Of a stretch of DNA of 64,000 nt, positions 1 to 64,000 are shown piece after piece (position 1 is the first letter of the stretch; each line of letters starts with the position of its first letter). The translations under genes and the position numbers were made by a program. Location of the stretch: assembly GCA_052168235.1 (NCBI GenBank), contig JBQLZK010000034.1, forward strand, positions 1 through 64,000. Direction: 5' to 3'. The notes below the pieces were generated by a model. The model was given only the letters and a program-made list of their open reading frames with translations. It made no database searches and had not been told where the DNA came from. Source of the DNA: Thainema sp. (lineage in GTDB: Bacteria; Cyanobacteriota; Cyanobacteriia; Phormidesmidales; Phormidesmidaceae).

Positions 1-80
1 GCTGGATTTGGACTTAGCACTCTCAAGTCTCTATTTAGAATGCAATAGCCCTGACAAGACATGAGTCTAAATACCTATTT

Positions 81-188
81 TTAAGCTTGGCGAGGCGGTA
101 ATACCCAGCATAAAATTGGACACAAGACCATTGCGGCAACGGTCACAATTAATGAAATCCATAGGCCATCGACGAGATCGGGAGACAT
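81..188 (-). CDS. small single-TM membrane protein, 35 aa (MSPDLVDGLWISLIVTVAAMVLCPILCWVLPPRQA)
   Basis: Translated by hand (below the ORF-track cutoff). ATG at 188 is preceded by GAGGA; TAA stop at 81-83; one hydrophobic stretch. Confidence 0.6.
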   Translation of the reverse strand: MSPDLVDGLWISLIVTVAAMVLCPILCWVLPPRQA

Positions 189-377
189 GGCGATTGTCCT
201 CTCTAGGAATGAACGGTTTTTAGTGGAATATTGAATCCCTACAGTAACTTTCATAGGAATAAGTTACCTCTCCTGAAAGAATACCCATGCCGCAAAAAAC
301 TGTAATCAATGCAACAAATTTCCAGGAAATTTACGCAGTTTTTGGCTAAGTTTTGTAACGAATTCTTTGCAGCTTCA

Positions 378-1148
378 TCAAACCGAATTCAGTTGCCATT
401 GCCAATACTGAATAGATCGAGGTGGTGCGATCGCAACTACAGATGCCGCATAGTCAGCCTGAGGCCGAAAAAGCTGAACATACTGAAAATTCGCTATGTT
501 TGGATTATGGGAATTCATTAATACAAACGGTTGGGCAGATAAGCGCTGAACTTCAACATCTGAAAGGTCAGCCAGCCCTGTACCGACGGCTTTTAAGTAA
601 GCTTCTTTGCAGACCCACAGTTCAAAAAACGCCGTTTTTTGTTGCTGCACAGGCAATGACTTGAGCCACTGCTGCTCGGCGCGTGAGAAGAAGCGTTCCG
701 CCAGTTTGATCGCCTCAATGTCGCGCACTCCTTCTATATCAATGCCAACCTGTAAATCCGGTGCGATCGCACACAGTAGCCACTGATGGGAGTGCGATAC
801 GTTGAAGGAGAAGGTGGCCAATTGAGCGGGTAAACCAGCCGCAGCAATCGATGGCTTGCCGCGATCGCTGTAGGCAAACTGGATGGTTTCGGGCGCTTGA
901 GCTAGATACTGGCTCAGAATGTGGCGCACAATGCCCCGTCCACAGACAAAGCGGTTGCGATCGCGCTCAAACCGAAATCGATTTGCCCGGTCTTTTTCAT
1001 CAGCGGCTAGCCAGTTCCAGAATATGGACTGATATAAATTAGCGTCGTCTAAATTAGCTCGCCAAATATGTAGCGTTTGAGTCTGTCGTTCTGACCAAAG
1101 ATTGATATTTAAGGTTTGCCATTGAATCGGCACATCTGGTGCGTACAT
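378..1148 (-). CDS. Sfp/HetI-type 4'-phosphopantetheinyl transferase
   Basis: Motifs GKP, FNVSHS, VGIDIE and W..KEAYLKA.G.G. Confidence 0.93.
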   Translation of the reverse strand: MYAPDVPIQWQTLNINLWSERQTQTLHIWRANLDDANLYQSIFWNWLAADEKDRANRFRFERDRNRFVCGRGIVRHILSQYLAQAPETIQFAYSDRGKPSIAAAGLPAQLATFSFNVSHSHQWLLCAIAPDLQVGIDIEGVRDIEAIKLAERFFSRAEQQWLKSLPVQQQKTAFFELWVCKEAYLKAVGTGLADLSDVEVQRLSAQPFVLMNSHNPNIANFQYVQLFRPQADYAASVVAIAPPRSIQYWQWQLNSV

Positions 1149-1433
1149 ATTCCTAATGTCAACTAAATGTCAACAACCTGCAACGATTTGCAGCAGCTTG
1201 ATCCCCGAACAGAGGAAAATAGAGAGAGACGAATTTGAATTGCGATCGCAACAGCAACGGTACATCGTTTACCTCAACAATTGCTGCCCTTCCGAATAAC
1301 CAAAAACGAATAAAACCGCACGGGTAGTTCTGAAACGGCAATGATGTTGGCTGGTGTGAGCACCGTCCGAAATTCATTGTCCATGTACCCCTATCAACGC
1401 ACAAACACGAACGGAACAAGAGGAAGATCAACC

Positions 1434-4421
1434 GTGGTGCTACAAGTTTCTGATACGGCTTACGAAGCTCAAACCCAAGCTATTGCTAAAGATTTACTCT
1501 CCGCCACCCGAGAGAAGCGGTCTTTTCTGTCCCAGGTGCGCGACCAGATGCGCTGGGATGACAAACTGCTGGATATTGCAATGGCCCATGACGGGCTGAG
1601 GGTGCAGCTTTTTCGCTTTATCGACACCCTGCCCTCGCTGCACAGCAATGCCGAGATTGCTCGCCATTTACAGGAATATATGGGCGCGGAAGCCGTTGAG
1701 CTGCCCGGCATGTTGAAGGGACTGCTCAATTTTGCTGACCCCAACTCACCTCCGGCTGCGATCGCAGCTACGACGTTTAAAAAAGCGGTTGAAACCCTGG
1801 CGCACAAGTATATCGCCGGAGAATCCATCCCACAGGTAATTAAAACGATTGAGCGGCTCCGTAAAGAGAAAATGGCCTTCACCGTTGACCTGCTGGGCGA
1901 AGCGGTAATCACCGAAGCAGAGGCGCACTCTTATCGGCAGCGCTACATGGATCTGATGGAGCAGTTGGTGTCGGCCTCCAAATCCTGGTCTACCGTGCCC
2001 CAGATTGACCAAGCCGATGGCGAGCCAGTGCCGCAGGTGCAGGTCTCGGTCAAACTCACGGCCTTTTACTCGCAGTTTGATCCGCTCGATGCCGAAGGCA
2101 GTCGTGAAGTCGTCAGCGATCGCATTCGCACCCTACTGCGTCATGCCCAGGAAGTCGGGGCAGCAGTGCATTTCGATATGGAGCAGTATCGCTACAAGAC
2201 TCTGACGCTGGCAATTTTGAAAGATATCCTACTGGAGCCAGAATTCTGCGATCGCACCGACATTGGTGTGACGCTGCAAGCCTATCTGCGCGACAGCTAC
2301 CATGACTTGAAAGACCTGATCGAATGGGCCAAACAGCGCGGCAAACCCGTCACCGTCCGCTTGGTGAAAGGCGCGTACTGGGATCAGGAAACGATTCACG
2401 CCTCCCAGGAAGACTGGCCGCTGCCCGTCTACAGCGAAAAATCCTCCACCGATGTGAACTATGAGCGGATGACTCGCCTGCTGCTGGAGAATCATGAGTA
2501 CCTCTATGCCGCCATCGCCAGCCACAATGTGCGATCGCAGGCTTATGCAATTGCGATCGCGCGGGAGCTGAAAATTCCTCCCCGCCGGATTGAGCTACAG
2601 GTGCTCTATGGCATGGCCGATAAGCTGGCCAGAGCACTGGTGCAGCAGGGTTTTCGGGTGCGGGTCTACTGCCCCTACGGTGAGCTGATTCCCGGCATGG
2701 CCTACCTAATTCGGCGTCTACTGGAGAACACCGCCAACAGCTCCTTCCTGCGCCAAAGTGTGGAAGAACGCTCCGCCGAGGAGCTAATCGCGCCACCCGT
2801 CATGGCAGAAATTGATCAGGCCGACACTGCGCCCTATCCAGACGTGCCCGTGCCGTTTGAGAACGCTCGCAATACCGATTTTGCCGTTACCGAGCAGCGA
2901 ACTAAGTTCTTCCAAGCCTTAAAAACCGTGCGCCAGCAGCTCGGCCAAACCTATCTGCCGCTGGTCAATGGCGAACGAGTCGAAACTGAGAGCAAAGTCG
3001 ATTCCGTCAATCCCGCTCGCCCCAGCGAAGTTGTCGGTCACATTGGCTTATTGAGTGTCGAACAGGCAGAAACTGCGATCGCAGCCGCAAAAGCCGCATT
3101 CCCAGCCTGGAAAGCCACGCCAGCAAAAGAACGAGCCAATATTCTCCGCAAAGCCGCCGATTTACTGGAACAGCGGCGGGCGGAACTCTGCGCCTGGATG
3201 GCGTTTGAAGTCGGCAAAACCCTCAGCCAGTCTGATCCGGAAGTCTCCGAAGCGATTGATTTCTGTCGCTACTACGCCGACCAGATGGAGAAGCTTGACA
3301 GCGGCTACAACCACGATCTGCCGGGTGAAACCAACCAGTATCGCTATCAGCCGCGCGGCGTGTCCATCGTCATTTCACCCTGGAATTTCCCGCTGGCCAT
3401 TCCGGTGGGGATGACGGTGGCATCGCTGGTTACGGGCAACTGCACGCTCTTGAAACCGGCTGAAACCTCGTCGGTGATTGCGGCCAAAATCACGGAAATC
3501 CTAGTCGATGCAGGCATTCCCAAGGGCGTCTTCCAGTATGTCCCCGGCAAAGGCTCCACCGTCGGCGCTCACATGGTCAAGCATCCCGACGTGCATATGA
3601 TCACCTTCACCGGATCGCGGGAAGTTGGTTGCCGCATCTACGCCGATGCCGCCATTGTCCAGCCGGGACAAAAGCACCTGAAGCGCGTCGTCGCCGAAAT
3701 GGGCGGCAAAAATGCCGTCATCGTCGATGAAAGTGCCGACCTCGATCAGGCCGTGCAGGGCGTGGTCTACTCCGCCTTTGGCTACAGCGGTCAGAAATGC
3801 TCGGCTTGCTCCCGCGTCATCGTGCTAGCACCCATTTATGACAACTTTGTCCATCGCCTAGTGGAAGCCGCGCGATCGCTCAATGTCGGTGCGCCGGATG
3901 AACCCGCAACCGGGGTCGGCCCCGTAATTGATGCCGCCGCTCAAGCTCGGATAAAGGAATACATCGAGCAGGGCAAAGCAGAAGCGACGCTGGCTCTGTC
4001 TGCCGATGCACCAGATACAGGCTACTTCGTGCCACCGACCATCTTTACTGACGTGGCCCCAGATGCCGTGATTGCCCAAGAAGAGATCTTTGGCCCAGTT
4101 TTAGCGGTCATTAAAGCCAAAACCTTTGACGAAGCAATGGCCATTGCCAACGGCACGGACTACGCCCTCACGGGTGGTTTGTACTCCCGCACCCCGTCCC
4201 ACATTGACCGTGCCTACGCAGAATTTGAAGTTGGTAACCTCTATATCAACCGAGGCATCACGGGCGCAATCGTCTCGCGGCAAGCCTTCGGTGGCTTCAA
4301 GATGTCAGGGGTTGGCTCCAAGGCAGGTGGCCCCGACTATCTGCTCCAGTTCCTCGAACCGCGCAGCGTCACCGAAAACGTCCAGCGTCAGGGCTTTGCC
4401 CCGATTGAAGGCTGGAGTTAA
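1434..4421 (+). CDS. putA: bifunctional proline dehydrogenase / L-glutamate gamma-semialdehyde (P5C) dehydrogenase
   Basis: PRODH motifs (DLLGEA, VRLVKGAYWD, YLIRRLLEN) plus ALDH motifs (SPWNFP, AEMGGKN, GQKCSA, EEIFGPV). GTG start at 1434 chosen after GAGGAAG. Confidence 0.95.
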   Translation: MVLQVSDTAYEAQTQAIAKDLLSATREKRSFLSQVRDQMRWDDKLLDIAMAHDGLRVQLFRFIDTLPSLHSNAEIARHLQEYMGAEAVELPGMLKGLLNFADPNSPPAAIAATTFKKAVETLAHKYIAGESIPQVIKTIERLRKEKMAFTVDLLGEAVITEAEAHSYRQRYMDLMEQLVSASKSWSTVPQIDQADGEPVPQVQVSVKLTAFYSQFDPLDAEGSREVVSDRIRTLLRHAQEVGAAVHFDMEQYRYKTLTLAILKDILLEPEFCDRTDIGVTLQAYLRDSYHDLKDLIEWAKQRGKPVTVRLVKGAYWDQETIHASQEDWPLPVYSEKSSTDVNYERMTRLLLENHEYLYAAIASHNVRSQAYAIAIARELKIPPRRIELQVLYGMADKLARALVQQGFRVRVYCPYGELIPGMAYLIRRLLENTANSSFLRQSVEERSAEELIAPPVMAEIDQADTAPYPDVPVPFENARNTDFAVTEQRTKFFQALKTVRQQLGQTYLPLVNGERVETESKVDSVNPARPSEVVGHIGLLSVEQAETAIAAAKAAFPAWKATPAKERANILRKAADLLEQRRAELCAWMAFEVGKTLSQSDPEVSEAIDFCRYYADQMEKLDSGYNHDLPGETNQYRYQPRGVSIVISPWNFPLAIPVGMTVASLVTGNCTLLKPAETSSVIAAKITEILVDAGIPKGVFQYVPGKGSTVGAHMVKHPDVHMITFTGSREVGCRIYADAAIVQPGQKHLKRVVAEMGGKNAVIVDESADLDQAVQGVVYSAFGYSGQKCSACSRVIVLAPIYDNFVHRLVEAARSLNVGAPDEPATGVGPVIDAAAQARIKEYIEQGKAEATLALSADAPDTGYFVPPTIFTDVAPDAVIAQEEIFGPVLAVIKAKTFDEAMAIANGTDYALTGGLYSRTPSHIDRAYAEFEVGNLYINRGITGAIVSRQAFGGFKMSGVGSKAGGPDYLLQFLEPRSVTENVQRQGFAPIEGWS

Positions 4422-4449
4422 CTGAGCGTGGATTTAATCAATCCGCAAG

Positions 4450-4495
4450 CGTCCCTTTTGCTACACGGTGGTGGCACAAGGGACGTTTTTATTTT
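4450..4495 (+). terminator. intrinsic terminator after putA
   Basis: CGTCCCTT...AAGGGACG stem followed by TTTTTATTTT. Confidence 0.7.
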
Positions 4496-4773
4496 GCGAT
4501 CGCAACCAACCCCTAACCTGTCCAACCGCTTCATCCGTACTTAATTCTTTTCCCCAGATTTATCCCGATTAAATATAGATTCTGTAAATCAAAAACACAA
4601 CCAAGGTACATCTACGGATAGATGCGGTTATCGTGCGATATACAGATGCAGATTGGCCTGCTTTTGGATGAGTGGCTTATGTGAATGTATGCAAAAGCAC
4701 AACTCACAAGGGTGACTGCTTGATCTCGTCAATTCATGACTTAGATATCTGACGAAATTACTGGGAAATCAAC

Positions 4774-6447
4774 ATGAGTGTCAGCGATTTAAGAGACTTT
4801 GAACATAATGCAGTCATCGAAACCGATATCTGCATTATTGGTTCTGGGCCAGCCGGATTATCGATTGCCAAAGAGTTTGCTGGCTCGAACATTCAAGTCT
4901 GGGTTATCGAAAGCGGTGGCTATACCGAAGAACCAGACACTCAAGCCCTCTACGACATTGAAAGCGTCGGCGTTCCCCGCATGCCCCAGGAGCGAGTCCG
5001 CAATCGCATCTTGGGCGGCAGTACCCATACCTGGTTTGGTCGCTGCGCTCCATTTAACGAAATGGACTTCCAGCGACGCGATTGGGTACCTTACTCTGGC
5101 TGGCCGATTGAGCTAGAGAGCTTAACGCCATACTTAGAACGAGCAGGCAAAAACTTAGGTTTAGGCCCCAGCTACTACGATCAACGGCTTGAGCAGGCAT
5201 TAAATGCCTCTGCCTCAGCACCTAAGTTTGATTCCAGCTTATTGAGCAACCAGTTTTGGCAGTACAGCAAAGTTTCTAATACCAACCGAGAGCCTGTGCG
5301 CTTTGGGCCAAATTTCTTCCCCAAGCTAAAGGATGTGCCCAATATTCATGTGCTGATGCACGCCAACGTGACGCACATTAACACCAATCAGCAGGGCACC
5401 AAAGTTGAGTCCGTCGATGTCAGCACGCTAGAGCATAAGCAGGCTCGGATTCAGGCAAACGTCGTCATCCTCTGCTGCGGTGGCGTAGAAAACGCTCGTC
5501 TATTGCTGGCCTCTAATCGGATTGTGCCGCAGGGCGTGGGCAACCAGAACGACACCGTTGGCCGTTTCCTAGCCGACCATCCCGGCACCGTACTGGGCAC
5601 GTTTGCTCCCAAGCACTTCACCAAAATCAACAACTACTTCGGCAACTACTGGCTGTTTAACCAAACGGGCAAGCACTACTACAACCGAGGTATTGCCCTC
5701 AGTCCAGAGATCCAGAAGCGAGAAGGTTTGCTGAACTGCGCCGCTTACCTGAATCCCACCACCGCTGACGATGATCCGTGGGAAGCGATCAAGCGATTGC
5801 GCGATCGCATCAAGAAAGTCCGTCAGGTTTCAACCCCTATGCATCGGGACGTATTAGCGCTTTTGGCGCATCCCGATACGGTAGCACAGGGGCTGTATCA
5901 GCATCGCGTGGTGAAGCGCCCCCCCGTCAGCCGCGCCAAAGAGCTGGAAGTGTACTGCCTCACCGAGCAGCTACCCAATCCCGACAGTCGCGTCATGCTG
6001 TCTGAGCAGAAAGACGCGCTGGGAATGCCGCTATCTAAGATTGACTGGCGGATTAGCGACTTGGAAAAGCAGTCGGTACGTCGTTTAGGCCAGCTAATTC
6101 AGCAGGAATCGCAGCGGCTCAAGCTGCCACCGCTGATTTTGGAAGACTGGCTAGACTCTGACGAACCGTGGCGGCATCGGATGAAGGATCGCTCCCATCC
6201 CACCAGCACTACACGGATGTCCATCAATCCCAAGGAAGGCGTGGTTGATCCAAACTGTCAGGTACATGGCGTCGATGGCTTGTTTGTCGCTGGCAGTTCG
6301 ACCTTTCCCACCACGGGATATGCCAATCCAACACTAATGATTATTTCCATGTCAATTCGGATTGCAGACTGGCTGAAGGCAACTCACTTCCGCTCATCAC
6401 AAATCAGCCAAACGGCCTCTGCGCTTGAGCTAGAGACGGTTGCGTAA
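4774..6447 (+). CDS. GMC family FAD-dependent oxidoreductase
   Basis: N-terminal GSGPAG Rossmann motif, LGGS, LCCGGVENARLLL, C-terminal GVVD...ANPTL. Confidence 0.9.
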   Translation: MSVSDLRDFEHNAVIETDICIIGSGPAGLSIAKEFAGSNIQVWVIESGGYTEEPDTQALYDIESVGVPRMPQERVRNRILGGSTHTWFGRCAPFNEMDFQRRDWVPYSGWPIELESLTPYLERAGKNLGLGPSYYDQRLEQALNASASAPKFDSSLLSNQFWQYSKVSNTNREPVRFGPNFFPKLKDVPNIHVLMHANVTHINTNQQGTKVESVDVSTLEHKQARIQANVVILCCGGVENARLLLASNRIVPQGVGNQNDTVGRFLADHPGTVLGTFAPKHFTKINNYFGNYWLFNQTGKHYYNRGIALSPEIQKREGLLNCAAYLNPTTADDDPWEAIKRLRDRIKKVRQVSTPMHRDVLALLAHPDTVAQGLYQHRVVKRPPVSRAKELEVYCLTEQLPNPDSRVMLSEQKDALGMPLSKIDWRISDLEKQSVRRLGQLIQQESQRLKLPPLILEDWLDSDEPWRHRMKDRSHPTSTTRMSINPKEGVVDPNCQVHGVDGLFVAGSSTFPTTGYANPTLMIISMSIRIADWLKATHFRSSQISQTASALELETVA

Positions 6448-6458
6448 TATTCCTACTC

Positions 6459-6506
6459 CATAAACAGCAAAGGGGGCAGTTGTGACTGCCCCCTTTGCTG
6501 TTTATG
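6459..6506. terminator. bidirectional terminator between convergent genes
   Basis: Perfect 22-bp inverted repeat CATAAACAGCAAAGGGGGCAGT with a 4-nt loop. Confidence 0.8.
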
Positions 6507-6525
6507 TTTATGAGTCGTTTGCGAT

Positions 6526-7737
6526 TTACCAACGCTTATCGTCTTGCTGTTTGCGTTCAATAAATGAATCCCAATCTTCCCAAGGTTCAGCATCTGGATT
6601 GGGTTCCGCCGACTGCGGACTCCCAGAATGGTGCTGACTTGCCTCCCCCTGCGGATGGACTGGATCAGGCGGGACTTGATCGCGCCATTGAGGATGGCCG
6701 GAGCTGTAGCGATCGCGGTTATCGTCTACATAATCTGGCTCGCTGTAGCCAGGGTCACTGGCATAGCTATCATCTTGGTAATCATCACTGTAGCCACTAT
6801 CATATGGATCACCATAATCGTCTGGTGTTTCAGCCTCTGGATATTGGGGCGGCGTGAGGACTCGGTAATCGGCGTCATAAACGGTTTGCGGATCAATCGT
6901 CTCCGGTTCGTCATCGTCGCTGCGATCGTAGATATTATCGACATGGCCACCTGTATCCCCAGCTTTGCGGTAGCTGTAGGAATAGGCGGAACCGGAACGA
7001 TAGGTTTCTTCTGGTTCTTGAGCGGCTTCGTAGTTGGGCGGCTCATAGCTACGGGGTTCGTAGTCGCGCGGTGGGGGCGTATAGGTTGAATTGCGATCGC
7101 GCTCTAAATCCTCTAATTCATCAAACTCATCTCGCGGTGGCTGAGGCCGATGCAAATTTTCATAGCCTTCCCAGTCTTCCCACTCTTCTAAACCGCGATC
7201 GCGTTCGTCCCAGTCCATATACTGGCGGCGCGAAAACTGTCCCCAGTTCGACATCCAATCTGAGATCTTCCGTCCAGCTTGGTTGACGGGATTGGCTGCT
7301 TTAGACCGGGTACTGGCCTGGTCTGTCCCGTAATTTGCCCTGTAATCCGGTTCGTAGGCTGACTGATAGTCCGAGCGGTAGCCCGAGGCATAGGCTGAAT
7401 CGGAACGCGGCGTGGCCGAAGCCGAAAAGCCGTAATTCGTGTCATAAGACTGACGATTAGTGGATCGATCGCGTGGTTCATCCTGGGGCGGCACGCTGAA
7501 ACCAGCAGGGCGGCGTCGCCAACCCTCACGGGAGGGAGGACGAGTCGTGAGTAGCGCGATCAGGATTGTGATTAAACTGCCCAGTGCGATCGCACATAGC
7601 AACCAAAACGCCAGCGGCAGCGCCTGAGTTTGTCCCCCCAAAAAGACGAGCGGTAGGGAGGGCGACAGGTTCTGTATGGTGAGCACGACCAGTGCCACCA
7701 AGACGACAACGAGTAGAATGAGACGCTTCCAAGCCAT
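6526..7737 (-). CDS. LapA-like (DUF1049) two-TM membrane protein with a long acidic disordered tail
   Basis: N-terminal TM-QN..P.L.LVFLG..T..LPL..W-TM pattern; D/E/Y/P-rich C-terminus. Confidence 0.7.
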   Translation of the reverse strand: MAWKRLILLVVVLVALVVLTIQNLSPSLPLVFLGGQTQALPLAFWLLCAIALGSLITILIALLTTRPPSREGWRRRPAGFSVPPQDEPRDRSTNRQSYDTNYGFSASATPRSDSAYASGYRSDYQSAYEPDYRANYGTDQASTRSKAANPVNQAGRKISDWMSNWGQFSRRQYMDWDERDRGLEEWEDWEGYENLHRPQPPRDEFDELEDLERDRNSTYTPPPRDYEPRSYEPPNYEAAQEPEETYRSGSAYSYSYRKAGDTGGHVDNIYDRSDDDEPETIDPQTVYDADYRVLTPPQYPEAETPDDYGDPYDSGYSDDYQDDSYASDPGYSEPDYVDDNRDRYSSGHPQWRDQVPPDPVHPQGEASQHHSGSPQSAEPNPDAEPWEDWDSFIERKQQDDKRW

Positions 7738-7983
7738 GACGTGATCTTAGCGAATGGGATTGAGAATTATTATGTTGATTTTGGTGTCATTTTCCACGGT
7801 GTTGGACAAAATCATCCATTAACGTATCTTTAGAGGGCATCTATGAAGTTGAGGAATGTTTAAGATCGGTAGTAGTTCAGTAGTGGTGAGGTGGTTTTCA
7901 AACTTATTACCTACACATCACTACCGTTAATCACAATCAACAACATCCATTTCGCCCAAAATTCGCCAAAGAGTTGAGCTGAC

Positions 7984-8538
7984 ATGCAACAAGTCCTTTA
8001 TATCCTGGGAGAACTCATCGATGACGACGTGGATTGGATTTTGGAAGTGGGTCAGCGTCAAGAACTGCCGGCTGGAGAAATTTTGATTCAAGAAGGCGTC
8101 CCCGCAACCGCCTTGTTTTTAGTCCTAGAAGGGACACTCGGTGTCACGGTCACTGGCGTTAAACACGAATTGGCTCGCTTGGTCACAGGTGACATCGTGG
8201 GCGAAATGTCGTTCATTGATTCGCGACCGCCCTCTGCTACCGTTAAAACGCTCAACCCCTGCTTGCTGCTGACGCTGCCCCGTGAAAAGCTAGCCGAGCG
8301 ACTCAATCTCGATACGGGCTTTGCTTCTCGCTTTTACCGAGCCCTGGCGGTCTTGCTCTCCAACCGCCTACGGGGAACCGTGCGGGTGATGGGCAGGCGG
8401 GTCAGTCAGCCCGACGATACAGAATTCCACGATCAAATGCAGGAAGAAGATTTATCGCAGGATATGTCTGAGAATGTTGCGATCGCAAAAGTGCGATTTG
8501 ACTGGTTGCTCCGTCGCCTCAAAACCGGCCAAATCTAG
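7984..8538 (+). CDS. cyclic nucleotide-binding domain protein
   Basis: LIQEG, LFLVLEG, GDIVGEMSFID.RP.SATV. Confidence 0.9.
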   Translation: MQQVLYILGELIDDDVDWILEVGQRQELPAGEILIQEGVPATALFLVLEGTLGVTVTGVKHELARLVTGDIVGEMSFIDSRPPSATVKTLNPCLLLTLPREKLAERLNLDTGFASRFYRALAVLLSNRLRGTVRVMGRRVSQPDDTEFHDQMQEEDLSQDMSENVAIAKVRFDWLLRRLKTGQI

Positions 8539-9148
8539 TTTGCCTAATTTCAAGAACCCAAAGCGATGATTTTGCTTTTCTGCAAGATTCAAGCAAAACC
8601 ACTAAAATGCCGCTATGTGAATAAACGCAACGCCATGTTACAGCTTTGTTTCAGAGCGACAGGGCGTAAGCTGTTAATCTCTGTCGAAAGGTAGAACTTC
8701 ATCTTGCGTTGGATGTATTTTGGGGCTGTACTCCATCGTCAAAGAGATAGAATGTGGCTGGAATGGCAGTTGTCACCAATATAATTTTTCGCAATCTTGT
8801 TCGTAATTTTTGCTTGTAGTTTTGCAATCTTGTAATTGATGCAATCGACTGCTAATCGTCAACCGATTAACAGCAGATCGACAATAAAATTAACTGAAAT
8901 TTGCTGCGATCGCAGTGCGATCGCGCATCAATTGCATTGAGCCAAAGCTTAGCCTAAACATTAAGTCAGCCTTAATTTTTATCGCTTTCAGAGCATGAAA
9001 TGGCTCAATGGCTGGGGGTTAATCCACTTATACTCACGTGATTAATCCACATTCAAACACTACAGTTCGCACGAAACAGATTGCTAAAGGTTGCCAAGCT
9101 AAAGCGAGCCATTCGTGCTATAGCTCCCATTGAACTCAATTGAATAAT

Positions 9149-10471
9149 ATGCGCGATACCCCATCGGCTTCTGAACGAAGTCACATCGTTAATCAGTTGG
9201 GACAATTTTTCCGTTCCCGGCTGCGATTCATAACATTAGGATTTGTCGTCTTTTTTAGTATCTTATTTTTTGGAATTTCAGTCCTCTCCCAGCAGCCTGT
9301 GCGTCTGACCGTGCTGATGCAGGCGCTCGAAGGCGCACAGTGGCAGGGCATCATTGAAGAATTTGAGGCGCAAAATCCAGATATTCAACTCAATATTGTT
9401 GAAGGGCCAAATGCTACTAACCTGATTGAAGACCTGTATACATCTTCGTTTTTGCTGGGTGACTCTCCCTACGATTTGGTCTACATGGATATTGTCTGGG
9501 TGCCGAAATTTGCAGCAGCAGGCTGGCTCCAGGATCTATCAGACCAAGTTTCACCCGAAGAACTAGATGATTTTCTAGAAGGCGATGTCAACGGCGGACG
9601 CTACGAGGGCGGCCTCTACCGAATGCCTTTCCGCTCCGACGCTGGTATGCTCTACTACCGTGAGGATCTGCTCACACAGGCCGGGCTAGAACCCCCCGAA
9701 ACAGCGCAGGAACTGGTTGAAGTCTCAAAACAGCTACAGGAATCTGTTGATGCAGATTGGGGCTACGTTTGGCAGGGTCGGCAGTATGAAGGACTGTCGG
9801 CCATGTTTGTTGAAGTGCTGGAAGGCTTTGGTGGCTATTGGGTTGACCCCGACACCCGCGAAGTTGGGCTAGATCAGCAAGCCGCCATAGATGCGATCGC
9901 ATTTTTAAAAAACACGATTGACGAAGGCGTCTCACCACCGGGTGTCACCACCTATCAGGAAGAGGAAGCCCGTCGTTTATTCCAAAGCGGCGAGTCCATC
10001 TTTATGCGGAACTGGCCCTATGTGTGGCAGCTCGCCAATTCAGATGACTCCCCCGTACAAGGCAAAATCGCCATTAAGCCCATGATCCATGCCCAGGGCT
10101 TCGACAGTGCCGCCTGTCAGGGTGGCTGGGGCATTGGCATTTCTCGCACTACCCCTCATCCAGAGGAAGCGTGGCGAGCCATTGAATTTTTCACCAGCCC
10201 GGAGATCCAAAAACAGTTCATCTTAAATAACGGTTACGTGCCCAGTCGGCGTTCTCTCTTTACCGACCCCGACGTAGTGGCGCAGTACGAATTTATGCCG
10301 GATCTGCTAGAGGTGGTGCAAAACTCAGTCTTGCGGCCACCGATTGCCCAGTATGCCCAGGTTTCTGATATTTTGCAGCGCTACCTCAGCGCCGCGCTAA
10401 CCGAACGGATGTCGCCAGAAGATGCGATGAATGCCGCCGCGCGGGAAACGCGCCAAGTGCTCGGCACATAA
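9149..10471 (+). CDS. carbohydrate ABC transporter substrate-binding protein
   Basis: N-terminal TM; YDLVYMDIVW, LYYREDLL, FMRNWPY; first gene of a CUT1-type ABC operon. Confidence 0.9.
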   Translation: MRDTPSASERSHIVNQLGQFFRSRLRFITLGFVVFFSILFFGISVLSQQPVRLTVLMQALEGAQWQGIIEEFEAQNPDIQLNIVEGPNATNLIEDLYTSSFLLGDSPYDLVYMDIVWVPKFAAAGWLQDLSDQVSPEELDDFLEGDVNGGRYEGGLYRMPFRSDAGMLYYREDLLTQAGLEPPETAQELVEVSKQLQESVDADWGYVWQGRQYEGLSAMFVEVLEGFGGYWVDPDTREVGLDQQAAIDAIAFLKNTIDEGVSPPGVTTYQEEEARRLFQSGESIFMRNWPYVWQLANSDDSPVQGKIAIKPMIHAQGFDSAACQGGWGIGISRTTPHPEEAWRAIEFFTSPEIQKQFILNNGYVPSRRSLFTDPDVVAQYEFMPDLLEVVQNSVLRPPIAQYAQVSDILQRYLSAALTERMSPEDAMNAAARETRQVLGT

Positions 10472-10506
10472 ATCTAGGGACGTAAATTGAGATTTGAATT
10501 GAACCC

Positions 10507-11415
10507 ATGTTGAACTTAGATACCGTTGAAAAACGAGAGCGGTTCACGGGTTGGCTCCTGTTAATCCCAGCGCTGATTCTGCTCGCGCTGGTTTTCGCCT
10601 ACCCCATTGGCCGCGCCTTCGTGCTCAGTTTATTCACCGAAAACCTGGGCACTAACCTACAGCCCGAATTTTCTGGATTGAACAACTACGTCCGGATGGC
10701 GGGCGATGGTCGGTTCTGGGCCAGTATCTGGAACACGACCGTCTTTACCTTTTTTGCCATTGTGCTGGAGTTAACCCTCGGCATGGCGATCGCACTGGTG
10801 CTGAATCGCGCCTTTCGCGGTCGGGGCGCAGTACGAACGATTGCCATTTTGCCTTGGGCGCTGCCCACCGCGCTGATCGCCCTCACCTGGACGTGGATTT
10901 TTAACGACCAGTTCGGCGTTTGGAATGACATTCTGCTGCGGCTGGGCATTATCGATCAGTCCATTAACTGGCTGGGCAACCCCACACTGGCGCTAATGGC
11001 CACGATTGCGGCAGATGTCTGGAAAACCACGTCGTTTGTGGCGATTTTGCTGCTGGCGGGTCTGCAATCCATTTCAGAAGATTTGTACGAAGCTCATGCC
11101 ATCGACGGAGCCTCCCCCTGGCAAAGCTTCCGCCAGATCACCTTACCGCTCCTGATGCCGCAGATTTTGATTGCCACTCTGTTCCGCTTTGCCCAGTCCT
11201 TCGGCATTTTTGACCTGATTCAGGTGATGACGGGCGGCGGGCCAGCCGGGGCAACCGAAATGGTTTCGCTCTATATCTATGCCACCGTCATGCGCTATCT
11301 GGACTTTGGCTATGGTGCAGCGTTGGTGGTTGTGACCTTTTTAGTCCTGATCATTGCAGTTGCGATCGCAGCTTGGCTGATTTCCAAAGTTCGTAAGCAG
11401 GCAGCAGGAGTATAA
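10507..11415 (+). CDS. carbohydrate ABC transporter permease
   Basis: EAA loop LYEAHAIDGASPWQSFRQITLP; multiple TM segments. Confidence 0.92.
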   Translation: MLNLDTVEKRERFTGWLLLIPALILLALVFAYPIGRAFVLSLFTENLGTNLQPEFSGLNNYVRMAGDGRFWASIWNTTVFTFFAIVLELTLGMAIALVLNRAFRGRGAVRTIAILPWALPTALIALTWTWIFNDQFGVWNDILLRLGIIDQSINWLGNPTLALMATIAADVWKTTSFVAILLLAGLQSISEDLYEAHAIDGASPWQSFRQITLPLLMPQILIATLFRFAQSFGIFDLIQVMTGGGPAGATEMVSLYIYATVMRYLDFGYGAALVVVTFLVLIIAVAIAAWLISKVRKQAAGV

Positions 11416-11417
11416 CC

Positions 11418-12305
11418 ATGACAACCACAATACCCCAAACCAACACTGCGCCAGCCCACGATCGGCCCAAAGTGACGATCAAGGGCATGCTGCTGACAAT
11501 CTGCGTCATCTTAGTTATCGTGTTCAGCCTCGCGCCTGTCCTGTGGCAGTTGCTGACCTCGTTTAAGACCAACGACGCGATTTCGGCAGTTCCCAACGTC
11601 TATTTCCCCGGCCCCGATCAGCTCACGCTGGATCACTATCTGGATCTGTTTCGGCGGCGGCCCTTCCACCTGTACATGTTCAACAGTGCGCTGGTGTCGA
11701 TTATTTCCACCCTGTTGTGCCTGGCGCTGGGTGCGCCTGCTGCCTATGCCCTGGCGCGGCTCAAACTACAAGGGGAACGGGTCATTGTCACGCTGGTGCT
11801 CGTCGTGACGCTATTCCCCTACATCCTGCTGTTTTTGGGCCTGCTGGAAATTGTGCAGGCACTGGGATTGGCCAACAACTATCTGGCGCTGATCATTCCC
11901 TACACCGCCATCAACCTGCCGCTGACCATTTTGGTGATGCGCAGTTTCTTTCAGCAGCTGCCGAAAGATCTAGAAGATGCGGCCAAAGTCGATGGCTACA
12001 GCATTTGGCAAACCCTGACGCAAATCGTGCTGCCCATGACGCTGCCAGCCCTAGTCACGACGGGTATTCTGACATTTATCTTTGCCTGGAATGAGTTTAT
12101 TTTTGCACTCACCTTCATGACGGCAGAAACCAAGAAAACCATTCCGGTGGCAGCAGCTCAAATCGGCGGCTCCTCAGTTTTTGAAATTCCCTATGGCCCA
12201 ATTGCAGCTGCAACAGTGCTGGGTACGTTGCCCCTGGTGCTGCTGGTGCTGTTCTTCCAGCGCAAGATTGTCCAGGGTCTGACCTCCGGCGCGGTTAAGG
12301 GTTAA
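11418..12305 (+). CDS. carbohydrate ABC transporter permease
   Basis: EAA loop LEDAAKVDG; FAWNEF; ends GLTSGAVKG. Confidence 0.92.
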   Translation: MTTTIPQTNTAPAHDRPKVTIKGMLLTICVILVIVFSLAPVLWQLLTSFKTNDAISAVPNVYFPGPDQLTLDHYLDLFRRRPFHLYMFNSALVSIISTLLCLALGAPAAYALARLKLQGERVIVTLVLVVTLFPYILLFLGLLEIVQALGLANNYLALIIPYTAINLPLTILVMRSFFQQLPKDLEDAAKVDGYSIWQTLTQIVLPMTLPALVTTGILTFIFAWNEFIFALTFMTAETKKTIPVAAAQIGGSSVFEIPYGPIAAATVLGTLPLVLLVLFFQRKIVQGLTSGAVKG

Positions 12306-12441
12306 AAGCTGAAAACGTTCTTCCACAGTCCTAGAGCACGATCCGAGGGAGCAGGGGAGCAACGATCTCTGATCTTTCAAACTGGTCTTTCAAACTGGAA
12401 GCGGCTACAGATATTTACGCTGAAACTACGTTAAAACCACT

Positions 12442-13536
12442 ATGTCTAAACTTGAAATCAAAAACCTCAACAAAACCTATGGCCCTGGCATTGTGCCAGT
12501 TAAAAATATTTCCCTATCGGTCGATGAAGGCGAATTCCTGACGCTGCTGGGGCCATCCGGCTGTGGTAAATCCACCACGCTGCGCCTGATCGCCGGACTA
12601 GAACAGCCCACCCGTGGTGACATCTTTATCGGCGGCAAACGGGTGACATCCGTGCAAGCGGGCGATCGCAACATTGCAATGGTGTTCCAGAGCTATGCGC
12701 TCTATCCCCACATGACTGTCTATGACAACATGGCCTCCGGCTTGAAGCTGCGCAAGATGCCCAGTGATGAGATTAAACGTCGGGTTCGCGAGGCCTCTCA
12801 GCTCTTAGGTCTAGAAAATCTATTCGACCGTAAGCCCAGCAACCTGTCCGGTGGTCAGCGCCAGCGGGTCGCTCTGGGTCGGGCACTGGTGCGGAATCCC
12901 GATGTGTTCCTACTGGATGAACCGCTGAGTAACCTAGACGCACTGCTGCGGGAACAGGTGCGGGCTGACCTGAAGCAGCTCTTCGAAACCCAGCAAGCGC
13001 CAGTGGTTTACGTCACCCACGACCAGGTGGAAGCGATGACGCTTTCCAGTAAAGTGGCCGTTTTGTACGAAGGCGATGTGCAGCAGCTCGACCCACCCGA
13101 ACGGATTTACACCCATCCCGCCAATCGGTTTGTGGCAGGCTTTATCGGCAGTCCGCAAATGAATATCTGGAACCTGCCGATTGATGGCGGCAAGGCCATG
13201 CTGGGCAAGTTTGGCTTCCCCGTGCCCGATGCCGTCCGTTCTGCGCCGGAGGTGCTGCTGGGAATTCGCCCAGAACATATCCGGCTGGCTAGTCCTGATG
13301 ATGCCTATACTGTGCGCGGCAAGGTTTTTCTGGTTGAAAATCTGGGCATGAGCAATTTGCTCAGTGTCCATGTAGAAGATTCCAATTACACCATTCGAGC
13401 ATTATTGCCAGCGGAGCATCGGTGGGGTGGTGAAGAGGTGGCACTTGCGATCGCACCTCGGATGATTCACTGGTTCGACAGCAACACCGAAGCTCGCATT
13501 CCTGAAACGGAGAAAGAACACGCCGTCGTATCCTAA
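12442..13536 (+). CDS. carbohydrate ABC transporter ATP-binding protein (MalK/MsmK-like)
   Basis: Walker A GPSGCGKS, LSGGQ, LLDEPLSNLD, C-terminal TOBE-like region. Confidence 0.95.
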   Translation: MSKLEIKNLNKTYGPGIVPVKNISLSVDEGEFLTLLGPSGCGKSTTLRLIAGLEQPTRGDIFIGGKRVTSVQAGDRNIAMVFQSYALYPHMTVYDNMASGLKLRKMPSDEIKRRVREASQLLGLENLFDRKPSNLSGGQRQRVALGRALVRNPDVFLLDEPLSNLDALLREQVRADLKQLFETQQAPVVYVTHDQVEAMTLSSKVAVLYEGDVQQLDPPERIYTHPANRFVAGFIGSPQMNIWNLPIDGGKAMLGKFGFPVPDAVRSAPEVLLGIRPEHIRLASPDDAYTVRGKVFLVENLGMSNLLSVHVEDSNYTIRALLPAEHRWGGEEVALAIAPRMIHWFDSNTEARIPETEKEHAVVS

Positions 13537-13538
13537 TC

Positions 13539-13585
13539 AAACAAGCAGTGAAAGACTGACTAAGTCAGTCTTTCACTGCTTGTTT
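13539..13585. terminator. terminator hairpin after the sugar ABC operon
   Basis: Perfect 22-bp inverted repeat AAACAAGCAGTGAAAGACTGAC. Confidence 0.75.
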
Positions 13586-13646
13586 CGGCGCAGGGTTTAG
13601 AGATCTAGGTTTTATTACGCCCAGGTATTAATAGTCGGTAGCAAAT

Positions 13647-13700
13647 TCCGGATAAAAGCTGTAATTGACGCAGATAACACCTAAATGGGTTCCAAACTCA
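13647..13700 (+). promoter_or_regulatory. DIF1-like promoter (TCCGGA at -35) with an imperfect inverted repeat
   Basis: TCCGGA at 13647-13652, 17-nt spacer, then GCAGA; TGGGTT-CCA-AACTCA at 13686-13700; lies upstream of hetZ. Confidence 0.45.
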
Positions 13701-13879
13701 AAAAAATTTAGATTCACTAAATATACTTAATCCATCTATAAAGTTGTAGTTAAGAACCCGCAGAACCACTGTAGTCATTCGGTTCAGCCTCCAGTAGGAT
13801 AAGCAATAGATCAAGGGGTGCTATTGCTTCATCAGAAAAGATTATGTAGACCATCAGGGCGATTGCCTTCCTACTGAAC

Positions 13880-15019
13880 GTGGAAGCTATTTTGCAAACA
13901 CTCCTTAATGAATTACAGCAAGCGACGGGCGCTTCTGAGCAAAGCTGTCAGGCTGTTGCCCAGCGGCTTTATGCCGAGGTGCAACGCGTTTGTACTGAAA
14001 GCCATCGCATTCAAACATCTGGCGATATCGAATCTTGGGCGCGATCGCTCATTCGTCATCGTCGCGATCAGTGCCTCAAGTATTATAAATTGGGTTCCCG
14101 GCAAGGGCGTGTTGAGCTGCACAGTACGCTCAGCGCCATTGTCTATCGCTATATGTCACCGCCCCAAGTGCGGTCGAGCTATCAAGCTCGCTTGACGATC
14201 ATTGAAGATTTTCTACAAGGATTCTACCTGGAAACCTTGAATGCGTTTCGGCGTGAGAATCAGATGCCGGACGATTATTGTCCTCGCACGCTGCTAGAGC
14301 TGAGTGAGTACATGGCGTTTAGCGAACGCTATGGCAAGCGGCGGATTCCGTTACCGGGTCGCCGCAGCCAGCAGATCATTATCTTACGCGCCAAAACGTT
14401 TTCTAAGCAGCAGCCACCGGAACTGTCAATTGATTTAGAACAAGCCACCGAAGCAGGCACAGATGACGACCAGCCGCGCAGTGCAGCTTCAGCACAGCGC
14501 GTTCGGGAGCAGATTGTCGCGCAGGCACCCGAGCCAGCCGGAAACGCCCTGCGCGATCGCGTGATTCAAGAACTTGTGGACTACTTGCGAGAGCGCAATC
14601 AGGAAGACTGTGCCGCCTATTTTGAACTGCGGCTGCAAGACCAATCAGCTCAGGAAATTGAACAAGCTCTAAATCTGAATCCGCGTCAGCGAGACTATTT
14701 GCAGCAGCGGTTTAAGTACCACTTGACTCGCTTCGCCCTGTCTCACCATTGGGAACTAGTGCATCAGTGGCTTGAAGCGGATTTAGAGCGCAACCTAGGA
14801 TTAACGCCTGAAGAATGGCGACAGTTTCAGGCGGAACTGCAAGAACCACAACAGCAATTGCTGGCCTTAAAATTATCTGGGTTAGAAGATGCTGAAATTT
14901 TACGGGAGCTTGGTTGTACTGCAACCCAGCTTCAGCGACAATGGTCGAAACTTCTAGAGCAAGCTTGGGACATTAGAAATTGCTCAATGTCCGGAGCAGG
15001 GATATTAGGTGATGAATAG
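13880..15019 (+). CDS. hetZ: HetZ family transcriptional regulator
   Basis: Motifs EVQRVC.ES.RIQ.SG, YY.LGSRQGRVELHSTLSAIVYRY, RRSQQIIILRA, QRDYLQQRFKYH. Confidence 0.85.
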   Translation: MEAILQTLLNELQQATGASEQSCQAVAQRLYAEVQRVCTESHRIQTSGDIESWARSLIRHRRDQCLKYYKLGSRQGRVELHSTLSAIVYRYMSPPQVRSSYQARLTIIEDFLQGFYLETLNAFRRENQMPDDYCPRTLLELSEYMAFSERYGKRRIPLPGRRSQQIIILRAKTFSKQQPPELSIDLEQATEAGTDDDQPRSAASAQRVREQIVAQAPEPAGNALRDRVIQELVDYLRERNQEDCAAYFELRLQDQSAQEIEQALNLNPRQRDYLQQRFKYHLTRFALSHHWELVHQWLEADLERNLGLTPEEWRQFQAELQEPQQQLLALKLSGLEDAEILRELGCTATQLQRQWSKLLEQAWDIRNCSMSGAGILGDE

Positions 15020-16085
15020 AGACTCAGAAGCAGCAGAGAGTTTACTTCGGTGGCTCTTACAGTCCCCTCACGATTATCCAGATAGGTCATCAGGGGCAGA
15101 TGCCGACAGGGATAGTGAATCCTTGTTCGCTGAGGAGGCTGAGCTGCCGTCACACGAATCATGGGATCCACTGGATTCAGAAGATTTGAGTGATCATTTA
15201 CCGTCTCGTTTGGGATTTCACATTCCAGATGAAGGCGCGGAATCCTCATCACTTGCGTCGGGAGAAAACTTTACAGTGAAACATCATGTGTATGCCCTGC
15301 TCAAACGTCGTTTGAGAATTGAAATTGCACGAAAGCCCCCCTTATTTCCTTGGGAAAAAGAAATTCAAGACTATCCGCTAGACTATGCAGACTGCGTAGA
15401 AGCAGAAGCGGTTCCTGCCATCTTTTGGGAGTCCCAACTGCGGGAATTTCAGTGGCCAGTGGCGCTACCAGCTTCGGTCATGGCAATTTTGATTGAGCGG
15501 GCGCAAGCGGCAATCCAAACCTCTATGAAGTCTGGTCTAAAACTGGTTCAGGTGGTTGAAACCCTGTTTCCAGATGAGCTGCCTACCCTCAACCATTTAG
15601 CTGGTGCGGTGCTAATGTCTCCTAATCGGTCTGGACTATCCAGCCTCTCAGCGACAGAACTACCCTCCAGCTACGAGGATGCGGCTCCGGTACAGCAGAT
15701 GGTATTGTCCCTGCTCGCCGCTCGCGATTTGTTGGACACGCTCACGTTCAAACTCTCGCCAGAACAGCCCCTGCTGGAGCGGCAGTGGCAAACCTCAGTG
15801 GGTGAGATCAAGCTGCAGCTGCAGTACAGTCCTCAGCAACTGACAGTAGACGCTGAACTTCCTACAGGTGGACGAATCTGCTTGGTCAATAGCGCTAATG
15901 ACGTGCGCGATCGCAACTTCGACTCTGCGGTTCTGGCCACACAGCGAGAGGATGCGGGTACACTAAACTTAGTCCTTACTGCCCCCCCAAATCCATCCCT
16001 GCACTACTTTGATTTGATTCTGTCGTCGTCTGATCCATCACCGATTCGGTTTGCGATTCAGATTGGCCCAGATGAAACCCTATAG
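15012..16085 (+). CDS. patU: PatU family protein (PatU5 and PatU3 regions in one ORF)
   Basis: DPLDSE and LLKRRL..EI...PPLFPWE motifs; overlaps the hetZ stop codon. Confidence 0.75.
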   Translation: MNRDSEAAESLLRWLLQSPHDYPDRSSGADADRDSESLFAEEAELPSHESWDPLDSEDLSDHLPSRLGFHIPDEGAESSSLASGENFTVKHHVYALLKRRLRIEIARKPPLFPWEKEIQDYPLDYADCVEAEAVPAIFWESQLREFQWPVALPASVMAILIERAQAAIQTSMKSGLKLVQVVETLFPDELPTLNHLAGAVLMSPNRSGLSSLSATELPSSYEDAAPVQQMVLSLLAARDLLDTLTFKLSPEQPLLERQWQTSVGEIKLQLQYSPQQLTVDAELPTGGRICLVNSANDVRDRNFDSAVLATQREDAGTLNLVLTAPPNPSLHYFDLILSSSDPSPIRFAIQIGPDETL

Positions 16086-16098
16086 AAACGTTTTTAGT

Positions 16099-16137
16099 TT
16101 TCTGTAAAAGTCTCGTGATGCGGGACTTTTACAGAAA
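16099..16137. terminator. terminator-like hairpin after patU
   Basis: TTTCTGTAAAAGTC...GACTTTTACAGAAA. Confidence 0.6.
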
Positions 16138-16263
16138 GCCTGCCTAGGTGCGGCCTAGATGTGGCTAGATTACTAAATTGCCAGATTGAAGAAGGTGTCA
16201 CGGTTGGATGTTTGGGGGTAGGTCGTAAGCGATCGCAGTTCTTGAACCTGTACTTCAACCACT

Positions 16264-18564
16264 ATGCCAGTTGCGGATCGTTCCACCCGTTCAGACGCCA
16301 AGCGTAGTTCATTGCAACAAGCTCTAGATGACCTACAGCAGCGGCTTCAGCCTACTGAACCGACTCAGACTGAAGACTCCATCACGCTGCGAGTGCTGGT
16401 GCAACTGCTCGTTATCGTCGGGATTCTGTCCATTACTGTGGCTTCGGCTGGCGTCACTAGTACTTCACTGCTCAACTTGCTGGCCATTCCGTTCAGCGCC
16501 ATTGGTGCCGTGTGGAGCTGGTATCGTCGCCATCAGCGCAATGTGATTGTCAAATTCTGCATTGCCATTGGCATGCTGCTAGCACTCGGGCTGTTTTTTA
16601 TGCGCCTATGGGCTGAACCGGGTGACACGCGTATTCTATTGGCCGAACTGCTGATCCATCTTCAGGTTCTACACAGCTTTGATTTGCCGCGCCGGAAGGA
16701 TTTAGGCTACTCGATCACGATTGGTCTCATTCTCCTAGGCGTAGCCGCGACGATTAGCCAAACTTTTACCTTTGCCCCACTGCTGCTTATCTTTTTAGCG
16801 ATCGCACTGCCGGTTCTGGTACTGGACTATCGATCGCGCATTAATTTACTGAAGCAGGGCTGGCAACCGCTGAAAACAAATCTATCTATTCGCCGCCTGC
16901 TTATCATGCTGGCGATTACGCTGGGGCTGGGACTGCTGATTTTCGCATTCTTGCCACGCCTACCCGGATATCAGCTCGAAACCTATCCAGTTAGCTCCAC
17001 AATTGACTTCAAGGGCAGTTTTGATGGTCGTGGCATTAATAATCCGGGCTATGTTCAAGAGGGAGGAGAAGGCAGCGGGTCTGGCGGCCTTAATTCGTCT
17101 AGATTAGAAGGCCCCGGTGTAGCAGATTCTCGCTTTTACTATGGGTTTAATCAGCGGGTCAACCTGAATCTGCGCGGTGAGCTAAAGCCTGAGATTCTAA
17201 TGCGAGTGCGATCGCAGGCCGCCGGCTTCTGGCGAGTGCTGGCGATGGATCGCTATACAGGCCAGGGCTGGGAAATTTCGCGGAATGACAATACGTTTAA
17301 GCTGGATCGCTCCAGATGGTCTTATCGCTTTACAGTGCCACAAAAGTCCTCTATTTTACCGACCCAGGATGTCGTTCAGACCTACACAATGGTGACGGAC
17401 TTTGTGAATCTGATTCCGGCCCTCTATGAGCCAGAGCATCTTTATTTTCCGACCGAGCAGATTGCAGTCGATGCGGAAGGTGGCTTGAGATCACCTCTGA
17501 TTCTGACGCCAGGCTTAACCTATACGGTTATTTCCGAGGTGCCAATTCGCGATCGCACCGCACTGGGTCAGGCAAGTACCGACTATTCTGAATCTATCCG
17601 CAACCACTATCTGCAAATTCCGGCTGACATTCGCGATCGCATCCGCCAGAAAGCTCTGGAATTGCTGGCTGAATCTGAACAGCCCATCACTAAACCCTAT
17701 GAGCAAGCGCTTTACCTAGCCCAAGCCCTCAAACAGCAGTACGAAATTCAGCCCGACATGCCGTTTTTGGAGGCGGATGAGGATTTAGTTGAAGCGTTTT
17801 TATTCAAATACAACGGTGGTTATCCGGATCATTTTTCCACCGTGCTCACCGTCATGCTGCGCTCGCTTGGCATCCCCGCCCGGTTAGTCATGGGCTTCGC
17901 GCCCGGTGAGTTCAATCCCTTCACAGGCTACTACGTGGTGCGAAACACCGACGCGTACGCCATGACAGAGGTGTATTTCCCTCAATTAGGCTGGTTTGCT
18001 TTCGACCCCATTCCGGGGCATGAAGTGGTTCCTGTTTCCATTGAAGATCGGGAAACGTTCAGCACGCTGCAACAGATCTGGAGCTGGGTCGCAGGCTGGT
18101 TGCCCTCGCCAGTTGCAGGCTTTTTAGGGGCCATCTTCAGCACGATTGGTAACATACTGACCTGGTTCATTCAGCTCTTTTCCAACGGCTGGGTCGGCAT
18201 CCTCACTGGCCTCGGCATTACCACGCTACTGGGGCTAGCTGGTTGGCTGCTGTGGGGACTCTGGCAGGACTGGCGCGATCGCAGATGGCTAGCCAAACTA
18301 CCACCGATGGAGCGTCTGTATCAGCAAATGGTGCGATCGCTGACTCACATTGGCTATCCCAAATCTCCCATTCAAACGCCGCTGGAATATGCCCAAAAAG
18401 CCCATACCCACGTCAACACCGAACGCGCCAACATCATTGAAGAAATCTCCCAAGCCTATGTCCAGTGGCGCTACGGCGGCTACAACCCTGATTTGAACCA
18501 CTTGCAGGAACGATTAAAATCACTGCGTCGCCGCTCGTCGGCCAAGTCTAAACAGCCCTCATAA
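16264..18564 (+). CDS. TgpA-like membrane protein (DUF3488 + transglutaminase-like + DUF4129), catalytic residues substituted
   Basis: Multi-TM N-terminus; LRSLGIPARLVMGF; GW..FDP; QTPLEYA. Confidence 0.85.
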   Translation: MPVADRSTRSDAKRSSLQQALDDLQQRLQPTEPTQTEDSITLRVLVQLLVIVGILSITVASAGVTSTSLLNLLAIPFSAIGAVWSWYRRHQRNVIVKFCIAIGMLLALGLFFMRLWAEPGDTRILLAELLIHLQVLHSFDLPRRKDLGYSITIGLILLGVAATISQTFTFAPLLLIFLAIALPVLVLDYRSRINLLKQGWQPLKTNLSIRRLLIMLAITLGLGLLIFAFLPRLPGYQLETYPVSSTIDFKGSFDGRGINNPGYVQEGGEGSGSGGLNSSRLEGPGVADSRFYYGFNQRVNLNLRGELKPEILMRVRSQAAGFWRVLAMDRYTGQGWEISRNDNTFKLDRSRWSYRFTVPQKSSILPTQDVVQTYTMVTDFVNLIPALYEPEHLYFPTEQIAVDAEGGLRSPLILTPGLTYTVISEVPIRDRTALGQASTDYSESIRNHYLQIPADIRDRIRQKALELLAESEQPITKPYEQALYLAQALKQQYEIQPDMPFLEADEDLVEAFLFKYNGGYPDHFSTVLTVMLRSLGIPARLVMGFAPGEFNPFTGYYVVRNTDAYAMTEVYFPQLGWFAFDPIPGHEVVPVSIEDRETFSTLQQIWSWVAGWLPSPVAGFLGAIFSTIGNILTWFIQLFSNGWVGILTGLGITTLLGLAGWLLWGLWQDWRDRRWLAKLPPMERLYQQMVRSLTHIGYPKSPIQTPLEYAQKAHTHVNTERANIIEEISQAYVQWRYGGYNPDLNHLQERLKSLRRRSSAKSKQPS

Positions 18565-18581
18565 ATGCTGTATAGATTCTG

Positions 18582-18630
18582 TTGCTGTTGATGCTTGCAA
18601 CTTTGAGATGCAAGCATCAACAGCAAAAAA
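18582..18630. terminator. terminator-like hairpin
   Basis: TTGCTGTTGATGCTTGCA...TGCAAGCATCAACAGCAA. Confidence 0.55.
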
Positions 18631-18730
18631 GCAGATAACGTTGCGATCGCAATTGAGCTCACTCCAAAGCTAGTCGTCAAGTTTGCTAGGATTGGCTACA
18701 TTCAGGCATAGTCGCTATAGTTTTCCAGCA

Positions 18731-19327
18731 ATGAAATTCTTCACCAAACCTGAACCCGACCAGCGCGATCGCGTTCCCCCCGGCCAGCATCTCGCCAAGG
18801 GATTTCCCGTCTTAACCTACGGTCAGACACCGGAGATTTCATTTGAAGCTTGGGAATTCAAAATTTGGGGGCTGGTAGACGAGCGAACATTTACCTGGCA
18901 AGACTTCCTTGACCTGCCGCAGAGTGACTTCACTGCTGATTTTCACTGCGTTACCACCTGGTCCAAACTGGACGTGAAATGGACAGGAGTCAAAGTCACT
19001 GACTTCATGCAAGCGATTCAAGTTGACCCCAAAGCTACTCACATTCAGCAGCACTGCTACGGCGGATACACCACCAATTTGACACTGGATGATTTTGTGC
19101 GGGAAGAAAACTTCTTTGCCCATACGCTGTTTGGCGAACCGCTGCCGCCAGAGCATGGTGGCCCTATGCGAACGGTCATTCCCCACCTATACGCCTGGAA
19201 AAGCGCCAAGTGGATCAACGGCATTGAATTTTTAGACCACGAAGAACTCGGCTTCTGGGAGCGCAATGGCTATCACCGACGCGGCGAACCTTGGGCGGAA
19301 GAGCGCTATAGTAGCCGATTCTTCTAG
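18731..19327 (+). CDS. sulfite oxidase-like molybdopterin oxidoreductase
   Basis: RVPPGQ, DFHCVTTWS (Mo-ligand Cys), EHGGP.R, YAWKSAKW, GFWERNGYH. Confidence 0.9.
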   Translation: MKFFTKPEPDQRDRVPPGQHLAKGFPVLTYGQTPEISFEAWEFKIWGLVDERTFTWQDFLDLPQSDFTADFHCVTTWSKLDVKWTGVKVTDFMQAIQVDPKATHIQQHCYGGYTTNLTLDDFVREENFFAHTLFGEPLPPEHGGPMRTVIPHLYAWKSAKWINGIEFLDHEELGFWERNGYHRRGEPWAEERYSSRFF

Positions 19328-19375
19328 CGTATCTGTCGCTAGTTATGGCTACTTGACGACTACTTGAATAGTGGC

Positions 19376-19417
19376 ATCAGAGTCGATGGGCGTTGCCTAC
19401 CGACTCTGATTTTCTTT
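19376..19417 (+). terminator. intrinsic terminator
   Basis: ATCAGAGTCG...CGACTCTGAT followed by TTTCTTT. Confidence 0.65.
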
Positions 19418-19446
19418 CCTACTCCTTTTGGCCGCGCCGCGTTGCA

Positions 19447-20874
19447 TTACTCTGCGGCTGCAATGTCAACCGGAGCATCCATGATGATAGCTTTGAAGGG
19501 AATGACACCGGACTTTTCGCTGCCTAAACATTGAGCTGCTCGATGAGACAGGTCTAGGTTGCGATTCTCAATGTAAGGCCCTCGATCGTTAATGCGGACA
19601 ATTAAGGACTTATTGTTTTCGAGATTGGTGACTTTTAAGTAGGTGTCAAATGGCAAAGAAGGATGGGCGGCGGTCAGCTCCCCTTTGTCAAATATTTCTC
19701 CGGTTGCTGTGAGCCGACCGTGAAACCAGGGGCCATACCAAGAGGCGCGACCTTCTATCTGCCGTGATGTTTCTTGGAGGTCATACATGTCTGCCTGTAT
19801 TTGAGCAACATCCAGTGGTGCACCGTGAAAGATCTTGCGCAGGTGGTTGAGCCAGTCAATCGCTAACAGCGTATTGTCATTGCTAAAGGCTTGAGCTAAT
19901 TCATCGGTGACAACGAGCAGTGGTTCCCCATCTAGCGCATCCTTGATATAGATAGCGGGCTGATCCTGAAACAAGCGCAGCTGAAATCGTTCTGGCTCAA
20001 GCGACGTACTCTCTGCCAAGACGGTACGCAGTTTTTGAGCAACCGCTTCAGCCTGCTCTGCATCCATCAGATTGAGTGCAACTTGCTTTCCGACCCAGAC
20101 CTGGAATAGCTGTGAGTTCTGAGGCAACGTGGAACGATGGGCACACGTGACATGCTCTGACTGTTCTGTAAGAGCGGGTGCTGATGCTGTAGCGACGGTC
20201 GATGATTTTGATGCCTTGACGATGATTGGGGTATAAAGCGTATGAGGCTTGAAGCGTTCTGCAGATCTCGTGCGGTTGGCTGGCGAGGTTGCGGATGAAG
20301 CAGATTTGTTGTCAGTTGTCGTATCCGCTGCTGATTTTTTACTAGATAAATCTTGATTGGCCGATCGGGGTTGCGATTGATGGATCACACTAGATGAAGC
20401 GGATTTCTCAACAGAATCAGGCCTCGTTTTAGCTGAGTCAATAAGGTGTGCTCCAGCTGAGTGGAGCCAAGTTTCAGAGTGTTTGGCTAGCTGATCAGGC
20501 TGAAACTGTACGTCCCTGCCTGTAATCAGTTCAGTTTGTTCCGTAGCAAGTTCAACAACAGCGGATAGGGTATCCCAATGGGAGGGAGAATGAGCCGGAC
20601 GGGGATCGACGTCGGCTGGTGCAGCAGACATTGTCTGGACTGATGCTGATGTAGCTTTGCTTGATGTCGTTTTAACTGAGGAAACGGTGTGCGCTAGTAC
20701 AGCAGGAATGGAAGTTGAAAGATCAGCAATAAAACTAGCCGTTTTTGCCTGTTCATTATTTGCCTGTTCATTAAAAGTTGAGGTTAAAGAGCCCCTGGAT
20801 ATATCAAGCTGATACGGCTTGATTCCGGAGTCACTTTCGATCGATGCAACCAAAACAAGCTCAAAAAAGCTCAT
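19447..20874 (-). CDS. rlpA: RlpA family septal ring lytic transglycosylase
   Basis: C-terminal DPBB domain G.ASWYGP.FHGRLTATGE, LTAAHPSLPF, RINDRGPY; N-terminus is Ser/Thr-rich and its start is uncertain. Confidence 0.85.
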   Translation of the reverse strand: MSFFELVLVASIESDSGIKPYQLDISRGSLTSTFNEQANNEQAKTASFIADLSTSIPAVLAHTVSSVKTTSSKATSASVQTMSAAPADVDPRPAHSPSHWDTLSAVVELATEQTELITGRDVQFQPDQLAKHSETWLHSAGAHLIDSAKTRPDSVEKSASSSVIHQSQPRSANQDLSSKKSAADTTTDNKSASSATSPANRTRSAERFKPHTLYTPIIVKASKSSTVATASAPALTEQSEHVTCAHRSTLPQNSQLFQVWVGKQVALNLMDAEQAEAVAQKLRTVLAESTSLEPERFQLRLFQDQPAIYIKDALDGEPLLVVTDELAQAFSNDNTLLAIDWLNHLRKIFHGAPLDVAQIQADMYDLQETSRQIEGRASWYGPWFHGRLTATGEIFDKGELTAAHPSLPFDTYLKVTNLENNKSLIVRINDRGPYIENRNLDLSHRAAQCLGSEKSGVIPFKAIIMDAPVDIAAAE

Positions 20875-21176
20875 TTTAATAACCCTGTAGTGAACAACTA
20901 ATCCGAAGTCATTTCGTATAGTGGTTTAGTATAACGGACTGGGGATCATCGCAAATCCCTTGTCTGGTGGATGATCCCCGTTAAGAAACGACGGTTAATC
21001 TACCTATGGGGCAGTTGCCATGAAGATAGTTTTCTGGAGGTGTGAGTGATTCATCCCTTACGGGGTAGGGGTTACACCCATCATGCCTGGGTGCCAACTT
21101 ATGTGTTTTTACGGAAAAGAGTAGGCTGGCTTGTGTGAAATTCATGTAAAGATTACCCTTCTTATTAAAATTTCTT

Positions 21177-22112
21177 ATGAAAAAAATTGATCCACTCTCA
21201 ATTCGGCATCGTTTAGCTGCACATTTGGCTGAAATTGTGCGCGATCGCAATCCCTATTTGAACCAGGGGGATCACTTTTGGGTGCAGTGTTACATCCGGC
21301 AGCAGTTTGAGCAATTGGGTACCGTTACGACCCATGAATTCGACGTGCGGGGACGGACTCACACCAACTGGATCGTGAATTTGCCGTTTCAGCCTGTGTC
21401 GAACCGTGACCAAAATCAGAATGAAACCCGTGCTGACGCGCACTCCCCTGCCGCACCCAGCAAGCGGCAGAATCGCCCCATTCTAATTGGCGCTCATTAC
21501 GATACAGTGCCGGGTTCGCCAGGTGCCGACGATAATGCTAGCGGCGTAGCGGTTTTGTTCGAATTGGGTCGCTTGCTGACGGAATTTCCGAGTAACTGGC
21601 CAGTTCGGCTAGTTGCGTTCGACATGGAGGAATATGGGTTATCGGGCAGCCGGGCCTATGCCGCTCACCTCAAACGGCAGCGGCAAAAACTACGGCTCAT
21701 GCTGGGTCTAGAAATGCTGGGCTACCGCAGTTCAGAGTCCGGTTCTCAGTCCTACCCGCTTTATTCACCTGGCCTGCAATTGTTCTATCCTGACCAGGGC
21801 GATTTTATTGGTTTAATTGGCAATCTGCGCGCCATTCCCGATCTGCGCCATTTGAGCAGAGCAATGCGGCAGGCTAAAGCTCAGTGCTACTGGCTACCTG
21901 TACCGCTCTTAGGTTGGGCAGTACCGGATACCCGCCGCAGCGACCATTCGCCCTTCTGGGATCGCGGCGATCGGGCCATCATGGTGACCGACACGGCAAA
22001 CTTGCGAAATCCCAACTACCACAAGCCCAGCGATACACTGGACACGCTCGATTTAGATTTCCTTACTCAAAATTGCCTAGGACTATTTGAAGGAATTCGT
22101 ACGCTGGCTTAA
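21177..22112 (+). CDS. M28 family metallopeptidase
   Basis: GAHYDT, GADDNASG, DMEE, EMLG, SDH, YH. Confidence 0.9.
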   Translation: MKKIDPLSIRHRLAAHLAEIVRDRNPYLNQGDHFWVQCYIRQQFEQLGTVTTHEFDVRGRTHTNWIVNLPFQPVSNRDQNQNETRADAHSPAAPSKRQNRPILIGAHYDTVPGSPGADDNASGVAVLFELGRLLTEFPSNWPVRLVAFDMEEYGLSGSRAYAAHLKRQRQKLRLMLGLEMLGYRSSESGSQSYPLYSPGLQLFYPDQGDFIGLIGNLRAIPDLRHLSRAMRQAKAQCYWLPVPLLGWAVPDTRRSDHSPFWDRGDRAIMVTDTANLRNPNYHKPSDTLDTLDLDFLTQNCLGLFEGIRTLA

Positions 22113-22135
22113 TTCAACTTTGTCTTTAAGAATAA

Positions 22136-22167
22136 GAAAGAGGGCTGTGCATGCACAGCCCTCTTTC
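22136..22167. terminator. bidirectional terminator between the M28 gene and the tRNA
   Basis: 32-bp palindrome GAAAGAGGGCTGTGCATGCACAGCCCTCTTTC. Confidence 0.75.
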
Positions 22168-22173
22168 ATTCAA

Positions 22174-22260
22174 CGGAGAGGGAGGGATTCGAACCCTCGT
22201 TAGAGTTACCCCTAAACAGCATTTCCAGTGCTGCGCCTTCAACCACTCGGCCACCTCTCC
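22174..22260 (-). tRNA. trnS: tRNA-Ser(GGA)
   Basis: Reverse complement GGAGAGGTGGCCGAGTGG...CAGCA-CT-GGA-AA-TGCTG, long variable arm, GGTTCGAATCC T-loop; CCA not encoded. Confidence 0.97.
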
Positions 22261-22461
22261 AGGGGGTATTTAATTGTCGCGTTTGACACGCGAACTTTAT
22301 CCTAGCAAACTCTGGTACCCGTGAAAATGGGCAACCGTAACTTATTTCATTATTTTGCCCAGAAATTTACGCTGGAAATTGTTGCGATCGCACCAAACCC
22401 CACAACTTTTGCGTAAGATCAAAGCTGACCTGACCGTTATCTGTGTTGGTATTCAGCCTCA

Positions 22462-22848
22462 ATGACTTTATCTAAACCTGCAACCTGCACCCACACCATC
22501 CGCATTCGTCATCGTCAACGCGGCGAAGAATATACGGTGCAAGTCCCCGAAGATCGCTACATTCTACAAACTGCTGAGAACCAAGGAGCCAATCTGCCCT
22601 TTTCCTGCCGCAATGGAGCCTGCACAAGCTGTGCTGTGCGGGTTATTTCAGGTGAACTAGAACAGCCAGAAGCCATGGGGCTATCTCCTGACTTGCGTCG
22701 TCAGGGCTATGCGCTGCTGTGCGTCAGCTATCCCCGCTCTGACTTGGTCGTTGAAACCCAAGACGAAGATGAAGTGTACGAACTCCAGTTTGGTCGCTAC
22801 TTCGGTAAGGGCAAAGTCCGCTTCGGCTTACCGTTAGAGGACGATTAA
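22462..22848 (+). CDS. 2Fe-2S ferredoxin, Fed2/FdC2 type
   Basis: CRNGACTSC...LLC plus the C-terminal extension QDEDEVYELQFGRYF. Confidence 0.9.
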   Translation: MTLSKPATCTHTIRIRHRQRGEEYTVQVPEDRYILQTAENQGANLPFSCRNGACTSCAVRVISGELEQPEAMGLSPDLRRQGYALLCVSYPRSDLVVETQDEDEVYELQFGRYFGKGKVRFGLPLEDD

Positions 22849-22977
22849 ACATGCACATTCAATCAGTTTGATGACAGTTCGATGAGCGGCGCTCACCCTA
22901 CGGGATTTAAGCGCATCGTTGGGAAAGAAATCGGGTTCAACTATGATGGCTAAGGCGATCAGTTGAACCCAAGATTT

Positions 22978-23802
22978 ATGTCTGAGCAATATAGCCCTAC
23001 TGAACTGCAACTTTTTCTCGATATTGCCACTGAAGCCGCGCTGGCGGGTGGTGCTGTACTTGAAACCTACTGGGGCAACCTGGATACGGTCGAAGAGAAA
23101 GGGCGTTCAGGCGATCTGGTCACGATTGCCGATAAAGAAGCTGAAGCTGCCGTTTTGTCGGTCATTCAGCGCCATTTCCCTGAACACGCCATCCTGGCGG
23201 AAGAGTCAGGCAAACTGGGTGACCAAGCCGCACCGCTGCTCTGGGCGATTGATCCCCTCGACGGCACCACAAACTATGCCCACCAATATCCCTTTTCCTC
23301 TACATCCGTTGGCTTATTAATTAATGGAGTGCCTGCGGTGGGAGCCATTTACGACCCGTTCCACCGCGAGCTGTTCCGGGCCGCCAAAGGACTCGGCGCA
23401 ACCCGCAACCGCCGCTCCATTCAGGTATCGCAAACAGCAGATCTAAAAGATAGCCTGCTGGTAACTGGATTTGCCTACGATCGGCGGGAAACGAACGACA
23501 ATAACTACGCTGAGTTTTGCCGCTTTACCCATCTGACGCAGGGTGTGCGGCGGGGCGGTTCGGCCTCGATTGACTTGGCCTATGTGGCCTGCGGTCGGCT
23601 GGATGGCTACTGGGAGCGAGGTCTGTCGCCGTGGGATTTGGCGGCAGGGGTTGTGATTGTGGAAGAAGCGGGTGGTCAAGTGACGGCGTATGATGGCAGT
23701 CCCTTTGATATTCAATCGGGACGCATTTTGGCTTCTAACGGTCATTTGCACCCAGCCATGCAGGATGTCTTACAGCAGGTACAGCCACTAGAGCGATTTT
23801 GA
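22978..23802 (+). CDS. inositol monophosphatase family protein
   Basis: DLVT.AD, LAEE, WAIDPLDGTTNY, PWDLAAG. Confidence 0.93.
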   Translation: MSEQYSPTELQLFLDIATEAALAGGAVLETYWGNLDTVEEKGRSGDLVTIADKEAEAAVLSVIQRHFPEHAILAEESGKLGDQAAPLLWAIDPLDGTTNYAHQYPFSSTSVGLLINGVPAVGAIYDPFHRELFRAAKGLGATRNRRSIQVSQTADLKDSLLVTGFAYDRRETNDNNYAEFCRFTHLTQGVRRGGSASIDLAYVACGRLDGYWERGLSPWDLAAGVVIVEEAGGQVTAYDGSPFDIQSGRILASNGHLHPAMQDVLQQVQPLERF

Positions 23803-23950
23803 TTGATTCATCCCAACCCACGCCCAATCAATTGATTGAGATGTTCAATTTTTGATGGAAATCGGCTATTTGACAGCCAACATCGCCCTACAACGCTCCA
23901 TCTTGTTTCACAATGTAAAGAACTGGGCCTGTAGAGATTGTTTGGAACGA

Positions 23951-24847
23951 ATGGCGCGCTTTACTCCGACTCTGATTGAAAATCTGACCGAATCGACCTC
24001 GATTGCCATGATGAAAAACATGGTGCGATCGCAGATTCCCACTCCGCTTTCGGAGCAACCGATCGAAACGGCCTACGTCAAGCAGGGCCAGTCGGACACG
24101 CCAATTGTGCTGATTGCGGGGTTTGACAGTTCGCTGCTGGAGTTTCGGCGATTGCTGCCGCTGTTGGCGACGGAGGCGGAAACTTGGGCGGTGGACATTC
24201 TGGGCTTTGGCTTTACCGATCGGCCCGCAGATGTCGAGTATTCGCCGGAGGCCATTAAGCTCCATCTGCATGCGTTTTGGCAAACGTTAATCAAGCGTCC
24301 GATAGTACTGGTCGGGGCATCAATGGGCGGGGCAGCGGCGATTGATTTTGCGCTGACCTATCCCGAATGCGTGGCGCAACTGGTGCTGCTGGATAGTGCA
24401 GGCTTTGCGGCTGGGCCGGCGATGGGTAAGCTGATGTTTCCACCGCTGGATCGCTGGGCGACCAATTTCTTAGCCAGTGCCTGGGTGCGGCAAAAGATTA
24501 GCGAGAATGCCTACTGCGATCGCGCTTTTGCCACGGAAGATGCCCGCATCTGTGCGGCACTGCATTTGGAGCATCCCAACTGGGCCAAGGCGCTGATTTC
24601 GTTTACCAAGAGCGGCGGCTACAACTTCCTCAGCGACAAAATTGCCCGAATTTCTCAAGACACGCTGATTATTTGGGGAGAACGCGATCGCATCCTCGGC
24701 ACGAAAGACGCCCACAAGTTTGAGAAGACGGTGGCCAATAGCAAACTGGTCTGGATTCCCAACTGTGGCCATGTGCCGCATCTGGAGAAGCCTCAAGAGA
24801 CGGCTCAGCCAATTCTAGAGTTTCAGCGGCAGGGATTGACGGTTTAA
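23951..24847 (+). CDS. alpha/beta fold hydrolase
   Basis: GFDSS, D..GFG, nucleophile elbow GASMGG, CGHVPH. Confidence 0.9.
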   Translation: MARFTPTLIENLTESTSIAMMKNMVRSQIPTPLSEQPIETAYVKQGQSDTPIVLIAGFDSSLLEFRRLLPLLATEAETWAVDILGFGFTDRPADVEYSPEAIKLHLHAFWQTLIKRPIVLVGASMGGAAAIDFALTYPECVAQLVLLDSAGFAAGPAMGKLMFPPLDRWATNFLASAWVRQKISENAYCDRAFATEDARICAALHLEHPNWAKALISFTKSGGYNFLSDKIARISQDTLIIWGERDRILGTKDAHKFEKTVANSKLVWIPNCGHVPHLEKPQETAQPILEFQRQGLTV

Positions 24848-25974
24848 GTTGCGCTGCTTGTTTGGTTACTGTGATGGTGGATCACGGGCAAGGGAGAATA
24901 CGCTTTGTTGGCAGATCCAGCGGCATTCAAGAATTTATCGATGATTTCCTGCTGATGCAGAATCCGTGCCTCTAGGGGATGAATGGGGCCAGGTGTGTAG
25001 ACGCCGCTGGCATAACCCCGCTGCACCTGTTCGGTGATGGCCATGTCTTCAGCCATGAAGGTTTCGAACTCGTCTAGAAGCTGATCGACGGATGAACTGA
25101 GAGCGGGGATGCCATATACTTCCAGGTGAATGGTGCAGGTGTTCACCGTGACTGGATCAATTCGTATCCAAGCCAGGATGCCGTTTGGGAGTGCCAGCAG
25201 GTGCAGATTGGGGAAGATACCAAAGGTGAAAAAGCCGAGGCGGTTGCGATCGCACAAATGCTCCAGTGTCGAATTCTCGGCTCGCCAGCGGGGTGTTGTC
25301 GGCGTGTATAGATAATTCACGAAGCGGTCAAACTGATGTTCGTACTGGTTGACAGGGCCTTGAATCTTGTGCAGCGTGTGGCGATGGGTCACGGCAACGT
25401 GATAGTCGCATAGGGTGTTGTCGTGATAGACCTTCCAGTTGCAGGCGACGGTGTAAGTTTTGCGAATGAGGGGTTGAGTGTCGGCGGTGCGATAGCCCTG
25501 AATGGTTTCTGGGATGGGTGATAAGAACTCGGCCAGAGGCGGTGCGTCGGCATCAAAGCTGATGAAGGCAAAATTGGCCCAGGTTTCAAGTCGAACGGCG
25601 TGAAGGGAATAGTCAGCTAAGCAAAAGTCTGCTGGAAACTGCTGCTGCGCGGCGGTACCAATCAGTTCGCCGTCTAGGGAGTAAACCCAGGCGTGATAAG
25701 GGCAGACGAGGTGCTTGGCGGATTGGGGAGTGCTGGACTGGCAGAAGGCGGCAGCGCGATGCGGGCAAACGTTGTGGTAGGCGCGCAGATCGCCGGATTG
25801 GGTTCTGACCAACAGGATGCTGCGGTTGGCAATGTCGATGGTTTGGACGGTGCTGGGGGCGAGGTGCAGGCTGTCGCCGATGTAGAGCCAGGTGCGATGG
25901 AAGATGTGGGTTTGTTCGAGGGGTGGAATGGTGGGGGAGGTGTAGAGGTGGGGGGGAAGGAGGAAGGTTGGCAT
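24844..25974 (-). CDS. Rieske non-heme iron oxygenase alpha subunit (choline monooxygenase/CntA-like)
   Basis: Rieske ligands CPH...CPYH; NWK..DN...YH....H; ED...E.VQRG. Confidence 0.9.
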   Translation of the reverse strand: MPTFLLPPHLYTSPTIPPLEQTHIFHRTWLYIGDSLHLAPSTVQTIDIANRSILLVRTQSGDLRAYHNVCPHRAAAFCQSSTPQSAKHLVCPYHAWVYSLDGELIGTAAQQQFPADFCLADYSLHAVRLETWANFAFISFDADAPPLAEFLSPIPETIQGYRTADTQPLIRKTYTVACNWKVYHDNTLCDYHVAVTHRHTLHKIQGPVNQYEHQFDRFVNYLYTPTTPRWRAENSTLEHLCDRNRLGFFTFGIFPNLHLLALPNGILAWIRIDPVTVNTCTIHLEVYGIPALSSSVDQLLDEFETFMAEDMAITEQVQRGYASGVYTPGPIHPLEARILHQQEIIDKFLNAAGSANKAYSPLPVIHHHSNQTSSAT

Positions 25975-26241
25975 TGGGAGATGCTACTGGGGAGGGTTAG
26001 TTGGGAGATGTTGGTTGGAAGATGTTAGTTGGGTGTTAGAGGTTGGTTCTGAGGGGACTAGCCCCCTCAGACTCCCCCACTGGTGCGTTCCGACGCCCCA
26101 GGCCCCCCCGGACGAGTTGATCGGTAGGTCGTGTCACAGCGCTTCGCTTTGCTGGAGTGATCGGGCGTTACCTGTGAAGGCTTCCAAGGTTTGGCGTTCC
26201 GCCAAACCGCTACACATCACAGATAGCTGTTGATGCTCACA

Positions 26242-26343
26242 GGTTATTTGTTTGGAGGGGGTCTGGGGGACGCAACCGTCCTCCAGCGGGGGCGTGGGGG
26301 CAAGCCGCCCCCACAAACGGGGTTTTCGCAACAAATTAGCTAT
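26242..26343. repeat. GC-rich hairpin mini-element with short terminal inverted repeats
   Basis: GGTTATTTGTT...AACAAATTAGC ends enclosing TGGGGGACG/CGTCCTCCA and TGGGGGC/GCCCCCA hairpins. Confidence 0.55.
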
Positions 26344-26360
26344 CCTATCGCAAACATTCC

Positions 26361-27134
26361 CTAACCCTTCACTGTGGCAACTTCCCTTCCCCTCAGCAAA
26401 TCCATAATTTCCTCCCGATACGTGTGAAACTTCGATAGTCGCTTAACGTGATAAGTGCGATCGCACGGTAAATCTATCTCAAACTCCTGCTGCACGGTTC
26501 CTGGACGAGCCGACAGCACATAGATCCGCTGAGAGAGGAAAACCGCTTCTTCGACATCGTGGGTAATCATTAAAATACTGGTGCCTGTTTGTCGCCAGAG
26601 GTCAAGCAAAAACTCCTGCATGGATTCTTTAGTTTGTACGTCCAATGCCCCGAAGGGTTCATCCATCAGCAAAATTTTGGGCTGGCAGGCCAGAGCACGT
26701 GCGATCGCAACTCGCTGTTTCATGCCGCCAGAAAGTTCTTTGGGTAGAGAACCGGCAAATTGAGTCAGGCCGACGACATTGAGATAGTAGGAGGCGCGTT
26801 GGCGACGTTCGGCTTTATCGATGCCTTGTAGTTTGAGGCCAAATTCGACGTTTTTCTGGACGGTCATCCAGGGATAAAGGGTGTAGCTTTGGAACACCAT
26901 GCCTCGGTCGGCTCCTGGGCCAATTACGGGTTGGCCATCGACGATGATTTCGCCGGAGGTAGGCTGATCGAGTCCGGCCACCAAGCGTAGCAGGGTGGAT
27001 TTACCGGAGCCGGATGCGCCAACAACGCAGACAAATTCGCCCGTTTCCACATGAAGGTTAATGTCCTTCAGCGCTACTAGGGTGCCGTTATGAACGGGAA
27101 ACTGCTTATAGAGGTGGTTAATTTCGAGGTGCAT
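26361..27134 (-). CDS. ABC transporter ATP-binding protein (NrtD/TauB-like; putative guanidine uptake)
   Basis: GASGSGKS, LSGGMKQR, LLMDEPFGALD; operon context. Confidence 0.92.
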   Translation of the reverse strand: MHLEINHLYKQFPVHNGTLVALKDINLHVETGEFVCVVGASGSGKSTLLRLVAGLDQPTSGEIIVDGQPVIGPGADRGMVFQSYTLYPWMTVQKNVEFGLKLQGIDKAERRQRASYYLNVVGLTQFAGSLPKELSGGMKQRVAIARALACQPKILLMDEPFGALDVQTKESMQEFLLDLWRQTGTSILMITHDVEEAVFLSQRIYVLSARPGTVQQEFEIDLPCDRTYHVKRLSKFHTYREEIMDLLRGREVATVKG

Positions 27135-27193
27135 AATCGATTCAAAATACTAAACAAAATAGGAGCGGAATTTATATCAATTCGGTGAGTCTC

Positions 27194-27269
27194 GTAGGTT
27201 GGATTTCGCGTTGCTCAACCCAACATTTTCAGGGCTTGTTGGGTTTCGTTATCACTCAACCCAACCTAC
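27194..27269. repeat. REP-like GTAGGTTGG...AACCCAACCTAC repeat
   Basis: Paired palindromic units; the right half recurs at 61022-61051. Confidence 0.7.
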
Positions 27270-27285
27270 AAAATTGATGACTAGC

Positions 27286-28125
27286 TCAAAATGCCCATTT
27301 ACAGGTAAATTTCAAGAGCTGACGAAAGAAGAGATCTAGGCCAAAACCAATCAGCCCCAGCACAATCAAGCAGGCAAAAATCTCATCGGTGTTGAGGAAC
27401 TTCTGAGCGAGCACAATGCGCTTACCGAGGCCAACTTCGGCGGCGAGCAGTTCCGCTACGACCACCAGGTTCCAAGATGTGGCGATGTTGATCCGGAAGG
27501 CGTCAATGATGCTGGGCACCACGTATGGCGTAATCACTTGAAACAACACCTGAGACCGTCTGCCGCCGAGAGTGTAGGTGGATTCAATCAGGTCTTTGGG
27601 CACGAACTTGACCGCATCCATAATCATCAGGATGTTGAAAAATAATGTTCCGATAAAAATCAGCGCGATCTTGGGGGCTTCACCAATGCCCAGGTAGATG
27701 ATCAGTAACGGAATAAACGCGGGCGCAGGCATGTAGCGGAGGATGCCGCTGATCGGTTCAAACAGCGATCGCACACTAGCAAAGGCTCCCATTGCAATAC
27801 CAATCGGCGTAGCAATGATGGCTGAAAGCAAAAAGCCAATGCTGACCCGCGCAAAGCTCGCACCAATGTCCTGCAAGAGAAAGCCTCGCTCCCAAAGGCT
27901 AACCAAGGCAGCAATCACATCAGCGGGACTGGGCAGAAAAACGGGATCAATTTCAGTAAACGCGGTTAGCACCCACCACAGGGTTAGGGGAATCGCAACC
28001 GATAAGATCATTAACGTCCAATTGAGGGACGCTGGAATGGCTTCTGCAATCCGCCAAAAAACCGTGGGTCTGAGCTGTCCAGCAGGTACGCTCAAGGATT
28101 TAGCGGGACCAAAGTCAGGATTCAT
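27286..28125 (-). CDS. ABC transporter permease (SsuC/TauC-like; putative guanidine uptake)
   Basis: FLPSP, RYMPAPAFIPL, VVAEL....GLG; operon context. Confidence 0.92.
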   Translation of the reverse strand: MNPDFGPAKSLSVPAGQLRPTVFWRIAEAIPASLNWTLMILSVAIPLTLWWVLTAFTEIDPVFLPSPADVIAALVSLWERGFLLQDIGASFARVSIGFLLSAIIATPIGIAMGAFASVRSLFEPISGILRYMPAPAFIPLLIIYLGIGEAPKIALIFIGTLFFNILMIMDAVKFVPKDLIESTYTLGGRRSQVLFQVITPYVVPSIIDAFRINIATSWNLVVVAELLAAEVGLGKRIVLAQKFLNTDEIFACLIVLGLIGFGLDLFFRQLLKFTCKWAF

Positions 28126-28237
28126 GATTAGAAATTAAAAATAAGTGTGCGAGGAAGCTGGGTAAGGGCGAAAGGCATTTCGCCCTCAAATAACAGGAAT
28201 TCAAAAATAGGTTGTCTAAGGATTGTGGATTAAATAG

Positions 28238-28321
28238 CCTGTAAACCGTTCTGTCCGTAGGGATACGGCATTGCCGTGTCCCTACCCAAAGATTTCACTC
28301 GTTAAAACCCGCCTTTACAGG
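28238..28321. repeat. mini-element with CCTGTAAA/TTTACAGG ends and a GTAGGG...CCCTAC REP-like hairpin
   Basis: Hairpin GTAGGGATACGGCATTGCCGTGTCCCTAC at 28257-28285. Confidence 0.65.
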
Positions 28322-28345
28322 GTGTACGACAGGGGCACTAACGAC

Positions 28346-29392
28346 TTAACCTGCCTGCGTCGCGGCGTATGCCTCAACAAAACGGCTATCGAAAAGAGTG
28401 GTCAGATCAGGTGCTTCGGGAATAAAACCAACATCCACCATGAAATTGGCCATTTCTTGAGCGGCATAGGGCATGTGCGTCATGTCATCGCCATCGCTAA
28501 AAGCCTCTAGGTTGTCCTCAAGTGTGAACATCCTGGTGCCTTCTTTCAGCATTTGCAGCTCTTCAATCGAGACATTGGCGCGGGCAGCCATGATTTCGTC
28601 GGCCCGTTCGGGATTCTCTTCCATAAAGGCGAGAATATCGAACCAGGTATTGACCATTGCTTGCGCTTGATCAGGCCGCTCGTCAACTAGCGTTTGAGTC
28701 AACACGAGTAGGTCAGGAATCGCTCCCGGATATTCTGCGGACGACAGCAATTCTTTGCTACCTTCTCGCTTCAGCGCCGTCAGCCAAAAGGGAGGAAACG
28801 CACCTACGGCATCCACTTGGCCAGCGGCAAAGGCGGCAGCAGCAGCGCCCGTTTCTAGATCAACAATTTCCACATCATCACGGGACATACCATTCTCTTC
28901 CAGGGCCAGCGTCAGCAAAAAATCATCGACGACGCCTGCTTCCACGGCCACTTTTTTGCCTGACAAGTCCTGAATCGAATTGATGTCTTCCGTGACGATA
29001 ATCTTGTCGTTGCCAGCGGAGTTGTCGTTCACCAAGACAACAACCTCGCCATTCACGGCGTCAGCGGCAAAGGAAATGGTGTCGTTCAGCGTTTGACAGT
29101 TGCCGTCAAGCTGTCCGGCGGCCAAAGCCTCCATTGACGCCAGATAGCCGTCGAACCACTTCAGCTCCACATTGGCTCCGTTTTGCTCAAATAGCCCTTC
29201 CTCTTCCGCGATCGCCCACGGCCACCAGCCCGCCCAGTTGCTATAGCCAATGACAATCGTTTCTCCGGCGGGAGCGGGAGCCACTGCATCGGGCGATTCG
29301 CTCGTCTCTTGGTTTCTGGGTGTACAGCCAACTGCGATCGCAGTTGCCAGCACAAACATGACGCAAAGCGAAAGGAGTCTGCGTAACTTCAT
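28346..29392 (-). CDS. ABC transporter substrate-binding lipoprotein (putative guanidine-binding)
   Basis: Lipobox AVGC; YSNWAGWWPW, NDNSAGND; lies in the gdmH operon. Confidence 0.88.
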   Translation of the reverse strand: MKLRRLLSLCVMFVLATAIAVGCTPRNQETSESPDAVAPAPAGETIVIGYSNWAGWWPWAIAEEEGLFEQNGANVELKWFDGYLASMEALAAGQLDGNCQTLNDTISFAADAVNGEVVVLVNDNSAGNDKIIVTEDINSIQDLSGKKVAVEAGVVDDFLLTLALEENGMSRDDVEIVDLETGAAAAAFAAGQVDAVGAFPPFWLTALKREGSKELLSSAEYPGAIPDLLVLTQTLVDERPDQAQAMVNTWFDILAFMEENPERADEIMAARANVSIEELQMLKEGTRMFTLEDNLEAFSDGDDMTHMPYAAQEMANFMVDVGFIPEAPDLTTLFDSRFVEAYAATQAG

Positions 29393-29470
29393 CAACTTTC
29401 CTCAAAAACAAAACTTCAATCACAGAGAACACGCAACAGGTCACCCACAACAGCCAATCCACCTTTGAAC

Positions 29471-29505
29471 CCAATCCAAAAATCGGCAATCCAAAATCCA
29501 AAATC
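29471..29505. repeat. short tandem heptamer repeat (AATCCAA, STRR-like)
   Basis: CAATCCAAAAATCGGCAATCCAAAATCCAAAATC. Confidence 0.5.
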
Positions 29506-30196
29506 AAATCAAGGCAGGTTCAGTTTGGTGGATCAGGTGAGATCGCACCCAGTCGTACCAGCTATCTAACCCTTCGCCTGTTTTGGTCGAAACCGGGATA
29601 ATCGCGCAGTGGGGATTCATCTGGCGGACGTTGGCTTCAATTTGGGCCAAGTCCACATCTAGGTAAGGCACAAGATCAATTTTGGTGATCAGCAGACAGT
29701 TAGCTTCTTGGAACATCACCGGATATTTCAGCGGTTTGTCCTCTCCTTCTGTGACGCTCAGGAGTGCGACCTTGGCGTGTTCGCCCACTTCAAACTCGGC
29801 TGGGCACACAAGATTGCCAACGTTTTCCACCAGCACCAGGTCAAACTGATTGGGATCGTACTGGTGGCTGAGCTGATGAATGCCGCCCGCCACCATCTTG
29901 GAATCGAGATGGCAAGAGCGTCCGGTGTTGATAGCAATCACGGGTACACCATGCTGCCGGATGCGTTCGGCATCCAGTTCCGTGGTCATATCGCCTTCAA
30001 TCACGGCAATCTTCAAATCAGCGCTCAGTGTGGCAATGGTGCGCTCTAGCAGTGCAGTTTTGCCTGCTCCTGGGCTGCTCATAACGTTGAAGCAGGTGAT
30101 ACCCCACTCGTCGAAATGTTCGCGGTTGTGATCGGCTCCTTCCTGATTCGCATGGAGCAGATTAATTCCCAGAGCGGCGTCTACGGTTTGATGCAT
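29504..30196 (-). CDS. hypB: HypB-type Ni-insertion GTPase (guanidine hydrolase accessory, GhaB-like)
   Basis: [35 protein letters not shown]. Confidence 0.92.
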
Positions 30197-30279
30197 AAGA
30201 ATACAGCGTTAACGGTGTTGATTTCGAAAAATTGAACAAAATACGGTCTTGGTGAGGCTGAAATGGCTTAAGCGAGTGA

Positions 30280-30648
30280 TTACGGCGAATAGCTCGCAGC
30301 AGTGGCATATTCCACCCGATCAATTTTCAGCTCACGGCCCGAACGGATATCTTCCATCGGGCTGCCGCAGTCGGGGCAGGCGTAGCGCAGGCCAATTTCG
30401 GGCTGATACTCCTGCTGGCAGGGATGACAATAGGCAATCAGTGGCACATCTTGAATCACCAATTCGGCTCCGTCTAAAAACGTGCCGCGCGTTTGGGCAT
30501 CAAAGGCAAACTGGAGACCAGCGGGTTCCACGCAGGTAAACTGCCCCACGACCAGATGCACCTTCGCAATGGGCTGCTGCTCCGCTTGCGACTCCCACCA
30601 GTCGCGCAGGGTGATAATCAGCGCTTTGGTCATATCAACTTCATGCAT
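30280..30648 (-). CDS. hypA: HypA-type Ni metallochaperone (GhaA-like)
   Basis: N-terminal MHE, two CxxC motifs, SGREL. Confidence 0.92.
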   Translation of the reverse strand: MHEVDMTKALIITLRDWWESQAEQQPIAKVHLVVGQFTCVEPAGLQFAFDAQTRGTFLDGAELVIQDVPLIAYCHPCQQEYQPEIGLRYACPDCGSPMEDIRSGRELKIDRVEYATAASYSP

Positions 30649-30658
30649 GGGTCATCTC

Positions 30659-31834
30659 CTACTGCCACGGTTCATCGACAACTTGCGCTTCCTCATGGAT
30701 GTAGTTAGGTTTGCCGTTGCGCGGTAGCTGACCGGACAGCACCAAATGCGCCATCGTGTCGCAAATCACGCGGGTCGCCATTAGCGAGGTCATGTCGCTG
30801 ACATCGTAGGGTGGGGACACTTCTACGACTTCGAGGCCGCAAACAGGAGCTTTTTGCACAATTTTGCCCAGTAGATACAGTGCCTCGCGCGGCAGCAGGC
30901 CACCGGGTTCTGGCCAGCCCGTTCCAGGGACGAATCCGGCATCAATACAGTCAATATCGAAGCTAATCCACACGCAGTCGGTACCATCTAGCGCTCGCTC
31001 TAAGGCAAAATCTACGGCGGCATCTAGCCCCATTTCTGTAATATCGGTGACGGTCAGGATATTGGTGCTGCGCTCTCGGCAAACTTTCACGCCGGGGCGA
31101 GGCACTTGCCAGCCGCCAATTCCCAGTTGCACTAGGTTCTTTGCAGGCGCGTTGGCCATGTTGGTCGCATGGAACCAGGGGCAGGTGTGCATCCGCTCAT
31201 CCAAGTCCGTTTCCTGTGTATCCACATGGCGGTCAAAGTGGATAATGCCAACTTTCTTGTCGCCCAGGTGACGGCAAACGCCCCGCACTGTGGGGAAGCC
31301 AATGGAGTGGTCGCCGCCTAGGATGATGGGGAACGCGCCGGAGCTGAAAATATGGGAAATGCCTTTGGAAATTTGGTCGAACGACTTTTCGTTATTCGCC
31401 GGAATCGTGAAGATATCGCCCACGTCGCACAGGGTAATTTGCTCCCGCAGATCCACGCCTAGCTCGAAGTTGTAGGGCGTATACAGGGCTGAAATCCGCC
31501 GAATGCCCTGTGGCCCAAACCGCGTACCGGGTCGATAGGTCGTGCCGGAATCGTGGGGCACCCCCACAATCGCCACATCGTACTCGCCCACCTTCCGCAC
31601 GTCTTCTAGATAGGGCGCTTTCAAAAAAGTATTGATGCCTGCAAAGTGAGGCAGTTCGCCTCGTGAGAAGGTAGAAATTGTGCGATCGCGGATGCTCTCA
31701 GCTGCTTCCAGACCATACTCTAAGCCTTTGGACACTTCCTGCTGCCAGCCCGTCATCGGCAGCTGGGTTTCTTTTTGTAAGGCTCGTTGAGCTTCGGTAT
31801 CCCCTGGATTTTGAAACAATGATTCGTCAGTCAT
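30659..31834 (-). CDS. gdmH: Ni-dependent guanidine hydrolase (ureohydrolase/agmatinase family)
   Basis: GGDHS, HFDRHVD, SFDIDC.D; riboswitch upstream and hypA-hypB-ABC downstream, as in the characterised Synechocystis gdmH operon. Confidence 0.88.
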   Translation of the reverse strand: MTDESLFQNPGDTEAQRALQKETQLPMTGWQQEVSKGLEYGLEAAESIRDRTISTFSRGELPHFAGINTFLKAPYLEDVRKVGEYDVAIVGVPHDSGTTYRPGTRFGPQGIRRISALYTPYNFELGVDLREQITLCDVGDIFTIPANNEKSFDQISKGISHIFSSGAFPIILGGDHSIGFPTVRGVCRHLGDKKVGIIHFDRHVDTQETDLDERMHTCPWFHATNMANAPAKNLVQLGIGGWQVPRPGVKVCRERSTNILTVTDITEMGLDAAVDFALERALDGTDCVWISFDIDCIDAGFVPGTGWPEPGGLLPREALYLLGKIVQKAPVCGLEVVEVSPPYDVSDMTSLMATRVICDTMAHLVLSGQLPRNGKPNYIHEEAQVVDEPWQ

Positions 31835-31943
31835 GAACTCAGGCACCTAAATAAATTGGGTCGAATCTGTTATAGGTCAATGCCAGCAATCGCGAGCGAA
31901 AATTTTGCCCCAGATTCCCATTCAATCAACAAAAATTAGCTAC

Positions 31944-32000
31944 AAAAAAACCGGGGAAACGCAAACAAAGCTGCTAACCTTGCTGCTGTTTCTCCCGGGC
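31944..32000 (-). terminator. riboswitch expression-platform terminator
   Basis: On the minus strand CCGGGAGAAAC...GTTTCCCCGG then TTTTTTT; the 5' arm overlaps the aptamer 3' tail. Confidence 0.85.
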
Positions 32001-32222
32001 TTTTATCCCGCCGTGTGACCAAGTTTGTCACGTCAACTGGTGCAAATTACTTGGCTGCCCCTCTTGGACCAGACACGATGGCTATATCTTGCAAATCCGT
32101 CAATAAAAACCGAGTAATAGTTTGGATGAGAGGCAGACTTCGCCTGCCTCTCATCCAAACTATGCTGGGATCTCATAACCGGAACTTGCATGAGACATTG
32201 CTAAAGCCGGAACCCTAGAAGC
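31990..32222 (-). ncRNA. guanidine-I (ykkC-yxkD) riboswitch with a large insertion
   Basis: Minus-strand CTAGGGTTCCG ... CTGGTCCAAGAG ... ACACGGCGGGATAAAAGCCCGGGAG. Confidence 0.93.
32089..32191. mobile_element. ~103-bp mini-element (terminal inverted repeats + hairpin) inside the riboswitch
   Basis: Perfect 20-bp hairpin at 32117-32163; flanks resemble the elements at 40766-40866 and 57310-57400. Confidence 0.6.
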
Positions 32223-32290
32223 AATTTTGGATGAATTAAAGAGTTTGAGTTGTCTAGTCCAAGAAATACCAATCTGCCGCTGAGGCAGAG

Positions 32291-32304
32291 GTAGCTTCTG
32301 ATAC
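32291..32304 (-). promoter_or_regulatory. NtcA binding site
   Basis: Perfect GTA-N8-TAC (GTAGCTTCTGATAC), 22 nt upstream of a weak -10 (TATTTC) oriented toward the riboswitch. Confidence 0.8.
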
Positions 32305-32416
32305 AAAAATGGAAATCGTTCAGCTCAAACGCTTGATGTGGACAGAACCAGCCAGTTTTTCGGCACCTGCCATCTTTCGTTACAATAGTTAACTAAGCAA
32401 AACTTAAAGTATTCAA

Positions 32417-32612
32417 GATGCGTTAGGTACTGACGGTACGTATTGAGCGTAGTTGTCCGATCCCCCGCTGTCGCCGCCCCCTTGAAAAAGGGGCTATACC
32501 ACCGCTAGCTCAAAGTCCCCCTTTTTCTAGGCGAAGCCATGCCCAAAGGGCTATAGGGGGATTTAGGGGGATCTGTCAGAGTATTTCGCTAAACAAGTAC
32601 CGCTAACGCATC
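32417..32612. repeat. MITE-like element with GATGCGTTAG terminal inverted repeats and a CCCCC/GGGGGATTTAGGGGGATCT core
   Basis: Terminal inverted repeats; the core is shared with 60323-60399. Confidence 0.65.
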
Positions 32613-32645
32613 AATCCTCAATCCGTCGTAGTTTAGTTGCCCACG

Positions 32646-33053
32646 ATGTCCTCGACTCCTCAAACCATTCAGTACCCACCCTCGACGCTGGCTCGTGCTG
32701 AGCGAGCCGTGCGCTGTAGCCCATTTCGACCTCAGCTCTTCACAACGATTCAGTGGCAAAGCGTGGAGCTACGTGCGATCGCATCTGAGCGAGGCGTGCG
32801 TAATGGCTATACCACTCGCGCTTTGCCCGAACTAGTGGCTGAAACCGAATTGCTCTGGCTAATTCAAGTCGGCCTCCTGCGGCGTGAGGTCGATGGTCAG
32901 GGCTTAACCGATAGCTTCCGCTTGACCCCCTTGGGACGGCAACTGGTGCGCCGCTGGGAACAGCAAAGAGACAAATCTCTATCTGCTTCCTGGCTTGACC
33001 AGCTATTAAATTGGCTGAATCGCTGGTTCCGTCGGCCAAGTTGGTTGTCATAG
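32646..33053 (+). CDS. Npun_F0494 family conserved cyanobacterial protein
   Basis: RAERAVRCSPF, LLWLIQVGLLRREVDGQGLTDSFRLTPLG. Confidence 0.8.
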   Translation: MSSTPQTIQYPPSTLARAERAVRCSPFRPQLFTTIQWQSVELRAIASERGVRNGYTTRALPELVAETELLWLIQVGLLRREVDGQGLTDSFRLTPLGRQLVRRWEQQRDKSLSASWLDQLLNWLNRWFRRPSWLS

Positions 33054-33080
33054 TAGAAAGGTAAATATCGCGGTAATTAG

Positions 33081-33133
33081 GTTCTAACGTTTAAACGTTA
33101 GAACGTGCGAACGTTTAAACGTTCCAACATTAA
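33081..33133. repeat. tandem AACGTTNN octamer array forming palindromes
   Basis: 24-bp palindrome at 33081-33104 and 16-bp palindrome at 33109-33124. Confidence 0.7.
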
Positions 33134-33177
33134 ACTCATCCCGCTACTGCTATCCCTTCAAATTTCTCCCCAAACTC

Positions 33178-33936
33178 TTGGTCATCACATTTCTCGCCTT
33201 TATCGGACTGCTAGGCTTCACGGTGATTAATCCGCGATCGCAACTTCGTTTGCGACAAAAATCGCGTGAAAGTTGGATTTTGGATATCAGCGGTTTATGG
33301 GTACAGGGGTTAGTGATTCCCTGGCTGCAAATTGTGCTGGTGATGCGGCTGTATGGCTGGTTGATGCCGTCGGCTCAAGCGATGCTATCGCTGCATCCTG
33401 TGCTGGCGTTTTTGCTCAGTTTTGTGGCGGTGGACTATCTATATTACTGGAATCATCGGTTGCTGCATTCGCGATCGCTCTGGTTCATTCATCGGGTTCA
33501 CCACACGGTGACGGATATGGATGTGCTGGGTACGTCGCGCAATACGCTGTGGAGCAGCTTTTTCATTGTGTATCTGTGGGTACATGCGCTGTTTATTTTC
33601 TGGCTGGCTGACCCAATGTGGTACGTTATCGGCGTTGGCCTGTCGAATGCGCTGGATTTGTGGCGACACAGTGAGGCGCATTTGCCGAATTGGATCAGTC
33701 GCTGGTTATCGCCGTGGTTAATTATGCCGATTGACCATGCGACACATCACCATCGAGACTTTTGTGGGACGAACTTTGGGGCAAACTTGAAAGTTTGGGA
33801 TTGGTTGCATAGGACGGCTTGCGAGGAAATACGTTCGGCTTTGCCGCCGCATAGAGAATTGCAGGTTCCTCTAGCAGATAGCTTAGGTATACCGTTGAAG
33901 ATCGGCTTAATACGCCAGCTTCTACTACCGCTATAG
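33178..33936 (+). CDS. sterol desaturase / fatty acid hydroxylase family membrane protein
   Basis: His boxes YYWNHRLLH, HRVHH, HATHHH; NFG...WD. Confidence 0.88.
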   Translation: MVITFLAFIGLLGFTVINPRSQLRLRQKSRESWILDISGLWVQGLVIPWLQIVLVMRLYGWLMPSAQAMLSLHPVLAFLLSFVAVDYLYYWNHRLLHSRSLWFIHRVHHTVTDMDVLGTSRNTLWSSFFIVYLWVHALFIFWLADPMWYVIGVGLSNALDLWRHSEAHLPNWISRWLSPWLIMPIDHATHHHRDFCGTNFGANLKVWDWLHRTACEEIRSALPPHRELQVPLADSLGIPLKIGLIRQLLLPL

Positions 33937-33958
33937 CGTTGAGCGGTCAACCCCTTAA

Positions 33959-35641
33959 CTATTTTTGAATTCTGGCTTTAGCCGGCTTAAACCTTACAGC
34001 CAGTTCACTCAACATGCCCAGAATGCAAGTCCAAGCCAATACATAACAAGGAAACAAATAACGCCAGAATGGAAAAGAATCAGGAATTAAATTACCAAAT
34101 GCATATACCACACTAAATAATGCAGGGATCGTCCATTCAATACGACGAGCAACCAGCCCAATTAATACTGTCAAAATTGAGACTATATAGAAAAAGTAGT
34201 GCCTGAAAGTAAAATTGGTAATTGGAAAAGCTAGCATCCAATTCATGACTTTTCCGTATGCTTCTTGAGCCAGCGGGATTTTGCTATCTAAGCCAATATT
34301 TAAATCTACCATTCTGGGCATTGGGGGATGATCGGTGATACCTCCCCAATCTTGGTACATGACCCTTGAATTTTGTAATACATGGGCAAAATTACAGGCT
34401 TTATGCCTTGCATATGCAATTGGATATTGGAACATCATGCCTATAGTCTTGTGCATAATAAAGCGAGACTCTTCTAGAACTAGCTGTTCCTTATCCGCCA
34501 ACCTAATATTTCTGGCCCAAATCATGGGAAACACGCAATTAAAACCATCACCCATAAAAAGGTCAAACGTTCCATTGCCAAACCTTTCATCAATCGACTG
34601 TCGTTCGGCTTCCAATTCAGCCTCACTGATAATGGATTTAGCATTATGAATAGTTCCGACATACTGACTAAGGAAGACCTGACCTGCTGGTGATTCTCCA
34701 GTTACATTGGGACTGATCTCAACTAGTTTGCCTGGAACAATTAGAAGAATAAGCATTAACGGCAGTGCCTTTAACGCCCGGTAAACTTTATTCTGCCTCC
34801 ATGCAAAATAGAACAGATATCCAATAGGAATCGGAATCAATACAACCGCTTCGCGACGAAAACAAATCGCAATTGAAAGACAAATGATCGACAACAAAAA
34901 CGACGATTGACTATTAAGTCGAAACGCACGAATTAGACAAGCCGTTGATAGCATCACAAATGACGCCATAGACGTATTTGAAATTGCCGCATTCGAGTAC
35001 AGCCAGATCTGCGGAATCAGAGCAATAACGACCGTACTGACAAAAAAAAATTTGGGCTTTTGGATAATTTGCCACAGCAAATAGAAGGTAGAACTCCAGA
35101 AAGCAAACCCTTGAAGACTAGTGAATAAGCTTTGGTTTTTGACAATGAACTGCGTCAAGTGCATGATCATTGCCAAGAACGGAGGATGCCAGGCATTATA
35201 TTCGTTAATCAGTGCCTGTTCCCAGGCCATGCTCGCATCATAGGACACAATTCCTGGATAGAAAACGAGCATCAAGAAAACGCTTAGCGTCATAGAAGCT
35301 GAGAAAATATAAATTGGTAAAATCGGCAACGCATATTTTCTGTAGTCTATTCTGTCGCTATACAGCAATAAGTAGGCACTGAGACCAAGACTGACTAAAA
35401 CCGCCCATTCTAATAAACAGAAAACAACCGCCATCAGCACAGCCAAAAACAGAGGCAATTGGAACGTAAACGAAATAAACAAGCCAGGGTCAGAGAACGT
35501 ACTTAGCCAGATAGGGAAACTGAGTACTCCTAAAACGGCTGCAGTTAAACTTACCCATTTAGTAGCTTTCTGGTGTTCTGTAAACAAAAAGTACAGGTTA
35601 TTTAGAGTAGCTGAATCTTTTATTTTCATTTGAGCAATCAA
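33959..35641 (-). CDS. multi-TM membrane protein, GT-C glycosyltransferase-like
   Basis: YPG..SYD....EQA......WHPP loop, many TM segments, C-terminal RY..P; AT-rich. Confidence 0.6.
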   Translation of the reverse strand: MIAQMKIKDSATLNNLYFLFTEHQKATKWVSLTAAVLGVLSFPIWLSTFSDPGLFISFTFQLPLFLAVLMAVVFCLLEWAVLVSLGLSAYLLLYSDRIDYRKYALPILPIYIFSASMTLSVFLMLVFYPGIVSYDASMAWEQALINEYNAWHPPFLAMIMHLTQFIVKNQSLFTSLQGFAFWSSTFYLLWQIIQKPKFFFVSTVVIALIPQIWLYSNAAISNTSMASFVMLSTACLIRAFRLNSQSSFLLSIICLSIAICFRREAVVLIPIPIGYLFYFAWRQNKVYRALKALPLMLILLIVPGKLVEISPNVTGESPAGQVFLSQYVGTIHNAKSIISEAELEAERQSIDERFGNGTFDLFMGDGFNCVFPMIWARNIRLADKEQLVLEESRFIMHKTIGMMFQYPIAYARHKACNFAHVLQNSRVMYQDWGGITDHPPMPRMVDLNIGLDSKIPLAQEAYGKVMNWMLAFPITNFTFRHYFFYIVSILTVLIGLVARRIEWTIPALFSVVYAFGNLIPDSFPFWRYLFPCYVLAWTCILGMLSELAVRFKPAKARIQK

Positions 35642-35928
35642 TAATTTATAAAGTCAGCTGTCTTAATTGCTTGAAATACACGGATATTAATGTTTTATCG
35701 AGCACTAGCTAGTTACTGATTAGCTTGAAGAGATATAACTTGCGCTTGTTTTCCAAGCCTATGTATCAGGCCTAAATTCCATGCCAGCTTTGTACCAACA
35801 GTATTCGGGCCATGTTTGGCGATGTAATCTCTTTCATACAGCAGATTCATACAGCAAAAAAATGTTTGCTCAAGAGTGAGTTGGGATTAGTTGGAAGTAT
35901 ATCAAAGTTTAAGAAGTAACAGCCCTTC

Positions 35929-37842
35929 TTATCTTTCCTCGCCATCATTACCATCATTACCATCATTGGTGACATCGTCCTCATTGGGTGACAGCGTGGC
36001 TGTGCGAGGTGGACGATTGCCGTTGTGGGTATCAGCTTGGGAGGAGTGGTGACCGTCTTGTTGGTCAACATCGCGATCGCGGTTTTGCCCAAATCGTCCG
36101 CCTTGAATTTGCATGGGTAGCGTGTCCACGCCGTGGAACCACAGATCTTGCTGAGGAATGGGAATCTGAATATTGGCTTTGTCGAAGGCAAGCTTGAGGC
36201 GGCGGCGATATTCGCGAGCAACGTCCCACTGCTTCATCGGTTGAGTTTTAATCCACAGGCGAATGATGACGCCGTTTTGGCCGAAGTCATCAACACCGAG
36301 CATATTGGGTTCTTCCAAAAACAACGGTTGCCAGTCGGGTTCATGCCGCATATCTTCAGCGACTCGATGCATGATCGATTGTGCTTGTTCTAAATCGGAG
36401 TGATAGGCGACTGGGATTTGCAGGTCTACCCGTGACCAGTTGTTGGTTAGGTTGGCAACTGCGCCAATTTGGCTGGTGGGAACGGAAATCAGTCGTCCGG
36501 CGGTATCGCGGAGCTTGGTGACGCGCAGGTTGAAGTCTTCGACGACGCCAGCAAGGCCGTGGTTATCTTCCAGCACCACAACGTCACCAATGGCGTATTG
36601 GTCTTCCAGGATGATAAAAATGCCGTTGACTGCGCCGCGAATCAGATTCTGGAAGATGAGTGAAATGGCGACGCTCAATAAGCTAAAGCTGGTGAGTAAG
36701 ACGGCTAAGTCAATACCGGCAACGGCTAAAGCAATCAGAACGCCAATCACAATCCAGGCAAAAACAGCAATATTTTTCAGGACGCTGGACACGGTGGAAA
36801 CCCTAAGTTCAGTCCGCCGATTATGCTGAGGCGCAATGTTAATGCCCATCATGAAGCGATTAATTAACACAAAGCTGAGCCGTGCGCCGACGTAGGCCAC
36901 CACAATCACAATGATGGCCAATAGAGGAACCCGCAGTACAGCGATTACACTTTCCTGTAGTGCTCTCGTTTCAGGGAAAATGCCTAAAATCAGCACGACT
37001 GCACCAATGAACAGGATGACCTGTAGCAGCTGTAGGACGCGCCGCTGAATTTCATGCAGATTCTTGTGCTGCTCTTGCTCAACTTCGTCCGATTCACCCG
37101 GTTGAGTAAACCAGCCCAAAATCTGATTGGATAGCCAGGTTCGCTTCTGCAGCAGCCCCGCCAAGAGAATGAGCAATAGCGCTCCCACACCAATAACCGC
37201 TGATCGAGTGACCTGCTGAATCCGTGCATCTGACTGGCGGGCCTGCCGCGCCTCTTGTAAGACTTCTGGTAAGCGCTGCTCTAGCTCTTGGGCTAAGGCC
37301 CACGGGGTCAGGCCGAGGAGCTCGGCATCCTGCTGATTGAGCGTGGTCAGATAAGTCCCGTTGACATAAATGCTGGGTAGCTCTTGCTCCCCTGTCGCCT
37401 CAATCGTTACGTCCAAGTCTGCACTGTCTTGGCTGACATATTCGTTGCGAATCTGCTCCAGATTGGTTTCAACTTGGTTAACCCGTCGGGAAAGCGCCGA
37501 CTGAGGGGCCGTCACCTGAAACACCCGTCCTCCATCGAGAGTGATCCAGCCCGCTGCATTTTCTGTACTGGCGCTATCGCCCCCGCCAGCCGATAAGTTC
37601 GGTAGCGAAATTTGCTGGAGCACTGGCGGCTGCGATGCAGGTGCAAGCTGGGCTTGAGCAGGCTGAGCCCAAAACGTGCCCAGCAGACTGCTGAGGCCCA
37701 AGCTGATGACGCAGAGTACACCACATAGCCAACGCCACTGCTGCCGGGATAAAAGGTGCGATCGCAAATCTACACCCCTTGCCACAGTTTTACGCTGCCG
37801 CATATTCGGTTTTCTTGGCGGTGATTGGGATGAATAAGGCAC
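35929..37842 (-). CDS. MscS family mechanosensitive ion channel
   Basis: QNLI...NGIFIILEDQYAIGD, G.VE..NLRVT.LR...G.L..VP. Confidence 0.9.
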   Translation of the reverse strand: MPYSSQSPPRKPNMRQRKTVARGVDLRSHLLSRQQWRWLCGVLCVISLGLSSLLGTFWAQPAQAQLAPASQPPVLQQISLPNLSAGGGDSASTENAAGWITLDGGRVFQVTAPQSALSRRVNQVETNLEQIRNEYVSQDSADLDVTIEATGEQELPSIYVNGTYLTTLNQQDAELLGLTPWALAQELEQRLPEVLQEARQARQSDARIQQVTRSAVIGVGALLLILLAGLLQKRTWLSNQILGWFTQPGESDEVEQEQHKNLHEIQRRVLQLLQVILFIGAVVLILGIFPETRALQESVIAVLRVPLLAIIVIVVAYVGARLSFVLINRFMMGINIAPQHNRRTELRVSTVSSVLKNIAVFAWIVIGVLIALAVAGIDLAVLLTSFSLLSVAISLIFQNLIRGAVNGIFIILEDQYAIGDVVVLEDNHGLAGVVEDFNLRVTKLRDTAGRLISVPTSQIGAVANLTNNWSRVDLQIPVAYHSDLEQAQSIMHRVAEDMRHEPDWQPLFLEEPNMLGVDDFGQNGVIIRLWIKTQPMKQWDVAREYRRRLKLAFDKANIQIPIPQQDLWFHGVDTLPMQIQGGRFGQNRDRDVDQQDGHHSSQADTHNGNRPPRTATLSPNEDDVTNDGNDGNDGEER

Positions 37843-38126
37843 AACTAAATCTTTGATGACGACTCAAAAACGTTTGAATTACAGTCCGCAGATTAAGCAA
37901 ATCTACTCATCCATTCATCATTCGCAAGTGAGAGACTCTAATGCTATAAGGTAGACTGCCAAAACCCTTTGTGTGCTTGAAAATACGGGGATCAGACCTG
38001 TTTCTCAGACGCTTTTCAGACAAACTACTTTGTCTCTAGGAACAACTGCTATACAATCCATGCAGCAATGGATTGAGCACACAACTTGCACCCCAAAGTG
38101 GGTCAATCTCCTAAAGAGGACAACCC

Positions 38127-38939
38127 TTGGTGGATGACGAATCTCGCACTCGGATCAATCGCCTAGCAGTCCTGATTGATGCCGACAATGCTAGAGCTGA
38201 TTTAGTAGAGCCGCTGCTGAAAGAAGTGGCCAAATACGGCACGGCTAATGTCAAGCGCATCTACGGCGACTGGACGCGATCGCACTTAGCCAGTTGGAAG
38301 GAAAAGCTGAATCAGCACGCGATTCAGCCCATCCAGCAGTTCGCCTATACAACGGGCAAAAACGCTACCGACAGCGCCCTGATCATCGACGCGATGGATT
38401 TGCTCTACACGGAAAATTTTGACGGATTCTGCATTGTCTCCAGTGACAGCGACTTTACTCGTTTGGCCTCCCGTTTGCGAGAAGCCGGGCTGTCCGTGTA
38501 CGGCTTTGGCGAACAAAAAACGCCAGAAGCCTTTGTGAAAGCCTGCGATCGCTTTATCTATACCGAAATTCTAGAAGACACCGATGATGAAGTTGCGGAT
38601 GAAGTCGCTGGTGATGAAATCACCTCGGGACAACCCACACCCGTCAAATCGGTTAAGCAAAAATCTAATAAACGTAGCGGTTCAACCCTGCGCCGCGATC
38701 GCAAGTTAGTGAAACTCCTGATCGACGCTTACGAAGCCACTGCCGAAGAAGACGGTTGGGCTAACCTGGGGCCGCTCGGTTCTCAGCTCAACAAGCTTTC
38801 ATCCTCATTTGACGCCCGCAACTACGGCTACAAAAAACTCGGTGAACTGGTGCGCGCCATCGGCCTATTCGACGTGCAGGAAATTCGGCGCGGCAACGCC
38901 GTCAAAGGCATCCGCGTCTGCCTCAAATCTGAACACTAA
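38127..38939 (+). CDS. NYN domain protein with a C-terminal OST-HTH/LOTUS domain
   Basis: LIDADN, YGDW, GKNATD, SSDSDF; FDARNYGYKKL. Confidence 0.92.
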   Translation: MVDDESRTRINRLAVLIDADNARADLVEPLLKEVAKYGTANVKRIYGDWTRSHLASWKEKLNQHAIQPIQQFAYTTGKNATDSALIIDAMDLLYTENFDGFCIVSSDSDFTRLASRLREAGLSVYGFGEQKTPEAFVKACDRFIYTEILEDTDDEVADEVAGDEITSGQPTPVKSVKQKSNKRSGSTLRRDRKLVKLLIDAYEATAEEDGWANLGPLGSQLNKLSSSFDARNYGYKKLGELVRAIGLFDVQEIRRGNAVKGIRVCLKSEH

Positions 38940-39029
38940 ATTCCCCTTGCTTTCCTGCTCCCGCTCTCAACTCATCAATCTACGTCATGATGAGGGAATA
39001 GAGATCTCAAACCTAAGGAGAATTCGCTC

Positions 39030-39503
39030 ATGCAACCTGAAGTCTATGTAAAATCAGCATCGTTGTATGACACCGACTTCCAACTCTGGATTGAGCAAAC
39101 GGTAGAGCAGTTACGAGATCGCAACTTTAGCCAGCTTGATCTAGAAAATTTAATTGAGGAGATCGAAAGCTTGGGTAGAAGTGATAAACGCGCGATTTCC
39201 AGCTACTTAATGCGACTCTGTGAACATATTCTCAAGCTGAAATACTGGGAATCTGAGCGAGAAAGATGTTTTCGAGGCTGGCTGGTAGAGATCACTAATT
39301 TTCGCTTGAATATTCAAGCCATACTTGATGATAGTCCTAGCCTGAGAAACTATCTGGATGAGAAATTTATGCTGGAGTACCAGAGAGCAAGAAAGCTCTT
39401 TCTCAAAGCCAGTGAGTTAAATGCCAACCTGATTCCCGAAGAACCAGACTTTACGCTCGAACAAGCACTTGACGAAGATTGGCTGCCCTGGCAGCCCCAA
39501 TAG
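39030..39503 (+). CDS. DUF29 family protein
   Basis: LYDTDF..W, LDLENLIEEIESLGRS, SPSL, FTLEQ.LD..W.P. Confidence 0.92.
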   Translation: MQPEVYVKSASLYDTDFQLWIEQTVEQLRDRNFSQLDLENLIEEIESLGRSDKRAISSYLMRLCEHILKLKYWESERERCFRGWLVEITNFRLNIQAILDDSPSLRNYLDEKFMLEYQRARKLFLKASELNANLIPEEPDFTLEQALDEDWLPWQPQ

Positions 39504-39547
39504 TTTCCGTTACACTGCATGAGAGACTTCATGGGTTATATCGATCA

Positions 39548-40309
39548 ATGTCCTCAATCGGTCGTCAAATCATCACGCTTGTAGGTGCGATCGCACTTTG
39601 CCTCAGCCTCTGTGCCTGCAATGCTCTCCCCTTTACGCAAACCTTCAGCGGCACCTTTGATCCCGCCCAGCCCTATCGGACCACCTCGCCCAGTTCGGAC
39701 GGCATTGGCAAAGTTTACCTGGGGCGCGAAATTGCTCAGGTGATGGGCTATCGGGGCGCTTACTGGCTAGAGCGCATGGGCCGCAGCTTGGAAGAACGGC
39801 CCCAACTGGTCATCCAAGCACTTGATCTGGAACCCGATGATGTCGTGGCCGATATTGGCGCAGGCACAGGCTACTTCACATTTCGCATGAGTCCCCTGGT
39901 GCCAGAGGGTCAGGTACTGGCGGTAGACGTACAGCCGGAAATGCTGAAACTGATCCGCGATCGCATCTCCGAAAAAGCGGTCACGAACGTGGAACCCGTT
40001 CAGGGCGCTATTGACAATCCTCATCTGCCTGAAAACAGCGTCGATCTAGCCTTAATGGTGGATGCCTACCACGAGTTTGAATATCCCTACGAAATGATGA
40101 CGAACTTGGTCAAAGCGCTGAAGCCCGGTGGCCGAGTCGTTTTGGCCGAGTACAAAGGCGAAAACCCATTTATCCAAATCAAACGGCTACACAAAATGAC
40201 CGAGCAGCAAGTTCGCCGCGAAATGGAAATTGTTGGCCTACACTGGCTCAAAACCTACGATGAGCTACCGCAGCAGCATCTTCTATTCTTCGAAAAGCCT
40301 GCAGTCTAA
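39548..40309 (+). CDS. class I SAM-dependent methyltransferase (putative lipoprotein)
   Basis: ADIGAGTGY, AVDVQPEM, DAYHE, LKPGG. Confidence 0.88.
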   Translation: MSSIGRQIITLVGAIALCLSLCACNALPFTQTFSGTFDPAQPYRTTSPSSDGIGKVYLGREIAQVMGYRGAYWLERMGRSLEERPQLVIQALDLEPDDVVADIGAGTGYFTFRMSPLVPEGQVLAVDVQPEMLKLIRDRISEKAVTNVEPVQGAIDNPHLPENSVDLALMVDAYHEFEYPYEMMTNLVKALKPGGRVVLAEYKGENPFIQIKRLHKMTEQQVRREMEIVGLHWLKTYDELPQQHLLFFEKPAV

Positions 40310-40316
40310 CCAAATT

Positions 40317-40414
40317 CTAGTGCTGTCTCAGGTTTGGATTGAGGGTTGAGGAGTCGTGCTTTGCGCAACTCCTCAACCCTCGGAACTATTAAAACAAAGC
40401 TGACAGACTACTAG
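40317..40414. repeat. mini-element with terminal inverted repeats and a hairpin
   Basis: CTAGTGCTGTC...GACAGACTACTAG ends; internal GAGGGTTGAGGAG/CTCCTCAACCCTC stem. Confidence 0.65.
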
Positions 40415-40509
40415 GCATAAGACTTTGCGCGAGTTGATACACGACCAAAAGCGGGATCAAAAGTTTTGGTCAAACCGAACTACCTCACTACGAGTAATAT
40501 CGACATCAA

Positions 40510-40599
40510 TAGACTTTATGGGAAATTGTTTTGTAGCGCGGCGGAGCCGCGCTACAAAACAATTTCCAACCCCAAAAACTTTATTTCCAATAAAGTCTA
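40510..40599. repeat. mini-element with terminal inverted repeats and a hairpin
   Basis: 17-bp terminal inverted repeat with 1 mismatch (TAGACTTTATGGGAAAT); internal 22-bp perfect hairpin GGAAATTGTTTTGTAGCGCGGC. Confidence 0.7.
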
Positions 40600-40765
40600 A
40601 TATCATCCGATCGCGCCAACAATCACTTTTCCCCAACGCGGCAGCTTCATGGTGTTCTGTTTTATGACAGTTCAGCTCTAATCTAACTGTGTCTATTGGC
40701 AGCTGTCACGGTGCGCTGAATACGAAAATCCCTTTCCCGCTTTGGGAAGGGATTTTGGAGCGTTA

Positions 40766-40866
40766 TACGAAGTCCAGTTAAAACCCGATAATTTATTGTT
40801 GGAAAAAAGCAGGCTAAGCCTGCCTTTTTCCAACAATAGTTCAGGTTCCTGTACACGGACTTGATA
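40766..40866. mobile_element. mini-element of the TATCAAGT family abutting a stop codon
   Basis: AAAACCCGATAATT + hairpin at 40794-40838 + GGACTTGATA, directly next to the stop codon at 40867. Confidence 0.65.
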
Positions 40867-41502
40867 TTACTTCGGATCGTAAGACCAACCTTGAGGCACA
40901 TCCATTCCGTCTCGATTGGTGCGCTCTTCGGCAGGACGAACACCAGACTTATCGATTAAACGTACCGTACTTGCCTGCGGCCCTTCTCGACCTTCCGTCA
41001 CAAAAAACTGGACACCCGAACCGACTCGTAGCCGATCGAAGTCGCTATGTAAGACGCTATTGCGGTGGAAATACACGTCTTGGCCTTCTGGAGTCTTCAA
41101 AAAGCCATAATCTTCGGCGGGAAACAACTTGGTGACGATACCGCCAACAGCTTGTTCTGGATGGCTCTTAACGTGATTCTGCTGCTTCTCGGTCAGCGTT
41201 TGTAATTGGCGGCGGGCCGCATCGAAAGCCTCCCGAATCACCGACTCCAGTGTGTCATACTGCACACCTTCACTGGGATTCTTATCCACTGCTAATTCGT
41301 GACCGGGCGGAACCATCAAATCCAGTCGCACTCGATAGGGCGAACCGTGGCTGGGATGGGTATGAGCACGTTCAACCGCGACGTGGCAACTGATAATGTG
41401 ATCGCAAACTTCTTCGAGTTTTTCCATTTTGCTGCGAATCAAACTATCGATCGCACTGCTTTTTTCAACGTCTCGATAAGTGATATCTAATGGTACTTGC
41501 AT
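40867..41502 (-). CDS. HPF/RaiA ribosome hibernation domain fused to a cold-shock domain
   Basis: N-terminal S30AE-like region (I..CHV.VE, AFDAARRQL) and CSD motifs YGFL, VYFH, GPQA. Confidence 0.88.
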   Translation of the reverse strand: MQVPLDITYRDVEKSSAIDSLIRSKMEKLEEVCDHIISCHVAVERAHTHPSHGSPYRVRLDLMVPPGHELAVDKNPSEGVQYDTLESVIREAFDAARRQLQTLTEKQQNHVKSHPEQAVGGIVTKLFPAEDYGFLKTPEGQDVYFHRNSVLHSDFDRLRVGSGVQFFVTEGREGPQASTVRLIDKSGVRPAEERTNRDGMDVPQGWSYDPK

Positions 41503-41547
41503 AAATTTAGTTTTCGTCTCGTAGCTACAATATTAGAAAATCCCGAT

Positions 41548-42669
41548 TTATCCGACTGAAATCGTTGTTGGCAGCGGTGGCTGTACGTTGCGGCCCAGTC
41601 GCGCCCGATAGAGATCGCCAACCCGTTCTTCAAACCGCACTAGATTGTGGGCAATGCGATCGAGAATATCGCTCGTTTTCGGATCTGTAAGCTGAGCTGA
41701 GAATCGAGTCGCATCAACTACCCCCGTTTGCAGATCGCCTAAGGCTCGCCGCAGTAAATCAATTTTGTCGTTGCTGGACTGAAGCCAATTTTGCAAAGTT
41801 GCAAATGCTTCACTGCCAACCGCTTGCCAGCTTACCTGCTCGCCCATCTGGCGCAGGCGGATTTCTAAGGACTCAACGTGCTGCTCCTTAGCTGCGATCG
41901 CATTTGCAAAAACATACTGCATTTCCGGATCATTGGAATCCGCTAGCTTCTCCACATACTGCCGAAAAGCTGCCAGCGTATAGCGCTCACCCACTAGAGC
42001 CGTATTAATCACGTTGATAATATCTTGCTTTGTAGAACCGCCCCAATGTTCGCCCAACTGCCACCATTCATAGTCTTCAGTTGCCGCATCGGGCAGCGTT
42101 TCACCGTCAATCGTTAGCCCTAAATAGCTGAGTAGGGTAGTTGTAAACAGCGGCAAATCGCCGGGACGACGAGCGGTAATCAGGTTTTCGTCCACAACAA
42201 CAGGCTCGTCAACATAGGTCGCACCCGCGTTTTGAATGTCTTTGCGAATGGAGCGAAATCCCGTAGCTTGCTTTCCGCGCAGTTGATCGGCTTCGATCAG
42301 CACCTGCGGCCCATGACAAACGGCAGCGATTAATTTGCCCTGAGCCATACCGTCAATCACCATCTGCACAGCGCGATCGTCCATCCGAATGTGATCGGGA
42401 GCCTGACCACCCGGAATCAAGATGGCATCAAAATCATCGGAGAGCACTTCTGTCGTAGTGGCATCCGGCTGGATTATGACGGTATTGCGCTTGCCTTTGT
42501 ACTGCTCGTTCATCCGACTACCGAGCACCACAACCTCAGCGTTTGCCCGCTTCAGCGCGATATAGGGCACCTGAAATTCTGAGTCTTCGAAACCGTTTTC
42601 CACCAGAATGGCAACCCGTTTCGTCGCTGAGTCATTCATCGTTGAGCTGTTATCCGTCGAAACTGTCAT
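41548..42669 (-). CDS. DJ-1/PfpI/YhbO family protein with a C-terminal helical (ferritin-like) domain
   Basis: GFEDSE, IPGG, AVCHGPQ; ATG at 42669 follows GGAGG. Confidence 0.88.
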   Translation of the reverse strand: MTVSTDNSSTMNDSATKRVAILVENGFEDSEFQVPYIALKRANAEVVVLGSRMNEQYKGKRNTVIIQPDATTTEVLSDDFDAILIPGGQAPDHIRMDDRAVQMVIDGMAQGKLIAAVCHGPQVLIEADQLRGKQATGFRSIRKDIQNAGATYVDEPVVVDENLITARRPGDLPLFTTTLLSYLGLTIDGETLPDAATEDYEWWQLGEHWGGSTKQDIINVINTALVGERYTLAAFRQYVEKLADSNDPEMQYVFANAIAAKEQHVESLEIRLRQMGEQVSWQAVGSEAFATLQNWLQSSNDKIDLLRRALGDLQTGVVDATRFSAQLTDPKTSDILDRIAHNLVRFEERVGDLYRARLGRNVQPPLPTTISVG

Positions 42670-42985
42670 ACATTCCTCCCGCTCCTGCGTCGGCATCAGC
42701 AACTGCGATCGCAGTTACTAGCTTTTGGCTACAAACCTGATTGGGTCTACTGTTCAGAGCAACCGCTATTGTTTTAATCTTAGAAATTCTTTAATCTAGC
42801 TAGCCTCACTCAATCGTCCGAACTGCTCTCACTCATCCGGCAGATATTGCAGGCAGAGCCAGCAGTGAGAGCAATTGAAACGATGCTGGAATCTAGACAA
42901 ACGTCTAATAATAATTTCTTCAGTTGACGTATAACACTGGACGAATCGGGAGATTCGCTTCAGTCCATATTCGGTAGGCTTCATC

Positions 42986-45667
42986 ATGGCAAAACAGCAA
43001 CACGTCAGCCAATCAGCTCACGATGTTTCGGCTGTTCCATCAGCGAAACTGCTACAGACGCGCCCGTTTCACAATGAGCATGAGACAGAAAAGCCGCAAT
43101 CGTCTCCAGCCGAGGCTCAAACTCAATCTGTAACAGGTGGCTGGGATTTGACCCCAAAAATTCTGTCGGCAACCAGTCCATCAACGCCTTCACCAACGCC
43201 AGTAGTTGGCCTACCGCTACAGGCAAAGTTAACCATTGGCGAACCGAATGATAAGTATGAGCAAGAAGCCGATCGGGTTGCCCATGATGTTGTCCAGCGA
43301 ATTAATGCACCAGATACGGCTTTATCTCAAGATGCTGAGGATGAAACATCGACGGTTAATTCAGCTCAGCAGGTTCAACGTCAAATAGCACCTCCCTCCA
43401 TGACAAGTGGATTTGACCTGACAACTAAGTGGTTATCCCACTCAAGCCCCCCCTTTTCGACTTTTGGTCAGCCGCTTCAAGCAAAACTGACGCCTCATGA
43501 ATCGCCGATTCAGCGCGAAATGCAGGAAGAGGAAGATGAGCTACAGATGAAGCCGCTGCTGCAACGAAAATCGGTAAGCAGTGGTGATGCTTCCAACGAA
43601 TTGGAATCAAGCATTAATCGTGCTCGCAGTGGTGGGCAATCACTCGATGCTGGTCTGCAACAGTCAATGGGGCAGGCAATGGGAGCCGATTTCAGTAACG
43701 TAAAAGTTCATACTGATTCCACCGCAGATAGTTTAAATCAATCAATTCAAGCTAAAGCCTTTACCACAGGCCAAGACGTGTTCTTTCGACAAGGAGCTTA
43801 TCAACCAGGAAATCGAGGAGGACAAGAATTAATTGCTCATGAGTTGACTCATGTAGTACAACAGAGCAACCATTCAGTTAAACGATTTCCTCAACCAGAA
43901 AGTTCACTTCAAAGCCTTGAATCGTTTGGAGGCTCAGTCATACAGAGGCAGACAGGGGAATTGATTCAAGCAACTCTTCGTCTTAAAAAAGGAACTAGGG
44001 TTGAAATCCTCAAGGATATTGGCGACAGATTTCAAGTTAAAGTCATTGAAACATCACAAAAATGTTGGATTAGCGGCAGGCTTAAGGATTACTTTAAAGA
44101 AGATTCATCAATAGAAATTACTGAAGATACGGTTATTGAAACACCAACTAAAACACCAGTCAAGGAAACGCAAACCGAAGATTTAGTTGGAACAGTAACT
44201 ACTCTTGATAAAGAGCCAAAATCCGAAGATGTCATTGTTGATAGTGTACCTGAATCTCAAACTCAATCTATACCTGAAGATACAGAAAGCGAGACATCAG
44301 ACGTTTTACCACCTCCCAAATCAGGCGATCAAGTAACAATGAAGGTGGCTCCTAAGCCGACCTTAGCTGAACCTGTAGCAGGACAGAAAGTCTTTCAATC
44401 TGGAGGAGGTGATACCTTAAAAGTTAAGGTGACAAGAAAAGAGGGAACGGAGAAAATTGATTTAAAGGCAGGACAAAATTATCTAAATGATGAGCTGTCA
44501 GCCCTTTACTATTCCAGTGAGAGCGAAATTAAAGCTGGTAAAGTAACATACGGAATGCTGTTTGGTGGATCTGCTGTTTTGGGGGACGGGCATCATCGCT
44601 TCTTATGGTTAGCTCATCATGGCAAACCAATACAGGCTCAAGTAAAACGAAGTGCTGGTGGCCAAGCTTGGAGTGGGATGACATATCAACCTGATCCCAA
44701 AAAGCCGAAGAAAGCTTATTCACAAGATTCCACTACACCAACTCTAGATATCGAATCAGCAAATCTAGATTCGAATGAAGTTGCCAAAAAGCTACGATCC
44801 AAATGGGAAGGGATTGACTGGGGTGAATTAAAGAAGCCAGGTTTAGTTTTTTCAACCAAATCTGGCGAGTTGACAACTACAGCACAGTACAATCCGGAGA
44901 ACCACACCATTAAACTGAATAAAGATGAGACTGATCCAGTTAATCTCTGGGATAATGTCTTATTTGAAGCTCAAAATGCACTAAATGCAAAAGTATTTGA
45001 TGAATTAGGTGGAGAAAAAGGTGGAAAATCAGAGACGACTTTTAAGGAGTATGGACAAAAAATGGCCACAGCCGAATATGATAGCGTCAAACGATATGTT
45101 ACAGCACTTAGAGAACTTATATCAAACGGTTTGAATAGAAATTCTCTCACAACACTAGCAAAGAATAATTTAGCTAAATGGGATAGTTGGGATGAGCAAT
45201 CATTAGAAGAGTCTAGCAGGATTAAACTGTTTAATAATGCACCTCATGATGCAAATGCAACGGATACTAAAGCAGCCTTGAGTTCTGCAGAACTTTATGC
45301 CTACGAGGCCGTTGAATCAAGTCTGTTGAAAAATATTAATGGCAAAATGTCGCTCATTCTAAAGAACATTTTTCATCCTAGTGCTTCGAATGGATATTAT
45401 ATGAAAGATCAGTTCACAAGTCTAAAAACAGTTGTCAATAAAGGTCCTGCACCTTGGCCTGAATCTGGTGCAGCAAGAGTTATTAAATACTCCACATGGT
45501 TGGAAGAAGTAGAGAAGGCTGCAAAGAGTATTAAGGATGTAGTTTCCATGTCAGGCGCAGGAGTTAATGGCAAAACATTAGAAACCTTTAAGGAACAATT
45601 TGTTACGCTAATTGATAGCGCTAAACTGTCAGAGAAAAGTGTAGATATAGCTGGGAAGCTGATATAA
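42986..45667 (+). CDS. DUF4157 (eCIS-associated) protein with a variable C-terminal effector region
   Basis: LQAKLTIGEPNDKYEQEAD, ADFSNVKVHTD, AFTTGQDVFF, AHELTHVVQQ. Confidence 0.88.
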   Translation: MAKQQHVSQSAHDVSAVPSAKLLQTRPFHNEHETEKPQSSPAEAQTQSVTGGWDLTPKILSATSPSTPSPTPVVGLPLQAKLTIGEPNDKYEQEADRVAHDVVQRINAPDTALSQDAEDETSTVNSAQQVQRQIAPPSMTSGFDLTTKWLSHSSPPFSTFGQPLQAKLTPHESPIQREMQEEEDELQMKPLLQRKSVSSGDASNELESSINRARSGGQSLDAGLQQSMGQAMGADFSNVKVHTDSTADSLNQSIQAKAFTTGQDVFFRQGAYQPGNRGGQELIAHELTHVVQQSNHSVKRFPQPESSLQSLESFGGSVIQRQTGELIQATLRLKKGTRVEILKDIGDRFQVKVIETSQKCWISGRLKDYFKEDSSIEITEDTVIETPTKTPVKETQTEDLVGTVTTLDKEPKSEDVIVDSVPESQTQSIPEDTESETSDVLPPPKSGDQVTMKVAPKPTLAEPVAGQKVFQSGGGDTLKVKVTRKEGTEKIDLKAGQNYLNDELSALYYSSESEIKAGKVTYGMLFGGSAVLGDGHHRFLWLAHHGKPIQAQVKRSAGGQAWSGMTYQPDPKKPKKAYSQDSTTPTLDIESANLDSNEVAKKLRSKWEGIDWGELKKPGLVFSTKSGELTTTAQYNPENHTIKLNKDETDPVNLWDNVLFEAQNALNAKVFDELGGEKGGKSETTFKEYGQKMATAEYDSVKRYVTALRELISNGLNRNSLTTLAKNNLAKWDSWDEQSLEESSRIKLFNNAPHDANATDTKAALSSAELYAYEAVESSLLKNINGKMSLILKNIFHPSASNGYYMKDQFTSLKTVVNKGPAPWPESGAARVIKYSTWLEEVEKAAKSIKDVVSMSGAGVNGKTLETFKEQFVTLIDSAKLSEKSVDIAGKLI

Positions 45668-45810
45668 AGCCCGTCTCTCCCCCCCAATTGACGTAGTCGT
45701 TTTTGGGCAATCAGTGCTAAGACTGTATATATAGTCACCTGATCTCAGAGTGGCTGGTTACAAGTCACTCCTCAGATCCGACGCGGCGCTACATGTGGAG
45801 GATCACCGTT

Positions 45811-46284
45811 ATGAGTTTAACGAAACACATTCAAATCTCGGCTTTACACTGCATTGAACCCGCTCAGGGAATCGAAATTTGTCCTGTTGATCAGGCTCTA
45901 GGGATCACCGAGTATCAAATGCCCTCCAGCCATGAAACGAATTTGGTTTACATTGCTCCTAGTGTAATTGAAGACCTGTTCGTGCATCACTTTCAAACCG
46001 ATCAGCTTTTGGTAGTCAAAGGTCACGTAGTTTTAGCGGTACTGCAAAACGGAGCGTATCAATACATTTTGATGCGCGATCGCAATCCGCAGGTGATCAA
46101 AATTCCGCCTGGGATTCCCCACGGTGCAATTCACTTGGGCACTGAACCTTGTGTAGCGATCAACTCCGTCATTCGGCACGGCCCACCCTACGCACGGGAT
46201 TATCGTCCAGTGCCCCAGCGATTACCCTACGACCTAGAAAAAGTGCGATCGCTGTTTGCTGAGGTTGAAACAACGTCAATTTAA
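45811..46284 (+). CDS. cupin-fold dTDP-4-dehydrorhamnose 3,5-epimerase-like protein
   Basis: DLFVHHFQTDQL, IPPGIPHGA; GGAGGA ribosome binding site. Confidence 0.75.
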   Translation: MSLTKHIQISALHCIEPAQGIEICPVDQALGITEYQMPSSHETNLVYIAPSVIEDLFVHHFQTDQLLVVKGHVVLAVLQNGAYQYILMRDRNPQVIKIPPGIPHGAIHLGTEPCVAINSVIRHGPPYARDYRPVPQRLPYDLEKVRSLFAEVETTSI

Positions 46285-46309
46285 AGATTGTTGAAGTAAG
46301 GTTTAACTT

Positions 46310-46348
46310 AACAAAGGAAGCTTTGCTGAAAACAAGGCTTCCTTTGTT
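46310..46348. terminator. terminator hairpin
   Basis: AACAAAGGAAGC...GCTTCCTTTGTT. Confidence 0.6.
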
Positions 46349-47192
46349 CTCACAAAAAGCCCCCGGATCAGATCATCTATTTCTTCGAATATAGCTATCA
46401 ATTAATCTCACTGTTTGCCAAGCATCTTGTAAAACAAGCATCATTTCAGCAATGCTTAGCTAACAACAAACAGATTAAACTGCTATCAGTCGAACACGTT
46501 GCTAGTTAAACTAAAAGCATAAATAATTTCAAGATTAACGCATTACAACAATTCAAAAATCGCTATATTGCATTAATTAAAATATTTATTGTCTAAATTT
46601 TGAAAACCAGATATATACGAAACAGTTATTTTCCACTGTTACTCATCCTAAACCCTCCACTGGCTCATGAGTTTCGGCAAAATAAGGTCAGTTAAGCAAT
46701 GGTCGTGTTGCTTAATCTGGTAAAGGATTATTGAGATACTGATTACTATAAAAATCATTGGGAACGATAGACTTATCAGTAACTCAAACAATTCATTTTG
46801 TGCCTCATTTAACAATAAATTGCAATTTGAGCACTGATAAATTGAATAGTGTGCTTGGTTTTACGGAGTGCGATCGCAAAATTGCGAATTAGCACACATA
46901 ATCTATGATTGTGCAATTTGTTATGGAAAGGATAAGAAATGACCAAGTTACGCTCTGCTGACAAATAGCTGGCAAAATGATTAAGCTCATACACTACAAA
47001 TTAAATTATTCCTAGAATTTTAAGAGTAGACATTGATTACAGCTTTAGATGTATATGTGTTGCGATCGCGTGGACTGATCCTTCTATCTCGGCGAATTCA
47101 TCACACTGAATAAAATTTCAGATCAAAAACTGAATTTAATCAGATTTGCGTAAAAAATTTAATTTTCCCCTGACGAGTTGGCAATAGCCACT

Positions 47193-49955
<2,763 letters not shown>

Positions 49956-49980
49956 GTAATACCCCTATTCAATACAGCTC

Positions 49981-51129
49981 ATGAACTGGTGGACTCGGCT
50001 CAAGAAAAATACCCTTGCTCGTATAGGAGCAATCATTCTTCTCATCCTTTACATATTGGTGATTGGAGCCGACTTTTTTGCGCCCTATGATCCCTATGTG
50101 TCCCAGGTGAATGGTTCGCTCCTGCCACCCACAGCTGTTTACTGGCGGCTTCAATCAGGTCCAGACGAGGGCCAGTGGATTGGCCCCCACGTCTATCCCA
50201 CCACGCAAGGCCCCGTATCTCTGGAAACGGGTCAGCGAGACGTCAATGTAGAGTTTGACCAGCCCTCCCCCATCCGGCTGTTTGTGCAAGGCGATGAGTA
50301 TCGATTCCTCCAGTTAAAGCTGCCGCTGCCGACACGGTTTTCGCTCAAAGCACCCAACTTCGAAGAGTTTGTGGTTCTACCCGGAATTCCCGGCAACATC
50401 CACCTGTTTGGCACAACCGGAGAAGGCAGGTTCAACGTCCTCGGCACCGATGAACAAGCACGCGATGAGCTGAGCCGCTTGATTCACGGTGGACGAGTGA
50501 GCTTATTTATCGGTCTAATTGGCGTCGCCATTTCATTCCCGTTGGGTATGCTGGTGGGCGGCATTTCCGGCTACTTTGGTGGCTTTGCCGACTCAATTTT
50601 GATGCGTCTGGTCGAAGTGATGATGACGATTCCCACCATTTATTTGCTAGTTGCTTTGGCGTTCGTCCTTCCACCGGGACTGACCAGTTCACAGCGCTTT
50701 TTGCTGATTGTGTTGATTACCTCGTTCGTGAGCTGGTCAGGACTAGCCCGGATTATTCGGGGTCAAGTGCTATCAATCAAAGAACAAGAATTTGTCCAAG
50801 CTAGCCGAGCGATGGGTGGCAAACCACTCTATATCATCCTGCGCCACGTTCTGCCCCAGACGGCTACCTACATCATCATTGCAGCCACTCTGGCGATTCC
50901 CAGTTTTATCGTGGCCGAGGCGACGCTGAGCTTTATCGGCTTAGGAATTCAGCAGCCGGACATGTCCTGGGGCAACATGCTTACCCTGGCGAATAATGCT
51001 TCTATTCTGGTGCTGCAACCCTGGCTGATTTGGCCACCCGTCATCTTGATTGTGGTGACGGTGTTAGCGTTTAATTTGCTCGGTGATGGCCTGCGGGATG
51101 CGCTGGATCCGAGGAGTTTGCAGCGGTAG
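49981..51129 (+). CDS. peptide ABC transporter permease (DppC/OppC-like)
   Basis: LGTD...RD..SRL..G.RVSL, ARIIRGQVLS, FNLLGDGLRDALDP. Confidence 0.92.
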   Translation: MNWWTRLKKNTLARIGAIILLILYILVIGADFFAPYDPYVSQVNGSLLPPTAVYWRLQSGPDEGQWIGPHVYPTTQGPVSLETGQRDVNVEFDQPSPIRLFVQGDEYRFLQLKLPLPTRFSLKAPNFEEFVVLPGIPGNIHLFGTTGEGRFNVLGTDEQARDELSRLIHGGRVSLFIGLIGVAISFPLGMLVGGISGYFGGFADSILMRLVEVMMTIPTIYLLVALAFVLPPGLTSSQRFLLIVLITSFVSWSGLARIIRGQVLSIKEQEFVQASRAMGGKPLYIILRHVLPQTATYIIIAATLAIPSFIVAEATLSFIGLGIQQPDMSWGNMLTLANNASILVLQPWLIWPPVILIVVTVLAFNLLGDGLRDALDPRSLQR

Positions 51130-51277
51130 ATCAGTAGGACTGTAGAGGACTGTAGAGGGCTGTAAAGAAAGTGCGATCGCACTTATTGCGTCTACGCTAA
51201 GCTGTCCCCAGCCAGAGCAAACTTGGCTCAAGCTCCCAATTTTTAATTTTTCCAGACCCAACTCTAAACGCGCATCC

Positions 51278-52246
51278 ATGACCTACCTCGAAACCACGGC
51301 CAAATTCTACGCCGAAGCTGCCGAAACCCCACAGGCAAATCTGTGCTGTGTCAGTACGCCGCCCCTGCAACTGCCAGGATTGAAGATTCCCTGCATCATG
51401 CAGCAGATGAACTATGGCTGTGGCTCTACCGTTCATCCTGCTGAGCTGTCCGGCAATCCCACCGTGCTTTACATTGGCGTGGGCGGCGGCATGGAAGCGC
51501 TCCAGTTCGCCTATTTCTGTCGTCAGCCCGGCGGCGTGATTGCCGTTGATCCGGTTGCCGAAATGCGCCAGGCCGCGACCCGCAACCTGCAAAAAGCGGC
51601 CCAGGACAACGACTGGTTTGATCCTGCGTTCGTCAAGATTCTAGAAGGAGATGCCTTTGCGCTGCCCGTGCCGGATGAGTCGGTGGATGTTGTGGCTCAG
51701 AACTGTCTTTTCAATATCTTTGAGCCGGATGATCTGAAAAAAGCGCTCTCTGAAGCTTACCGCGTGCTGAAACCCGGTGGACGTTTGCTCATGAGCGATC
51801 CAATCGCGACTCGTCCCATCCCGTCGCACCTCCAGCAAGATGAACGTCTCCGCGCCCTCTGTCTCTCTGGCGCACTCATCTATGAAGACTACATTCAGTC
51901 CCTAGTAGACATTGGCTTTGGTCAGGTAGAAATTCGTGCCCGTCGTCCCTATCGTCTATTAGATAATCAAAGCTACAACCTGGACGCTCCGTTGTTGCTA
52001 GAAAGCCTGGATTCTGCCTCTTTCAAAGTTCCCATTCCTGAGGATGGAGCCTGTATCTTTACAGGTAAAACTGCTATCTATGCAGGTACAGAAGCTTCAC
52101 TCGATGACGGTGCTGGCCATGTTTTGCTACTCGGAAATCCCGTCGCTGTGTGTGATAAAACCGCTGCAAAATTAGCGCAAGAATTCCCACAGGATGTCAT
52201 AATTACCGACTCGACCTGGCACTACACGGGCGGTGGCTGCTGCTAA
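51278..52246 (+). CDS. arsM: arsenite S-adenosylmethionine methyltransferase (cyanobacterial type)
   Basis: LCC, MNYGCG, QNCLFN, LCLSGA, C-terminal GGGCC. Confidence 0.85.
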   Translation: MTYLETTAKFYAEAAETPQANLCCVSTPPLQLPGLKIPCIMQQMNYGCGSTVHPAELSGNPTVLYIGVGGGMEALQFAYFCRQPGGVIAVDPVAEMRQAATRNLQKAAQDNDWFDPAFVKILEGDAFALPVPDESVDVVAQNCLFNIFEPDDLKKALSEAYRVLKPGGRLLMSDPIATRPIPSHLQQDERLRALCLSGALIYEDYIQSLVDIGFGQVEIRARRPYRLLDNQSYNLDAPLLLESLDSASFKVPIPEDGACIFTGKTAIYAGTEASLDDGAGHVLLLGNPVAVCDKTAAKLAQEFPQDVIITDSTWHYTGGGCC

Positions 52247-52267
52247 GTGCGATCGCATTCCCCAACG

Positions 52268-53872
52268 TTACCAAGCTAGTGCTGCACCATCGCTGCGGGG
52301 ATCGCAGCCACCCTGTAGCTGTCCCGTTTCAGCATCAATGCGAATCATATGGGCGTGTCCCATCTGTTCTGACCAGTTTGGCAGTCGCCGCACTTGATGA
52401 CCGCGACTTTCAAGTTTGGTTTGGATGTCAGGGGAAATCCGGCCTTCGAGGGCTAGACCGCTGACCGATTCGCCCCAGGTGCGGCCCTGGAGCCAGCGCG
52501 GTAGGTCAATCGCCGTTTGGGGATCAAAGCCAAAATCCAATACCCGCGTCAGCATCGCAATCTGAGTTTGGGGTTGGCCTTCGCCGCCCATCGTACCGAA
52601 AACCAGCTCTGGCCGACCGTTACCATCCAGCGCCATGCCCGGAATCAGCGTGTGAAACGTGCGCTTACCTGGTTCTAGGCGATTAATGTGCTGATCGTCC
52701 AGCGAGAAAAAGCAGCCTCGGTTTTGCAGCACAATCCCCGTATTGCCCGCTACAACACAGGAGCCAAAGTCAAAATACAGGCTCTGGATCATTGAGACCG
52801 CATTGCCTTCAGCATCCACCACGGCGGAGTAGGTTGTATCGCCACCAGGGGATTGCGCGGTGAAAGATTGGGCTTTGGTCAAGTCAATCTGCGATCGCAA
52901 CTCATCAGCGTACGCTTTAGAAATTAGCCGCTCAACGGGAATATCGGCAAACTCTGGGTCAGTCACCCAGCGATCGCGGTCGAGAAAGGCCAGTTTGGTT
53001 GCCTCAACCAATAGGTGATAATAATCCGCCGTGTCATGACCAATTGCTGTTAAATCAAAGGATTCAATTAAATTCAGGATTTGCAGAACGGCCAGTCCTT
53101 GGGTATTGGGCGGCATTTCGCAAATGGTGCGCCCCCGATAGGTCGTCGTGATTGGGTCTACCCAGTCTGAGCGATGGGCGGCAAAATCCTCCATCGTCAG
53201 CAATCCGCCCAGTGCCTGCACTGCCTCGACGATCTGTTCAGCAATTTCGCCCTGATAAAAAGCATCCCGTCCCTCAGCCGCCAGCGTCCGCAGCGTATAT
53301 CCCAGCCCCGGATTCGTAATGGATTCGTCCGTTTGGGGGAAAATGCCGCGTGGCATAAACGCATACTGGGAAGAGGGATACTGGCGCAACGTGCCTTCAT
53401 TCTGACGCGTCCAGTAGCGCTGCGAAGCGGTGACGGGATAGCCCTGCTCGGCATGTGCGATCGCAGCTTGCAAACACTCGGCCAGCGGCAGCTTGCCAAA
53501 GCGCTCATGCGCCATTGCCCAAGCATCCACCGTGCCCGGAACGGTGATCGCCGCCAGTGGTCCCCGCTGGGGAATCGTACTTAAACCCTGCCGCTGATAG
53601 AACTCCCGTGTGGCCGCCTGCGCCGCCCGTCCCGACCCGTTGAGGCCATACACCTGCTGGCTTTTGGCATCATAAATCAGCCAAAATGAGTCGCCCCCAA
53701 GCCCCGTCATGTGTGGATATACCACACCCAATGTACTGTTAATTGCGATCGCGGCATCAATGGCGTTGCCTCCCTGTTTAAGGACATCAAGTCCGGCTTG
53801 AGATGCTAAATGATGAGGACAGACAACTAAACCTTGCTGTCCGATCGCGATTGGACGGGTGGGATAGGGCAT
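52268..53872 (-). CDS. ggt: gamma-glutamyltransferase family Ntn hydrolase
   Basis: GGNAIDAA, GLGGD, DTT nucleophile, PGKR.FHTL, GTMGG, DPRSDG. Confidence 0.9.
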   Translation of the reverse strand: MPYPTRPIAIGQQGLVVCPHHLASQAGLDVLKQGGNAIDAAIAINSTLGVVYPHMTGLGGDSFWLIYDAKSQQVYGLNGSGRAAQAATREFYQRQGLSTIPQRGPLAAITVPGTVDAWAMAHERFGKLPLAECLQAAIAHAEQGYPVTASQRYWTRQNEGTLRQYPSSQYAFMPRGIFPQTDESITNPGLGYTLRTLAAEGRDAFYQGEIAEQIVEAVQALGGLLTMEDFAAHRSDWVDPITTTYRGRTICEMPPNTQGLAVLQILNLIESFDLTAIGHDTADYYHLLVEATKLAFLDRDRWVTDPEFADIPVERLISKAYADELRSQIDLTKAQSFTAQSPGGDTTYSAVVDAEGNAVSMIQSLYFDFGSCVVAGNTGIVLQNRGCFFSLDDQHINRLEPGKRTFHTLIPGMALDGNGRPELVFGTMGGEGQPQTQIAMLTRVLDFGFDPQTAIDLPRWLQGRTWGESVSGLALEGRISPDIQTKLESRGHQVRRLPNWSEQMGHAHMIRIDAETGQLQGGCDPRSDGAALAW

Positions 53873-54066
53873 GGGGATAGACGTGGTAGAAAAGGTGGGA
53901 GAGTGAAGGGCTGTAAAGTTTTTTATGGTCGGTTGGGCATTGCCCACCATGACTAACGGCCTAAAACGGTCTAAATGTTTAAAAGTGCCAAGGTTTGAAT
54001 TTTATCGGAATTTGGAGCGTTCGATAAGCTAGAAGTAGTTGTCGTCTTCCCTTGGTTCCTAAAACT

Positions 54067-54660
54067 ATGGCTTATCAATTCAATCTCGGTTCTGGCCAAC
54101 AGCTCTTTGTGCAGCAGCAGGGTGAACAAACTGCGATCGCGCTTTATTCGGGTAGTGCAGGCCAACAGCAGCAGCAACAGAATACGGTGACAACAGGACA
54201 GTGGCAGGAGCCGCCAACACTGTTTCGGACGGGCGGCGGATTCATCCTGCGATTAGAAGGGAGCCAAGGTAAAACCATTGTGCAGATTCAAGCCAATGGT
54301 CTGCAAACCTTATCAGCGACGGCTGCCCCCAATCTGGCCAATGCGGATACCATTGCGGGGCAACGAGTCGCGGATTCAGCCACATCGCAGTCCAGTCAAG
54401 CAGGCTTTGCAATGGAGCCGATGCAGCCGATGAAACCAATGGAACCCATGAAGCCGATGCAAATGGGCAATATGTCGATGCAGATGGATCCGATGCGGAT
54501 GCAGATGGGCGACATGAAACTGGAAATGGGCAATCAGCCTGCATCCTCCTCGTCATCCAGTCGTGAAGCTCAAGCGAGCCGATTCTGTACTCAGTGCGGC
54601 CAACCCGTGGCAGCTAGCGATCGCTTTTGCGCCCACTGTGGGCATCAACTATCTGCTTAA
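54067..54660 (+). CDS. Met-rich protein with a C-terminal double zinc ribbon
   Basis: MEPMQPMKPMEPMKPMQMGNM; FCTQCG...FCAHCG. Confidence 0.8.
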   Translation: MAYQFNLGSGQQLFVQQQGEQTAIALYSGSAGQQQQQQNTVTTGQWQEPPTLFRTGGGFILRLEGSQGKTIVQIQANGLQTLSATAAPNLANADTIAGQRVADSATSQSSQAGFAMEPMQPMKPMEPMKPMQMGNMSMQMDPMRMQMGDMKLEMGNQPASSSSSSREAQASRFCTQCGQPVAASDRFCAHCGHQLSA

Positions 54661-57260
54661 GACGCCGCAACACAGGCTCCCTGCTGATCCGGATCGGTGA
54701 CAGAAATGGGTTCAACGTGGGGCAAAAGCTCGGTTTCTGCAATCCAGCCCACCGTGCCAGCTTGAAGGATGAGATCGGAATTAACCGTCGGACTGCTAGC
54801 AGAATCCGGCGCTGAATCGAGCGGCGTCACAGAAGGCGCTCCCGTTTCAGAGGGAGTAACGGTGTTGGGATTAGGCACTGGAATTGAGCAAACCTGAACT
54901 TGAATCCAGCGGGGCTGATCGAGTTGAGTTTGCTGTGTGCTTTCGACCTTGAGAATGCTGCCGACGGGTAGAATGCCCTGCTCCTGGCTGATTGAGCCAG
55001 TACTGCCCGGACTAGGAGATGGAGACGCCGCCGAGCCGGGAGCGGCTGAGCCGGAATCCGGCTCGGCTTCATCGTCAACTGGCAAACTGGGCAAGGCCGG
55101 TCGATCGCGCAGGCGCAACTGGCTCACTTCACCATCAGCCGTGAGCTGACGGACGCGCAAAAAGTCCTGGGCTGCCAGAGAATCGATAGTTGCAACGGCT
55201 GAGTCGTCTATACCAGGCGGATCTAAATCTGGGGTACTGGTCACAGGTATCTCGGATGGAGCAGATCCGGCAAAGATCTGATTAACGCGACGATTAACCG
55301 TCGGCACCAGCAAATAGAGCAGTAATCCGCCACAGGCAAGCACGGCAGCCACACTCAGCAGCAGCACCAATGGCGATCGGCGGGATGACCGGGCTGGTGG
55401 CTTCAGCGTCGGGGAATCAGCGGCGGTTGGTGTGGAGCGCGCGCCAGCGGGCTGAACCAGTTGAGTGGAATCTACTAAGTCTGTGTCTTCTATATTTGTA
55501 TCATCGGCTGTTACGGCTTCCGCTGGAGCTGTCGTTGGCTGGGTGGATTGCGATCGCGCATTGCCATCGGCACCACCATACAGTGCCGCCACCACACTGG
55601 CCGCATCATCAGGTGCGGGCTCCGCATTAAGCGCCGTTTTGATGGTAGCCCAAGCCGGATCGTGAACTTGAACGTGCATCAGCCCGACGGTGACATTGTC
55701 ATAGCCGTTGCACTGATTCGCCACGTTGATCAACTGCTGGGCAGCAGCGCGCAGTTCCCGCCGCCCGTCCAAAATCGGCAGCAGTTCTGTCTGCCAAAAA
55801 TACTCCACTAAATCGTTGTCGCTCAGGCCATCGGAACAGAGCAGAAACACCCCGTCTTCGTCCAGCGTGAGCTGCAGCACCGACGGATGTAAGTAATTCG
55901 AGTTGGCCATACCGAGAGCCTGCACCAGGGCACCACTACCGGGCTGCTGGACGGCTTCTTGGTGCAGTAAATAGCCCAGTCGCACATCGCGAGTGGCCAC
56001 GTCATCATCCACCGTAATCTGGCGGCAGCCCTGGCGGGTAATCCAGTAGGCCCGGCTGTCACCAATGTTGGCAACATAGAGTTCGTGGTGCTGGGCAAAG
56101 GCCATCACCAGCGTGGTGCCCATGCGCTGTCGCTCTTGCCGCTGCTCCTGATCGTTGCGGTTGGCAATCTGGTCGTTGGCCGCACAAATGGCCACCTCTA
56201 GTTCTGTAGAGACGGTTGCTGGCTCCGGTAAACGGTTTGCATCGGCGGCAGGCCGTAGTAAATCCTGCAGATGATCATGAATTGTTGCGATCGCTAAATT
56301 GGATGCAACGTTACCGCCCTCATGCCCACCAATGCCATCACAGACAATCAGCAGCGGCTGAGCCTGATTCGCTGCCGCAGGCGTTGGCGTAAGCTGCCAG
56401 GTCTGCACGCCGCCGTTGCTGTCGGGGAAGCAAGCATCTTCATTCCGTTGCCGAGTGGGGCCTTGATCCGTTTGTGTCGCAATGTAGATACGGCGGGTTT
56501 GGCTTTCTCCCTGCTGGCGAAGCTGCTGATCGATCACTTGCGTAATGGCTTCGCTATTTGTCAACTCTCCCTGAATGATTCGCTGGCTCAGGGTTTGACA
56601 GAAATCTCGAATTTCCGGCTGGGCGGCAGCACTCCACGTCTGCCACTGACGACCCAAGCGGGATAGGGTAATCGGCAACTTGGACTGCTCTGAAGAGGGC
56701 AAATGCAGCTGCAGCAGCCGCACCGTCGAACCATCCACGCGCAGCAGCACCGGATCGAGTAGAGTCGCGGCAACGCTTTCTTGCTGACAGGGTAGCCAGA
56801 GCTCTGCAATCTGGCGCAGCCAACTGAGCTGGCGCAGGGCGGGCACCGTGGGCCACAGTCGCTCTAGGGCAGGCAAAATATGGGGAATTTGCGCGGTTTG
56901 ACTGGCCAGCGGACGTGCGATCGCAGCTTTCTCCAGCAGCAACAGACGATCGTTGAGTCCAGTCTCTTGAGCAGAGAGAATCGCATAGAGCTGGGGCACA
57001 TGCAGCTGATAGGGAGACAGCCGCATATAGGGCAGATAAAGAGACGGAATATCGGTGGGAATCTTAGCCTTCAACCCCGGCTTGATGTCCAAAACCGTCT
57101 GTTCACTGACCACCTGATAGCGATCAGCCAGGAGAGAACCCACGGTACTTGGCAAACGCCCAACGACCCAAAGGTAGCGTTTGGGAATGGGGGTACGACA
57201 GTTCTGACAGAACTGATTCGCAATCGAATTCAGCGTTTGACAATTTGGACAGTGAATCAC
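54657..57260 (-). CDS. PP2C-type Ser/Thr phosphatase with an N-terminal zinc ribbon and a TM segment
   Basis: CPNC..FCQNC; RQRNED, VCDGIGGH, MGTT, IGDSRAY, LCSDGL, DNVT. Confidence 0.9.
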   Translation of the reverse strand: MIHCPNCQTLNSIANQFCQNCRTPIPKRYLWVVGRLPSTVGSLLADRYQVVSEQTVLDIKPGLKAKIPTDIPSLYLPYMRLSPYQLHVPQLYAILSAQETGLNDRLLLLEKAAIARPLASQTAQIPHILPALERLWPTVPALRQLSWLRQIAELWLPCQQESVAATLLDPVLLRVDGSTVRLLQLHLPSSEQSKLPITLSRLGRQWQTWSAAAQPEIRDFCQTLSQRIIQGELTNSEAITQVIDQQLRQQGESQTRRIYIATQTDQGPTRQRNEDACFPDSNGGVQTWQLTPTPAAANQAQPLLIVCDGIGGHEGGNVASNLAIATIHDHLQDLLRPAADANRLPEPATVSTELEVAICAANDQIANRNDQEQRQERQRMGTTLVMAFAQHHELYVANIGDSRAYWITRQGCRQITVDDDVATRDVRLGYLLHQEAVQQPGSGALVQALGMANSNYLHPSVLQLTLDEDGVFLLCSDGLSDNDLVEYFWQTELLPILDGRRELRAAAQQLINVANQCNGYDNVTVGLMHVQVHDPAWATIKTALNAEPAPDDAASVVAALYGGADGNARSQSTQPTTAPAEAVTADDTNIEDTDLVDSTQLVQPAGARSTPTAADSPTLKPPARSSRRSPLVLLLSVAAVLACGGLLLYLLVPTVNRRVNQIFAGSAPSEIPVTSTPDLDPPGIDDSAVATIDSLAAQDFLRVRQLTADGEVSQLRLRDRPALPSLPVDDEAEPDSGSAAPGSAASPSPSPGSTGSISQEQGILPVGSILKVESTQQTQLDQPRWIQVQVCSIPVPNPNTVTPSETGAPSVTPLDSAPDSASSPTVNSDLILQAGTVGWIAETELLPHVEPISVTDPDQQGACVAAS

Positions 57261-57309
57261 GGGATCTACTCAGCCTGGAACAGTCTGCACTACGTTAAGC
57301 ACCCGCTGA

Positions 57310-57400
57310 TATCAAGTTGATCTCTCAAAACCCGATTATTTTCTGTGAAAAGCCTGGGGACAGACCTTTCACAGAAACGGGATGTTAACCAGACTTGATA
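57310..57400. mobile_element. mini-element of the TATCAAGT family abutting the ndhM stop codon
   Basis: Perfect TATCAAGT/ACTTGATA ends, AAAACCCGATTATT, TTTCTGTGAAA hairpin. Confidence 0.65.
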
Positions 57401-57763
57401 CTAGGCTTTCTTTTCGTCACTGACGACTTGAGGTAAGCCCATACTGTAGTTCAGTACGCGGCTCTTGATGTTATAGCTAATTTCGCCATTTTGAAGTAGC
57501 GATCGCACAAAATGCTCCAAGTCTGATCCAATGCGCCGCAGATTATAGTCGGTTAAATCTTCGCCGCTGTAGGCTTCTACGAGTTCATCAAACTTGCGAT
57601 ACACCTTCTGGAGGGCATCTTCATTCCAGTTCAGCTCATTATCTGGATCAATATCCAGCGTTAGAACGCTGTCGCTGGGTACAAATTCATCATCCTGAAC
57701 TTCAGCAGCAAAAATTCGGATATGACGAGTTGTAGACTTGGTTAACGTAGACTGGGTTGACAT
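57401..57763 (-). CDS. ndhM: NAD(P)H-quinone oxidoreductase subunit M
   Basis: KSTTRHIRIF, LTLDIDPDNE, YNLRRIGSDLEHF, LNYSMGLP. Confidence 0.95.
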   Translation of the reverse strand: MSTQSTLTKSTTRHIRIFAAEVQDDEFVPSDSVLTLDIDPDNELNWNEDALQKVYRKFDELVEAYSGEDLTDYNLRRIGSDLEHFVRSLLQNGEISYNIKSRVLNYSMGLPQVVSDEKKA

Positions 57764-57887
57764 AGGGCTGTCGCTGAACGTTTAACAGTAAGCTTTAACA
57801 GTAAGTCATGAACTAACCGCCATTGTAAACGGTGAAGCAGCATTACAGGCGTCAAAGCCAAATTCATACCGACTATGAAAACTCAAA

Positions 57888-57930
57888 AGTCAGGATATTA
57901 CCACCGCAGCGCAGCGGCAATATCCTGACT
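57888..57930. repeat. intergenic hairpin
   Basis: AGTCAGGATATT...AATATCCTGACT. Confidence 0.5.
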
Positions 57931-57988
57931 CTGCGTTTAGAGTCGTAATCAGCACAGTAACTCAATAAAAATGCTGAAATTACTGCAA

Positions 57989-59098
57989 TTAATGAAGCTG
58001 GTGAATCTGCTCCTGTACCTCTAGCTGCCGTGGCTGGAGCGTTGCTTGAAACAAATCCGTCGGTAGCACCTGCTCCACGGGATAGACTCCCGGCTGATTA
58101 ATTTTGCCAGCCAGCATCAGTTCAGCAATGCTGCCCGTACCTAAACCCGTGGCTACGGCAGCGCTTTCATGGGCAAAGGTGCTGACATAGTGAGTGGGTT
58201 GGCTATCCTTCTGACCCTTGATATCGCAGCGCATTGCAACTCCTGTCCCGCTGATGCGATCGCTAATGCTGGTCATTGAGTGGCTGACGTGAGCCAAAAA
58301 CTCTACGGTTTTGGGACTGCGCAACACCGCACCCGGTAGCCAGTGCGCCATCATCCAGGTCGCGTGGTTGTAGAAATCGGGCACGACGCCGAACTTGGTA
58401 ATCACGCTTTTGACGGGAAAAGTCTCCTGCAGCGTGATCGCTTCCGGCATGTCATACCAGTACACATGGGCGCGACCGTAGGGCTTAGGAAATTCCAGCG
58501 TTTCTCGTTCTGTATAAGGCTTAATCGACTGCCAGGAACCGTCTACCCAAGCTTCAAAGGGGCGCTGTAGACCAATAAAGGTGGTTCGCATCACCGTCAC
58601 TCCGGCTCCACCGGAGCTGGCCACGATGTAGCTGAGCTGAATCGAATCAGCTTCGTCGAGGGCTTCCACGCCCTGCCGCACCATGCTGTTTGACATGCCG
58701 GGAAAGACACCCGTGTTAATCACCGCCGTCACGCCTGCTGCCTTGGCTGCGTCACTTTGGGCTAGTGCCCGTCGAGTAAAGCTACGCTCGTCGCTGACAT
58801 CGGTGTAGTCCACGCCTTGCTCGATACAAATGCGTAAAACCTCGGCATCGCGATAGTGAAACGGCCCAGCCGAATGCACAACTAGATCAGCTTTCTCAAC
58901 GGCAGTCCGGATCTGCTGCGGCTGGCTGAGGTCTAAAACCTGAAACTGCACTCTAGACCCCAATCGTTCTAGAGCGGCCATGCCTAACTGTGGATTGCGC
59001 CCGGTGATGGTCACCTCGGCATCGGTATGAGTCAAAATGTCTCTGGCAATGTTGCTGCCAATCCGTCCGCAACCGCCAATGATAAGGACTCGTTTCAT
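57989..59098 (-). CDS. saccharopine dehydrogenase-like NAD(P)-binding oxidoreductase
   Basis: IIGGCGRIG, SAGPF, YTDVSD, TGVFPGMSN. Confidence 0.88.
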   Translation of the reverse strand: MKRVLIIGGCGRIGSNIARDILTHTDAEVTITGRNPQLGMAALERLGSRVQFQVLDLSQPQQIRTAVEKADLVVHSAGPFHYRDAEVLRICIEQGVDYTDVSDERSFTRRALAQSDAAKAAGVTAVINTGVFPGMSNSMVRQGVEALDEADSIQLSYIVASSGGAGVTVMRTTFIGLQRPFEAWVDGSWQSIKPYTERETLEFPKPYGRAHVYWYDMPEAITLQETFPVKSVITKFGVVPDFYNHATWMMAHWLPGAVLRSPKTVEFLAHVSHSMTSISDRISGTGVAMRCDIKGQKDSQPTHYVSTFAHESAAVATGLGTGSIAELMLAGKINQPGVYPVEQVLPTDLFQATLQPRQLEVQEQIHQLH

Positions 59099-59246
59099 AA
59101 ACTATCTGACTATTTGGTTTTCACCCAGATTTCTACATCAACGTCACGTTGATTCTGCTTGCAGGTTATCGGGGTGCTAGCCGCGCCACATCGGTCATCC
59201 GGCAGGATTCGCAGGTTGAGTGATGTGTCAAAAGGGCGACGGGTGC

Positions 59247-59945
59247 TTATGACCAAAAGTGGGTGGTTATGCGATCGCAATATGCACCTAAATTCTCAAA
59301 CTGCTGAGCATAGTCTGTCAGCGGTAGGGGCAACGTTGAGCGCATCAAGTTCGCCAGCAAACCATAGCCCGAAGCATCGACGCTGGTGGGCTGTTCGCCC
59401 ATCAAGAATGGCTTATCGGCTAAAAAATCACTGATCGCGCGCAGATCGCGTTTACCAATTTCATAAATCTCCTCCCGCGTGTGTCGCCCAATGCCGTGCC
59501 CATAGAGATTGCGCTGAGCGTCTTTTCGCACCTGATTGGGCACAATGGAGCGCAAAATTGGCGGCAAATCGCCAAAAAAGGTTTCGCGAATTGCTTGCCA
59601 GTTTTCATCCTCAAACCAGCGACCATAAAAGGCCACCCAGTAGAGGTTTTCTTCCATCAGTCGCTGAAAGGCAAGTGCGATCGCATGTTCGGCTGGTGTG
59701 AGATGCTGATCCAGCGGATCGCCGTAGGTTTGCTTCAGGTAGTCAATGATGAAGTTGGAATCGGCAATGGTGCGATCGCCATCTTGGATGTAGGGCAGCT
59801 TGCCTTTGGGGGCTTTGCGAATATCGGCATCAGAGGCAATTTGGTAAGGCAAACCCGTCATTTTCAGGTAGGTTTCCACCTTGAGGCAAAACGAGCTGGG
59901 ATTGGGCAAGCCAAAGGCGGGCTGGAACTGGTACAGCGTAATCAT
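59247..59945 (-). CDS. glutathione S-transferase family protein (metaxin/Fax-like)
   Basis: PS.FCLKVETYL, PKGKLPYI, IADS, FLMG.QPT.VDA. Confidence 0.9.
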   Translation of the reverse strand: MITLYQFQPAFGLPNPSSFCLKVETYLKMTGLPYQIASDADIRKAPKGKLPYIQDGDRTIADSNFIIDYLKQTYGDPLDQHLTPAEHAIALAFQRLMEENLYWVAFYGRWFEDENWQAIRETFFGDLPPILRSIVPNQVRKDAQRNLYGHGIGRHTREEIYEIGKRDLRAISDFLADKPFLMGEQPTSVDASGYGLLANLMRSTLPLPLTDYAQQFENLGAYCDRITTHFWS

Positions 59946-60003
59946 GGGGACACGTCTGAGAGGCACGCAATCATTGTAGGTTGAGCAGAATAAAACTCAA
60001 TTA

Positions 60004-60445
60004 AGAAACCGGGTTCTGCTGAGAATCACTCGTTTTGCCCGAAATTCATCCCAGAACCCAATTTCTAGCGCTTTTAACCTGTGGCTAGCTAGCTGAGATA
60101 GCTACTGTTTATACATATCTGAATGGTTATTCTAAATCCCGGACTGATCCCCCTAAATCCCCCTTGAAAAGGTATTCATATACTTGGCGCATCATAGTAA
60201 GTCATCTCGCTGCCCTCACCCTAAATCCCTCTCCCACGGGGCGAGGGACTTCCGATCCGGCTCCCCTTCTCCTTACGGGCTACTGTGTACACACATCTTG
60301 ATTACTGCCTCTCAACCCCGAATGATCCCCCCTTGCCCCCCTTAAAAAGGGGGAATTGACTCAAAGTTCCCCCTTTTTAAGGGGGATTTAGGGGGATCTC
60401 AATGTCGAAGCGGAGTCTAGAGGACTTGTCTATAAGCAGTAGAGC
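60004..60445. repeat. cluster of nested or truncated cyanobacterial dispersed repeats
   Basis: AGAAACCGGGTTCTG inverted repeat, GATCCCCCTAAATCCCCC, CCCTCACCCTAAATCCCTCTCCC, GGCTACTGTGTACACAC, GGGGGATTTAGGGGGATCT. Confidence 0.75.
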
Positions 60446-60725
60446 TGAGATAGCGGGTGAGAATGCTGATTTGGTCGTCGGGCTGGCGCTGGGCGAGAAT
60501 TCGCGCCACGTCGCTAGCGCTGGGGCAGGGGATGGGTTGGCTCCACTCGTCAGCGGGGGCAAAGCCGCGCCGATGCAGATTTTTGATCGTAACGATGATG
60601 TCGGGACGGGTGCCGAGCAGAATGATGCGCAGCGGATGGCGACCGTCGCGTTGAGTTGGGCTGGGATTGGTCGCACCAGGCTGTGGCGCTGCGTTGGACG
60701 CAGCACCGAGGATGAGATATGACAT
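60417..60725 (-). CDS. small hypothetical protein (102 aa)
   Basis: AGGAG ribosome binding site; globular-looking core LRIILLG...TIKNLHRRGFA...EWSQPIP...ILTRY; upstream promoter. Confidence 0.7.
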   Translation of the reverse strand: MSYLILGAASNAAPQPGATNPSPTQRDGRHPLRIILLGTRPDIIVTIKNLHRRGFAPADEWSQPIPCPSASDVARILAQRQPDDQISILTRYLSSTAYRQVL

Positions 60726-60963
60726 TGGTTTCTCCTGTGTTTTTGACTTTCAGAGGAAAGCCAAAAATCTAGCCCTCCTGCTTTGAAGTGCAATGCAGAA
60801 GGGCTAAGGAGCTATAATCTCCCAAGCCTGTTGCGTTGCTCGCTCAACGTGGCAGGTCAGCGACTCAGGATTGTTCGCAGCAATGCTGGGTCGCGCCGAC
60901 TAGATTCTTGGTATCCAGTTGCCGACAGCGGTTAGACAGTTCGCTTCAACAACTTAACGTTTC

Positions 60964-61007
60964 ACAGTACGGGATCTGACCTGTGGAGTCAATACAGGAT
61001 TATTGAC
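60964..61007 (-). promoter_or_regulatory. sigma70-type promoter with an overlapping palindrome
   Basis: Minus-strand TTGACT-N17-TACTGT; GTCAATA-N6-TATTGAC overlaps the -35 box. Confidence 0.65.
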
Positions 61008-61021
61008 AGAAGTTTTTATGG

Positions 61022-61051
61022 TGTTGGGTTTCCTTCGTCAACCCAACCTAC
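61022..61051. repeat. REP-like TGTTGGGTTTC...AACCCAACCTAC repeat
   Basis: Similar to 27237-27269. Confidence 0.65.
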
Positions 61052-61076
61052 AAAATCTATAAAGTCTGCGATCGCG

Positions 61077-63338
61077 CTAATCACGATAAAAAATTTCCAA
61101 GGTGCTGTAGGGGTACCAGTTCTGCTCATCTATATTAACGCCAATTACTAAACATCTTTCTATGTCAAGATCTATAAATAGTCCACTTGCAAGATTTTGC
61201 ATAAAGTCATGAGATTGATCTTTTTGAAGTTCGCGAAATGCTAAAAAACCAGCTGCCTCACGTTTTTGAGGAAGATATGTAATAACAGAATCGGTACGCC
61301 CTGGCTTTCGCCATGTTTTTTTTACACTTCTCATGATCCTTTTAAGCCCTCTCTCAGCATCACGTTGAGAATCAAGAGAGATGCTGAGTAATATGGCCGA
61401 CATTTCTAGCCAATTATAAGGGCGTTGTTCTTCAAGCTTATTCAAAATAGCATGCCACCATTGAACCAACTTCTGACTTGGTTTTTTGCGATGAATATCC
61501 TGATCTAAAGCCATGTAGTACTCGTCAATCTTTTCTGACATGTCCAAAAGCACTAACTCTCTTTTGCCGTTTATACCAAATTCTTCTTCATTGAGACTGA
61601 ATCCTGTTTCAAGGTATAAACCCAATAAATCTAGCTCATTGCCTGCATAGTTTATATGCTGTTCCAGGTAAGTGCGTTGCACTAAATAATGAATCTTTTG
61701 AGCTTTATAAGGTAAAATATCAAATATGACTTCCAAATCAGCAAATAATATAGTCGGTATAGTAAAAGAAACTTTGTCTATCCAACCTGTATTTTTCAAT
61801 GATGCTATCCGTGACTGTATAGTGGCAAAGTCCTCAAGCGTTATTGATAGTCGAACTATCTTGTCAATGCGGTCAATATTAAGTCCTAAAGCTTTAAGCC
61901 TTTCTGCAGTGACTTGGTCATACTTGAGAGTTTTTAATTTGTCTTCAAAGCGCTTTGATTGAATTGCAGGATCCAATAACAGTTCCTGAATATCATCTTT
62001 TGCTGAACCTGGTGCTCCACGTAATGCTGCTCTAGAAACAGAACCAGATTTGGCTTCAACAATCAGAATATAATCATCGATTTGCGCAAGAAGATCCGTT
62101 TCATATTCAATATCTGCATCTTTCCATTTAAAGTTTTTTACAAATACGCCCTCTGGGAATGCCCACTCAAACAATTTAGCAATCTCATCTTCAAGGAATT
62201 TAGATCGATATTTATCCTGAACCTCTTTGAGCTTCTCTGTAGATAGAAGGCTATCAATCGTCTGAAAAATAAAGCTAAAAAACAACTGTGGCATAGCACA
62301 GAAGTAGCTCCCTGATGATAGTTTGACTAAAGGCTTGCTCCAAATTGGGTTACTTAGAAAAAAATGTTCTGGATTGCTATCTTTCAAATCACCAAATTGA
62401 TAGCTTAGCCTAGACAAAGCAAGTTCAAGTGATTGGGCTGGTATATCAAGAGAGTCTGATAGTTGCTCAAGCGTAAATGAGAAGTAATGGGCAAGAGCTA
62501 GATCTGAATGGCTCAAGATTAAAAACTGAACTTCTCTAATGTCTTTATCTTTTACAAAGTCGACGGCTTCCTCTAATGATCCTGGCAAGTTATAAGTTTG
62601 ATAATATCTTGTTATTGCCTCTTCTGCTGTTTTTGATTTGAATATAGTTCGCATCTTCTGCAAACGTTCGCTAACTACTTGTTCAGAGTAGAAAACCAAA
62701 CAATCGAAAATATCAATTATTGTTGTTGCTTCTAATCCAATTGACTCTTTGAAAAGAAAATCGGCATCAGCATACAACCTCTTTGAAATTGATATGACGT
62801 TCCTGTAATATCCCCAGTTACGAACACTACTAGTATGTAGTCGAAGCCATTCCTGTATTTCCAAAATTGCCCTCTTCTCTTTCGACTTAACATCTTTAAT
62901 TTGTGCAAGTCGTTTAGAGTTAAAAGCTCTGTTAAGAGTAGGTAATAGGTTCCAGATTTCTTGAACTTGATCGGGAGGCATAGGCTCACAATGTCTTTCT
63001 AATACAACATATAATGCAAATGCCTGAATGAGTTCTATATGGTTTTGGCGAATCATGGAATCTTTTTCAAAGATTTTTCCTGATTTATTTGTTCCTACAT
63101 AAAGGCCGTAAACTGCAAGGACTGAAATTAGATGTAAAGGATCTACAGAAGCGACAATTTCTAAGGCTCTGTTCAAGCAGCTATCGAATTTCGTGTCATT
63201 GGATTTCCCAATTTTCTCTAATAGCTCATCAATTTCCTTCTGAGAACGGCTGCCAAAATTGAATCCAAATTCTACGAGTTCCAATTTATCCGAACTCTTA
63301 TGAAAATACTTTTTATTATTTCTTTTACTCTTTGACAT
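61077..63338 (-). CDS. AT-rich hypothetical protein with a PD-(D/E)XK/NERD-like nuclease motif
   Basis: E.D.L......L.VEAKS (EYETDLLAQIDDYILIVEAKSG); ATG at 63338 preferred over the upstream alternative start. Confidence 0.65.
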   Translation of the reverse strand: MSKSKRNNKKYFHKSSDKLELVEFGFNFGSRSQKEIDELLEKIGKSNDTKFDSCLNRALEIVASVDPLHLISVLAVYGLYVGTNKSGKIFEKDSMIRQNHIELIQAFALYVVLERHCEPMPPDQVQEIWNLLPTLNRAFNSKRLAQIKDVKSKEKRAILEIQEWLRLHTSSVRNWGYYRNVISISKRLYADADFLFKESIGLEATTIIDIFDCLVFYSEQVVSERLQKMRTIFKSKTAEEAITRYYQTYNLPGSLEEAVDFVKDKDIREVQFLILSHSDLALAHYFSFTLEQLSDSLDIPAQSLELALSRLSYQFGDLKDSNPEHFFLSNPIWSKPLVKLSSGSYFCAMPQLFFSFIFQTIDSLLSTEKLKEVQDKYRSKFLEDEIAKLFEWAFPEGVFVKNFKWKDADIEYETDLLAQIDDYILIVEAKSGSVSRAALRGAPGSAKDDIQELLLDPAIQSKRFEDKLKTLKYDQVTAERLKALGLNIDRIDKIVRLSITLEDFATIQSRIASLKNTGWIDKVSFTIPTILFADLEVIFDILPYKAQKIHYLVQRTYLEQHINYAGNELDLLGLYLETGFSLNEEEFGINGKRELVLLDMSEKIDEYYMALDQDIHRKKPSQKLVQWWHAILNKLEEQRPYNWLEMSAILLSISLDSQRDAERGLKRIMRSVKKTWRKPGRTDSVITYLPQKREAAGFLAFRELQKDQSHDFMQNLASGLFIDLDIERCLVIGVNIDEQNWYPYSTLEIFYRD

Positions 63339-64000
63339 TTCGCAGGGTGTATTTCTGTTCAATCTTCGTTGGTTATAGCATTTAGGCTCATGTTCAGTGC
63401 GATCACAGATTTTGTAGAGATCGCAGTTCTGACAGATTGCGTTCCAAAACACAACCTTTGTTAGTCATAACATCTACGTTCTTGAAACACACCATCTTAT
63501 CTCTTCATTGTTTCGGTGTGTTTCGCTTCGCTCTACACACCCTACGCGAGAAGTGCGATCGCAGGTTTAGAGGAATGAGAGGTGCGATCGCGCTCCTGCA
63601 ACAACGACTAACCTCATGCCATCATCGAAGTCACATCCCAATTTTTTAATTCACTCCGCGCCAACAACACCCACACTTTTGCATTCTTGAGTGACGCTCG
63701 TGACTACGTTGATTGCACCCGTGCCGATAACGTAGTCACTGCCCAACTCTTTCACTGCGTTGATTACAGCGTTAACTGCATTGATTACAACAATAGTTGC
63801 ACCCGCATAAATAAGATAGTTATCAATACCATCAACGATCACAGCGCTCAACTCGTTGATGGCATCGTCACACTAACGATTACACAGCTCAATCTTGCGA
63901 TCGCTCGACCTTAACCAACGATCACCGCGTCGAACTCGTCGATGCACGCCGACGATATGCGATCGCACTCTGCAAATTTGATGTATCGGAGGTACGATTC

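Follow-up and report, generated by a model that had tools for sequence, protein, structure and literature searches.

Guanidine assimilation in cyanobacteria was worked out between 2021 and 2025, and the demethylation of methylguanidine was described in 2025 for an enzyme family other than the one considered here; the guanidine gene cluster of Synechocystis sp. PCC 6803 was reportedly treated by Funck et al. in 2022. In that strain, gdmH-ghaA-ghaB and gimABC (sll1077-sll1082) are accompanied by a guanidine-I riboswitch and NtcA promoters (PMC12704784), and no Rieske gene follows them (PMC10119275). In Vreelandella boliviensis, the MgdH/MgdL module extends a guanidine carboxylase operon for methylguanidine use (Sinn et al. 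2025, PMC12508155); the lyase of this module, MgdL, which was described in the same year, acts on N-(hydroxymethyl)guanidine. The “guanidinase” gene cluster of picocyanobacteria includes a putative Rieske Fe-S protein, CK_00002251, for which no reaction is proposed and iron use alone is stated (Doré et al. 2023, PMC10119275). The link between a Rieske gene and guanidine genes is thus already in print for marine picocyanobacteria, with no function assigned.

In the window (the whole stretch of 64,000 nucleotides that was analyzed), genes for GdmH, HypA/HypB-type maturases and a NitT/TauT ABC importer form one cluster. The initial annotation had named an NtcA box, a guanidine-I riboswitch, a ureohydrolase, hypA, hypB, three ABC genes and a co-directional Rieske oxygenase with no reductase gene beside it; all of these parts are present on the minus strand (Table 1), and Pfam annotation of the window neighbors likewise places no reductase or ferredoxin gene next to the Rieske gene. 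The locus has the same six genes as Synechocystis in the same order, the same riboswitch class, an NtcA box, and GimA pocket residues that are predicted to be conserved, but it differs in its seventh gene (Rieske), in an aptamer insert of ~125 nt, and before gimA, where a search of the window found no NtcA box. GdmH matches PDB 7esr/7oi1 over its full length (E of 1.1e-239) and is 81-98% identical to its orthologues in relatives; HypA scores 116.6 bits against the TIGR00100 cut-off of 88.1, and HypB scores 309 bits against TIGR00073. In the GimA-type substrate-binding protein (SBP), W54, W57, D130 and D228 are residues that 38-40 of the 40 aligned SBPs share. The operon is flanked by genes for a convergent alpha/beta hydrolase and an inositol monophosphatase.

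Table 1. Features of the guanidine operon, with positions in the window
Feature	Position	Strand	Basis
NtcA-type box GTA-N8-TAC	32291..32304	-	motif match; box also conserved in relatives
-10-like TATTTC, 22 nt downstream of NtcA box	32263-32268	-	sequence
guanidine-I (RF00442) aptamer, ~125-nt insertion (about 32077-32199)	31990..32220	-	Rfam, alignment
intrinsic terminator, hairpin + U7, expression platform	31944..31998	-	fold energy, sequence
gdmH, Ni-dependent guanidine hydrolase, arginase family	30659..31846	-	PF00491, 1.1e-76; PDB 7esr/7oi1
hypA-type Ni metallochaperone (ghaA)	30280..30648	-	TIGR00100
hypB-type Ni GTPase (ghaB)	29504..30196	-	TIGR00073
gimA-like substrate-binding protein, NitT/TauT, SsuA/NMT1 family	28346..29395	-	Pfam/NCBIfam
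gimB-like ABC permease	27286..28125	-	PF00528
gimC-like ABC ATPase	26361..27134	-	PF00005
dispersed repeat element, about 310 nt, between gimC and Rieske gene	26026..26336	.	genome copies
Rieske non-heme iron oxygenase alpha subunit, 376 aa	24844..25974	-	PF00355, PF00848

With about even confidence, we read the Rieske enzyme as a candidate N-demethylase of methylguanidine (or alkylguanidines) that would feed GdmH, a nonhomologous analogue of MgdH. Both this locus and the MgdH/MgdL module add an oxygenase to a riboswitch-controlled operon for guanidine degradation and import; MgdH, however, is a 2-oxoglutarate/Fe(II) dioxygenase not homologous to the Rieske enzyme, so that the likeness is functional only, and the downstream route is the carboxylase in the one case and GdmH in the other.

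The leader of the operon is predicted to be a guanidine-I riboswitch despite a low score (RF00442, 37.6 bits, E of 5.9e-5, versus a gathering threshold of 63, at which the aptamer is missed). Alignment with the aptamers of four relatives, which score 64-89 bits, recovers all conserved guanidine-I cores, and we ascribe the subthreshold score to the ~125-nt apical insertion alone. This insertion carries a 21-bp palindrome and lies in the apical P1 hairpin; in the ~91%-identical RNA contig of a relative, 23 nt replaces positions 32077-32199 (123 nt). The terminator, a hairpin (-27.4 kcal/mol, z of -3.8) with a U7 tail, shares sequence with the 3' part of the aptamer. GTA-N8-TAC motifs occur in the window at chance level (6 found versus 4.6 expected); among five other loci checked, the full NtcA box stands upstream of the riboswitch in three (L038, L041 and L047) and a GT-N10-AC variant in the remaining two (L055 and L051).

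Domain searches of the last gene return a Rieske domain (PF00355, 2.5e-16) and Ring_hydroxyl_A (PF00848, 5.5e-24). The Rieske ligands C70, H72, C91 and H94 (C-x-H ... C-x-x-H) are invariant in all 18 aligned clade members, as are, within the clade, the mononuclear iron ligands H192, H197 and D310, which align with CntA H208, H213 and D323; with both motifs in place, the protein is predicted to be the alpha subunit of a Rieske non-heme iron oxygenase. Its alpha-only architecture of Rieske plus catalytic domain is common to the group V quaternary-ammonium Rieske monooxygenases CntA (6y8j/6y9d), Stc2 (3vca/4quq) and GbcA, the group that provides its best matches in both sequence (E of 4e-29 to 1e-25, at 22-25% identity) and fold (TM of 0.73-0.82; 0.77-0.82 between the AF2 model and CntA), and of which CntA and Stc2 oxidize N-methyl or alpha-carbons of cationic amines.

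The initial assignment to the quaternary-amine type holds insofar as CntA and Stc2 are the nearest relatives, but the protein lacks the hallmark residues of the group. The aromatic pi-cation residue of CntA, Y203, is replaced by Thr187, which is invariant in the clade, although this aromatic is confined to subgroup Va and subgroup Vb is also without it. The bridging E205, three residues before the first iron His and essential in CntA, is replaced by Cys in the window (Cys189) as well as in each of the 21 orthologue-group sequences shown, and by Asp in nine picocyanobacterial sequences; Cys189 counts against the N-demethylase reading. The Cys-x-x-Cys pair by the iron site of some group V members is likewise absent, with Asp190 and Val193 at the positions of C206 and C209, and Asp190 is invariant and cation-facing, aligning with CntA C206, which lies ~4.4 A from the substrate's cationic nitrogen. 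As its best matches would suggest, the protein might nonetheless act as a regular quaternary-amine oxygenase of the choline, betaine or carnitine type, sharing no more than its regulation with nitrogen scavenging and taking no part in guanidine chemistry. Given the replacement of Y203, E205 and the Cys pair, a GbcA equivalog score of 128.6 bits versus a cut-off of 670 (NCBIfam, with the N-terminal half alone matching), and a gdmH-gim arrangement that is consistent in the cyanobacterial clade but found in 0 of 75 non-cyanobacterial relatives (26-38% identity), we hold this to be the least probable of the readings considered.

Tentatively, and with slightly less than even confidence, we regard the cyanobacterial clade as a new subfamily of Rieske monooxygenases that would have been re-tooled from quaternary amines to guanidinium, independently of MgdH, and that would open methylated guanidines to many cyanobacteria as a nitrogen source. 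As judged from the alignment, its marks are an Asp instead of the Cys that faces the cation and, for the majority of members, the lack of a canonical bridging carboxylate. The dedicated reductase gene of group V (CntB/GbcB type) has no counterpart beside the Rieske gene in the window, and reductase and ferredoxin domains are absent from the loci of six Pfam-annotated relatives (L039, L044, L045, L047, L051 and L054); electrons would probably come from a ferredoxin encoded elsewhere.

Among 401 sampled cyanobacterial genomes, the Rieske clade is present in 32, across many families, comprising 23 orthologues of at least 47% identity and 9 picocyanobacterial proteins at 33-39%. The picocyanobacterial cluster has the gene order of the window, gdmH-hypA-hypB-ABC-Rieske, which we verified in 9 sampled picocyanobacterial genomes, Synechococcus sp. 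UW140 and Prochlorococcus records; its Rieske proteins, however, are 28-39% identical to that of the window, are without about 17 residues, and have Asp at the bridging position. Of the 32 genomes, 28 have NitT/TauT ABC transporter genes directly beside the Rieske gene (GimABC-like in 27 of the 28), and gdmH-hypA-hypB lies within its cluster in 19; gdmH-ghaAB-gim synteny also occurs in 9 of 19 Rieske-less genomes fetched. GdmH is absent from seven clade genomes, five of which place the Rieske gene with a guanidine carboxylase and two DUF1989 (CgdAB-type) genes, and the clade co-occurs with both known guanidine routes, GdmH and guanidine carboxylase/CgdAB. This survey, which the initial annotation had proposed, ties the clade to guanidine import and breakdown genes in cyanobacteria, and the predicted role in dealkylating substituted guanidines gains support from the linkage, from the presence of both degradation routes, and from MgdL neighbors (see below).

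The same distribution bears on a very improbable alternative, in which the oxygenase N-hydroxylates guanidine or a close analogue of it, either to detoxify the compound or to provide a route that bypasses GdmH. Rieske N-oxygenases exist; moreover, the tightest partner of the Rieske gene is the guanidine importer, not gdmH, and the gene persists in gdmH-less genomes. However, the carboxylase route for free guanidine is present in all gdmH-less genomes whose context is long enough to judge, which renders a second guanidine route needless, and the MgdL-type neighbors do not fit such a reaction.

An MgdL homologue adjoins the Rieske gene in five genomes (G354, G375, G184, G163 and G265) and also flanks it in Tildeniella torsiva (L072). 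These homologues have the motifs of MgdL, its catalytic D-x-R among them, and their position fits the need of a methylguanidine hydroxylase; the alignment published by the describers of MgdL lists homologues from Oculatella and Leptolyngbya (PMC12508155, supplementary file 3). Unlike the MgdH/MgdL module, the window's genome yielded no MgdL homologue, either in a single-protein search or with a five-sequence profile, nor did G093, a genome from the same genus, or any of the nine picocyanobacterial loci examined, and MgdL-like genes stand without an oxygenase neighbor in 8 of 10 further loci. At L047, GS-like, gimABC, Rieske and MgdL-like genes form, in this order, a separate operon equipped with a guanidine-I riboswitch of its own (78 bits). 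Two further observations count against the N-demethylase reading: at L051 the riboswitch comes after the Rieske gene, and the V. boliviensis guanidine-I riboswitch does not bind methylguanidine (PMC12508155).

In the pathway that we propose, the 376-aa alpha-only monooxygenase would be functionally part of the guanidine assimilation cluster and would most likely hydroxylate methylguanidine at its N-methyl group, and might do the same to dimethylguanidine or other small N-alkylguanidines. The resulting N-(hydroxymethyl)guanidine would break down to guanidine and formaldehyde, spontaneously in the organism of the window and with the aid of an MgdL-type lyase in some relatives, and GdmH would convert guanidine to urea and ammonium. 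Methylguanidine could then serve as a nitrogen source because the Rieske enzyme would strip its methyl group, releasing guanidine.

The evidence of linkage applies equally if the oxygenase frees guanidine from another substituted guanidine, hydroxylating the carbon next to the guanidino nitrogen, or acts on guanylurea-type or creatinine-derived compounds. CntA cleaves a C-N bond through alpha-carbon hydroxylation, the G281 orthologue belongs to another kind of ABC system, which includes an isochorismatase-family hydrolase (L045), and in G126 and G295 Rieske paralogues share genomic islands with genes of the creatininase, isochorismatase, GS-like and MgdL-like kinds. We nevertheless consider this unlikely: the MgdL-type neighbor points to a hydroxymethyl intermediate, and the unchanged GimA pocket residues suit very small substituents only. 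The predicted guanidinium pocket of the GimA-type SBP is the same with or without a following Rieske gene and thus gives no indication that import has adjusted to a bulkier substrate, which counts against the N-demethylase reading as well. Agmatine, guanidinobutyrate, taurocyamine, creatine and arginine derivatives would be examples of substrates for an enzyme that hydroxylates next to the guanidino nitrogen.

If demethylation of methylguanidine is the true function, the Rieske enzyme and MgdH would be a case of non-orthologous displacement, and the Rieske subfamily would have an unusual electron-transfer bridge. Methylated guanidines would be a so far unrecognized nitrogen source for abundant aquatic phototrophs, accessible also to marine Synechococcus and some Prochlorococcus. 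This function would also explain the absence of the picocyanobacterial guanidine cluster from low-iron ocean regions, a link raised by Doré et al. 2023 (PMC10119275).

Expression of the Rieske gene would depend on the NtcA promoter and the guanidine-I riboswitch, through read-through from gimC, or might start inside the repeat inserted between the two genes. The gap, put initially at ~390 bp and filled with repeats, is indeed 386 bp long (25975-26360), and a dispersed repeat takes up ~310 nt of it; six near-full copies (81-86% identity) and partial copies of this repeat occur elsewhere in the genome. In G093, a copy of 92% identity occupies the corresponding position, in a gap of 364 bp, and the gap is the product of a dispersed repeat inserted in the genus Thainema; of 24 co-directional loci, 18 have a spacing of -7 to +16 bp between gimC and the Rieske start. 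This difference in spacing (at most 16 bp in most relatives), together with the strong fold of the gap (-144 kcal/mol, z of -3.2), would be expected if the repeat blocked read-through and the oxygenase were uncoupled or decaying in the window's genome, either silent or in another regulon. The Rieske proteins of the two genus members are 90-92% identical versus 92-98% for the other operon proteins, and decay is seen elsewhere, the C-terminus being disrupted in G190. We judge uncoupling quite improbable, since a consensus scan of the minus strand lists neither terminator-like nor promoter-like sites within the gap, in agreement with the U-tailed terminator having been called absent there, and since the open reading frame is intact, keeps all ligands and clade-invariant residues, and gives a confident AF2 model (pLDDT of 90.3).

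In the window, an ORF listing combined with Pfam and NCBIfam scans recovers every minus-strand gene that the initial annotation had assigned to a guanidine operon, namely, a ureohydrolase gene, hypA, hypB, three ABC transporter genes, and a co-directional Rieske oxygenase gene (see table). The arginase-family protein matches "agmatinase 2" (PDB accession numbers 7esr and 7oi1) over its full length (E value of 1.1e-239). We take these PDB entries to be the Synechocystis guanidine hydrolase Sll1077/GdmH. That assumption agrees with the text of Doré et al. (PMC10119275), in which sll1077 is said to have been annotated initially as an agmatinase.

Features of the guanidine operon region in the window
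Feature	Position	Strand	Source
Arginase-family gene (gdmH)	30659-31846	-	Pfam/NCBIfam
hypA	30280-30648	-	Pfam/NCBIfam
hypB	29504-30196	-	Pfam/NCBIfam
NitT/TauT-type binding protein	28346-29395	-	Pfam/NCBIfam
Permease	27286-28125	-	Pfam/NCBIfam
ATPase	26361-27134	-	Pfam/NCBIfam
Rieske oxygenase, 376 aa, PF00355 + PF00848 (Ring_hydroxyl_A)	24844-25974	-	Pfam/NCBIfam
Alpha/beta-hydrolase gene	23852-24847	+	
Dispersed repeat in gimC-Rieske gap	26026-26336		
Operon spacer	27140-27285		
Operon spacer	28196-28345		
Insertion in P1 hairpin of aptamer	32077-32199	-	
Perfect 21-bp palindrome in insertion	32118-32162		
GTA-N8-TAC box (candidate NtcA site)	32291-32304		
Npun_F0494-family gene (orf138), 138 aa	32637-33053	+	NF045586, 166 bits

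To place the Rieske gene in a wider context, we surveyed 401 genomes sampled evenly across the class, of which 190 encode GdmH (E ≤ 1e-80) and 49 yield a Rieske match at E ≤ 1e-40. These 49 comprise 23 genomes with orthologues at 47% identity or above (the window's genome included), 9 with picocyanobacterial members (33 to 39%), 5 with paralogues at 38 to 44%, and 12 with paralogues at about 30%. The flanks of 37 loci were fetched and the window proteins mapped onto them, and linkage was counted over the 32 genomes that carry an orthologue or a picocyanobacterial member. The proposed survey of gdmH operons for this Rieske clade gave a positive result: the Rieske gene directly adjoins genes resembling gimABC, the guanidine importer, in 27/32 genomes (in 24 it follows gimC in the same direction, and in 3 it diverges from gimA), and gdmH-hypA-hypB belongs to the same cluster in 19/32, with 3 contigs too short to tell and gdmH on another contig in 3. 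Two further genomes (G184 and G163) have the Rieske gene within an island that encodes guanidine carboxylase, 3 to 5 kb from ABC genes; another (G356) has neither a GimABC-like nor a carboxylase neighbor around it; and in G045, the gene sits at a contig start, outside the linkage assessment. In G281 (locus L045, 7363-11906), a 54%-identical orthologue is the last gene of a different ABC operon that includes an isochorismatase-family hydrolase gene; the GimA pocket residues are missing from the binding protein there, and gdmH lies on a different contig.

Seven of the 32 Rieske carriers lack GdmH at E ≤ 1e-80, and in five of these (G114, G128, G065, G184, and G163), the Rieske gene accompanies a urea/guanidine carboxylase gene and two DUF1989 genes, joined in the first three by allophanate hydrolase. 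The Rieske gene thus accompanies guanidine import genes as well as one or the other of the two known pathways that break guanidine down. Its presence in the guanidine cluster is optional: 9 of 19 Rieske-less genomes, picked for their long contigs, have gdmH-hypAB-gimABC with no terminal Rieske gene. Signs of decay also occur among relatives, as at locus L056 (G190), where the Rieske gene is out of frame near the C terminus. A glutamine synthetase (GS)-like ligase scoring above the TIGR03105 cutoff ("type III glutamate--ammonia ligase") recurs inside the guanidine clusters of relatives (loci L042, L043, L047, L048, L061-L063, L069, L072, L073, L152, L039, and L040); the window operon has none, and the best copy in its genome, 42% identical, is located elsewhere.

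The relationship of the Rieske gene to its upstream neighbor gimC bears out an earlier description of the gap between them as about 390 bp long, filled with repeats, and free of a minus-strand terminator. The gap measures 386 bp, about 310 nt of which is a dispersed repeat that recurs elsewhere in the genome, near-complete in six copies (81 to 86% identity) and partial in others, and a consensus scan of its minus strand found no terminator-like or promoter-like site; the gap RNA is predicted to fold strongly. A copy with 92% identity occupies the identical position in G093, a genome of the same genus. With script-assigned starts, 18 of the 24 co-directional relatives have between -7 and +16 bp separating the gimC stop codon from the Rieske start codon; three others have 54 to 92 bp, one has 305 bp, and G093 has 364 bp. 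This prevalence of short spacing argues that the Rieske gene was ancestrally a tightly coupled last gene and that the gap in the window is a secondary insertion. RNA data came from three metatranscriptome runs of one study, containing 0.05 to 0.07 of sampled words, and the contigs matching positions 24500-32400 derive from a relative of about 91% identity. These contigs cover gdmH to gimA, gimB, and gimC separately and none falls on the Rieske gene, noting that contigs cannot show absence. Two other intergenic spacers of the operon (27140-27285 and 28196-28345) likewise contain dispersed repeats and have very high summed depth in the metatranscriptome contigs, which suggests multicopy elements.

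Upstream of the operon, the NtcA-type box and guanidine-I riboswitch of the initial annotation were both recovered. The GTA-N8-TAC box is followed 22 nt further downstream by TATTTC; such boxes occur across the window at chance level (6 found versus 4.6 expected), and a full box also lies 5' of the riboswitch at loci L038, L041, and L047, with a GT-N10-AC variant at L055 and L051. Rfam at its gathering threshold detected no riboswitch in the window, and RF00442 (guanidine-I) appeared at 37.6 bits once Rfam was run at an E-value threshold. Every conserved aptamer core is present in an alignment with the aptamers of four relatives (64 to 89 bits); the score falls below gathering because of an insertion of about 125 nt, containing a perfect palindrome, in the apical P1 hairpin, where the relative of about 91% identity in the RNA contigs has 23 nt against 123 nt in the window. 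The 3' strand of the aptamer overlaps a predicted terminator hairpin (-27.4 kcal/mol) with a U7 run after it, a layout that a transcriptional ON switch would have. Riboswitch position varies among relatives: G354 has a separate GS-like-gimABC-Rieske operon with its own guanidine-I riboswitch (78 bits), in G114 the riboswitch is 3' of the Rieske gene and ahead of the DUF1989 genes, and in G184 it stands ahead of just the DUF1989-carboxylase operon, such that in the latter two genomes, the oxygenase is not controlled by the detected aptamer.

The classification of the oxygenase as a quaternary-amine type stands as far as its nearest relatives are concerned, but the hallmark residues of that type are replaced at the active site. 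Its closest PDB sequence matches are Stc2 (E value of 3.9e-29) and CntA (about 1e-25), and an AlphaFold model built from 18 clade sequences (pLDDT of 90.3) has a group V-like fold, with CntA (TM score of 0.77 to 0.82) and Stc2 as its top matches. The metal sites are intact, the Rieske ligands C70, H72, C91, and H94 and the iron ligands H192, H197, and D310 being invariant. In an alignment free of gaps between N-W-K and Y-H, with group V features taken from the CntA papers, all four CntA positions are replaced: Y203 (pi-cation contact) by T187; the essential bridging glutamate E205 by C189, a Cys throughout the clade except for the picocyanobacterial branch, which alone retains a carboxylate (Asp); C206, about 4.4 Å from the substrate's ammonium, by an invariant D190; and C209, the second Cys of the pair, by V193. 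An acidic D190, which the sequence alignment places toward the cation site, would suit guanidinium.

A wider contig search was dominated by the generic Rieske pattern, and of 566 confirmed loci, 80 were kept, 75 of them non-cyanobacterial (26 to 38% identity). None of these 75 has the gdmH-gim arrangement, and a gene resembling a carboxylase or ureohydrolase lies close by at only three loci (L112, L139, and L147); the kept loci thus do not extend the guanidine link past cyanobacteria. In a midpoint-rooted FastTree phylogeny of 112 sequences, all cyanobacterial members (orthologues linked to guanidine genes, picocyanobacterial sequences, and the 38 to 44% paralogues) group as one clade that excludes both the 31% paralogue encoded by the window's genome and 74 relatives from outside the cyanobacteria. 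The sister-clade paralogues (L057-L060, 38 to 44% identity) likewise have an L-C-D-Y-H motif, and at three of these four loci (L058, L059, and L060), they adjoin an NNMT/PNMT/TEMT-family methyltransferase gene, with sensor kinases alongside.

A precedent for dealkylation in guanidine operons comes from Vreelandella boliviensis, in which the 2-oxoglutarate dioxygenase MgdH hydroxylates methylguanidine, and the beta-barrel protein MgdL (catalytic D49 and R51) splits the unusually stable hemiaminal N-(hydroxymethyl)guanidine to yield guanidine together with formaldehyde, both genes extending a riboswitch-controlled guanidine carboxylase operon (Sinn et al. 2025, PMC12508155). The word "Rieske" is absent from the main text of that paper. 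Unannotated ORFs flank the Rieske gene downstream at L047 (the G354 locus; 10685-11425) and upstream at L039 (8564-9394), and although they resemble each other only weakly (E value of 2e-5), both contain the conserved MgdL blocks, D-x-R included, as matched by eye to supplementary file 3 of PMC12508155. The published alignment includes Oculatella (E value of 1.7e-19) and Leptolyngbya (5.7e-18) proteins, the latter, as represented there, closely similar to the L039 ORF. A five-ORF profile places this MgdL-like family in 24/401 genomes, with neither the window's genome nor G093 among them. The gene adjoins the Rieske orthologue in G354, G375, G184, G163, and G265 (in the last, at L046, with an internal TGA, a sign of decay), as well as in the Tildeniella torsiva record L072. 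No oxygenase gene neighbors it at 8 of the 10 additional loci inspected, indicating a family broader than this single role. Two islands, L179 (G126) and L180 (G295), combine GS-like ligase, ABC, MgdL-like, and isochorismatase-like genes with two Rieske paralogues (27 to 28% identity); Pfam annotation, which covered L179 only, also shows two creatininase-family genes and one resembling a fatty-acid desaturase gene.

The most economical explanation, to which we give about even odds, is that the Rieske protein is an N-demethylase of methylguanidine or a similarly small alkylguanidine that would supply guanidine to GdmH. We infer its substrate, product, and electron donor, as well as co-transcription in the Thainema genome. 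The function proposed is the same as that of MgdH, but the proteins are unrelated; the novelty would therefore lie in a new enzyme family for a known pathway step. In the text covered of Doré et al. (PMC10119275), the only inference drawn from the cluster's Rieske protein is iron use, and "oxygenase" has no occurrences in the main text of the 2025 PNAS gimABC paper (PMC12704784). Our search of the literature on guanidine or methylguanidine and Rieske proteins found no published reaction for this Rieske protein.

The possibility that the importer has been modified to accept a larger substrate was considered and rejected. The guanidinium-binding residues proposed in the text of PMC12704784 for Sll1080 (W59, W62, D135, and D233) correspond in the window to W54, W57, D130, and D228, as placed by a constant offset of 5, not by alignment with Sll1080, and with F205 unplaced. 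These four are invariant in 38 to 40 of 40 aligned GimA-like proteins, and the pocket is alike in Rieske-plus and Rieske-minus clusters, giving no sign of a specialized importer.

Two neighboring genes were also discarded as partners. The alpha/beta-hydrolase gene is convergent with the Rieske gene, their stop codons sharing 4 bp, and keeps this position in the same-genus genome only; the hydrolase adjoining the orthologue in G184 is from a MetX-like family that is unrelated. As a candidate lyase, orf138 was ruled out, being an Npun_F0494-family protein in which the MgdL motifs are all absent. The orf138 gene is divergent from the guanidine leader, and homologues (47 to 95% identity) occupy the same place beside guanidine operons at loci L038, L047, L048, L056, L072, L156, L163, and L169.

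Follow-up and report, generated by a model that had tools for sequence, protein, structure and literature searches.

Introduction

The closest described counterpart of the locus presented here is the cyanobacterial guanidine-I/gdmH system. According to the part of PMC12704784 considered here, from which we also take the gha and gim gene names, the gdmH-ghaA-ghaB-gimABC arrangement is known from cyanobacteria, and guanidine binding as well as ON-switch activity have been demonstrated for the RF00442 riboswitch located upstream of gdmH (sll1077) in Synechocystis. Riboswitch aptamers can also contain "variable insertions", which are described in the relevant part of the work by Barrick and Breaker (2007; PMC2258182) as long, non-conserved stem-loops at tolerant sites that give genuine but low-scoring covariance-model matches. 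A separate line of work concerns prokaryotic MITEs and other hairpin repeats (Correia/NEMIS, ERIC, BOX, REPIN), which are co-transcribed and fold as RNA, as stated in the part of PMC10969869 used here. Riboswitch-like motifs within repeats are mentioned in this article and in PMC3184786; the sections of both articles on which we draw hold no mention of a repeat inside an aptamer, and we found no explicit published case of a repeat element inside a riboswitch aptamer in the open literature.

Here, we analyze a 64,000-nt stretch of DNA from Thainema sp. (hereafter referred to as the window), which belongs to a draft genome of 7.54 Mb in 205 contigs (G000). The window contains a guanidine-I riboswitch whose peripheral helix P1b is extended by a long hairpin-forming block. 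We compare this riboswitch with the orthologous, insert-free leader of a sister species (G001) and with a repeat family dispersed in both genomes.

Results

A guanidine-I riboswitch precedes a gdmH-type operon

The riboswitch and its downstream genes are encoded on the minus strand of the window and comprise the following features:

31990..32224, minus strand: guanidine-I (ykkC, RF00442) aptamer including the insert, from a partial cmscan match and directly read motifs
32224-32220, minus strand: 5' strand of P1, UGCUU (motif reading)
32218-32207, minus strand: conserved CUAGGGUUCCGG (motif reading)
32215-32208, minus strand: GGGTTCCG (motif reading)
32072-32061, minus strand: CTGGTCCAAGAG (motif reading)
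32072-32061, minus strand: conserved CUGGUCCAAGAG (motif reading)
about 32049-32013, minus strand: P2 hairpin
end near 31990, minus strand: P3 with conserved ACACGGCGGGAUAAAAGCCCGGGAGA
31945..31998, minus strand: expression platform, a terminator hairpin whose 5' arm is the 3' strand of P3 (CCGGGAGAAAC ... GUUUCCCCGG), followed by U7
30659..31846, minus strand: gdmH-like gene, arginase-family guanidine hydrolase of 395 aa (Pfam Arginase, E = 1.1e-76)
26361..30648, minus strand: rest of the operon after gdmH, from ghaA to the ATPase gene, with the five genes below
30280-30648, minus strand: HypA-like ghaA (ORF list and Pfam)
29504-30196, minus strand: HypB/CobW-like ghaB (ORF list and Pfam)
28346-29395, minus strand: ABC substrate-binding protein, NMT1-type (ORF list and Pfam)
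27286-28125, minus strand: ABC permease (ORF list and Pfam)
26361-27134, minus strand: ABC ATPase (ORF list and Pfam)

The conserved core nucleotides of RF00442, i.e. CUAGGGUUCCG, CUGGUCC(G/A)AGAG, and ACACGG.GGGA.AAAAGCCCGGGAG, were found by direct reading, with the 3' part being aligned by cmscan as well, and the downstream conserved ACACGGCGGGATAAAAGCCCGGGAGA was read on the same strand of the aptamer. A lone G-to-A change in GGUCCAAGAG is common to G001, whose leader passes Rfam. The P1 pairing (UGCUU/GGGCA) was assigned by visual inspection; predicted folds contained the rod of P1b, the hairpin of P2, and P3 with the terminator. P2 measures 44 nt in the window, which lies inside the 19-65 nt of its relatives, and the flanks are homologous to RF00442 matches in relatives.

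The terminator folds with -27.8 kcal/mol (z = -3.5; fold of 32010-31935). It is absent from the output of a simple terminator scan, and a simple promoter scan of 31800-32450 returned no promoter. The gdmH-like gene is the first gene downstream of the riboswitch and its protein is 98% identical to the G001 orthologue; all six ORFs of the operon are intact. This context (gdmH-like, HypA, HypB, and ABC genes) is the one expected for the guanidine-I class. Overall, the locus shares with the Synechocystis-type system the conserved nucleotides, a predicted P1/P1a/P1b/P2/P3 layout, the terminator overlapping P3, and the gdmH-ghaA-ghaB-ABC importer operon, whereas it departs from it in a P1b of 135 nt, as opposed to a few tens of nt, and in an Rfam score of 37.6 bits compared with a cut-off of 63.

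Several observations relate to the surroundings of this riboswitch and of gdmH loci in other genomes. Just upstream of the leader, a terminator-like hairpin with a T-rich tail (32273-32289, minus strand) possibly terminates the minus-strand transcription unit that precedes it. In metatranscriptome run X9, an RNA contig from a relative extends from gdmH through the leader and ends in adapter sequence at about 32240, i.e. ~20 nt upstream of the aptamer; given that contigs cannot prove starts, this end provides a weak hint at the transcript-start region. Paired guanidine-I riboswitches are present near gdmH in two relatives' loci, L003 (815-931, minus, and 1225-1384, plus) and L027 (two instances), and the opposite-strand pairs look as if divergent operons were both controlled by guanidine. 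In another relative's locus (L020, 3960-4016), a match to the nitrogen stress-induced sRNA NsiR1 adjoins the gdmH locus, which fits the control of these genes by nitrogen limitation covered in the part of PMC12704784 considered here.

The extended riboswitch falls below the Rfam threshold

The Rfam gathering cut-off for RF00442 is 63 bits. At this threshold, a tRNA was the sole match in the 64-kb window and RF00442 was not found. When cmscan was run on 31800-32400 with an E-value threshold, RF00442 was recovered at 37.6 bits (E = 3.5e-5, 32125-31990); the 3' two-thirds of the match were correctly aligned, and the true 5' CUAGGGUUCCGG was skipped, with the corresponding model positions forced into the insert. 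In a joint scan of gdmH loci, 16 of the 19 loci from relatives had RF00442 above the cut-off (17 matches of 63.9-90.6 bits), the window's own locus did not, and L010, L012, and L017 were the three loci from relatives with no such match. The orthologous G001 leader, which we used as the natural insert-free form for comparison, scores 64.3 bits. We therefore attribute the sub-threshold score of the window to its insertion of more than 100 nt. An earlier reading of the locus, made from the sequence only, had warned that covariance-model searches might miss the riboswitch, and at the gathering threshold they do (37.6 vs 63 bits).

P1b is predicted to form a single, unusually long rod

P1b is the terminal, length-variable helix of the Rfam model. 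In the window, it includes two features:

32073..32207, minus strand: P1b segment, 135 nt, a single long unbranched rod (fold and length comparison)
32118..32164, minus strand: apical hairpin of the insert, in which 22 uninterrupted pairs enclose a loop of 3 nt (folds)

The sequence-only reading had counted 135 nt between the motifs at 32208-32215 and 32061-32072, and this number is exact (32207-32073), as are the other positions and counts of that reading. It had further stated that the class usually has a short variable stem at this place, which agrees with the lengths determined in relatives. A search with the GdmH protein covered 60 relatives and was positive for 55 (56 of 61 genomes with the own one counted), from which 30 loci were taken, the own locus included. 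A motif scan of the 29 relatives' loci identified 27 guanidine-I instances in 25 loci, with no match to the regular expression in L010, L012, L017, and L024. In these 27 instances, P1b spans 19-69 nt with a median of 30 nt, compared with 135 nt in the window; the second-longest P1b listed (69 nt) is found in L004 of genome G025.

The P1b segment folds with a minimum free energy (MFE) of -64.8 kcal/mol, compared with a mean of -31.5 kcal/mol for shuffled sequences (z = -9.4), and none of 200 shuffles was as stable. The structure matches the earlier description of one long stem capped by a perfect hairpin: it is an unbranched rod with an apical run of 22 pairs, and this perfect 22-bp duplex is part of a helix exceeding 45 bp, in which the outer stem pairs UGCAAGU.CCG with CGG.AUUUGCA. 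The apical hairpin aligns with the covarying central hairpin of a repeat family (family A, see below). Removal of 32089-32191, predicted to leave a stem of ~32 nt, leaves 32 nt, and P1b of G001 has 35 nt.

Two relatives carry a short tip at the site of the insert

Comparison with G001 delimits the insert as follows:

32089..32188, minus strand: insert core, minimum extent, equal to the alignment gap relative to G001 (MAFFT)
32077..32199, minus strand: maximum non-homologous block, 123 nt, corresponding to 23 nt in G001 and in the X9 contig

Apart from a gap of 100 columns at 32188-32089 in the MAFFT alignment, the leader is collinear with that of G001. When the 123-nt block is compared with the 23-nt tip of G001, identity is limited to 9 of the 23 aligned columns, and the blastn alignment breaks at both borders. 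The X9 metatranscriptome contig, which originates from an organism of 90-95% similarity, joins 32076 to 32200 via 23 letters of the G001 type. Thus, two relatives carry the 23-nt tip, i.e. an empty site. The borders of the insert are uncertain by ~10 nt per side, giving a size of about 100-123 nt, and the non-homologous block roughly coincides with the match to the family A covariance model (32083-32199). The proposal of an insertion of ~103 bp is therefore right in that the extra block is real, and requires correction in that the insertion is not clean, with 123 nt replacing 23 nt. Among DNA contigs, X1 ends at 32002 (and resumes at 32211), X2 at 32030, and X3 at 31979, so that none spans the insert, and RNA of the inserted form was not found among public runs.

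The short tips in these two relatives, together with the short P1b of other genera, provide no series of intermediate lengths. Instead of a gradually expanded stem, we find a P1b that is a length outlier with no intermediates among the 27 instances. Given that family A was found only in this genus and that P1b is short in other genera, parsimony favors one event, a gain in G000, over an earlier gain that was later reversed, and the insert would therefore represent a gain in the lineage of the window rather than a loss in its relatives.

The insert resembles members of a genus-specific repeat family

An outer-stem regular expression retrieved elements of about 95 nt from the own genome, and profiles built thereafter defined family A as a set of at least 200 non-coding copies of about 95-110 nt; in G000, the profile search returned 201 distinct loci at E <= 1e-8. 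The window itself contains two copies:

40762..40870, plus strand: family A copy (nhmmer E = 2.2e-20), a seed of covariance model R1
57306..57404, minus strand: family A copy (nhmmer E = 1e-11), site empty in G001

Family A ends in terminal inverted repeats, T.ATAT(G/C)AAGTC ... GACTT(G/C)ATAT.A, and the inverted ends of the insert (UGCAAGUUCCG / CGGAUUUGCA) are 4-6 nt longer than these. Insert and family have the order of motifs in common, namely AAGU.CCGG, the hairpin, UCGGUUUU, and CGGA.UUG. A first nhmmer profile, made from 14 seeds of mixed orientation, gave no match to the insert at E <= 10; a profile of 202 copies matched it at 32104-32193 with E = 1.1e-4 genome-wide (E = 2.7e-4 on the other strand). 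Covariance model R1 was built from 22 diverse family A members, leaving out the insert, and has a consensus with a central hairpin of 17 pairs, 16 of which show compensatory changes. R1 scores the insert with 48.5 bits across model positions 1-119 (32199-32083; rough E = 1e-7 for the window), making it the only full-length non-seed match in the window, compared with 29.2 bits or less, restricted to model positions 41-97, for unrelated window hairpins. By both approaches, the insert matches a family with copies elsewhere in its genome. At E <= 1e-5 per genome, R1 matches number 150 or more in both G000 and G001. None was obtained in 19 further genomes from the same family and class, for each of which 150 loosely pre-filtered candidates were scored, so that the 21 genomes searched place family A solely in this genus.

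Half-profiles of the left or right flank of family A gave no significant match to the insert (best E = 270), and the hairpin region supplies much of its family A score. No second copy of the insert was found in the own draft genome (blastn-short); no close copy was found in G001, where a DNA search yielded chance-level matches of 15-30 nt (E >= 1.4); and exact 33-mers of the insert had 0 matches in each of two large collections, one of genome contigs and one of metagenome contigs. Given these null results of the half-profiles, the extra nucleotides at the ends, and the lack of a close copy, we rate the membership of the insert in family A, as judged by sequence comparison, as likely rather than proven. 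The flanks of the insert had previously been equated with elements at 40766 and 57310. These elements do belong to the same family, to which the insert is connected by a weaker match (nhmmer and R1); the flanks on their own are not significant. Likewise, the idea that a mobile element landed in the aptamer gains from the empty site and from the match to an apparently mobile family, and is weakened by the distance of this match and the lack of a close copy.

The alignment of the 22 family A copies offers a further observation, i.e. that 16 of 17 pairs of the central hairpin display compensatory double changes within one genome. Such covariation is unusual for decaying selfish DNA and hints at selection for the palindrome, or at a copying process that restores it.

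Family A differs in presence between sister species

Two other family A copies coincide with empty sites in G001. For the copy at 57308-57402, the G001 match covers query positions 2-458 and 554-992, with 1 nt between the two segments, and for a copy at L051 1507-1612 it covers positions 6-607 and 714-1321, with 2 nt in between. The copies at 40762-40870 and on L053 were left out of this evidence because synteny with G001 did not extend across both of their flanks. Family A thus replaces only 1-2 unrelated nt at these two sites, vs 23 nt at the riboswitch.

Classical MITEs carry a target duplication. No target-site duplication was found for family A, as direct repeats of 2-5 nt occurred at chance level in 197 copies. 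An autonomous parent was not found either: 26 solitary matches to the ends were obtained from the genome, none of them paired at a distance of 0.5-3 kb, in a draft assembly that can hide insertion sequences. We conclude that family A is MITE-like in size, copy number, inverted ends, and presence/absence differences, yet lacks the target duplication. Given that neither a target duplication nor an autonomous partner was found, we use the term MITE as a description and not to denote a mechanism.

Other arrangements of such repeats were also noted. The central hairpin occurs alone, without family A ends, at 13543-13581 and 16081-16137 of the window and at G000:C23:57247-57308, C46:15608-15663, and C64:3451-3517; conversely, left and right family A ends are found back to back without the hairpin. 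These arrangements suggest that the family A element is built of two separable modules. A second family in G000 (family B; about 91 nt; 144 distinct loci at E <= 1e-5, for example G000:C7:12518-12608 and C36:32320-32410) has the ends ATCTTGCAC...GTGCAAGAT and a GC-rich central hairpin, and follows the layout of family A with end, GAAAACCC-like box, hairpin, GGGTT box, and end. Family B was considered as a source of the insert, whose outermost bases resemble the ATCTTGCAC-type ends, and was dismissed as its profile misses the insert at E <= 10. Yet another repeat, ~95 nt long, is located at 40505-40603 of the window (hairpin at 40525-40565) and has at least 14 copies in G001 at 90-97% identity; R1 touches only its hairpin.

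Aptamer core and terminator are conserved next to the insert

Aptamer core and terminator are identical to G001 at 102 of 105 positions (segments of 24/25, 26/27, and 52/53), the last segment representing P3 and the terminator (32012-31960). In comparison, 50 of 200 four-fold sites in gdmH differ from G001 (25%; CDS identity of 90.6%). If the insertion is old, about a dozen changes would be expected in the 105 sites under one-branch neutrality. The conservation of core and terminator relative to the four-fold divergence favors a guanidine response that has been retained.

Predicted structures were compared between the leaders of the window and G001. The basal P1b pairs beside the core are weaker in the window. 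In MFE folds of growing transcripts, the 5' arm of the insert (CCGG, CCC) pairs with the 5' aptamer strand at prefixes of 93-117 nt. Of the 11 prefixes of 189 nt or more, 5 have native-like P1/P1a as their optimum, vs 12 of 12 G001 prefixes of 93 nt or more. At full length, the MFE structures of both leaders contain native-like P1/P1a. These simple folding predictions suggest that the native fold might be less robust with the insert, and we take them as a mere hint given that MFE calculations ignore tertiary contacts and the ligand.

Discussion

We consider it reasonably probable that the guanidine-I riboswitch studied here carries a repeat-derived rod in P1b and that this rod is probably tolerated. 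In this model, the riboswitch would control the gdmH-ghaAB and ABC importer operon as a transcriptional ON switch, in which bound guanidine keeps P3 within the aptamer and thereby blocks formation of the overlapping terminator. A hairpin-forming, non-coding repeat would have inserted into the far end of P1b, a peripheral helix, swapping a tip of about 23 nt for about 100-123 nt. The inserted element would be a divergent member of a genus-specific, MITE-like family without target duplication. Because the element is nearly palindromic, its RNA is expected to form a rod that extends P1b coaxially, and closure of this rod would reunite both halves of the aptamer, leaving the ligand-binding core, P1/P1a, P2, P3, and the terminator unchanged. 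The switch would then most likely still be functional, perhaps with slower or less robust folding. Within this model, we infer the direction of the event (a gain), the way in which the element moves, and the retained response to guanidine.

A different outcome of the same event is that the insertion, being recent, crippled the switch: the aptamer might fold too late, resulting in either constitutive termination and a silent operon, or constitutive read-through. The Rfam score reduced to 37.6 bits, the basal P1b pairs that are weaker than in G001, and the capture of the 5' aptamer strand by the 5' arm of the insert at 93-117 nt, with native-like structures in 5 of 11 compared with 12 of 12 prefixes, would all fit such a defect. 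Yet, core and terminator have kept 102 of 105 positions in common with G001 in the face of 25% four-fold divergence, the six operon ORFs are intact with GdmH being 98% identical, and the lack of a close relative of the insert in the genome speaks against its having arrived very recently. Native-like P1/P1a is also present in the MFE structure of the full-length leader, in a calculation that leaves out tertiary contacts and the ligand. Taken together, we regard loss of switch function as rather unlikely. At the other end of the spectrum, the rod might have been exapted and now be part of the regulator, for instance with its duplex being processed by a double-strand-specific RNase, or with its roughly 100 additional nt introducing a delay between one aptamer half and the other, which would retune the switch. 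The 22 uninterrupted apical pairs, which persist despite the distance from the family consensus, and the strongly conserved leader around them would be compatible with such a role; however, selection is not needed to keep a palindrome perfect, G001 as the sister species manages without the insert, and the insert is present in one genome only, so that its own conservation is not measurable. We assign exaptation a very low probability. If true, the guanidine switch would differ from that of the sister species in its kinetics or in mRNA stability.

The origin of the block is a separate question, and a lineage-specific expansion of the stem, either by growth of a palindrome or by capture of a fragment during repair, would not involve a mobile element at all. 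The likeness to family A would then merely reflect that both are long hairpins with A/T-rich flanks. The flank-only profiles without significant match, the absence of a close copy from the own genome, from G001, and from the contig collections searched, the absence of a target duplication, and ends that reach 4-6 nt beyond those of family A are in line with this possibility. It is, on the other hand, difficult to reconcile with R1, a model that treats paired columns jointly and was built with the insert excluded, which gives the insert 48.5 bits vs at most 29.2 bits for plain hairpins of the window, and with the nhmmer E-value of 1.1e-4 across 7.5 Mb. The motifs shared with family A are also arranged in the same order, and no genome outside the genus reached a comparable score (19 genomes, best 150 candidates each). 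We thus deem a non-mobile origin improbable.

Assuming that a tolerated, repeat-derived rod is the correct reading, the insert has features of two known phenomena. Like the variable insertions described in the part of PMC2258182 considered here, it consists of a long stem-loop without sequence conservation, placed where the periphery of the aptamer is tolerant and the core need not be affected; unlike these, it has an origin that can be followed back to a family of dispersed repeats, and a sister species provides the empty site. Family A, in turn, resembles prokaryotic MITEs and hairpin repeats in being small and non-coding, in having terminal inverted repeats, hundreds of copies, and a stable hairpin, as well as in its restriction to one lineage and its presence/absence differences between species. 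It differs from such MITEs in that neither a target-site duplication nor an autonomous parent was found, and in the covariation of 16 of 17 hairpin pairs. With respect to family A, the riboswitch copy is a distant, single-copy variant.

The locus also exposes a blind spot of annotation, given that a riboswitch with an intact core in the right gene context is missed at the curated threshold of Rfam. Surveys of guanidine regulation in repeat-rich cyanobacteria will therefore under-count. Our understanding of guanidine-I riboswitches or of such repeats is unchanged by this find, which represents a fairly ordinary, probably tolerated insertion. It does provide a concrete and datable example of how long variable insertions can arise, with the empty site of the sister species as a control, and the two natural leaders, one carrying the rod and one lacking it, would make it possible to ask how much additional peripheral RNA is compatible with an ON switch that folds co-transcriptionally.
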